The notes under the pieces: model-generated
Seen by the model: only the letters and a program-made list of their open reading frames with translations
The model's database searches: none
Told to the model about the DNA's origin: nothing
Part shown: positions 1 through 37,733 of the stretch, in pieces
How positions within the stretch are numbered: the first letter of the stretch is position 1
How the letters are laid out: the number at the start of each line of letters is the position of its first letter
Position numbers and translations under genes: made by a program
Source: a virus
Direction: 5' to 3' (one strand)
Length of the DNA stretch: 37,733 nucleotides
Virus record (IMG/VR): IMGVR_UViG_3300009156_000026
Location: 1-37,733 of that record

Positions 1-98
1 GCATCCTCCTCGGTATCGGTTGTGATGATCGGTTCCTGATACTCGTCGTAGACGAGCCAGCGTCCGTTACGCATCTCGGCCGTTGTGTACCTTGCCAT
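1..98 (-). CDS. Hypothetical protein (runs off window edge)
   Basis: GAGGAGG SD then ATG at 98; MARYTTAEMRNGRWLVYDEYQEP... Confidence 0.6.
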   Translation of the reverse strand, partial: MARYTTAEMRNGRWLVYDEYQEPIITTDTEED

Positions 99-145
99 CG
101 GTCGGTCCTCCTCGAAGCGGGTGGCTCTTAGTCACATTAGGTTCG

Positions 146-298
146 TCACTCTCGTTCGGCCTCGCGCCGCTTGATGTCACGGGCGATCTGCCGCAGTGAA
201 GCCTGGGCCAGCATCCGGCATGAGAGTAGCACCGTCACGGCGAACACCAGTGCGACCCACCTCGGTAGCCAGACGGGCTCAATCCACCACTCAAGCAT
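146..298 (-). CDS. Small membrane protein, 50 aa (not in ORF track)
   Basis: GGAGG SD; MLEWWIEPVWLPRWVALVFAVTVLLSCRMLAQ... with one hydrophobic helix. Confidence 0.6.
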   Translation of the reverse strand: MLEWWIEPVWLPRWVALVFAVTVLLSCRMLAQASLRQIARDIKRREAERE

Positions 299-371
299 GC
301 CCCCTCCGTGTGTCCCAGAAACGCCCGTTTTCAGAGACGGGCTGACCTAAGCGCACAATATGTCGGGCTCG

Positions 372-581
372 TCAGACAGCCTCCCGCCTACGCTCCTCAA
401 TGCTGGACTCCACGTCCTCGACGTTGATCCAGTGGCAGTCGATGGCCTCCCCGATCCAGTCTCGCAGCATCTCCCGTGTAGCGAGCTTTGGGAGACCCTT
501 ACGGTCGGCTCTCTCTCGCATGTACGTGGTGATACGCTGCCTCTCCTCATCGGTGAACTCGAAGCTAACGATGACTTTCAT
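372..581 (-). CDS. Hypothetical protein
   Basis: GAGAGGAAG SD, operon orientation, normal composition. Confidence 0.7.
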   Translation of the reverse strand: MKVIVSFEFTDEERQRITTYMRERADRKGLPKLATREMLRDWIGEAIDCHWINVEDVESSIEERRREAV

Positions 582-596
582 GACTTCCTCTCTGTG

Positions 597-851
597 TCAC
601 AAACGCCGGTTTACGGGACGGTCGTCACAATACGACGGCCACTTGGCGACGATGGCGCGCAGGCGGTCGATGGCGCCCAACTCGTCGCCGTGATCGTAGT
701 CGTAGAGCGCCTCCGTGATCGCTGCGCGGAGGAGCGCCCGCTCGCTGCGCAGCTTCTCCCGTGTGGCGATGGCGTCCTCCGGGTGCGGCCCGAGACAGTC
801 GCCGCACCAGACGTAGCCGACCTCGCCGCAGGTATCGCACCGTCCGCTCAA
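597..851 (-). CDS. Hypothetical protein with CxxC...CxxC
   Basis: AGGAGG SD precedes TTG at 851 inside ORF 597-944; CDTC...CGDC. Confidence 0.55.
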   Translation of the reverse strand: MSGRCDTCGEVGYVWCGDCLGPHPEDAIATREKLRSERALLRAAITEALYDYDHGDELGAIDRLRAIVAKWPSYCDDRPVNRRL

Positions 852-1009
852 CGCGTACTCCTCCTGTCTCACTAACGCTCGTATCTGACACACCCTCCAC
901 GGCGCCGATCGGCGCCGGGCCTCTCGGTATGGACGGTGTGTCACAACCTCGTCTCGTATTCAATATCCCTGTTGGGTCCCGTTCGACGAGTTACGGGACG
1001 GTCGGCGGG

Positions 1010-1213
1010 CTACTTGACCGTCGCGTTGGTTCGGATGGCGAGGGCGAGGTGGGTCCCGCCGCAGACGGCGAGGGCGTCCTCGCCGTCGAAGACCCAGAAG
1101 CAGGCGCGCTTCTCGGTGCCCTTCCACTGGCGACAATACTGGCAATAGCGAACGTCGTCCTGGTCGTTCAGGTCCAGGACTTCGACGCTGACCGTCGGCA
1201 ACACCTTGTGCAT
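1010..1213 (-). CDS. Small Cys-rich hypothetical protein
   Basis: GGGAG SD; CQYC...C...CGGTH. Confidence 0.65.
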   Translation of the reverse strand: MHKVLPTVSVEVLDLNDQDDVRYCQYCRQWKGTEKRACFWVFDGEDALAVCGGTHLALAIRTNATVK

Positions 1214-1222
1214 AGCTGCTCC

Positions 1223-1717
1223 CTAGATTGGGTTCTCGGCCATCACCTGGGCCTTGGCGCGGTCGAAGTCGTCGAGCGCCGGGGCGGTCCGCACCAGGAT
1301 CCGCAGCGCCTGGGTCAGGATGTCTCGGGTGGCCGGGTCCCATGGCGCGCGGATCCCCTTCGACAGGCGACACTGGAGCGTCTCGTCGTAGAACAGCACC
1401 CGCAAGAGCGGGCGGGACATCAGGTCGCGCCACTCGGTAAGCTGCTGGGTATCGCCCACGTTGCAAAACGTCTCAAGGTAGAGGTGCTCGGGCGGCGTCT
1501 GGGCGACCATCAGCATGCGGACCACGGGGCCGTGGATGGTCTGGTGGAGCTCGTAGCGGATCAGGAACGGGACGGGTCCACGGCAGCGCTCGATGTCGTC
1601 CTTGGGCATCTTGGCAGCCAGCACCGCGCCCTGGTCGGTGTCGGTCGAGACCAGGGCGAACTCGTGCTGGCTGAAGAACGCCGCGAGCTCGGGCGGCAGG
1701 ATATTCGGGGCGGGCAT
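1223..1717 (-). CDS. Hypothetical protein
   Basis: AAGGAGACCCACCG-ATG start motif; globular composition. Confidence 0.75.
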   Translation of the reverse strand: MPAPNILPPELAAFFSQHEFALVSTDTDQGAVLAAKMPKDDIERCRGPVPFLIRYELHQTIHGPVVRMLMVAQTPPEHLYLETFCNVGDTQQLTEWRDLMSRPLLRVLFYDETLQCRLSKGIRAPWDPATRDILTQALRILVRTAPALDDFDRAKAQVMAENPI

Positions 1718-1777
1718 CGGTGGGTCTCCTTGGGGTGAGTGTACCCGGCTACCCGCGAACGGGCAGCCGGGGCTGGG

Positions 1778-1975
1778 TCAGGCTGGGCGGTGCTCCTGGG
1801 TGATCCGGCCTCGGGCGGCCTGGAACCGATCCAGGCAGGGCACCTGATGGAACGGGCCGCGCTCCTCGATCTGGTCGGGGCCGACCTTGATGTAGACCGA
1901 GGCGAACGACTGGGGGGCCGGGATCGGCTGCCGGCACCACGCGCAGTCGCCGCGCTGGATAGCGCTCTGGATCAT
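1778..1975 (-). CDS. Small Zn-finger-like protein
   Basis: CAWC...HQVPC; ATGA overlap with upstream gene. Confidence 0.65.
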   Translation of the reverse strand: MIQSAIQRGDCAWCRQPIPAPQSFASVYIKVGPDQIEERGPFHQVPCLDRFQAARGRITQEHRPA

Positions 1976-2142
1976 CGGTCTCGTCGCCTCACGATCTGGC
2001 GGATGACGGTCTGCTCCACGTCATCCATGAACGCCCGCACGTCGAACGCGTCGCTCCCGCCGAGGCTGATCTGCTCGCGGCTGATGGTGAGCTCGTCGTC
2101 GTCGTCGGGGTGGTAGATCTCGTCGCGGTCGATCTCTTCCAT
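1972..2142 (-). CDS. Small acidic hypothetical protein
   Basis: AGGAGG SD before MEEIDRDE... Confidence 0.6.
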   Translation of the reverse strand: MEEIDRDEIYHPDDDDELTISREQISLGGSDAFDVRAFMDDVEQTVIRQIVRRRDR

Positions 2143-2159
2143 GGGTGGGCCTCCTGGGC

Positions 2160-2612
2160 TCAGCATGCCACGGCACCTGTCCCAGGACCGTCGTGGGGGC
2201 CGACGATGCCCTCGGGCGGCATCGGGTGGATCGGGTGACGATCACCGCAACGGTTGACCATGAACTGGGCGTGCAGCGTGGCGAGGGTGGCTGCGTGCTG
2301 CTCGCTCTCCGCTCGGGTGACGCGCCGTCCGAGCGCCCGCTCGACGGGGATGGTCTGAAGGTCGCTGCACCGACGGGTGAGCCCCGTCAGGTCGCCGGCC
2401 TCGATCAGGTCGGAGCAGGCGGTACAGGCCGCCCAGTTGCCGATCGAGCCCCACTTCTGGGGCTCCAGGAAGAACGAGGTGGCCGGGTAGCACCAGACGA
2501 CAAGCTGCATCGAGCAGAAGTCACAGATGCCGCCGGACTCGGGTGCGTACTGGTGGATGGTGCCGTCGGGCTGGCGAACCTCGACGCGCCTGGGGTGCTG
2601 GTTCGTGGGCAT
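2160..2612 (-). CDS. Hypothetical Zn-binding phage protein
   Basis: CDFC...WAACTAC; GAGGAGG SD. Confidence 0.75.
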   Translation of the reverse strand: MPTNQHPRRVEVRQPDGTIHQYAPESGGICDFCSMQLVVWCYPATSFFLEPQKWGSIGNWAACTACSDLIEAGDLTGLTRRCSDLQTIPVERALGRRVTRAESEQHAATLATLHAQFMVNRCGDRHPIHPMPPEGIVGPHDGPGTGAVAC

Positions 2613-2623
2613 CGCCGTCCTCC

Positions 2624-3310
2624 TCAGCCGAAGAGCTCAGTGATGACCTGGGCCTTCCAGCACGAGCAGGCGGTATCGGGGTTGTCGTCCAGGAGGGTGG
2701 CGCACTGCGTGGCGTGGGGCGCGTACTCCTCGACCGCCCGCAGCATCTCCAGGTAGTAGCTCGCCCGATCGTGGGCGAGGTCGCGCTGCTGCTTGAAGAG
2801 CGCGACCTGACTCTCAGGGGGTGGCGGGGTGGTAAGCTGGAGCTCGCCCACCAGCCCGGCTTTCCAGCAGGTGCAGGCGTGGTACACCTCGGCGCTCAGG
2901 TTGATCTTGCAGTCCTCGGTGTGGGGCGCCTTCTCGACGACGTCTTCGAGCAGCCCACGCACCCAGAGGGCCTCGTCGCGCTTCAGGTCGCGGTCGCGCT
3001 CGAAGTCCGCGATGCGGTCCTCAGCGGGGCAATCCTCGTCACACGCATGGGCCGACGCATGGGCGGGCTGCTGGCCGAGCAGCTTCTTGGTGCCGTGCTG
3101 CAAGCCAACGACGGTGTAGTTCACCAGCAGCGCGTTCAGCGCGTTGACCTGCGGCACACAGGTGCCACAGACGGCTCGCCCGCTGGCGTCGCGGGTCTGG
3201 TAGCTGCTGCCGCACGGCACGGCAGTCTCAAGGTTGGGGCCCGGCTGGGTCAGAAAGACGTAGACGCGGGCGCCGCAGCCAGCGGCCTGGATCTGGAACG
3301 GTCGGGACAT
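2624..3310 (-). CDS. Cys-rich hypothetical protein with duplicated H-x3-C...CxCWKA motif
   Basis: AAGGAGACCC start motif; PHTEDC...ACTCWKA and PHATQC...ACSCWKA. Confidence 0.7.
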   Translation of the reverse strand: MSRPFQIQAAGCGARVYVFLTQPGPNLETAVPCGSSYQTRDASGRAVCGTCVPQVNALNALLVNYTVVGLQHGTKKLLGQQPAHASAHACDEDCPAEDRIADFERDRDLKRDEALWVRGLLEDVVEKAPHTEDCKINLSAEVYHACTCWKAGLVGELQLTTPPPPESQVALFKQQRDLAHDRASYYLEMLRAVEEYAPHATQCATLLDDNPDTACSCWKAQVITELFG

Positions 3311-3392
3311 GAGGGTCTCCTTCAGGGGAGGTAGAAAAGAGGTACCCCCGGAATACCCCCGAGTGGGTACCCCAGGAGTGCTCAGCTTGAAG

Positions 3393-3902
3393 CTACGCCT
3401 GGAGCCTTGACTCCTGGGCGGCGCGGTGGTCGGGGCCGAGGTCGGAGACCCGCACGATTAGCTGGCCCCGAAAGCCACACGACAGGCCGATCGGGATCGT
3501 CCACTGCATGCCGGGCCCGAGCGCGCGGGTGGTGTGCAGGGCGTGGATCAGGGGCTTGATGAGTGGCCCGAGCTCGGCGTTGATCGCGTGGACCGCCTCG
3601 GCCTCGGGCCCGTGATGGTCGATCTCCTGGAAGGCCAGCGCGTCCATCACCCGGAAGAGCTCGTCCTGGGTGATCGGCGGCGGCCCGACCGCCTCCAGAT
3701 CGTCAGCGTTGCCAACGATGTGGCGGCCGAGGTCGACCAGCGACGAGTCGTCCAGCAGGAAGAGCTCGGGCTCATCGTCCTCCTGGGTGATCGGCAGCCG
3801 CTGGAGGCTGCCGATGACGGATCCCGACGACTCGGACGCCTCGATCGTGAGGCGGTACTCCTGGTCGCGGAAGCGGTAGATGCCGTTGTCGTGGAGCTCC
3901 AC
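3393..3902 (-). CDS. Hypothetical protein
   Basis: AAGGAGAGACCC-GTG start. Confidence 0.75.
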   Translation of the reverse strand: MELHDNGIYRFRDQEYRLTIEASESSGSVIGSLQRLPITQEDDEPELFLLDDSSLVDLGRHIVGNADDLEAVGPPPITQDELFRVMDALAFQEIDHHGPEAEAVHAINAELGPLIKPLIHALHTTRALGPGMQWTIPIGLSCGFRGQLIVRVSDLGPDHRAAQESRLQA

Positions 3903-3912
3903 GGGTCTCTCC

Positions 3913-4134
3913 TTAGAGGGTGCGGACGGTCTGGGTAAGCTGGGCGATCATCGCGCCCAGGTCGTCGGTCAGATCGTGGTAGGACGGCGTGCGGTTGGCC
4001 AGGGCGTACGCCTCGTTGATGGCGTTGATGGCGTTCGAGAACGCCAGGGCCATCCGCGCCTGCTCCTCGGCAGTCGGCTCCGGGTGCTCGTGCGTCGAGC
4101 ACTTGTCGTTCGGGCGGGGGTTCTTCGCTCGCAT
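3913..4134 (-). CDS. Hypothetical protein
   Basis: GAGGAGACCCGT-ATG start. Confidence 0.7.
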   Translation of the reverse strand: MRAKNPRPNDKCSTHEHPEPTAEEQARMALAFSNAINAINEAYALANRTPSYHDLTDDLGAMIAQLTQTVRTL

Positions 4135-4153
4135 ACGGGTCTCCTCTCGGGGG

Positions 4154-4159
4154 TAGAAT
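4154..4159 (+). promoter_or_regulatory. Putative -10 box (TAGAAT) for the Y RNA
   Basis: TAGAAT ends 6 nt before the first paired base of the RNA terminal stem; no clear -35. Confidence 0.55.
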
Positions 4160-4164
4160 CAGCG

Positions 4165-4302
4165 GCGGCCGTCGGGCCGGAAGCTGGTGGGTTACCTTTG
4201 TACGGTGGTGGTTGTGGGTTCGAGTCCCACCCGGGTCCGGAAGGGCGCGGTAGCTCAATGGCAGAGCACCTCTCCATTGGCACCTACTCGTCTGACGGCC
4301 GC
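4165..4302 (+). ncRNA. YrlA-like bacterial Y RNA (circularly permuted tRNA mimic)
   Basis: 13-bp terminal stem 4165-4177/4290-4302; GGTGGGT/ACCTACT stem; T-arm GTGGG-TTCGAGT-CCCAC (4214-4230); acceptor-like stem CCGGGTCC/GGGCGCGG closed by GGAA; D-arm GCTC-AATGGCA-GAGC (4253-4267); no anticodon loop or CCA. Confidence 0.82.
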
Positions 4303-4559
4303 GCAACCTCGGGCAGCCCGAGCCCCTCCATCGAGAAGTCGATCTGCGGCTCGGTGGCCTCCACGATCGCCTGCCGCAGGCTCTTGTCGAAGATCGGGTT
4401 GACGGGGTCGGGGCCGTAGTGGCTGGCGTACGGCGTCGTCTTGATGACCTTGCCGCCGTGGTCGCTGGTCCACTTGGTGGCCTTGGCCACCCCCTCCACT
4501 CGGTCCTGGTAGATCGTGACCTCCAGGATGATCCTGGCGATCTGGCCGTTACTGCGCAT
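4284..4559 (-). CDS. Hypothetical protein
   Basis: AGGAGAGGACCC-ATG start. Confidence 0.7.
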   Translation of the reverse strand: MRSNGQIARIILEVTIYQDRVEGVAKATKWTSDHGGKVIKTTPYASHYGPDPVNPIFDKSLRQAIVEATEPQIDFSMEGLGLPEVARPSDE

Positions 4560-4794
4560 GGGTCCTCTCCTGCACGCGCCGCAGGCAGCGTGCGCACTGC
4601 TTCATGGCCGGGCGGTTGGACAGGAACGGCGTCGAGTAGACGCCGCTCCCCTTGACGAGGTGTCCGCAGGCGGTCTTGTAGACGTTGTCGAGCCGCTCGG
4701 CTCGCGACGGGAGCGTCGCGAACAGCACGGCGTGGATGCGCTGCCCCCAGCCGACGGCCGCCTCGTAGGCCGTCCTGGTCTCGGTCTCAGGCAT
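4549..4794 (-). CDS. Small Zn-finger-like protein
   Basis: RIHAV...TACG...CARC; coupled overlaps. Confidence 0.7.
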   Translation of the reverse strand: MPETETRTAYEAAVGWGQRIHAVLFATLPSRAERLDNVYKTACGHLVKGSGVYSTPFLSNRPAMKQCARCLRRVQERTHAQ

Positions 4795-5071
4795 CGATCT
4801 TCTCCAGGGTGTTGAAGTTCCAGCGCTCGACGACGCCCGAGGGCTCGCAGCCCTCGCAGCCCTTGCCGTTGCAGTTGAAGCAGCGATCGTCGACCTTGGC
4901 AGCGTAGGTCGGGTTCTGCTCCCAGCCCCGATAGCCCAGCTTGTGGCGGGGCTGGGTGCCGTGCTCGCGCTCGTAGTGGGCCATCAGCAGGCTGTAGCCC
5001 GAGCGCTGCTGTCCCTGCGCGTTGCGGACCCACTCCGCGCAACGCCACTCGCACTGCTTACAGCCGATCAT
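4787..5071 (-). CDS. Small Zn-finger protein
   Basis: CKQC...HYEREH and CFNCNGKGCEGC. Confidence 0.7.
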   Translation of the reverse strand: MIGCKQCEWRCAEWVRNAQGQQRSGYSLLMAHYEREHGTQPRHKLGYRGWEQNPTYAAKVDDRCFNCNGKGCEGCEPSGVVERWNFNTLEKIDA

Positions 5072-5298
5072 CGCGGCTCCTCCGCAATCTCGATCACGCG
5101 GGCTCTCGCGGCCGGGTCTGGCAGATCGTCGACCAGGACCCAGCCGTCCTCATGGGCGTAGTAGACGGCCCGCTCGGGGGCACCCAGGCGGCGGGCCTCG
5201 TCGAGACGGCGCTCGACGTAGGCCCGATCCTCGGCGCGGTTCTCGTCGCAGCCCATGTAAAGCCGCTGGAAGGCGCGCAGGTACGGGTAGTCACGCAT
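5068..5298 (-). CDS. Hypothetical protein
   Basis: Overlapping start/stop coupling in operon. Confidence 0.65.
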   Translation of the reverse strand: MRDYPYLRAFQRLYMGCDENRAEDRAYVERRLDEARRLGAPERAVYYAHEDGWVLVDDLPDPAARARVIEIAEEPR

Positions 5299-5686
5299 CG
5301 GGATCCACCAATGACTTCCAGTCGTTGGCCTCGCGGTCCCAGCCGGGCGGCACCCAGTCGTCGGTCGGCTCGATCGTCTCGATCGGGGCAGCCGCGTTCA
5401 GGTAGTCCTGCTCGGTCCGCATCTCGACGCCGTCCAGCTTGACCAGCGTGTCCATGCTGCTGCCCTGGCGGGTCAGCCCGGCGTGCTTCTTGAAGGCATC
5501 GAGGGTGCGGAAGCGCAGCGTCCAGTCGGCCGTCTCGCCGGGGTAGCCGGTATCGCCGTTGTCGTTAGTCCAGCAGTGGGCCTCGATCCGCCCCTCGTCC
5601 TGGGTCCAGGCGGTGATGATCATCAGCGAGCGCGGCTCGTGATACTCCGGCTCGTCGTCGTAGTCGCCGTCGTAGGCTCGTACCAT
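5291..5686 (-). CDS. Acidic hypothetical protein
   Basis: AGGAGAGAGACCC-ATG start. Confidence 0.75.
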   Translation of the reverse strand: MVRAYDGDYDDEPEYHEPRSLMIITAWTQDEGRIEAHCWTNDNGDTGYPGETADWTLRFRTLDAFKKHAGLTRQGSSMDTLVKLDGVEMRTEQDYLNAAAPIETIEPTDDWVPPGWDREANDWKSLVDPDA

Positions 5687-5737
5687 GGGTCTCTCTCCTG
5701 CATCAGATGTGATGCTCGGTGGGGGTGATGGGGGTGG

Positions 5738-6034
5738 TCAGTTGATGTCCCAGAAGTCGCCAGCCTCCCAGATGGCGTCCAGGATGACGCGGACGCTCTG
5801 GGTCGCGTCCTCGTCGTCGCCGCCGTCATCAGCGAGCACCTTGAAGCCGTTGAGGCCGTTGCCATCGACGAGCTCGACCTCGGCCTGGGGGAACGCCAAG
5901 CGGACGCGCTGAAGCGCGATCTGGTTGTAGCGCTCGGCGGCAGCAGCGGCCTCGCCGTGGGAAAGCGTGCCCGACGTGTCGGTCGCGAAGAGCTCGGGCA
6001 TGGTGGTGCGGGAGATGCCGATCCAGAGGGCCAT
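5738..6034 (-). CDS. Hypothetical protein
   Basis: GGAGGAGG SD. Confidence 0.7.
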   Translation of the reverse strand: MALWIGISRTTMPELFATDTSGTLSHGEAAAAAERYNQIALQRVRLAFPQAEVELVDGNGLNGFKVLADDGGDDEDATQSVRVILDAIWEAGDFWDIN

Positions 6035-6036
6035 GG

Positions 6037-6270
6037 TTACCTCCTCCCCTGGTAGGCGGCGATCAGCGCACTGGTGGCAGCAGCCGCCGAGTGGGTGATC
6101 CGCACGGCAGCCACGCGGGTGGCGCAGTCGAGTGCCTGGGCCTTGAGCTCGTGGCGGTGGTCGCAGCGCCAGACGACGCGGGAGCGGGGCGACTTCACGC
6201 GCAGGACGCCACGGAAGTAGCCAGGGCGTGGGTGGTACTGGGTGCCGGGGTACTCAGCGACAGGGCTCAT
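6037..6270 (-). CDS. Hypothetical protein
   Basis: GAGGAGACCCCG-ATG; WRCDHRH...ALDCA. Confidence 0.7.
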   Translation of the reverse strand: MSPVAEYPGTQYHPRPGYFRGVLRVKSPRSRVVWRCDHRHELKAQALDCATRVAAVRITHSAAAATSALIAAYQGRR

Positions 6271-6300
6271 CGGGGTCTCCTCGGGGGTGTATTCGCGGGC

Positions 6301-6396
6301 GGGCCCGCTCTCAGAGCACCCACGAGCAGGTAGGGCACCCTGGACCGACTGCGTCGGTCAGGGAACCCTAGCCCGTGAGTGCCTAGAGGCCGGGTC
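6301..6396. repeat. Conserved intergenic hairpin, copy A
   Basis: GGGCCCGCTCTCAGAGCAC...GTGCCTAGAGGCCGGGTC; same ends as 12251-12308 and 14217-14267. Confidence 0.85.
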
Positions 6397-6413
6397 AGCC
6401 TGAGATGTCAGGC

Positions 6414-7727
6414 TCAGCGGTCGACCACGTTGACGCGGTCCTGGGGCACCCGAAACGGCTTGCCTTTCGGACCCTTCACGTAGGGGCGGATCGGGATCCG
6501 TCGGCCGTTGGCCAGGGTCCGCATGTGGCCCGTGACTGGCCACTGACAGGTCCAGTCGACGGCGCGGGACCCGCCGTGCTTGGCGGCGTACTCGGCTTTG
6601 CGCCACTCGACGACCCGCACGACAGGCGCGACGTCGGCCCGCTCGGCACGGCGGCGGGTGGCACGGTCGAGCTCGCCCGGCTCGACCCGCCCCTGCTTGA
6701 GGATGCGCCCCTGCATCCACCCGAACAGGGCGCCCATCAGCAGGAACGGGTAGCCGTGGTAGGCGCGATCGGTCACGTCGTCGGGGTAGCGCTGCTGGAC
6801 GTCGGCCAGCATCTCGATGACCGTCGCGCCGTACGGGACGGGCGGCTGGATGAACGGCACCAGCCGCGCACCCTCGGCCCAGTCCCAGCCGGCCGCCTCG
6901 GCATCCACGAACGAGATGACCGCAAGCTGCTGCTCGGGATGGTCGACGCGATAGCTGCCGTCCGAGAGCGGGGCACCGACCTGGGCCGGCGTGAACACGA
7001 TCGCCCGCACGTTCTCGTCGAACCGCTGGCGGCCGTTCGGCTTGCGGGGCGCGGACGGGTCGGGCGGCAGCCAGAGCAGGCCACCATCCGGCGTCGGGAT
7101 GCGCTCGGTGTCGAACGCGAACGCCTCCAGGCCGCTGATGGGCGAGCCCAGCGCCAGCGCCTGCCCCTCCGCGTCCACCGTGGTCACCATCAGGGCGCGG
7201 CGGATCTCGGGGCTGACGTAGAACGACTCCAGCCGCCGCACCATGTGCGCGGTCTGGCGGACCGTGGACTCGACGTGGACCTGGGCCGCTCGGATCCGCT
7301 CGGCCTGGGTCGGCAGGGCTGCGACGGCGGGGTTGTCCATGAAGTAGGCCAGCAACGAACGACGGGCGCCAGTGGTCGCCAGGGCGCCGAGGATCGCCAG
7401 CTTGCCGTCGAGGGCCTCGCGCCAGGGCATCGGACCCCCCACCGCCGGCCTGGGCGCGGTCGGGGCGTTGATCGGGAAGCCGTGCTCCCTGGCGCAGGCG
7501 ATGTGCAGGGTGGCCGGCTCGTCGGGGTGGTCCGTCATCAAGACCATGATGACCTCGTCGCCCTTCACGATCCGCTTGTGACAGACCGTCGATCCGCAGC
7601 GGGTCATCGCCTCCGCGAAACGGAACGGCACCGAGAGCTCGTAGGTCTCGCCGCCAGAGTAGGCGTTGACGCGGTCCAGGACGGCCTGCCACCGCTCGGG
7701 CGGCCAGTTGACAGTCTCGGCGTCCAT
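6414..7727 (-). CDS. Phage hypothetical protein with N-terminal Cys/His motif and C-terminal V-x-GH-x-R...P-Y-x-KG basic motif
   Basis: GGAGGAGACCC-ATG; CGSTVC...HIAC; QWPVTGHMRT...IRPYVKGP. Confidence 0.8.
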   Translation of the reverse strand: MDAETVNWPPERWQAVLDRVNAYSGGETYELSVPFRFAEAMTRCGSTVCHKRIVKGDEVIMVLMTDHPDEPATLHIACAREHGFPINAPTAPRPAVGGPMPWREALDGKLAILGALATTGARRSLLAYFMDNPAVAALPTQAERIRAAQVHVESTVRQTAHMVRRLESFYVSPEIRRALMVTTVDAEGQALALGSPISGLEAFAFDTERIPTPDGGLLWLPPDPSAPRKPNGRQRFDENVRAIVFTPAQVGAPLSDGSYRVDHPEQQLAVISFVDAEAAGWDWAEGARLVPFIQPPVPYGATVIEMLADVQQRYPDDVTDRAYHGYPFLLMGALFGWMQGRILKQGRVEPGELDRATRRRAERADVAPVVRVVEWRKAEYAAKHGGSRAVDWTCQWPVTGHMRTLANGRRIPIRPYVKGPKGKPFRVPQDRVNVVDR

Positions 7728-7748
7728 GGGTCTCCTCCCTCGGGGGTG

Positions 7749-8159
7749 CTAGCTCTGGAAGTGGGCCTCAAGGTGGCCGTAGGCGAGCCCGGTCGACAGG
7801 CGGAGCTCCTCCAGTTCAGGGTCGGTCACGAACGGGCCATCGCCACGGAGGGCGGCGTAGTACGGCTCGTCGGCGGCGTTGACAGCGGCGTGCAGCTTCT
7901 GCCCCTCGTCGCAGGAGACGTGGTACGAGGTGCCCTCGACGTAGCAGCCGCACGACAGGGTCTCGGGGCCCCGCTCGGCATAGGCGACGTGGACGTCGAG
8001 CACCTCGGTCGAGGGGCGGAACTTGGGGAGCTCGGCGTGGACGAACGTCCTGAGCTCGCCTCGGCGCCTGATCTGGTCCTGGTGGACAGGCTCGGGCTCG
8101 GTCAGCCACTCCGAGCCGTCCATCTCGACGACGATCTGGAGGGTGATGCGCTGGCGCAT
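7749..8159 (-). CDS. Hypothetical protein
   Basis: AGGAAGAGACCC-ATG. Confidence 0.7.
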   Translation of the reverse strand: MRQRITLQIVVEMDGSEWLTEPEPVHQDQIRRRGELRTFVHAELPKFRPSTEVLDVHVAYAERGPETLSCGCYVEGTSYHVSCDEGQKLHAAVNAADEPYYAALRGDGPFVTDPELEELRLSTGLAYGHLEAHFQS

Positions 8160-8171
8160 GGGTCTCTTCCT

Positions 8172-8426
8172 TTAGGGGGTGAGGGTGAGGGTGGCGAGGT
8201 GCAGCCCGCCCGGCTTCTGGCGCTTCCAGACCTCGTAGCTGCCGTCGGGGAGACGTCTCCAGGCGGTCTCCCTGGTGGTCGACGCCCCGAACTCCCGCCT
8301 GACATGGTCGGCCCACTGGCGCAGCACCCGATCGTGATGACGGGGCATCACCTGCGTCGGGTAGGTCGCCTGGGCCGGGTGACTGGATCGCGGACGGACG
8401 TGATAGACGATCGTGATCATGGCCAC
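8172..8426 (-). CDS. Hypothetical protein
   Basis: GGGAGG SD before GTG. Confidence 0.65.
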   Translation of the reverse strand: MAMITIVYHVRPRSSHPAQATYPTQVMPRHHDRVLRQWADHVRREFGASTTRETAWRRLPDGSYEVWKRQKPGGLHLATLTLTP

Positions 8427-8439
8427 GACACCTCCCGAG

Positions 8440-8469
8440 CACGGGGTACCTGCTGACAGGTACCCCGTG
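8440..8469. other. Perfect 13-bp intergenic hairpin
   Basis: CACGGGGTACCTG-CTGA-CAGGTACCCCGTG, no U-tract. Confidence 0.7.
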
Positions 8470-8474
8470 GGTGG

Positions 8475-9872
8475 CTAGACGCCGACGGGGATCCCAATCT
8501 CGGACTGCGTCCGAGTTGGGATCCCGACGGCCTGTCGAGACCCGGCGGCCTCCAGGCTGTCGTCGTCCTCATCGCCCAGGCTGACGTCGGCGGCCTGACG
8601 GACGCCGGTATCCAGCCCCTGGCTGTCGTCGTCGTCGTCGAACAGGTCCGACGGGACAGCAGCCGACTCGCGACGCAGCAGGCTCTGGAGCTCCTCGACG
8701 TCGCCGCCGAGCCCGACGTCCTGCATCACGGCAGATCCGCGCTTGCCGACCTTCTTGTCCATCTCCATCAGGCTGAGCCGCGCCTCGGCCCCGAGCGTGG
8801 TCAGCACGCCCTTGAGCTCCTCGGCCGAGCGCTTCTGTGACGGCTGGTCCAGGATGCCCTGGAGGGACGCCAGGCGCGCCTGCAAGGAGCCGTTGCCCTC
8901 GTCCCAGAAGTCGAGCAGCTTGGCCTGCTTCAGGAACTTGGAGAGGGCGGTGCTGCTGTTCCGATCCAGCTTGCCGTCGTTGTCCTGGGCGACCTTGAGG
9001 GCGGCCGAGACGGCGTCGAAGACCTGGGTCTGAAGCTGGACGCGGACCTCCTCGACGAACTGCGAGACGCCCTTGCCAGCCTTCTCCGAGGCGGTCCGCT
9101 CGACCTCGTCGAGCATGATCCGTTCGGCCTCGGTCAGGCGGATGTCGCCAGCGGCCACTCGGTCGCGCTCGACCCGTGCGAGGTCGGGCAGCGAGGTGCA
9201 GTAGAACTTGATCTTCAGCTTGGTGCGGATCGTCTGGACCGTCGGGATCTCGGCCGCGATCATGTCCAGCTTGCCCTGGACCCAGGCGTCCTTGTCCGCG
9301 AAGTTGTCGAGCCGGGCGCCCGTGCCGAGCACCTTCAGCCGATCGTGGGTGCCCTGGAGAAAGCCCAGGAACGCGGTCAGGGTCTCCTTCTTGAGGTCGT
9401 CGTACTGCTCCTCGACCTTGTCCAGGAGGAGCGCAAACTGACCCTCGACCTCGCGGTGCGCGGACAGCCACTCGGCAAACGCCGGCAGCGGGACCCAGGC
9501 GCCCCAGAAGGTGGCGTACGACCATTTCTCCAGGCGGTAGCGGGCGCGGGAGTCCAGCTTCTCGAACTCCTCGTGGATCCGCAGCGGCAGCAGGTAGCGG
9601 TGGCCAGGGGCCAGGAACTGCCGCAGCCGCTTGGCCTCCTCGGGGTCGGCCGGCTCGATCCCGAGCATCTCCAGATCAAGCTGCAGCTTGAAGCGCTCGC
9701 GGGAGATCGAGAGGTCGACGACCACGCCCTTCTCGGCGTACTTGAGCCAGCGCGCGTCACGGGCGTAGACCTCGACGCCGAGCGCCTCGGAGAGCTCACG
9801 GTTGAGCGAGTCCACGCCGTTCTTCCTGGTCGGGTCCTCGGTGCGGGTGATGGTCTGGGTCTGGTCTTCCAT
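8475..9872 (-). CDS. DUF3150-like helical protein with acidic C-terminal tail
   Basis: LLP...F...SRAR..L...S..TFWG.WVP pattern followed by long helices; AGGAGACCCACC-ATG; family call by eye. Confidence 0.55.
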   Translation of the reverse strand: MEDQTQTITRTEDPTRKNGVDSLNRELSEALGVEVYARDARWLKYAEKGVVVDLSISRERFKLQLDLEMLGIEPADPEEAKRLRQFLAPGHRYLLPLRIHEEFEKLDSRARYRLEKWSYATFWGAWVPLPAFAEWLSAHREVEGQFALLLDKVEEQYDDLKKETLTAFLGFLQGTHDRLKVLGTGARLDNFADKDAWVQGKLDMIAAEIPTVQTIRTKLKIKFYCTSLPDLARVERDRVAAGDIRLTEAERIMLDEVERTASEKAGKGVSQFVEEVRVQLQTQVFDAVSAALKVAQDNDGKLDRNSSTALSKFLKQAKLLDFWDEGNGSLQARLASLQGILDQPSQKRSAEELKGVLTTLGAEARLSLMEMDKKVGKRGSAVMQDVGLGGDVEELQSLLRRESAAVPSDLFDDDDDSQGLDTGVRQAADVSLGDEDDDSLEAAGSRQAVGIPTRTQSEIGIPVGV

Positions 9873-9903
9873 GGTGGGTCTCCTGGGGGTGGTGGGTGAG
9901 AGC

Positions 9904-10266
9904 CTAGCGCCGCACCTGCGGCTCGAAGAGCTCGTCGTCGTCGTCGTCGAACAAGGGGCGGGCCTCCGGCACCGTCGGGAGCGGTGCCGGAGTACCCGTG
10001 GCTGGGCTGTCCACGACAGGCTGGGTCGGCTCGGTCGGGACGCTGAACGTGTTACTGGCGAACGCGGCGCTCAGGTGCTTGCAGCGGAACCGCATCCGCT
10101 CCTCGGGTGAGCGCTCGGGGTTGCGGGTGGTCTGGAAGAAAAACGCCGGGCAACTGCACGTTGCTGAGCCGTCGTCGTAGACCACCAGTCGATACTCGGT
10201 CGGCAGGCCGGTGCTGCGCTCGACCCGATTGGCCGAACGCACCGAACCGCTCCAGATCGCCCGCAC
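9904..10266 (-). CDS. SWIM zinc-finger protein
   Basis: YRLVV...ATCSCPAF...CKHL (CxC...CxH); GAGGAGG SD, GTG start just after the ATPase stop. Confidence 0.8.
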   Translation of the reverse strand: MRAIWSGSVRSANRVERSTGLPTEYRLVVYDDGSATCSCPAFFFQTTRNPERSPEERMRFRCKHLSAAFASNTFSVPTEPTQPVVDSPATGTPAPLPTVPEARPLFDDDDDELFEPQVRR

Positions 10267-10267
10267 G

Positions 10268-12211
10268 TTACACCTCCTCGTCGTCGTACGCGTCGAAGGC
10301 ATCGGTGTCGGTGATGGCGGTCCGAGCGGCGCCGACCTGGGGACGGGCGGCGGTCTTGGCGCGGGCCTGCTGCTTGCCCACGCGGTCGCGGTACCGCTCC
10401 GGGACCAAGCTGCGGAAGTTGCAGGCGCGGACCGCGAGGTCGGTGTGGAGCTCGACGTCAGCCGTCGACCGCACCATGTCGTCGAGGCCGGCCTCGAAGG
10501 CTCTGGCTGAGACCGAGCGATCGTCGCCGTCCGTCTCGGGCATCAGCCTGAGGCGGACCCGGTAGCCGGCCTCACCGACCAGCGCTTCGAGCTCGGCCGG
10601 CGTCCAGAGGTCGGTCGCCTCCCCGATCGCGAGGAGCTCCGCGTCCGACGGCATCGGCACCCGCTTGCGCCGACAGAGCGCAGCCACGGCGGCTGCGCGC
10701 TCCGAGGCCGAGTCCGGCGGCAGCAAGGGGATCGTGTAGTCGATGCGACCCGGGCGCTTGAACGCCGCATCGATCTGGTCGGGCCTGTTGGTGGCCGCGA
10801 TCAGCAGGATCTTGCCACGGTGCTTGTCGTTCGAGAAGAACTTCAGGAGCTCCCCGAACGTGTTGCCCTCGACCGAGTCGCCACCACCACCGCCGCCGCC
10901 CACGACGCGCTTGACCTTCTGGTCGAGCTCGTCAATAAAGACGACACACGGCGCCAGCGCCTCGATCCCGGTCAGCGCCTTGCGGAGCTTCTTCTCCGAC
11001 TCCCCGACGTACTGACCCTTGATCTTGTCGGCCTGGAGCTCGACGCAGTTGAGGCCCGTTTCGTGGGCGATCGCGCGAGCCACCCAGGTCTTGCCGGTAC
11101 CGGCCGGGCCCGCGAACATCAGCCCCATCGGGCAGACGTCGTGGAGGTCGGGGTCGCGCAGGGTGTTCAGCACCCGCTCCTGGAGAAACTGCTTGGCCCG
11201 ATCGTGGCCGCCGACCATCTCGAAGGTGACGTCGGGTTCGAGGATCTCCAGGACCTCGGCGTACTCCGAGGCGATCAGGTCGGCTTTGCGCTCCTTGACC
11301 ATCTCGCGGGTCAGCCGCCCGCCGTTGGCCGCTGCCCGCATGGCGATATCTTCGATGTGCCGCCTGCCCAGGCCGGCTGTTTCGTTGGCGAGCTCCATCT
11401 CGGTCAGGCCGTCGAGCTCGGCCCGACGGTCGGGCAGGGTCCGCGCGATGAACGCCAGTCGCTGGTCGACATCGGGGACGCCGACCTCGATCGTGCGGAT
11501 GCCCGAGGTCGAGGTGCGGAGGTCCGGGTGGATGTCCTCCAGCGAGGGGGCCAGGATGATGACCAGGGCCTTGTTGCGGTTGATCTCGATCGAGCGGCCG
11601 GCGCGGTCGAGGATGGCGAGCAGGCGGCGGTCGGTCGGGCCGAGGCGGGCCTTGTCCTCGGGTGGGACAATCAAGTCGGCGCGCTCGACGATGATGGCGG
11701 CGCGGGCGCCGACGGCGCGGCGGGCCTCGCCACGGCCAACGACCCGCTGGGGGACGCCGGGCTCTTCGATGGTGGCGCCACGGGCCCACTCGATCAGCTT
11801 GTCGATGGCCGAGGGGGCGTCGTCGGGCAGCTTGCCCTGGTTGCCGGCACCGACCGCAGCACCGGCAGCGGCCAGCGCTGCGAGGGGGTTGAAGGCATCG
11901 GCCGCCGACTCGTCCTGCTGCTCGATGCCGAGCACCCGCTCGACCCAGGCTCGGGACTCCTTGGCCACGAGCTCGGTGCCCGGGAACGTGACCCCCTGAT
12001 CGGGGGCGAAGGTGGCGACCGCGTGCAGCCGCAGCAGGCGCTGTTCGAGGTACTCGCGCAGCGTCAGGTTGGTCGAGGGGTGCTCGACGTAGTCAGCGAC
12101 GGCGCCGTGCAGCACGAAGACGTTGGCGGTGCCCGCTCGGTAGGTGTTCTGGAGCTCCGTCCACCAGGACGGGGTGACGGGGGTGGACAGGACGTCGAGC
12201 TCTTCAGCCAT
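10268..12211 (-). CDS. AAA+ ATPase (Ycf46/SpoVK-like, degenerate N-terminal AAA domain)
   Basis: Walker A GPAGTGKT, pore loop GQYVGESE, Walker B VVFIDE, SRH AATNRPDQIDAAFKRPGRID. Confidence 0.92.
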   Translation of the reverse strand: MAEELDVLSTPVTPSWWTELQNTYRAGTANVFVLHGAVADYVEHPSTNLTLREYLEQRLLRLHAVATFAPDQGVTFPGTELVAKESRAWVERVLGIEQQDESAADAFNPLAALAAAGAAVGAGNQGKLPDDAPSAIDKLIEWARGATIEEPGVPQRVVGRGEARRAVGARAAIIVERADLIVPPEDKARLGPTDRRLLAILDRAGRSIEINRNKALVIILAPSLEDIHPDLRTSTSGIRTIEVGVPDVDQRLAFIARTLPDRRAELDGLTEMELANETAGLGRRHIEDIAMRAAANGGRLTREMVKERKADLIASEYAEVLEILEPDVTFEMVGGHDRAKQFLQERVLNTLRDPDLHDVCPMGLMFAGPAGTGKTWVARAIAHETGLNCVELQADKIKGQYVGESEKKLRKALTGIEALAPCVVFIDELDQKVKRVVGGGGGGGDSVEGNTFGELLKFFSNDKHRGKILLIAATNRPDQIDAAFKRPGRIDYTIPLLPPDSASERAAAVAALCRRKRVPMPSDAELLAIGEATDLWTPAELEALVGEAGYRVRLRLMPETDGDDRSVSARAFEAGLDDMVRSTADVELHTDLAVRACNFRSLVPERYRDRVGKQQARAKTAARPQVGAARTAITDTDAFDAYDDEEV

Positions 12212-12250
12212 CAGAGGGGTCTCCTATAGGGGTGAGTCTAGCGAGCAGTC

Positions 12251-12308
12251 GGGCCCGCTCGCAGAGCACCCGCTGGCAGGTAGCCAGTGGGTGCCTAGCG
12301 GCCGGGTC
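12251..12308. repeat. Conserved intergenic hairpin, copy B
   Basis: GGGCCCGCTCGCAGAGCACCC...GGGTGCCTAGCGGCCGGGTC, compensatory T-A to G-C change versus copies A and C. Confidence 0.85.
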
Positions 12309-12322
12309 AGGCTGAGGGGTTT

Positions 12323-12547
12323 CTAGTGGTGGCTGGCGCCCAGACGGTGGGCGACCTGATGGGACTTGTCGTCGAGGTGCTTCTCGGGCTCGGACAGCCC
12401 GACGATCGGGAGCTCGGTGCCGATGACCCGAAAGAAGCGCTTCAGGGCTGGGCCCGCTTTCTCGAAGGTGGTGCCCGAGGGGATGCCCGCCGACAGCGAG
12501 CCGTCCGGGCCCTGGATCAGGATGATCTCGATCGTCTCGGCGCTCAT
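12323..12547 (-). CDS. Small DUF2997-like protein
   Basis: TAAGGAG SD; TIEIILIQGPDGSL beta-hairpin start, 74 aa, directly upstream of AAA ATPase; family by resemblance and synteny. Confidence 0.5.
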   Translation of the reverse strand: MSAETIEIILIQGPDGSLSAGIPSGTTFEKAGPALKRFFRVIGTELPIVGLSEPEKHLDDKSHQVAHRLGASHH

Positions 12548-12557
12548 GGGTGGCTCC

Positions 12558-12968
12558 TTAGAGGGGGATGCGGATCTTGGTGACGCGGGCCGCGCCCTGG
12601 CGGGCGTCCGACTGGATGGCAAGCTGGCCGTACTGGGCCTTGATGGCGGCGACCAGCCGCTCCTGGACGAGCGGGATGGCCAGCGCCTGGGCGAGCTCGG
12701 TGGCCTTGGCCGAGAGGGCGGCGATCTGGGCGGGGGTCAGGTCCAGCCGAGATGCCTGCACCTGGATGCCGTCTGCCCAGATGCGGACGGTGGCGGTGCG
12801 GCTGGTCAGGTAGGCGGTCTCGCCGTTGCGCTGGATGACGGGGACGCCGCCCATCACCTGGGCGAGCGCCTGGGCCAGCGCCTTGAGGCCGGCCTCGGAC
12901 TTGAGGAGCTCGACGCCGTACTTGGCGTCGAGCCGAGCGGAAACCACGGCGAGCATCGAACACACCAT
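12558..12968 (-). CDS. DUF1257/Ycf35-like protein
   Basis: 136 aa, C-terminal helix then beta-hairpin (QERLVAAIKAQYG...VTKIRI); synteny with DUF2997-like and AAA genes; family inferred. Confidence 0.45.
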   Translation of the reverse strand: MVCSMLAVVSARLDAKYGVELLKSEAGLKALAQALAQVMGGVPVIQRNGETAYLTSRTATVRIWADGIQVQASRLDLTPAQIAALSAKATELAQALAIPLVQERLVAAIKAQYGQLAIQSDARQGAARVTKIRIPL

Positions 12969-12976
12969 CTAGGTAC

Positions 12977-13447
12977 CTACTTTCCTGTCTTCGCTTCCGC
13001 CGCGTCCCACCGTCGATGGCAGAAGCGGCAGAGCCAGCGGACCTCAAGCGGTCGGCTGTAGTCGTGGTGGGCGGCTTCAATAGGGCCAGGGCCGCCGCAC
13101 TCCTGGCAGGTGTCGGGCTTGACCAGCGCGCCCCGCTTGATAGCGGCGCGAACCGCGTTGCCGGCGTTCCACATCAGGCGGAAGCGAGCCTTGATCGCTG
13201 GGTCTCGCTTCCGTTCGCGCGCCTCCTCGGCCAGCCGTTCGCGGTGCCGCTCGCGGTAGCGGGCGACGTTGCGGTTCGTGGTGGCTCGCACCCGTTCGGG
13301 ATCGGCAGCCCTGGCTCGACGCAGGTGCGCGTTGTGGGCCTCGGGGTTGGCTCGCACGCGCTCGACCTGGAGCGCTGACTCACATTTCATACAGGTGCGC
13401 CGCTGGGGGCGGAATGGGCCGTCGCCCCCGCAACGCTTGCAGACCAT
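12977..13447 (-). CDS. HNH endonuclease-like protein
   Basis: N-terminal CKRC...CMKC; C-terminal G.LVKPDTCQECG...EAAHHDYSRPLEVRWLCRFCH. Confidence 0.85.
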   Translation of the reverse strand: MVCKRCGGDGPFRPQRRTCMKCESALQVERVRANPEAHNAHLRRARAADPERVRATTNRNVARYRERHRERLAEEARERKRDPAIKARFRLMWNAGNAVRAAIKRGALVKPDTCQECGGPGPIEAAHHDYSRPLEVRWLCRFCHRRWDAAEAKTGK

Positions 13448-13467
13448 CAGTCAATCCTCCTGGTGGG

Positions 13468-13716
13468 TTAGATCAGGCTCGGCTGAGCCAGGGCGGCGTC
13501 CTCGCGGTTCTTGAGCGACTGGAGGCGGGCGGTGATGAGATGGGCGTTGGCGGCCATCTCAGACAGGCGGGCGCGCTCGGTGGCGTTGGAGGCGATCTCG
13601 CTCTCCAGCTTGCGCGCCTGACGCGCGATCCGCTCGGCCAGCCGACGGACCGTACGGGCCTCCTGGCGGCGGCCATCGCGAAAGCCGGCGATGATGGCGA
13701 TCTCGTTGGCGTTCAT
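13468..13716 (-). CDS. Coiled-coil hypothetical protein
   Basis: TAGGAGAGACCC-ATG; helical heptads. Confidence 0.7.
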   Translation of the reverse strand: MNANEIAIIAGFRDGRRQEARTVRRLAERIARQARKLESEIASNATERARLSEMAANAHLITARLQSLKNREDAALAQPSLI

Positions 13717-13725
13717 GGGTCTCTC

Positions 13726-14013
13726 CTAGAGGGTGATGTCGTCGCGGTTGCACGGGCCTCGGAACCAGAGCGCGATCGGCGCGCTGGCGCTATGGCAGGT
13801 GCGGGGCTTGAGGTCGTAGGTGACGGTGTGGCGCGGGGTCAGGCTGACGACGTAGGCGCCGTGCTCGTGGCCGCGCTGGTGGATGCTGCCGTGGTTGTCG
13901 CACTTGATGCGGAGCAGGCGGTCGCGCTCGTGCTGGAGGCGGCGCAGCGCGTACTCGCGGTCGGTGCCAGAGACGAGCTCCTCGCCGTCGCGGCCAGCGT
14001 GGTAGTGGGTCAT
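13726..14013 (-). CDS. Hypothetical protein
   Basis: AAGGAGAGACCC-ATG. Confidence 0.7.
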   Translation of the reverse strand: MTHYHAGRDGEELVSGTDREYALRRLQHERDRLLRIKCDNHGSIHQRGHEHGAYVVSLTPRHTVTYDLKPRTCHSASAPIALWFRGPCNRDDITL

Positions 14014-14023
14014 GGGTCTCTCC

Positions 14024-14185
14024 TTAGCGGGGGTCGGCCATCTCGGCGCGGGGGCAGTCGTCCTCGTGGGCGTACGGGTCGGGCTCGGTCGGGTGCTCGG
14101 TGTTGATCGTGACGTGGGCGCCGCAAGCGCCGCACTCGACGTCCTGCCAGACGGAGCGGATGTAGAGCGGTCGAAGGCTGTCCAC
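14024..14185 (-). CDS. Small Zn-binding protein (CxxC...HxxxC)
   Basis: GAGGAGACCCCCC-GTG; ECGACG...HEDDCP. Confidence 0.65.
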   Translation of the reverse strand: MDSLRPLYIRSVWQDVECGACGAHVTINTEHPTEPDPYAHEDDCPRAEMADPR

Positions 14186-14216
14186 GGGGGGTCTCCTCAG
14201 GGGTGATCTAGCGGTC

Positions 14217-14267
14217 GGGCCCGCTCTCAGGCCCACCAGCGCTGACTGGTGGGCTAGAGGCCGGGTC
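14217..14267. repeat. Conserved intergenic hairpin, copy C
   Basis: GGGCCCGCTCTCAG-GCCCACCAG...CTGGTGGG-CTAGAGGCCGGGTC. Confidence 0.85.
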
Positions 14268-14271
14268 GGAC

Positions 14272-14844
14272 TCAGTAGGTGCGGGACTCGCGCTCGGAGC
14301 GGATCATCCGAGCGCAGTTCTTGCGGCCGACCGAGTGGCCGATCACGTAGGTGCCGATCGTGCGGCTGGTGCTGCCAGGGCTGGCCCGCAGGTGGAGCAG
14401 TGACAGTTCGTCAACGGCCAGACCGCTCTCGCGGGTGATCTGGTTGTAGTTGCCACGCACCCAGCGGAGGTGGAACTGGTCACCCGGGCGAAGCTGGCGG
14501 GCGATGGTGGCCCAGACGCCGTTCGGCTCGGACGGCCAGTGGATCGAGTAGCAGGCGCGCAGTCGAAGCTGGGCGAGCTCCTCGTCGGGTAGCGGGTTCG
14601 AGGACGCGCGACCCTCTTCGTAGTTGGTGATCGAGGAGTTGACCGGGATCTCGATCCGCACGCGCACGTCCTCACCGTGCAGGGTGGACTTGATGTTGGC
14701 GACGATGGCGCCGGTCCAGAGGTCTTCCTCGTTGTGGAAGAGCACGATGGAGTCGTTCGCGGCCTTCAGGGCCTTTACCTGCTCCTTGGTCAGCGGCTCG
14801 ACGACAGGGCGGGTGCTGGTGATGAGCGCGAGTGCCTGGGTCAC
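14272..14844 (-). CDS. Hypothetical protein, first gene of leftward operon
   Basis: AAGGAGACCCACC-GTG start. Confidence 0.75.
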   Translation of the reverse strand: MTQALALITSTRPVVEPLTKEQVKALKAANDSIVLFHNEEDLWTGAIVANIKSTLHGEDVRVRIEIPVNSSITNYEEGRASSNPLPDEELAQLRLRACYSIHWPSEPNGVWATIARQLRPGDQFHLRWVRGNYNQITRESGLAVDELSLLHLRASPGSTSRTIGTYVIGHSVGRKNCARMIRSERESRTY

Positions 14845-15460
14845 GGTGGGTCTCCTTGGGGGGTGGTTCTGCGTTCGGGCGCAGAATGCAACAGCCGACC
14901 AGGATTGACTCCTGGTCGGCTGCTGGATCTACGTCAGAAGCTCTGAGGTAGGGGCTGGGTCGTTGGTGGGGCGGATCGTCTCCAGTTGGGGTCCTGCCAG
15001 ACGGAGGGGCGCCGACAGCGGCAGGGTTGGGGTGCTCGTGCCGGAAGTCCCGGACACGAGGAAGAAAGCCCCCGATCAGGTCAGCAGTCGCGGCTCTCTC
15101 ATCCGCTCGGGCGGGCCGTCATTGACCCCCAGTCCCGTGTACCCGCCTGATGCGACGGGCTCCCTATGACGATCGCCTGGAGCGGTTCGAGTGGCCTGGA
15201 CTAGACGCCTCCTGAGGGTGACGCCCGCGCGAGGGGCGCGCTGGCGGGCGACCCGCTCGCGGGCCACCAGGGGAATTATCGCTGTTCTTCCTGGTACAGC
15301 ACCATACATAGTGGTACATCGCACGTGCCCATAGTTGCCATTTTGGGCACACTTTGCGAAACTGGAGCCGGGAGGCATCGACAGTCAGCGCCGGGCATCT
15401 CGGTGCATGTGCTATGAATGAGCGGGGGCCCGCCCGGAGACGCGGGCCCAGGAGGTTGAG
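14845..15460. promoter_or_regulatory. Divergent control region
   Basis: Strand switch; lower-GC patch about 15270-15365 with inverted repeat GTGCCCA-N12-TGGGCAC (15325-15350) containing TTGCCA; several hairpins. Confidence 0.6.
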
Positions 15461-15667
15461 ATGGCGGTGTCGACCCCTGCCGAGCAGGCAGCAGACGAGC
15501 CCCAGATGCTGACCGTGGCCGAGGTCGCAGCCCTGCTGCGGGTCAAGGAAGAGACGGTCAGGTGGTGGCTCAAGAACGGACGGATGCGCGGCTTCAAGTC
15601 GAGCTCGACGTGGCAGTCCCACTGGCGGATCCCGCGCTCGGAGCTCGAACGGCTGGGAGCGGCGTGA
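15461..15667 (+). CDS. Excisionase/Cro-like HTH_17 DNA-binding protein
   Basis: MLTVAEVAALLRVKEETVRWWLKNGRMRGFK...WRIPRSEL; AGGAGG SD. Confidence 0.88.
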   Translation: MAVSTPAEQAADEPQMLTVAEVAALLRVKEETVRWWLKNGRMRGFKSSSTWQSHWRIPRSELERLGAA

Positions 15668-15668
15668 C

Positions 15669-15902
15669 ATGCGACAGCCCGGCCCGAGCATCCCCCCGTG
15701 TCCGTCACGACGGAGTGACGGGCGGGCCTGCGGTGGACGGCTGGTGCTGGTCCGACCCGGCAGCTACGCCTGTCAGGGCTGCCGAAAGCTGTACGGGGCC
15801 GGCGACGTCCGCGCCCTCGGCCTCGCCGCTGCGCGCCCGCCGCCACCTCGGCGGCGAGCCGGCGGACGCCAGCTACGCCTGCCCTTGGGCAGTGAGCACT
15901 AG
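15669..15902 (+). CDS. Small Zn-ribbon protein
   Basis: CPS...CGG...YACQGC. Confidence 0.55.
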   Translation: MRQPGPSIPPCPSRRSDGRACGGRLVLVRPGSYACQGCRKLYGAGDVRALGLAAARPPPPRRRAGGRQLRLPLGSEH

Positions 15903-15990
15903 GCGCGGGCCTGGGCCCGGCGTTATGATGGCCGGCATTCTCCACCGCGCAGCAACGAGCGCAGCGAGACCGCAGATATTGGAGCGCAGG

Positions 15991-16386
15991 ATGCACCCCT
16001 CGGATCCCGGGTCCATCCCGTCGAACGGCGGCGCCAACTGGCCGGAGCTCTACGCGGAGCGGGCCGAGGCGCGCATCGCCTACGTGGCCGCCCGAGCGGC
16101 CATCTGCGAGACCCACGGTCGGCTATTGCTGGCGCACGCCGACGTGCCCACCGACCTCAGACACGCCACGGTGGCCCAAGACGAGGAGTACCAGTGGGCC
16201 GTGAGCTCGGCCCAGGCAGCCTACGCACGGGTAGTCCGGGCCGAGGCCGCGATCGAGACCCAGCGCGCCGCCAGACTCGACCTCGACGTGGATGGCCTGC
16301 GGCGACGGGCTGATGGGGCGATCAGCGCCATGGAGCAGGCCGCCACGATGATCAGGAAGGTGGCCGGATCCAGTCTTGACCGCTAG
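15991..16386 (+). CDS. Helical hypothetical protein
   Basis: GGAG SD before MHPSDPG inside ORF 15562-16386. Confidence 0.6.
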   Translation: MHPSDPGSIPSNGGANWPELYAERAEARIAYVAARAAICETHGRLLLAHADVPTDLRHATVAQDEEYQWAVSSAQAAYARVVRAEAAIETQRAARLDLDVDGLRRRADGAISAMEQAATMIRKVAGSSLDR

Positions 16387-16398
16387 TCCAGAGAACGA

Positions 16399-16425
16399 AG
16401 ACCCCGCCCATGGTGGGCGGGGTCT
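16399..16425. other. GC-rich hairpin (possible terminator/attenuator)
   Basis: AGACCCCGCCCA-TGG-TGGGCGGGGTCT, no strong U-tract. Confidence 0.5.
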
Positions 16426-16611
16426 CGTGTGAAAGGAGCGATACCGAGCTAGCCATCAACCTCCAGCGGTAACGATGCGGCCAGCGCGGGCCCTGATATG
16501 TGCGGGGGCACCACCCCCCACGATCAGCGCCCGATCGGCCCACCGAGATCGCACCCTCGACCGTCCGTACGTCGACCCCTGCGTCAGTTTCCACGCTCTC
16601 GCAGGAGGTCT

Positions 16612-17571
16612 ATGGAGACTCACATGTCCGTCTGGACCGCTAGTCAAGAGTCGCGTCCTCCTGATGGTAGCACGAGTCCGGCCTCGTTGGAAATAGGGGC
16701 AATCTCGGGCAGTTCTCCGGCCGGTGCTCGCGCCGGCGCCACGGCCCAGCCGCTCTCGCCGCTCGATCGGCTGGCGATGCTGCAAGCAGCCCGCCGAGAC
16801 CGTCGGCTGAAGCCGGCCGAGGTGCTGCTGCTGATCGATCTGGCGAACTACTACAACCAGGGCACCGGGGTCGCTCGACCCTCTCAGGAGACGCTCAGGG
16901 GCCCTGAGGAGCCAGGACAGCCCAGGAGCACCCAGTCACGGGTCAGCCACGGCCTGAAGGCGTTGGAGGCGGCCGGGTACATCGCGATCGAGCGGTACAG
17001 CTATCGGGTCGGCAACGCGATCCTCCAGGGCCGGCAGTACCGCCTGATCTACCCGCCCAGGACGCCGCTGGTGGTGGTGCCCGACATGCCGGTGCCGGCA
17101 TGTGCCCCACCGACCGACATGCCGGTACCGGCATGTGAGGAGCGTATCGACATGCCGGAGCCGGCATGTGAGGACATGCCGGCTCCGGCATGCAGAACAA
17201 GAGATCCGGAACAAGAGACTGGGAAGGGGGCTACGCCCCCTGCTAGCGTGCGCGGGAAAACCGCGCCGCACCTGCTTCCCGAGGACTTCGCACCCAGCGA
17301 GCAGATGATCACGGACACGATGGCCAAGCACGGCTTCACGCGCTCAGAGGTCGAGGCGAACCACGAAGAGTTCGTGGCCTGGGCGATCAACGACAAGATC
17401 AAGCAGCGCTCCTGGAAGCAGGCGTGGCTCAACAGCCAGGGCCGAGCCGCCGAGAAGGCCAAGCGCACCGCCTCGATCGTCGGCAGACCACGCACCGTCA
17501 CCCGAGGATCGAACGGCGGCCCCACCGAGCCACTCATGGACGTCGAGGCCTGGGGCTACGGAGACCACTAG
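16612..17571 (+). CDS. Phage replication initiator (winged HTH plus DnaT-like C-terminal domain)
   Basis: AGGAGG SD at 16603; LLIDLANYYN..TGVARPSQETL...LKALEAAGYI; internal iterons; LPEDFAPS...F..W...W..AW.N C-terminus. Confidence 0.85.
   Translation: METHMSVWTASQESRPPDGSTSPASLEIGAISGSSPAGARAGATAQPLSPLDRLAMLQAARRDRRLKPAEVLLLIDLANYYNQGTGVARPSQETLRGPEEPGQPRSTQSRVSHGLKALEAAGYIAIERYSYRVGNAILQGRQYRLIYPPRTPLVVVPDMPVPACAPPTDMPVPACEERIDMPEPACEDMPAPACRTRDPEQETGKGATPPASVRGKTAPHLLPEDFAPSEQMITDTMAKHGFTRSEVEANHEEFVAWAINDKIKQRSWKQAWLNSQGRAAEKAKRTASIVGRPRTVTRGSNGGPTEPLMDVEAWGYGDH
17084..17218. repeat. Replication origin: four palindromic 20-bp iterons plus A-rich direct repeat
   Basis: ACATGCCGG-NN-CCGGCATG(T/C) at 17084, 17117, 17150, 17174; GAACAAGAGA twice at 17195 and 17209. 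Confidence 0.85.
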
Positions 17572-17587
17572 GACAGGTTGGAGCATC

Positions 17588-18226
17588 ATGACGTTCTTGT
17601 CATACGATGGGTTGTTAGCGGCGATCGAGGATCGGGAGCTCCCGGCGGAGCGGCGGCTGACGGTCGAGCCGTACGACCGAGGTCGGCTGCGCTCGGCCTC
17701 GCTGGAGCTCCACATCGGGAGCTCGATGGCCAGATGGCGCCAGCGCGGCCAGATGCTGGTCAGCTTGGCGCCCAGAGCGCTCCGAGACATCTCCGAGCGA
17801 GACTTCGAGATCACCCGAGGGCTGGCCCACGGCGACCGCTTCGTGGTCGAGCCCGGCGAGGCGGTCCTGGTGGCCGTCGACTGCTGGATCGGCCTGGGCG
17901 CCCAGCTTATCGCCAGGGTCGAGGGCAAGTCGACGATCGCACGGGCCGGCCAGTCGATCCACGGCGCCGGCTGGGTCGACCCCGGGTTCATCGGGGTCCT
18001 GGTCCTGGAGCCGATCAACCATGCACCCGTCAGCGTGATCTACGAGGTCGGCCAGCCGATCGGCCAACTCACCGTGGCGCTCTTAGACCAGCCGTCAAGC
18101 CACCCCTACGGCCACCCCGAGATGCAGTCCAGGTACCAGGGTCAGCGCGAGGTCTGCCCGCCCCGACCGCACGCGTCGAACGCCCTGTACGGCGCGTTCC
18201 CCCAGGATCCGCTGGCTACCCGCTAG
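17588..18226 (+). CDS. dcd: dCTP deaminase
   Basis: SASLELHIG, F.VEPGE.VL, EGKSTIARAG, AGWVDPGFIG.LVLE, IGQL, PYG...SRYQGQ. Confidence 0.9.
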   Translation: MTFLSYDGLLAAIEDRELPAERRLTVEPYDRGRLRSASLELHIGSSMARWRQRGQMLVSLAPRALRDISERDFEITRGLAHGDRFVVEPGEAVLVAVDCWIGLGAQLIARVEGKSTIARAGQSIHGAGWVDPGFIGVLVLEPINHAPVSVIYEVGQPIGQLTVALLDQPSSHPYGHPEMQSRYQGQREVCPPRPHASNALYGAFPQDPLATR

Positions 18227-18270
18227 GCGGTAGCCCGGTATCACACCACCCCCGAGGAGGCGTAGTGACG

Positions 18271-19491
18271 ATGCGTCACGAAGAGACCCGTCCCGACGAG
18301 ACCCAGGAGGGCATGCAGCACGGCGACGAGATGCTGGCCGGCTTGGCCCTGCGATGGGGCGTGCCCGACCAGACCGACCGTCTGCCAACGATCGACGAGA
18401 TGGTAAGCTGCCCCCCGACCGAGGAGGCGCGGAAGGTAGCCGATGAGCGCACGGCGGCCGTCAGAGCGCTGCCAGAGGGCACGCTGCCCGAGGTCAGGCG
18501 GCGCTACGAATGGCTGGCCTCGCAGGCGATTCAGCAGTTGAAGTGGGCGCAGCGGCGAGACCTAGAGACCGAGACTCGCCGCGCCCTGGGCCCCGAGTAC
18601 GCGGACTGCTTCTGCCTGGGCCAGGGCGGCCGTCAGCCGAACGGGATGCGGCCGGCGATCGGCATCCGCCCGTACGGCGACACCTACATGGTCGCCCAGG
18701 ACGAGCAGGGCCAGCCGATCCTGTCCTGGCACGACAAGTGCCCCTGCCCCGACGGCGCCGCGTTCGGGGAGCGTGTCGCGATTGCCGCCGAGGGCGCCAT
18801 CGCCCGCGCGATCGGGGCGCGCGTCGAGGCGCTAGCTGGTGCTGCCGAGATCCCGAGGCGGTACGACGGCCTGACCACCGAGGGCTGGCGCGAGGCGGTC
18901 AGGATGGCGAGAGGACGGCTGACGGTGGCCGATCGGGCCCTGGCCCTGATCGGCACCTGGGAGGACCTGACGGCCCGAGGCGACCGTCGGTGCCTGCTGG
19001 TGCTGGCCGGCAACCTGGGGACCGGCAAGTCGGCGCTGGCAGCGATCCTGGGCCACACCTGGGTCAACCGTCAGCGCTCCGTGCTGTACCGATCGGCCCC
19101 CGCGCTTGAGGCCGGCGTCCGCACGGCGCCGTACCCCGGGCAGGCAACACGGGTCGACACGCCGACCGAGGCGGATCTGGCCGAGGCGTGGCTGCGTGCC
19201 GACCTGGGGATCCTGGACGACCTGGGGACCGAGCCGATGGCGACAGACGCCCAGGCGGAGCGCTGGCGGGCCTTCCTGTTCCGGATCCTCGACGGACGCC
19301 TGTCAGCCACGCTGCCGACGATCGTGACGACCAATCTACGCCGCGAGGGCATCGCGGGCGCACCCGGCCTGCTGGAGCGGTACGGATCGCGGCTGACCGA
19401 TCGGCTGTCGATGCCGGATGCCGCGATCGTGGCGGTTCTGGCGACCCCGAGCCTGCGGGGCACGTCGCAGGAGCTCACGAGCTTCGACTGA
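18271..19491 (+). CDS. DnaC/IstB-like ATPase (helicase loader)
   Basis: CFC.G.G...CPC zinc motif, IPRRY, Walker A GNLGTGKS, LDDLGTE, IVTTN, RLTDRL; GAGGAGG SD. Confidence 0.88.
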   Translation: MRHEETRPDETQEGMQHGDEMLAGLALRWGVPDQTDRLPTIDEMVSCPPTEEARKVADERTAAVRALPEGTLPEVRRRYEWLASQAIQQLKWAQRRDLETETRRALGPEYADCFCLGQGGRQPNGMRPAIGIRPYGDTYMVAQDEQGQPILSWHDKCPCPDGAAFGERVAIAAEGAIARAIGARVEALAGAAEIPRRYDGLTTEGWREAVRMARGRLTVADRALALIGTWEDLTARGDRRCLLVLAGNLGTGKSALAAILGHTWVNRQRSVLYRSAPALEAGVRTAPYPGQATRVDTPTEADLAEAWLRADLGILDDLGTEPMATDAQAERWRAFLFRILDGRLSATLPTIVTTNLRREGIAGAPGLLERYGSRLTDRLSMPDAAIVAVLATPSLRGTSQELTSFD

Positions 19492-19565
19492 GTCACACGG
19501 CTGCCGGCTACCCACGACTGGGTTGCCCGGCAGCCAGCGGGTATGCTCCAGGCAGGAGGCCCAGC

Positions 19566-20150
19566 ATGTCCAGCGCACCGCAGCAGGAGCTACTGCGCGC
19601 AGCGGCCCCGGCTGCGGAGACGTCTCCAGGCTACGCGCTGGTGGGTGGGCAGCGGTACGAGCTCGTGGGCGGCCCCGACGGCGGCCTGTCGGTGGTGATC
19701 CCGGGGGTGGACGGCACCGAGGACACGGCGGCGATCCCGGAGCGGCTGGTGCGGTTCATCGGGGCCCCGGTCGTCGTGTCGGTCCAGCTACGCCAGAGCA
19801 ACCGCCTGATGAGCACGCCCGAGCCCGGGTCGGAGTTCGTGGGGGTCATCACGGGCTGGTCGATCGCGCTTGACGGGGTGGTGGTGTACGGCGGGATGCT
19901 GGTCTCGATCGACCCGCAGCCGGCCCTGGTGCAGGCGGCAGCCACGCTGCCACGGCTGCTGGCGCTGCCGATCAAGCTGCAGGACGAGGGCGACTGGCTG
20001 GGCCGCCTCGTCTACCTGGACGGACGGACGGCGGTCATCGCCGGACTGCGCGGCAACTACGGCGAGCTCATCCTGATGGTCGGGGAAGAGGAGCACTGGG
20101 TGCCGATCCTGTCCGATCGGATCGCCTGGGAGACGTCTCCCGATGAGTGA
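19566..20150 (+). CDS. Hypothetical protein
   Basis: AGGAGG SD before MSSAPQQ; overlaps next start. Confidence 0.7.
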   Translation: MSSAPQQELLRAAAPAAETSPGYALVGGQRYELVGGPDGGLSVVIPGVDGTEDTAAIPERLVRFIGAPVVVSVQLRQSNRLMSTPEPGSEFVGVITGWSIALDGVVVYGGMLVSIDPQPALVQAAATLPRLLALPIKLQDEGDWLGRLVYLDGRTAVIAGLRGNYGELILMVGEEEHWVPILSDRIAWETSPDE

Positions 20151-21417
20151 CGTGCTGGACATGGTGCTGGTCGCACCGCAGGCGCCCGCACGCCAGCGCT
20201 GGTTCGAGCTCGACGCCTCCAGGCTGGCGCTGGTCTTCGACCCGTCGACCCCGTTTGAGGCGTGGCAAGAGGCCACGACGCGGCTGCTGGAAGCCGCGAG
20301 AGGGGTGCAATGGTGGCTGGGTGACGCGCTGGCCTTCGGGGAGGACGCCTACGGGGAGGACGCGAGCGCACTGTTCGACCCCGAGCGGTACAGCTTCGAG
20401 TCGATCGACAGGATGGCCAGGGTGGCCCGCGCGATCCCACCATCCAGGCGCCGCCCGACGGTCGGGTTCTACCAGCACATGGCGGTGACAGGGCTGCCGG
20501 CCCCGATCCAGGACGCGCTGCTGGACTTTGCTGCCGAGCACCACACCACGGTTGCGGACATGCGGGTGCTGGTCAGGTCGGAGTCACGACGGCTGGAGCG
20601 CGAGCGGGCAGCAGCCCTCCCAGCCCCCCAGCTTCTCCTGGACGGCATCCGGATCGAGGTGGGCGACGCAACAGCCCTGCCGCTGGCCCCAGACAGCGTG
20701 GACGTCCTGGTGACGAGCCCGCCGTACGGCCTCGACAGCGCGACGGTGGCGAAGTATCGGGTCGCAGACGAGTCGACGGCCTGGGTGCGGCTGATGCTGG
20801 CGTTTCTCGCGGAGGCGTATCGGGTGCTCGCTCCGCAGGGACGACTGCTGGTCAATGTGCCGATCGACACGACGACGGGCGGCCATCGGCCCGTCTATGC
20901 GCAACTGGTGGCAGCAGCGGTCGAGGCGGGCTTCCACTATCGCAGCACGATCAGGTGGGCGGACGGGCACCTGGGCAGGTCGACGGCCAGGGGCAGCGTG
21001 GACTCAGCGGGCGCCGTGAACGTGATCGCGCCGTGCGAGACGGTGCTGGTGGCACACAAGGGGGAGTGGAAGCGCCCAGCAAGGACGAACGACATCGGGC
21101 ACGAGGAGTGGGTCTCCTGGTGCAACGGGGACTGGGCGCTACCCGGCGAGGGGCGGCCATGGGAGGGCTTCGAGGCAGCGTACCCGGCGTCGCTGCCCAG
21201 GCGGCTGCTGAAGCTGTTCTCGTTCCGCGAGGACGTGGTCCTGGACCCGTTCCTGGGATCTGGGACGACAGCGGTGGTGGCGTACGAGCTCGGACGAACG
21301 TGCCTGGGGTTCGACATTGACCCACTGCAGGTGGCATCCGCGACGCGCCGACTGGCGGTCGTAGCGAGGAGGTCCCATGGACGGGCGGCTGACGATCGCG
21401 ATCGAGGGACCGTCTGA
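20143..21417 (+). CDS. LmbU-like domain fused to beta-class N4/N6 DNA methyltransferase
   Basis: N-terminal QWWLGD.L.FGE..YG...VAR.....RRR....QH; motif IV VTSPPY before motif I DPFLGSGTT. Confidence 0.85.
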   Translation: MSDVLDMVLVAPQAPARQRWFELDASRLALVFDPSTPFEAWQEATTRLLEAARGVQWWLGDALAFGEDAYGEDASALFDPERYSFESIDRMARVARAIPPSRRRPTVGFYQHMAVTGLPAPIQDALLDFAAEHHTTVADMRVLVRSESRRLERERAAALPAPQLLLDGIRIEVGDATALPLAPDSVDVLVTSPPYGLDSATVAKYRVADESTAWVRLMLAFLAEAYRVLAPQGRLLVNVPIDTTTGGHRPVYAQLVAAAVEAGFHYRSTIRWADGHLGRSTARGSVDSAGAVNVIAPCETVLVAHKGEWKRPARTNDIGHEEWVSWCNGDWALPGEGRPWEGFEAAYPASLPRRLLKLFSFREDVVLDPFLGSGTTAVVAYELGRTCLGFDIDPLQVASATRRLAVVARRSHGRAADDRDRGTV

Positions 21418-21778
21418 CCCGAGCGACCTGCGCACGCCGTATCTGGTGACGGTGCGGTGCCCACACGGGTGTACGCGGCTGCGCTGGCGACGGACCTGCG
21501 GGAACGGCTGCCACCAGGGGACAGCCGCACGGGCCGAGCGGTGCAAGCGGGTCTACCCAGACCCGGCGGCACTGGAGCACCTGGGGGTGCTGGGACACGG
21601 CCAGCGGGTGGGATGCGGGTGCGACGAGCCGTACTGGATGACGGAGGGCCCGGAGCATCTGCGGGTGGAGCATCAGGCGTGCGGGATCCAGGTGGAGGAA
21701 CGGATGGTCTCGATCTGGGATCGCGCGGCGATGCAGGCGACGCTGGGGGATGAGACGTGGTGGGGGCTGGTGTGCTGA
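21377..21778 (+). CDS. Cys-rich hypothetical protein
   Basis: GAGGAGG SD; multiple Cys motifs. Confidence 0.65.
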   Translation: MDGRLTIAIEGPSDPSDLRTPYLVTVRCPHGCTRLRWRRTCGNGCHQGTAARAERCKRVYPDPAALEHLGVLGHGQRVGCGCDEPYWMTEGPEHLRVEHQACGIQVEERMVSIWDRAAMQATLGDETWWGLVC

Positions 21779-21951
21779 TCGGCTGCCCCGGGTGCGGTCG
21801 ATCACCTGGGACGGGACAGGGCCGACGACGAGGGATGTGTCGCGGGTGCTGGCGCCGCAGGAAGTCATACGGGCTGGGGGAAGCCAAGAAGGGAGGCGGG
21901 AGGGGTGGTCGAGTACGTCGATCCGACAGGAAGGGAGTATGGGCTCCCTGA
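21772..21951 (+). CDS. Small basic Zn-finger protein
   Basis: CPGC...RGMCRGCW. Confidence 0.55.
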   Translation: MLIGCPGCGRSPGTGQGRRRGMCRGCWRRRKSYGLGEAKKGGGRGGRVRRSDRKGVWAP

Positions 21952-22381
21952 TGGCACGGTGGTCCACCTGTATGGCGGGCTGGCGTTCTGCTACTGGCTG
22001 GGCTCACCAGGGTTGAGCGAGCTTGTCTCTGGGACGGTCCACTTCTATGAGCCCGTGCTCCAGACCGACTGGGAGGCGTTCATCTCCGAGCTCCAGCAGG
22101 CAGCACGGCGGCGGGTGGCCACGATCGTGGGTCAGCAGACAGGCTTGAGCATGGACTGGTCCAACCCGAGCCTGGATCGTACCGAGTGGCTGGTCATCCC
22201 AGTCGCTGAGCCCGAGTTGCTCGACCGCCTGTCGGCCTTCGAGTCGGGCTGGTCCAGAGCGCTGCCCCCGGGTACCCACGCACGGGACCTCCGAGGCCCC
22301 GATATCAGCCTGCTTGCGCGCCGCATGGGCCTGCATCGGCGCCCGACCCCGCGCGTTGACGCGACACACGAGCCCGCCTGA
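21905..22381 (+). CDS. Hypothetical protein
   Basis: Operon orientation, GGGAGG upstream. Confidence 0.55.
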   Translation: MVEYVDPTGREYGLPDGTVVHLYGGLAFCYWLGSPGLSELVSGTVHFYEPVLQTDWEAFISELQQAARRRVATIVGQQTGLSMDWSNPSLDRTEWLVIPVAEPELLDRLSAFESGWSRALPPGTHARDLRGPDISLLARRMGLHRRPTPRVDATHEPA

Positions 22382-22438
22382 TACCCGAATGCACGGGCCA
22401 TAGCTGCGCTGGTGCGACAGGAGAGGAGGGGAACAGCA

Positions 22439-22861
22439 ATGATGATGGAGGTCATGGGCCTGGAGCAGGAGCTCAAGCGTGAGCGTGTCGCACACCTGGA
22501 AACGCAGGGCTACCTGAAGCGGGCCCTGCGCATGGCCACCCACTACCACCAGCTAGTCGAAGAGATGGAGCGTCGCACGGATGGCATAGCTGCCCTGCCT
22601 ACCCCTGTCACTGGTGCGAGTGATAGTTGTACGAGTGGTAGTGGTGGTGTCGGTGTGTGTGGTGGTAGTGCGAGTCAGGCCCACCTGCTCGCAACGCTGG
22701 GTTGCCTTGCTCGCCTGGGTGAGTACCTGCTCCGCCCGAACCCACTGCGCCGACGCGACACGCTGTACCGCCTGTACGCACTGGCGCACCAGCACCTGGA
22801 CGCGCTCGGCACCCACCTGGGGGGACCCAGAGAGCACCAGGGGGAGGGGGGCAGTGCCTAA
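22439..22861 (+). CDS. Hypothetical protein
   Basis: GAGGAGG SD; central low-complexity GGT-rich segment. Confidence 0.55.
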   Translation: MMMEVMGLEQELKRERVAHLETQGYLKRALRMATHYHQLVEEMERRTDGIAALPTPVTGASDSCTSGSGGVGVCGGSASQAHLLATLGCLARLGEYLLRPNPLRRRDTLYRLYALAHQHLDALGTHLGGPREHQGEGGSA

Positions 22862-23029
22862 GGGGGGTACCCAACACCATATCGCGTACTGGTGTCGCAT
22901 AGATGGGAGCGGTCTGTCTGCTCTGTTGTGTCCCGATTTTCCACCGCGCCAGGGAGCTTTTCCAGCCAGATCGGAAAATTTTTGGCCATCTTGGCCCGGA
23001 TTCTCCGCCGTTCCCGACAGGAGCCGACC

Positions 23030-23284
23030 GTGGATGACGACCTCCTGGCCGAGCTAGTCGCGGCCGTCAACCGCATAGCCGAGCGTCTCGCCTCGTCCAA
23101 CGTCGGGGACTCCAACGGCGAGATGGCCTACATCGTGGACGTGATCGACCGTCAGGCCCGCGCCACCGAGCTCCTGTCGGAGTCCGTTGATGAGGTCGCC
23201 CGTCAGATCGGGGAGGTTGCCAGTGCCATCGGGAGTGTGGCCGAGGCGCTTGCCAACCTCGCCGTGGCCCAGGACAGCCGATGA
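23030..23284 (+). CDS. Small helical hypothetical protein
   Basis: AGGAG SD before GTG; heptad-like pattern. Confidence 0.65.
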   Translation: MDDDLLAELVAAVNRIAERLASSNVGDSNGEMAYIVDVIDRQARATELLSESVDEVARQIGEVASAIGSVAEALANLAVAQDSR

Positions 23285-24880
23285 CCAGCCGTCCCGCCGC
23301 AGGTCGACCCCAGCCTCATCTTGCCTGCCCGGCCGACGAACCCTGCCGAATCGCCCCTGGCCCTCTCGCATCGGTCCGACAGACCAGTCCAGATCCTGGT
23401 CACATCGAACCGTACCGATCCAGGCCGACCACCCGTGTCTCGCCGTATCGACGATCCAGGCCGAGCCGAATCGGTCCCCCTCCTTCCTCGCCCTGCCGAC
23501 CGTTCGGACCATGCTGGCCCAGTACGGCTCAGTCCAGACCCTTCCCGTCCGACATCCCAGTACCGCGTCACCCCGTGCTCCACCTCCCTGGACCTTCCCC
23601 GATGACGAGCCTATCCCGGCCACGCGACCCCGTGCCCGCCCTCCACGACATTCCCCACCTGAGCACCCCAGTCCCGTCCGACCTGTCAATCCCCCTCGCA
23701 CCATGCCCGGCTGAGCCGTGTCGACCACCCTTCCCGGGCCTCGACATGCCATTCCTTGCCTGCCCGACAGACCGTTCCCGGCCAACTCCCAACAGCCCCC
23801 GACGGGCCGACCTTCCGACCTCCTCCGCGCCTCGCCATGCTGTTCCCGTCCGACGACCCTGGCCATGTCGATGCTGGCCCAGCCGCCCCGACCATCCTGG
23901 CCCCACCAGCCCCCTTCCCCCCACATCGACATACCAGACCAAGCCCGACCTCGCTGACCCGCCGCCCCACATCGACTCGTTGCGGATCGCCCCCGCCCCT
24001 GTCAGACGACGCGCCTCGCCATGCCCACGCCGTGTCACCACGTGCCTAGCCTTGGCCATGCCGACGAGCCACGCCTCCACGTCGCAGCCCTCGCCCGATC
24101 CGCCCAGCCTACCCACTGATGGGCGACCTGCCGCGTCGAGCCGATCTGAGCCGTCGCAGCCTGTCCCTGGCCGAGCCAGCCCGTACCTCCCCGAGCCACA
24201 CCGATCCGACGACCCTTGCCGCATCACCTCCGCCCTCGACCGCCCGACCATCCACCCCGCGCCGATCCTCGCCCAGCCACATGACGACGCACGACCGACC
24301 GTGCCTAGCTCACCCTCGTCGATCCCCGGTGACCCACCGCGCTGTACCCCGCCTGATCTGCTCGTACCGACGAACCGTCACAGGCCGCGACCCACCGAGT
24401 CAGGTCACGTCGCTACCACCCACCGACCCTCCCGACCCGCTGGACCCCCACCAGGACGCGCCGCCCCGACGAGCCGACTCGTGCAGCGCCGTCACCGTCC
24501 TCCCCGACTTCCCATACCGCTCCTCCCCCCTCCCGGCGCCTCCCCTACCGGCCTTTGCCCGCCCCCGCCTGACATCCCAAGACGAGCCAAGCCGCCTCAT
24601 TGGCCCTGCCGTGGCGCCGCCAGCCGAGCCAAGCCAGCCCGACGGCCCTATCCAATCTCTCCCACCCCACGCCACGCCGACTCGCCATGTCTCGCTGCGC
24701 CTGCCCGCGTCCGTGCTGCCTCAGCCCATGCCGCGTCCGACATACCAACCCAGCCCGTGGCGCGCCCCTCCCCCCCGGTTCGCACCGACCGACCGCCCAT
24801 CTCACACCTCCCCTCCCAAGCGCAGTTCCGTCCCAACCACGTCGACAACCTTCGTCCACCCCGCCCGAGCCATCCGAGCC
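23283..24880. repeat. Array of about 35 units, each GAC + (NNN[C/T]C)n; putative guide-like repeat RNA array
   Basis: Manual parsing gives 5-nt periodicity punctuated by GAC, e.g. delimiters at 23680, 23723, 23766, 23809, 23852 (exact 43-nt spacing). Confidence 0.88.
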
Positions 24881-24912
24881 CCACGGGAGGTTTCGTGTCC
24901 TGGCCACCTGCC

Positions 24913-25155
24913 ATGAAGCTCGTCTCGGTCGAGTGGATCGACTCCAACGGGACGAGTACCTGGACCCCCTACGACGACATGCTGTCCGACGTCAAGCAGC
25001 GCGACCTGACCTGCCGCACCGTCGGCTGGCAGATGCTCGATGCGCCTGATCGGATCGCCATCGTCAGCAGCCAGACCGCCAGTGGATCCGTGGCCGACGC
25101 CACGGTCATCCCCCGCGTCGCCGTGCTCTCGATCACCGAGATCACACCACCATAG
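24913..25155 (+). CDS. Small beta-rich phage protein
   Basis: V.VEW.DS...W...C.TVG...IP..AV.SI pattern; GGGAGG SD could instead serve GTG at 24895. Confidence 0.75.
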   Translation: MKLVSVEWIDSNGTSTWTPYDDMLSDVKQRDLTCRTVGWQMLDAPDRIAIVSSQTASGSVADATVIPRVAVLSITEITPP

Positions 25156-25163
25156 GAGGCTCG

Positions 25164-25985
25164 ATGAAGATCTTCCTGAGCGGCAAGATCGACCGTCAGC
25201 ACGGCGCGTGGCGCGACAAGCTCGTCGGTAGCACCTACGACTACCAGACCCAGCGCCAGCGTCCGCATTGGGAGATCGAGGTCTCGCTGCAAGACAACGA
25301 CACCTGGGCCCACGACATCCCGCCCTGGCCCCGCGCCGCCAACACCTGGATCCTTGGCCACCACGAGTACGTGGGCCCGTACCGCGTCGATCTCGCTGAG
25401 GATGACGATGACAACAGCAGCCTCGGTACCTTCCATGGCTCGACCTGGGACGGCAGCCATGGGGTCATGACCGACGACACCCGCGTGGCCGTCGCCTCGG
25501 AGTGCCGCCAGGGCATCGCTCGGGCTGACCTCGTCTTCGCCTACCTCAACACCCCGGATTGCTTCGGCACCCTGGTCGAGATCGGCGTAGCTCTGGCCCT
25601 GGGTCGCTTCACCTACGTGGTCATCAGCGACGAGGCCGAGTGGGAGTACGGCGACTACTGGCTGATCGAGGCGATGGGGGCCCGCCTGCGCTACCTGGAG
25701 TACCCTGAGTCACGCCTCTGGGCTGCTGACCCGCCGCCGCCCGAGCCGGTCCTGCTCGACCTCCACCTCCGCGACGCCATCATCGCCTGGGCCGCGACCG
25801 TCGGGGAGCGTCAGCCGACCAGCCTGACACCTGCCCACCGCCCGACCATCGCGATCCGTATGCTCGACTCCGAGGAGCGGACCGAGATCGCCCGCTCGTT
25901 CAACCTGATCGCGCGTTGGACCTCCGACCCCAGAGTTCGCGCTGAGGCCCGCCGCATGCTCGGTCGTCTGGCTGGTGCTTCCTGA
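25164..25985 (+). CDS. Nucleoside 2-deoxyribosyltransferase-like protein
   Basis: KIFLSGKI N-terminus; IARADLVFAYL...GTLVEIG.A.ALGR catalytic-Glu motif. Confidence 0.78.
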   Translation: MKIFLSGKIDRQHGAWRDKLVGSTYDYQTQRQRPHWEIEVSLQDNDTWAHDIPPWPRAANTWILGHHEYVGPYRVDLAEDDDDNSSLGTFHGSTWDGSHGVMTDDTRVAVASECRQGIARADLVFAYLNTPDCFGTLVEIGVALALGRFTYVVISDEAEWEYGDYWLIEAMGARLRYLEYPESRLWAADPPPPEPVLLDLHLRDAIIAWAATVGERQPTSLTPAHRPTIAIRMLDSEERTEIARSFNLIARWTSDPRVRAEARRMLGRLAGAS

Positions 25986-25995
25986 GGACCCGCCC

Positions 25996-26544
25996 ATGGA
26001 CTCCCCGTCGAAACCGATCAGCTTCGTCGACCACCTCGACCCGCCCGACCAGCCGTTCTCCGAGGTCCCCTCCAGATGGCGACCTGGGGAGAGGGGCCCC
26101 AGCGTTCGCGGCCCGCAGGGCCCGACCGCCGAGATGCGGGAGCAGGTCGAGCGCGATCGGAAGCTGAAGCGTGCGATCGAGGACGAGAAGAAGCGGGCCT
26201 GGATCGAGGCCGGCAACGAGCTCCGTCAGCCGCCAGAGTACCGAGGGCGGGTGTTCGAGCACGTCGACCATGACGGCGTCCACCCGACCGCCTTCCCGCC
26301 CCTCCGCTGGGGGCCCCAGGAGGGTCTCTCCGACGAGTACATCGCCTTCCAGGACTGGAACCAGACCCGCTACGAGACCCACCCCGACTCGTACTGCGTC
26401 GCCTGTACCATTCGCTACAACGCCCGTCCAGGCGGCAAGTGCGGTCCCTGCATCGGGGCCGAGGCCAAGGCTAAGGAGGCCAAGGCGCTGCCGCTCTTCG
26501 ACGACGTGCCGCTCCAGATCAGCCTGCCGGAGTACCCGGACTAA
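25996..26544 (+). CDS. Hypothetical protein with CxxC...CxxC
   Basis: GAGGA SD; CVAC...CGPC; TAATG coupling to next gene. Confidence 0.65.
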   Translation: MDSPSKPISFVDHLDPPDQPFSEVPSRWRPGERGPSVRGPQGPTAEMREQVERDRKLKRAIEDEKKRAWIEAGNELRQPPEYRGRVFEHVDHDGVHPTAFPPLRWGPQEGLSDEYIAFQDWNQTRYETHPDSYCVACTIRYNARPGGKCGPCIGAEAKAKEAKALPLFDDVPLQISLPEYPD

Positions 26545-27677
26545 TGCCGAACAAGCAGAACCCGTTCGACGACGAGTCCTGGGTCGACAAGGCCCAGCGG
26601 CTGCTTGGCGCGCGGGACATGCAGACGGTCTTCGAGGAGGCCAAGCGGGACATGCAGACGGTCTTCGAGGAGGCCAAGCGGGCGGCCATCGAGAAGGAGA
26701 TGGCCGCCCGCTTGGCCGCTCAGCAGCAGCGTGACTTCTGGGAGGCCCAGCAGGACCAGCGGGCCGTTCCGTTCCTCCCGCAGTTCCCGCAGGGCCCGGG
26801 TCCCTCGGTCGACGGGTATACCAGCCAGCTTCGGAGCGTCCAGGCCCGCCAGCAGCGGCTCGCCACGGCCCGCCTGCTCGGGTCCAACGGCCAGCGGGCC
26901 GACGCCGCCGCCGAGGCCGTCCGTCAGGACCTGGGGCGGCTCCTCAAGCAGGCTATCGAGGTCGGGCTGATCAGCGAGGAGCAGGCCGTCGCCATGATCG
27001 TCGCCGGCGGCGTCAACAACGAGCCGATGGGCCCAGCCGACGCCGTCACCCAGGTCCAGGCGGCCCTGGCCCAGGCCGTCGCGAGCGGAGCGCTTTCCGA
27101 GGCCCGCTCGCGACAGATGTCGCTCGCCCTGGTGTCGGCCAGCGAGCCCGGCGTCCCCATGGACGTCCGTGCTTCGCCCGACCTCCGCGACCCGCTCGGC
27201 CAGGGCGCGACCCGCCCCGCAAGCCTCCGGCTGCCCGCCGACGGGCTCCCAGACCCCCGCGACCCGCTCGATCGCGACGCCCTGCTGGCGCTGGCCCTCA
27301 GAAGTCAGCCTGAGCCCGGGAAGTACGTCGAGGAGCCCGACCTCCAGGTCCTGGTACGGTCCTTGCCGGGTCTGCTGGCCGAGATCGACCGCCTGGAGGA
27401 CCTCGTCTACGACGCCTTGACGCTCCGTCCATGCCACAACACCGAGCACGACGAGTGGCACCGCGACGCGGCCATCCCCTGCGCGGATCAGGCGTCCTCG
27501 GCCGTCCTGGCGCTGCTCGACCGCCTGGGGGTCCCGCCGACGGGCCTCCCGAGGCGGGCCCACCTCGGGGCCGACGGTCGCCGTGCCCGCTGCTGCGCGC
27601 AAGACGGGCGGATCGGGACGTGGCTGCTCTACGGGCAGACCCTCGACCCCCAGGCCAGCTTCAGCGGCGATCGCTAG
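26544..27677 (+). CDS. Hypothetical protein
   Basis: Coupled start, coding-like composition. Confidence 0.65.
   Translation: MPNKQNPFDDESWVDKAQRLLGARDMQTVFEEAKRDMQTVFEEAKRAAIEKEMAARLAAQQQRDFWEAQQDQRAVPFLPQFPQGPGPSVDGYTSQLRSVQARQQRLATARLLGSNGQRADAAAEAVRQDLGRLLKQAIEVGLISEEQAVAMIVAGGVNNEPMGPADAVTQVQAALAQAVASGALSEARSRQMSLALVSASEPGVPMDVRASPDLRDPLGQGATRPASLRLPADGLPDPRDPLDRDALLALALRSQPEPGKYVEEPDLQVLVRSLPGLLAEIDRLEDLVYDALTLRPCHNTEHDEWHRDAAIPCADQASSAVLALLDRLGVPPTGLPRRAHLGADGRRARCCAQDGRIGTWLLYGQTLDPQASFSGDR
26612..26682 (+). repeat. Exact in-frame 33-bp tandem duplication (RDMQTVFEEAK x2)
   Basis: GCGGGACATGCAGACGGTCTTCGAGGAGGCCAA twice plus GCGGG. Confidence 0.9.
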
Positions 27678-28015
27678 CCCCTCGTCACGCCTGTCCTATC
27701 GCAAACCGCACGCTCCCGAGTCGATTTCACACCGTACTGTGAAAATCTCCGCAAGATCTGCCCGATCCAGGACCCCTTATGCGTGTTTTGGGAGGTGGCC
27801 GTCGTATATTCTAGCTAGCGCGCGCGCACGGTGCGCAGCAATCGACGCTGCGTCACAGGCGCGCTACGGTCGCCCAGCCGGGGCCTCGGGAGGCGCCCTG
27901 ATCTGGTAGGTTGGGCGGTGCTGCGCCGCAGGCGGTCATTGACCGTCCGTCTCCGTCCCTCGCAGCGCCCGTTGCGGGCGCGCTGGCGGGGGCAAGCCCA
28001 CGGAGGTCCCCACCG

Positions 28016-28819
28016 ATGCCCACGTTGACGAGCTCCTACAAGTCCCAGAGCGAGGCGGGGCGGCTCCTGAAGGTCCCGGAGTCGACGCTGCGGTCGTGGA
28101 TCAAGAAGTTCCGACCGTACGTCATCTGGACCATCGACAGCCAGACCCTCAAGCCGATCTACGACATGGACCGCCTGCGCGAGATCCACTACGTCTGCAA
28201 GGTCTGGGGCAAGCACCCCGTCATCCGCTCCCACGAGGAGATCGGCCGCGAGCTCGCCCGCCGCTACCCGATCGAGGCCGCCACGGCCGGCATCGAGTCG
28301 CCGCCCGAGCCCGACTTCGAGACCCTGACCGCCCCGACCCTGGCCGCCACGGGGTCCGACACCCTGGCCGCCGTCACGCTCCTGACCGAGGCTGCCTCGG
28401 CCCTGACCGACGCCACCGCGTCGTTGGCCGCGATCGCCAACGGGCCCGTCGTCGACAGCGACGTCCTGGCGCTGCGTGCCGACGTGGGCGAGCTTCGGCT
28501 GTTCGTGACCGAGCTCAAGCAGTCGGCCGACCAGCTTGCTCGGCTGACCGAGGCCGTCCCGTTGCTGGCCCGTCAGGTCCAACTGGCCGAGCTCCTGGTC
28601 GCCCACGGCGATCGTCGCGAGGGCGTCCAGGTCGCGATCCTGGCCCACCTCGAACGGCAGGCCGAGGTGGACTCCTGGTGGCACTGGTACTGGTTCTCGC
28701 CGCTCTTCATCTGGGCGGCCTTGACCGATCGGCTCCGTGGCGCCCATCATGAGGACGACCACCAGCAGCCGACCATGCGGCCTCAGCTTGAGCTCGTCGC
28801 TCCCCAGGAGGGCCCGTGA
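28016..28819 (+). CDS. MerR-like HTH protein with coiled-coil C-terminus
   Basis: SQSEAGRLLKVPESTLRSWIKKF...Y...L; GGAGG SD. Confidence 0.78.
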   Translation: MPTLTSSYKSQSEAGRLLKVPESTLRSWIKKFRPYVIWTIDSQTLKPIYDMDRLREIHYVCKVWGKHPVIRSHEEIGRELARRYPIEAATAGIESPPEPDFETLTAPTLAATGSDTLAAVTLLTEAASALTDATASLAAIANGPVVDSDVLALRADVGELRLFVTELKQSADQLARLTEAVPLLARQVQLAELLVAHGDRREGVQVAILAHLERQAEVDSWWHWYWFSPLFIWAALTDRLRGAHHEDDHQQPTMRPQLELVAPQEGP

Positions 28820-29079
28820 AGCTGACCCTGTCGATCGAGGTCGAGCACGACCTCCTCCCGATCTCGACGCTGCTCTTCGCCCTGCCCGACGCGCTGGACT
28901 CGGTCCGTGTCGCGACCTCGGCCGGGGTCCAGGCGACGGGCCCGCTGGGCATGGACGTCCAGGTCCCCGGCACCCAGCGGCTCGCCCGGGTCCACTTCAC
29001 GCTGGGCTTCGCGGAGACCGCCGAGCGGATGCCGACTGCGAGTCCATCCGCAGCACCCGATGCGGCGCGCAGCGAGTGA
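28816..29079 (+). CDS. Hypothetical protein
   Basis: AGGAGG SD, GTGA overlap. Confidence 0.65.
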   Translation: MKLTLSIEVEHDLLPISTLLFALPDALDSVRVATSAGVQATGPLGMDVQVPGTQRLARVHFTLGFAETAERMPTASPSAAPDAARSE

Positions 29080-29083
29080 CACC

Positions 29084-29398
29084 GTGGTGACGCTGATGCC
29101 GCTCTCCGACGAGCCCGGCGGCCCCGAGCCCCTGGCCCAGAACGGGATGCAGGGGGTGATCGTCTACTGGCAGGGCCCGGCGCCCGTGACGGGCACCAGG
29201 ACCACACGGCGACGGGCCGTCGCCCTCCGCCCGGTCTGGCAGGCCCAGTTCGTCCGCTTCGAGGCGCTGGGTGAGCATGGGCGGCCGACCTCGGTCGACG
29301 ACATCCACCGCGTGACGCGGCTGGCGTACGCGTTCGCAGCCTCGATCCACCCGATCCCGTCGTCGGCCGAGATCTACTACGAGCTCCGTCTCGGATGA
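29084..29398 (+). CDS. Hypothetical protein (start uncertain)
   Basis: 3' part of ORF 28907-29398; ATGA overlap with resolvase. Confidence 0.5.
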   Translation: MVTLMPLSDEPGGPEPLAQNGMQGVIVYWQGPAPVTGTRTTRRRAVALRPVWQAQFVRFEALGEHGRPTSVDDIHRVTRLAYAFAASIHPIPSSAEIYYELRLG

Positions 29399-30045
29399 CG
29401 TCTCTGACGGCGCTCGACCTGTCCCTGACCGCCACGGGCCTGTTTCACGGTGACCCGCTCGACCCGAGCATCCCCTGGCACGCGGAGGAGATCGCCACGC
29501 CCGATCGGAAGACGGGCGAGGGAGACGTCTCCTGGAACGCCCGTCGGTTCGACGCCTTCTCGGGCAAGCTGTTGGCGCACCTGGAGCAGTTCTCCCCACG
29601 GCTTGTGGTCCTGGAGGTCACGGGCCACGCCCACCAGTTCTACACCCGCGACGGTGAGCGCCAGTCGACCTCTAGAGGCCAGGAGTTCCGGGCCGGCCTC
29701 GGGTTGGGACGGGCGTTAGGCTGGATCGACGGCACCCTGGTCCTCGCTGCCGCCTACGGCTACGGCCCCGCCCGTACCGACACGATCGAGGCCAGAGACG
29801 CCAAGCTGCGGGTCACCGGCAACCAGGGCGCCTCCAAGGCGACCGTCCGCGCCAAGCTCAAGGAGCTTTTCGGCTGGGACACCGCCGACTGGAAAGAATC
29901 CGAGGTCGATGCCTTAGCTGCCGGCCTCGGCTGGGTCCGTCAGCAAGCCCTGCTGGCCCATGAGCAGCGGATCCGGGCCCAGGGTGAAGCCCAGGCTGCC
30001 CGCCGACGGGCTCCCAGACGGATCAGGCCCCGCATCCTGGGCTAG
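29395..30045 (+). CDS. RuvC-like Holliday junction resolvase
   Basis: ALDLSLTATG, VVLE, TGNQGASK..V, E.DALA acidic catalytic pattern. Confidence 0.85.
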   Translation: MTSLTALDLSLTATGLFHGDPLDPSIPWHAEEIATPDRKTGEGDVSWNARRFDAFSGKLLAHLEQFSPRLVVLEVTGHAHQFYTRDGERQSTSRGQEFRAGLGLGRALGWIDGTLVLAAAYGYGPARTDTIEARDAKLRVTGNQGASKATVRAKLKELFGWDTADWKESEVDALAAGLGWVRQQALLAHEQRIRAQGEAQAARRRAPRRIRPRILG

Positions 30046-30218
30046 ACCCCTCTGGGGTGCAGGTGGTGGTGGTGCAGCGCCGCCGCCACGACGAAGAACA
30101 GCAGCCCGAGCGGGGTGAGCCCGACCGTGCCGGCTGCCTCGACGCCGAACGTCACCAGCAGGAAGCAGGCGGCGGCCAGGACGAAGAACGCCAGCGTGAC
30201 GAGGTGCAGCGTGGTCAC
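30042..30218 (-). CDS. Small two-TM membrane protein
   Basis: GGGAGG SD, GTG; two hydrophobic helices, His-rich tail. Confidence 0.65.
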   Translation of the reverse strand: MTTLHLVTLAFFVLAAACFLLVTFGVEAAGTVGLTPLGLLFFVVAAALHHHHLHPRGV

Positions 30219-30254
30219 CTTCGACCTCCCGTAGCTACCTGGATTGGGCACTTG

Positions 30255-30287
30255 ATACTAGCGCAGCACCGGCTGCTGCGCTAGTAT
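30255..30287. promoter_or_regulatory. 14-bp perfect inverted repeat with outward-facing TAGTAT on both strands
   Basis: ATACTAGCGCAGCA-CCGGC-TGCTGCGCTAGTAT between divergent genes. Confidence 0.55.
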
Positions 30288-30337
30288 GGGCGGAGACCCG
30301 TGGCTCTTTCTGTCCCGATCGCCCCTGGAGGCCCTGG

Positions 30338-30412
30338 ATGGACGCCACCGTCGCCGTCAAGAAGTGCAAAAGCTGTGGAAAGTACCACAGCGGACCGTGT
30401 CCCAAGAAGTAG
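30338..30412 (+). CDS. 24-aa CxxCxxxHxxxC zinc-knuckle microprotein (not in ORF track)
   Basis: GGAGG SD; MDATVAVKKCKSCGKYHSGPCPKK. Confidence 0.55.
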   Translation: MDATVAVKKCKSCGKYHSGPCPKK

Positions 30413-30421
30413 CCGCAGGCC

Positions 30422-30565
30422 GTGCCATTTAAGTCGGAATCGCAGCGCCGCTGGATGTGGGCTACCCACCCACGGATGGCCCGCCGCTGGCAGCGTGAGA
30501 CGCCGAAGGGCAAGAAGCTCCCGAAGCATGTCCGCTCCAGGCGGCGGCCGAAGGGACGCCGTTAG
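30422..30565 (+). CDS. Small basic phage protein of MPFKS..QRRWM type, 47 aa (not in ORF track)
   Basis: MPFKSESQRRWMWATHPRMARRWQRETPKGKKLPKHV...; stop abuts next ATG. Confidence 0.75.
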   Translation: MPFKSESQRRWMWATHPRMARRWQRETPKGKKLPKHVRSRRRPKGRR

Positions 30566-31111
30566 ATGTTGGCGCCAGCACTCGTCGACCAAGCCCCGCC
30601 CCCGCCCCACGTCCGCAAGGAAGGGCGGCTGTTCATCGGCCGCTTCCTGGTCCCCGACCAGCCGTTCCTGCTCCCGAGGCCCTGCCCGGCCTGCTCGGGC
30701 CCGGCCATGCACGACGACGGCGACCTCAAGTGCCTCTGGTGCGCCAGGGAGCTCATCGTCGCCAGGATCTCCCCCGAGGGCCGCGTGCAGGCCCTCGATC
30801 TGCGCCACCCCAGAGAGGTCGCCCTGGTCCGCATCAACACGGGCCAGATTCGACGGGCCGCCCGCACCCTGTCGAAGAGCGAGGGCGTCACCGGGCTCCA
30901 GGCCAGGGTCCTGAAGCTGGTCCCACGGGGCCCGGACGGCCACGCCGTGGTCGAGGCGATCTCGCGGACGCTCTCGGTCAGGCGGGAGCTCGTCCGATCG
31001 GCGCTCGACGCCCTGGAGAGCGACGGTCTCGTCGAGCGCTTCGTCTTCAATAAGGGGTACCGCGTCGGCTACCGCCGCGTGCCCCACCCGCGTTCGCAGG
31101 AGACCCGCTGA
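30566..31111 (+). CDS. Zn-ribbon plus winged-HTH protein (possible late regulator)
   Basis: CPAC...CLWC; LTGLQARVLKL...AISRTLSVRRELVRSALDALESDGLV. Confidence 0.7.
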   Translation: MLAPALVDQAPPPPHVRKEGRLFIGRFLVPDQPFLLPRPCPACSGPAMHDDGDLKCLWCARELIVARISPEGRVQALDLRHPREVALVRINTGQIRRAARTLSKSEGVTGLQARVLKLVPRGPDGHAVVEAISRTLSVRRELVRSALDALESDGLVERFVFNKGYRVGYRRVPHPRSQETR

Positions 31112-31593
31112 TGGCCCTCCCGGCCCCGATCTCCGTCCTCTACCCGCCGGATCACGACCACGAGACGCTCGATCCGGCCCCGTCCCCGCCGATCTTCGTG
31201 CCGTTGCCCGAGACCGACATCGGCCAGATCTACCGAGGCGATACCGTCCTGCTGCCGATCTGGTACGCCCTGGACTACTACGACGCCGAGAACATGGGCG
31301 GCGTGATCGACCTGACGGGCGGGAGCGTCTGGTTCACCGCCAAGATCGACCTCGACGAGCCCGATGAGTCCCCCTCGGCCATCCGTCGGACCACCGGCAA
31401 CGGGGGTGCGGTGATCGAGGTCGCCACGGCCGGGGCCTACCGCGTCTGGATCGACCCGGCCTCGACCTGGGCCCTCGACGACGACACCATGTACCTCTTC
31501 GACGTCCAGGTCACGACCGCCGAGCTCAGGACCGTCACCGTCAGGCGCGGGATCATGAAGGTCCTCAGAGACGTCACCCGCACCGTGGCCTAG
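31111..31593 (+). CDS. BppU-N-like baseplate/tail-associated protein
   Basis: IYRGDT...IDLTG..VWFTAK...Y.FDVQ...G...V.RDVTR. Confidence 0.7.
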   Translation: MALPAPISVLYPPDHDHETLDPAPSPPIFVPLPETDIGQIYRGDTVLLPIWYALDYYDAENMGGVIDLTGGSVWFTAKIDLDEPDESPSAIRRTTGNGGAVIEVATAGAYRVWIDPASTWALDDDTMYLFDVQVTTAELRTVTVRRGIMKVLRDVTRTVA

Positions 31594-31623
31594 CGCCTGA
31601 CAGCCGCCACAGGGAGCCCGCCG

Positions 31624-32238
31624 ATGCGCATGTCCGAGGCCGCCAAGAACCAGATGCTGGAGACGCTCGACGAGACGAATGCTGCGGGCGCCAAGTTCGG
31701 CTCGCTCCACGACGCCTACTCCGCGTCGGGATCTTCCGAGCTCTCGGGCGGCGCCCCGCCCTACGCCCGTAAGGCGCTGGTCTGGGGCCCGGCCGCCGTC
31801 GGCGCCAAGGCCACCTCGGCCGAGGTCCTCTTCGACATCCCCGGCGGGCGGTTCGTCCGCTTCATCGGCTTCTGGACGGCCGTGACTGGCGGCACCTTCC
31901 TCGGCATGACCCCCAACGGCGGCGGGCTGGTCCAGGCGTTCGTGGTCCCCAACACCACCACCGACGTCCTGCAATGTGTCGCCCACGGGCTGATCGACGA
32001 CGAGGCTGTGGTGGTCTGGGCCGTTCCCGGCGACCCGCTCCCAACCCCGCTCGTCGAGGGCACCGTCTACTACGTGGTCGCGTCCTCGCCCGACACCATG
32101 AAGCTCGCGGCCACCCTCGGAGGAGCCCCGATCGACCTCTCGACGATCGGGGCCGGCGAGCTCCAGAAGATCGTGCCCGAGCAGTTCGCGGCCCAGGGAT
32201 CGCACACCGTGACCTCGGTCACGATCAACCTGGACTAG
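31624..32238 (+). CDS. Virion structural (tail-associated) protein
   Basis: AKNQML...SLH...ELSGG.PPYARK...W...FDIP.G..V..IG.W.A.TGG.FLG; C-terminal L..GTVYYVV...KLA.T.GG..IDL. Confidence 0.65.
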   Translation: MRMSEAAKNQMLETLDETNAAGAKFGSLHDAYSASGSSELSGGAPPYARKALVWGPAAVGAKATSAEVLFDIPGGRFVRFIGFWTAVTGGTFLGMTPNGGGLVQAFVVPNTTTDVLQCVAHGLIDDEAVVVWAVPGDPLPTPLVEGTVYYVVASSPDTMKLAATLGGAPIDLSTIGAGELQKIVPEQFAAQGSHTVTSVTINLD

Positions 32239-34056
32239 ATGATGGCGATCGACTTCCCATCTGGCGACCCGAACCTCCCGCCGGCCGCCTTGACGGGCGA
32301 GAGCCTGGGCACGATGCACGGCGGGGCCGGCCACCCGGCCGTCACCAACCGCTTCATCACCAACATCAAGGCGCTGGCCCAGAAGCTCGGCTACGGCGCC
32401 GGGAGCGGGCCCGGCGCATCGGCCGGCGTCTTACGTCGAACCGGGACGGGCCTTTCTGACTGGGGGCTGGTCGTCGGCGGCGACATCGCCCCGGCCACCA
32501 TCGACCCATCGAAGCTGACGACCCCCGTCGGCACGGCCGGCGGGCCCCGCCTCGCCCTCGGCTACGCCCTGCCCTCGGAGATCAGCGGGCTGGCGCTGAC
32601 GACGGGCACCTGGAACACACTCGTCACCCTGCCGTCATTCACCGTCGACTCGGCCTCGTCGCTGGTCTCGGTCAGCATCCAGCTTTCGATGTTGGTCGGT
32701 GGCGGCACGGGCACGCAGGTCATGGGGCGACTGCTGCTCGATGGCACGACGCCGCTCCCGCTCGGCGGCCATTATCACGGCCCCACCGACTCGCCGTACT
32801 CGAACCCCGCGACGGGCGGCTCGACGGTCTGGCCCGGGTCGCTTGCGGCGGGATCTCACACCCTGGCGCTCCAGGTCTATCCGAACGCCACGGGCCAGAA
32901 TGTCTACTGCCGCGCCGTGACCTTGCCGAACCTGGAGTGGTTCCGCGCCCAGGTGGTCGAGCACAAAATGGGGGGCGCGGCCTGGACCCCGAGGGGCGCC
33001 TGGAGCAGCGCGATCGCCTACGGCGCCAACGACGTCGTCAATTACAACGGATCCTCGTACGTCGCGATCCAGACCGGCACCAACCAGCCGCCCTCCTCCT
33101 CCCCGACCTTCTGGGTCCTCTTAGCCTCGGTCGGGGGCTCGATCCTCTGGCGGGGCGCCTGGGCGGGTGCGACGGCGTACGCCGTCAACGACGTCGTCAC
33201 CCGGAGCGGGACCACCTACATCTGCATCCTGGCCTCGACGGGCCACGACCCCTCGACCGACGGCGGCGTCCACTGGGCCGTGATGGTCGCGCCCGGGACG
33301 ATGGCCAACCCGATGACGACGGCCGACGACATCATCGTCGGCGGATCGGGGGGGGCGCCGGCCAGACTCGCCAAGGGGCCTGCCAGCCGGGTGTTCGGGG
33401 TCGATGCCTCGGGCGTGCTCGGCTACCGTCAGGTCGTCGGCGCCGACCTTGTCGCCGGGACCCTCAACAGCACCCAGGTCGGGCTGGGGGCGGCCGGCAT
33501 CCACGGCAACCGCCTCGTCCCCCTGTCGATCACGTCCGCCGAGATCATGGACAGCGGGGTCACCGCCGCCAAGGTTGCCGACGGCGCGATCAACCGCTAC
33601 GCCCAGATCGCGGATGCCTTGATCATCGCCCAGAAGATCGCGGACGGGAACGTCACCTGGGCCAAGATGGCCGCCGGGGCGGCGACGAAGATCGCGGCCG
33701 GCGCGCTCGACGGCAACACCCTGACGCTGTCGGGCGGCTTCCAGACCTGCACCGGCACGCCGTGCTCGATCACCGTCAGCGCCGGCTCGTCCCTGCTGGT
33801 GATGTTCTGCGGCGAGCCGACCGCCTCCGGCTCGGCCAACCTGTACTTCCAGCTTACCGGGGCCACCGTCGCCAACTCCAACGCCTCTGCCTACCTCACC
33901 CCGACTCGCCAGAACATCGCCATCTTCAACTACTTCAACCCCAACGCTGGGACGCACACCGTCAGCATGATGGTCGCCGGCTCCGGCGTCTTCAACTCCA
34001 ACGCCGCGACCACCGTCGCCACCATCCTCGCCATCGAACTGAAGAAGCCGGGGTGA
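32239..34056 (+). CDS. Tail fibre / receptor-binding protein with CBM5/12-like repeats
   Basis: Two W..RGAW....Y..NDVV..(N/S)G..Y repeats; VTAAKVADGA-type repeats; Gly/Thr/Ala rich. Confidence 0.78.
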   Translation: MMAIDFPSGDPNLPPAALTGESLGTMHGGAGHPAVTNRFITNIKALAQKLGYGAGSGPGASAGVLRRTGTGLSDWGLVVGGDIAPATIDPSKLTTPVGTAGGPRLALGYALPSEISGLALTTGTWNTLVTLPSFTVDSASSLVSVSIQLSMLVGGGTGTQVMGRLLLDGTTPLPLGGHYHGPTDSPYSNPATGGSTVWPGSLAAGSHTLALQVYPNATGQNVYCRAVTLPNLEWFRAQVVEHKMGGAAWTPRGAWSSAIAYGANDVVNYNGSSYVAIQTGTNQPPSSSPTFWVLLASVGGSILWRGAWAGATAYAVNDVVTRSGTTYICILASTGHDPSTDGGVHWAVMVAPGTMANPMTTADDIIVGGSGGAPARLAKGPASRVFGVDASGVLGYRQVVGADLVAGTLNSTQVGLGAAGIHGNRLVPLSITSAEIMDSGVTAAKVADGAINRYAQIADALIIAQKIADGNVTWAKMAAGAATKIAAGALDGNTLTLSGGFQTCTGTPCSITVSAGSSLLVMFCGEPTASGSANLYFQLTGATVANSNASAYLTPTRQNIAIFNYFNPNAGTHTVSMMVAGSGVFNSNAATTVATILAIELKKPG

Positions 34057-34057
34057 C

Positions 34058-34666
34058 ATGTACATCGACAAGAACGTCGATATCGAGACCCTGCTCCCTG
34101 AGATTCAGCAGGCCGGGCTGCCCATCACGGCCCTGCGGTTCTTGGCCAACGCGGACCTCACCCCTGGGGGTGAACTGCGGACGGACGACCCTCAGGGGGT
34201 GGCGCGCGACTTCACGCCCGAAGAGCAGGTGATCGTCCTGCCCGTGGTCGAGGCCCACGTCCCGCCCCCGAAGCCGTTCGACTACGCCCTGGCCACCACC
34301 GTCGATGCCGTCCTGACGACCACCGACGACCTGGAGCACGACGTGTTCGTGCTACCGGCCCAGCCCAGATCCATCTACCGCGCCGAGCTCACGATGTCGG
34401 CCATGGACCGAGGGAACGGCGCCATGAAGACGATGACCGGCATCCTGGTCTGGAAGCGCCTGCTGGGGGCCAACGTGATCGCCCCGCCCTCGAACATCAC
34501 CGTGCTGTCCCAGATCAACGACACCGCTGCGGCCTCCTGGATCATGAACGGGGTCCCCCAGGCCGGGAACTTCCGGGTCTACGTCAAGGGCGCCCCTGGG
34601 CGCACGATCGACTGGTTCCTGACGGGCCCGATCGGGCGGTTCGCGCCCGGCGGACTCGACGTCTAG
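34058..34666 (+). CDS. Tail-fibre-associated protein
   Basis: Directly follows the fibre gene; beta-rich C-terminus. Confidence 0.6.
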   Translation: MYIDKNVDIETLLPEIQQAGLPITALRFLANADLTPGGELRTDDPQGVARDFTPEEQVIVLPVVEAHVPPPKPFDYALATTVDAVLTTTDDLEHDVFVLPAQPRSIYRAELTMSAMDRGNGAMKTMTGILVWKRLLGANVIAPPSNITVLSQINDTAAASWIMNGVPQAGNFRVYVKGAPGRTIDWFLTGPIGRFAPGGLDV

Positions 34667-34669
34667 GCC

Positions 34670-36157
34670 ATGGCCTCCTCGCCCGTCCTGGTCGGCGCGG
34701 GCACCGCCGCGTTCGAGACCACCCCCGGGCTCGCCTTCACGCCGTCCCTGCCGCTGGGCTGGGCGCGCCGCGACATCCTGCTGCTCCTGTTCACCCACAC
34801 CGCCAACGGCCCCCTGAGCCCCCCGTCCGGCTGGACCCAGCTTGCCGCCCAGGACAACACCTCGGGCCAGCGGACCGAGCTCTGGTGGAAGCGGGCCACA
34901 CCGTCGGAGACGCCGCCGTCGCTGGTGCTTGCCTCGAACGCCGTCACGACGGTCCGTGGCGCCCGGATCTACGCCATCCGAGGCTGCCCGCCCGACGACA
35001 CGCCGTTCGATCGGGTCACCATCACCACCAACGCGGCGTCCGCGACGATCGACGTCCCGGCCGTCACCTCGACCAGACTGGCCGAGCTCGCCCTCGCCCT
35101 GGTCGCCTACGCCTCGAACCCGCTCACGGCCACCACCCTGGTCGGCTGGACCCAGCCGGCCCTGGCCGTCCAGGGCTACGGCACCGACGTCTGGTCGGGA
35201 TCCTATACGGTCGACTCGACCGACCCCGACGTCCCGTCGGGAGGCACGGCCGGCCCGGGCGCGATGCTGCTGCACCAGTACCGCCCGCTCGGCAACCCGC
35301 TGACCGTCCCGTCGACCAGCACCACCGTCTCGGAGGGCACGTTTAGCCCGGCCGTCTCGACGGTCATCACCCTGACGCTGGCCTCGCTGCCGTCGGCCAG
35401 CATGCGGGTCCGCGCACGGCTCCGTGGGCTTGCCCACCGTGGCGGCCCGGCCCTCGCGCGGGCGGCGGTCCGGGTCCTGTCCGTCGGGCGGAAGGAGACC
35501 GAGCAGCCGTCACGAACCCTGGCGGACGTCAGAGCCCGTGCGCAGACGCTCAAGGTCGGCCTGACCAGCCTCGTCGGGCAGGCCCGCTCATGGGCCACCT
35601 CGGCGGTCGTCAAGCGCGGCCGAGCCATGGCCGCGCTCGGGGTGCGCAGCGCCTCGATCGTCGTCTCGATGCGGACCCCGGACCTGTCGTCCCCGACCGC
35701 CGGACGGGTCCGCTCGCGGGGCACCTCGACGTACGTCTCGGCGCTCTCGCCGGGCCCGCTGCCCGTCAAGCCGCCCATCCCCCGCGACCTGGGTGAGATC
35801 TACCGAGGCGACACCGTCAAGCTGCCGGTCTGGGTGGCCCAGGCCCGCAACGGCCTGCCGATCGACCTGACGGGCGCGACGCTGCGGTTCACGGCCAAGC
35901 TCGACCTCACCGACGCCGACGCCGACCCGCCGACCATCAACGCCTCGTCCGAGGACGGCTCGATCGCGATCGCGGACCCGCCGACCAACGGTCGCTACCG
36001 GGTGACGATCCCGTCCACCGAGACCCTGGGGCTGGAGATCGACGGCAGCTTCACGTTCGACGTCCAGCTTACCCGCCCCGGCGACGCCTCCGTGGTCCAC
36101 ACGATCGAGTACGGGCGGCTGCTGGTCAACCGCGACGTCACCCGCACGTCTGCTTGA
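34670..36157 (+). CDS. Tail/virion protein with C-terminal BppU-N-like domain
   Basis: PSGWTQL...ELWWKRA beta domain; C-terminus paralogous to 31111-31593. Confidence 0.7.
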   Translation: MASSPVLVGAGTAAFETTPGLAFTPSLPLGWARRDILLLLFTHTANGPLSPPSGWTQLAAQDNTSGQRTELWWKRATPSETPPSLVLASNAVTTVRGARIYAIRGCPPDDTPFDRVTITTNAASATIDVPAVTSTRLAELALALVAYASNPLTATTLVGWTQPALAVQGYGTDVWSGSYTVDSTDPDVPSGGTAGPGAMLLHQYRPLGNPLTVPSTSTTVSEGTFSPAVSTVITLTLASLPSASMRVRARLRGLAHRGGPALARAAVRVLSVGRKETEQPSRTLADVRARAQTLKVGLTSLVGQARSWATSAVVKRGRAMAALGVRSASIVVSMRTPDLSSPTAGRVRSRGTSTYVSALSPGPLPVKPPIPRDLGEIYRGDTVKLPVWVAQARNGLPIDLTGATLRFTAKLDLTDADADPPTINASSEDGSIAIADPPTNGRYRVTIPSTETLGLEIDGSFTFDVQLTRPGDASVVHTIEYGRLLVNRDVTRTSA

Positions 36158-36240
36158 AAAACATGGCGGTAGCTTGTCGTTCGTGAACGTGGCATGACGC
36201 CTCACGGGCTCCCCACCAACGGGGACCCGGGAGAAGAGCC

Positions 36241-36456
36241 ATGCGACGCATGAGCGGAGGCACGCCCCGAGGCGGTCGCCCGTTCGGGGAGACCAGCTAC
36301 TCGGGACGGGGCTTCATGACCGCCTACACCCGCCCGTTCGGCGGGTCGATGAGCATGCGGGTCTCGGGCAAGAAGGCGACCGCCAACGGCATGAGACAGC
36401 TCAAGGGCCGCGTCTCGCGCACCCGTGGCGCCTGGGGATCCGGCACCAGCCACTAA
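36241..36456 (+). CDS. Small Gly/Arg-rich basic protein
   Basis: GGGAGAAG upstream; 71 aa basic. Confidence 0.55.
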   Translation: MRRMSGGTPRGGRPFGETSYSGRGFMTAYTRPFGGSMSMRVSGKKATANGMRQLKGRVSRTRGAWGSGTSH

Positions 36457-36527
36457 TCGCAGCCCTGGCCGCTGCGCGCAGCGCCGGGTGTGGCGCGCAG
36501 TGCCCCTGGCTGCGCGGAGGTTGGCTG

Positions 36528-37238
36528 ATGCCATCCGTCTTCGACGATCCGCGCGAGGTCCTCGATCCGCCGACCTGGGCCGAGCTTGAGCAGAAGCTCG
36601 GGGAGCCGATCCTGGCGTTCGCCGTGGGCGACGCGGACGTGCTGGTCCCCCAGGGCCTGCTTAGCTGCTGCCACGTCGTCCACCAGCCCCACTGCCGCCA
36701 CCACACCGCGCTGAGTCTGGTCGGCTGCTACTTCACGGTGCGGCTGCCGGACGGGACCGAGCAGGAGCGGCGGCCCCTCAAGCAGGTCCACGAGGGCGAC
36801 GTCCTGGCCCGCCCGCTCGACCTGAAGGTGGCCGTCGAGACCGCCCGGCTGATGGCGATCGCGACCGCCGAGCAGCAGCAGGGCCTGCTCTCGACGATGC
36901 GGTTCGAGATCTGGGCCCTCAATCTAGAGACCGCCGAGATCTGGCGGTACCTGCATGCCCAGCAGGCCCAGGCGCTCTCCGACGGCTCGGACGCCGAGGC
37001 GATCGCCGCCCTGCCGATCGTCGTGCTCGACCCCGACGACCCCGAGCCGATCGCGTTCGTGATGGCCCACCCGTCCTTCCGTCACGCCCGCAGCTACGCC
37101 GATCGCGTGCTGCTCGTCCCCTCCGAGCTCGGCCACGACGATCAGGCCCGCTACGTCACCCAGCCCGTCTGGGGCGCGGCCGGAGACGTCTCCTCGGCCG
37201 CCGAGGCGATCGTCCGTGACCCACAGGAGGTGACGTGA
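36528..37238 (+). CDS. Hypothetical protein
   Basis: GGAGG SD; GTGA overlap with next gene. Confidence 0.7.
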   Translation: MPSVFDDPREVLDPPTWAELEQKLGEPILAFAVGDADVLVPQGLLSCCHVVHQPHCRHHTALSLVGCYFTVRLPDGTEQERRPLKQVHEGDVLARPLDLKVAVETARLMAIATAEQQQGLLSTMRFEIWALNLETAEIWRYLHAQQAQALSDGSDAEAIAALPIVVLDPDDPEPIAFVMAHPSFRHARSYADRVLLVPSELGHDDQARYVTQPVWGAAGDVSSAAEAIVRDPQEVT

Positions 37239-37666
37239 TCCGCCACCTCCTGGAGTGGGTCCATCGGCTGCTCGCCCCAAGTTACGTCGAGGTCGGGCCG
37301 GGGATCCCGTTGAAGTCTTTTCGAGCGAAGCTCGGACTTCAACGGGTACCCCCGCCCAAGACCGTCCGTCACAAGCCGCATGTGCCACGGGTCTGCACGG
37401 AGCACCCACCGACGGAGCACCCGCTGCCGGGCACCGGGTTCACTGGCACCGTCACCCGCGTCAAGTTCGACGCCTCCCGCACCTACGAGACGACCGTGGA
37501 CGGCCTGCTCCTGCAACGTGCGGCCGTGGACGTCCTCTTAGCCGACGGACGGATGTCCCGCATCGGGGTCCTGGCCGCCTACGACGCGCTCCCACCCCAC
37601 GAGCCCAGGCGGATCTCCTACATCCCGATCCACGAGATGGTCCCCTCGACGGAGATCGTGCCGTGA
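37235..37666 (+). CDS. Hypothetical protein
   Basis: AGGAGG SD before GTG. Confidence 0.65.
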   Translation: MIRHLLEWVHRLLAPSYVEVGPGIPLKSFRAKLGLQRVPPPKTVRHKPHVPRVCTEHPPTEHPLPGTGFTGTVTRVKFDASRTYETTVDGLLLQRAAVDVLLADGRMSRIGVLAAYDALPPHEPRRISYIPIHEMVPSTEIVP

Positions 37667-37733
37667 CAGCCCAGCCGTACCCGCCGGGCCTCAGAATCGA
37701 GCCGTCTTTTGCTGTGGCGCCGCCGCCCCAGCC

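Follow-up and report, generated by a model that had tools for sequence, protein, structure and literature searches.

The window analysed here (37,733 nucleotides) is the beginning of a virus record of 108,690 bases, which is 89% complete, and the sequencing runs that hold this phage are rhizosphere metagenomes. A tandem array in which GAC delimiters alternate with runs of pentamers is embedded in a series of plus-strand genes, with the following features.

22892..23284 (+), small upstream gene, 130 aa from its first start codon, with a stop codon that overlaps the first GAC
23281..25155 (+), 624-aa open frame running through the array, proline-rich and lacking codon-position bias
23283..24880 (+), array of 35 GAC-led NN-x-CC units, mostly of 7-10 pentamers (38-53 nt), a putative guide-RNA precursor
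23680..23889 (+), cleanest stretch of the array, with delimiters at 23680, 23723, 23766, 23809 and 23852, exactly 43 nt apart
24895..25155 (+), small phage gene (phrog_25889, no assigned function) directly 3' of the array, with a GTG start after a GGGAGG site
25164..25985 (+), neighbouring nucleoside 2-deoxyribosyltransferase-like gene

Pfam and PHROG searches with the gene at 22892..23284 produced no match, and the gene at 25164..25985 shows no sign of belonging to the system described below. Elsewhere in the window, a minus-strand cluster (8475-12968) encodes a small protein, an AAA+ ATPase, a SWIM zinc-finger protein and a 465-aa protein without a family match, and positions 20143-21417 encode an N4/N6 DNA methyltransferase fused to an N-terminal domain that likewise matches no family. 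The structural region of the phage, beyond the window, contains a 6,325-aa open frame (G000:C1:50779-69753).

Grammar of the array

A preliminary description made from the letters alone had proposed about 35 different units at this position, each a GAC followed by pentamers with C at position 5, C or T at position 4 and variable bases at positions 1-2(3), with unit lengths mostly of 5n+3 and a few slips; the quantitative analysis bears this out. Parsed with GAC delimiters, pentamers and slips of one base, the array scores 382.5, compared with 36.0 ± 10.3 (maximum 54) for 30 dinucleotide shuffles fitted in the identical manner, and yields 35 non-identical GAC-led units of at least four pentamers, 26 of which are slip-free. 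Delimiter spacing equals 5n+3 in 30 of 41 cases, and the five delimiters 43 nt apart lie exactly where they had been placed. The information content at pentamer positions 1-5 is 0.04, 0.02, 0.11, 0.79 and 1.46 bits, respectively, with CC ending 192 and YC ending 238 of the 288 pentamers and G being the commonest base at position 3. Autocorrelation, the check that had been suggested for the 5-nt period, gives peaks at lags 5 (z 6.0) and 10 (z 5.4) and extra peaks at lags 38, 43 and 48, with no period-3 signal in the array and no stretch of comparable period-5 signal in the rest of the window.

Adjacent units abut with GAC alone between them, and the pentamer preceding GAC is not fixed in this array (3/33). 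The units are not copies of one another, the longest internal repeat being 15 nt. The region had also been described as distinct from CRISPR, in agreement with which neither CRISPR-like repeats (identical repeats of ∼23-47 nt with unique spacers) in the array nor Cas1 in the 89% complete record could be found. An invariant structured 3' tail on the units, a folding signal in the array and a match of the array to an Rfam ribozyme were looked for and not found. Since pieces of the array are matched at 99% identity or more by contigs of four other sequencing runs, one of them from the same sample as a possible source, the array is not an assembly artefact, and its existence is confirmed.

A RAMP gene family and its arrays

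The same contig carries, outside the window, three features that are putative partners of the array.

G000:C1:96328-97314 (-), stand-alone Cas7/RAMP-fold gene (P0001), single copy in the contig
C1:97320-97545 (-), second tract with the same grammar, comprising about four GAC-led units
C1:97548-98150 (-), accessory gene of 200 aa

The second tract, which lies between the accessory gene and P0001 and 71 kb from the array, is the only other such tract in the contig. The predicted fold of P0001 matches Cas7/Csm3/Cmr (RRM core, thumb and G-loop), and the closest solved folds are the RNA-targeting Csm3, Cmr and type VII Cas7; because VIPR structures were absent among the chains listed, this closeness to Csm3 says little. 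In a sequence search the Vipr of Escherichia phage SUSP1 was the top frame of its genome at a weak E value (0.015-0.033), and hhalign assigns a probability of 2.6% to its match with the P0001 family, a marginal similarity. The G-loop motif is invariant in alignment A1. Residues Asp177 and Trp178 of the SUSP1 Vipr G-loop read two guanines, according to the accessible part of the report (bioRxiv 10.64898/2026.04.26.720927). A weak alignment to SUSP1, with the G-x-G-x-x-R loop as its anchor, shows neither Asp nor Trp at the equivalent positions in any of the 140 homologs (of 150) in which the motif was found; the first of the two (equivalent to Asp177) is Ala in 116. The accessory gene is conserved upstream in 13 of 26 loci, and no similarity between it and SUSP1 vap1 was found. 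The RAMP clade comprises 2,135 representatives at 50% identity, and the Atlas clusters nearest to the family are 92-100% viral.

The association between gene and grammar was assessed in 31 RAMP-homolog loci, several of which are near-duplicates (25 from IMG/VR, five from GTDB, namely four Chloroflexota and one Betaproteobacteria, and phage Mae-JY09). A pentamer tract was called in 28 of the 31, with GAC as delimiter (AAC in one); the grammar is visible by eye in one of the other three, and the remaining two end at or just past the gene. The preliminary description had noted a resemblance to phage VIPR systems, which are RNA-guided and of recent description, and this is supported by the stand-alone Cas7/RAMP-fold gene beside a second tract of the same grammar in the same phage, as well as by the tract accompanying the family at this frequency. 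It is this accompaniment that suggests that the array works like a VIPR guide array, and the array is very probably an RNA partner of the P0001 protein family.

In several relatives the pentamer before the delimiter is itself fixed, producing an 8-nt word that ends in GAC or AAC and is present in 10 of 11 units of L035, six of seven of L025, four of four of L023, seven of nine of L022 (as two near-identical words) and 21 of 58 of L029. Units in L023 (6631-6818) and L035 (2240-2703) have just 4-6 variable pentamers after this word, a length that would give a specific two-base code only with additional pairing at position 3. Three arrays with about 58 units surround a single RAMP gene in L029 (G023:C1:50083-55199), and arrays remote from the RAMP gene also occur in G016, G022 and G023, the one at ∼36.9 kb in G023 terminating, on the C-rich strand, in a hairpin with a T run after it. 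Microcystis phage Mae-JY09 (PP395641.1) has an accessory gene, a RAMP gene and the same type of array at positions 37174-38900, none of them annotated (locus G+C 73%); as an isolated phage, it offers an opportunity to test the system.

A proposed guide store and its alternatives

The array is reasonably likely, the mechanism below included, to be a store of about 35 VIPR-like guides with a C-rich (NN-x-CC) scaffold that serves the phage's own Cas7/RAMP-fold protein. It would be transcribed on the plus strand together with the surrounding operon and processed at or close to each GAC into RNAs of 38-53 nt, each pentamer of which would be bound by one P0001 RAMP subunit with the x-CC bases buried. 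By analogy with SUSP1 VIPR, the two exposed variable bases would pair with double-stranded DNA, one target base being skipped per step, and the filament and the accessory protein would jointly silence genes belonging to competing phages, to satellites or to the host.

The choice of strand is based on gene context. Among 38 hand-picked arrays in 27 records, with genes called by the scorer developed for this analysis, the C-rich strand is co-directional with both neighbouring genes in 26, with the upstream gene only in ten (eight convergent, two at a contig end), with the downstream gene only in two and with neither in none; the C-rich plus strand is thus probably the array RNA, a judgement that depends on these gene calls. 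In L020 (5410-5660) and L028 (5430-5700) the arrays lie upstream of the RAMP gene on the opposite strand and are co-directional with the next divergent gene. In SUSP1 it is the GGY strand that is co-directional with vipr. The GGY-like minus strand that had earlier been considered as a guide is therefore disfavoured by gene context, and GGY fits only 105 of its 288 pentamers. A related alternative, considered unlikely, is that the minus strand represents a VIPR type described before, with a staggered array of GGN-NN guides transcribed against the local genes. GGN-NN does fit 192 of the 288 minus-strand pentamers, and the seven reported VIPR types have GGY/NN or NNNGG, YNNNG and NNNNG repeats, with staggered arrays also being mentioned (bioRxiv 10.64898/2026.04.26.720920, which tabulates 670 Vipr proteins). 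However, at least 26 of the 38 arrays would then have to be transcribed antisense to their neighbouring genes, some of them within ∼30 nt of a RAMP start or stop, the guanine-reading residues are missing in the homologs, and the legend on staggered arrays has a 1-nt overlap whereas the units here shift phase by +3.

The preliminary description had also predicted gapped target matches above background, and none exceeded chance in any collection. Ten codes, including three-base codes and other skips, gave no excess over shuffled guides in the phage's own genome, and related loci gave none either (442 kb with 132 guides and 1.05 Mb with 75 guides). Six exact IMG/VR scans with six of the 35 units produced nine matches, of which eight failed to extend. 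The lone 20/20 match was rejected as a target: its skip falls at codon position 2, none of 30 other units tested matches the same contig, and its pattern matches five times, at four unrelated loci from metagenomes. When 401 Chloroflexota genomes were searched twice, the yield was at control level (five matches versus three for the control, and three versus three). Because the searches of large collections used six of 35 units and mostly required exact matches, they are weak tests. An order signal for a 1-nt skip has z 2.4 across loci and z -0.04 on within-locus permutation, and the dinucleotide composition best fits codon positions 1-2.

Position 3 is so little constrained that it may pair with the target, in which case the code may differ. 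It is accordingly possible, although improbable, that the array guides the same protein with another read-out, be it three variable bases in each step, a different skip or, as for type III Csm3, targets made of RNA. Besides the low information at position 3, the RNA-targeting nearest folds would agree with this, the short L023 and L035 units would gain specificity, and a contiguous three-base model reaches z 1.6 (p 0.053) in the order test. Against it, no three-base or other-skip target was found in the phage genome or related loci, G+C is lower at pentamer positions 1-2 than at position 3, fitting a 2+1 codon pattern, and the Csm3 likeness carries the limitation noted above. The failure to find targets and the 71 kb separating the array from the RAMP gene could also be explained by a decoy or sponge RNA that soaks up or tunes RAMP filaments, those of the phage or of a competitor, and does not contain target-specific guides; the accessible part of one report (bioRxiv 2026.10.15.759431) presents solo vrRNAs by which VIPR is diverted and which lie more than 20 kb from a vipr gene or occur without one. 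A decoy is very unlikely here, given that the phage has its own RAMP gene and that the units all differ while keeping guide-like lengths as in gene-adjacent arrays.

Least probable, and largely refuted, is the reading in which the 5-nt pattern is a by-product of a gene for a proline-rich protein or of a degenerate satellite. One frame is indeed open across the array (stops per frame across 23281-25155: 9/0/3), with P = 0.011 in a post hoc pentamer permutation, and it begins at an ATGA overlap and continues into the downstream gene. The 5-nt period had been said to conflict with codon structure, consistent with which G+C by codon position in the 624-aa frame is flat (0.71/0.71/0.69), whereas real genes here have a third-position G+C of about 0.9. 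In addition, the longest arrays of relatives (L011 and L029) have stops in all three frames, and the grammar accompanies a RAMP gene family. A match to a phage family is confined to the last 80-86 residues of the frame, which apart from its last 86 aa is probably not a functional protein. The open frame might provide ribosome cover for the transcript, which is 49% C and, if left uncovered, would be liable to Rho termination.

Comparison with VIPR and class 1 CRISPR systems

The proposed guide store resembles the type II VIPR of SUSP1 in combining a stand-alone phage RAMP gene and one accessory gene, without Cas1 or a CRISPR array, with noncoding 5-nt tandem units that contain two hypervariable bases (mostly 7-10 steps per unit here, 9-16 in SUSP1). 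It differs in that the fixed bases on the gene strand are x-CC instead of GGY, the units are separated by GAC and have no long structured tail, and about 35 units lie 71 kb from the gene, in contrast to four vrRNAs beside the gene in SUSP1. The Asp177/Trp178 equivalents are also replaced, the accessory gene is not vap1-like and the protein similarity is marginal. VIPR types I and III-VII, with the staggered and ribozyme arrays presented in the text and legends of bioRxiv 2026.04.26.720920, share degenerate scaffolds and head-to-tail arrays with this system, which is set apart from them, by text and legends only, by its C-rich sense scaffold and GAC delimiter, as well as by having no Rfam ribozyme; overlap with one of these types is possible. 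The accessible part of the COMPASS report (bioRxiv 10.64898/2026.10.21.760802) includes 21 Vipr-like clusters with non-GGY triplets (for example, GAC/NN, CAC/NN, WGT/NN and TGH/NN), which are similar in placing a Vipr-like protein next to 5-nt arrays with a different fixed triplet; in its GAC/NN arrays GAC is part of every pentamer, whereas here it occurs once per unit and the pentamer core is x-CC. Neither a C-rich sense scaffold nor a GAC delimiter is named in the text and legends of bioRxiv 2026.04.26.720920 or in the accessible parts of bioRxiv 2026.10.15.759431 and 2026.10.21.760802. Overall, the system is likely to be a variant of VIPR, one that has neither the canonical GGY scaffold nor the 3' tail.

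There are also parallels with class 1 CRISPR systems. The protein has a Cas7 fold, the unit length exceeds a whole number of subunit steps by 8 nt, and several relatives separate the variable parts by the fixed 8-nt word with its GAC or AAC end. Class 1 crRNAs carry an 8-nt 5' handle, and the parallel between word and handle is a lead and not a result. Unlike class 1 CRISPR, there is no Cas1 and there are no long repeats, the step is 5 nt rather than 6 nt, scaffold bases lie inside the guide, and in this window the separating word is GAC only.

A more far-reaching and rather doubtful proposal is that these proteins form a separate, large RAMP clade in which a G-loop change switched the scaffold from GG to CC and guides came to be held in CRISPR-like arrays with a short fixed handle (GAC or the 8-nt word). 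They would then be intermediate between VIPR RNAs and class 1 CRISPR and would constitute a second, orthogonal code; if this is true, arrays of 35-58 guides imply that new guides are written by a mechanism as yet undescribed. Class 1 CRISPR has been proposed to descend from VIPR, whose characterised types are GGY only. The C-rich clade makes it testable, as a natural G-loop swap, which residues set scaffold specificity, and the handle-like delimiters do the same for how single guides became repeat-delimited arrays. A tail-less guide of 38-53 nt would be a simpler programmable silencer, and this phage adds a very large array that lies far from its effector gene.
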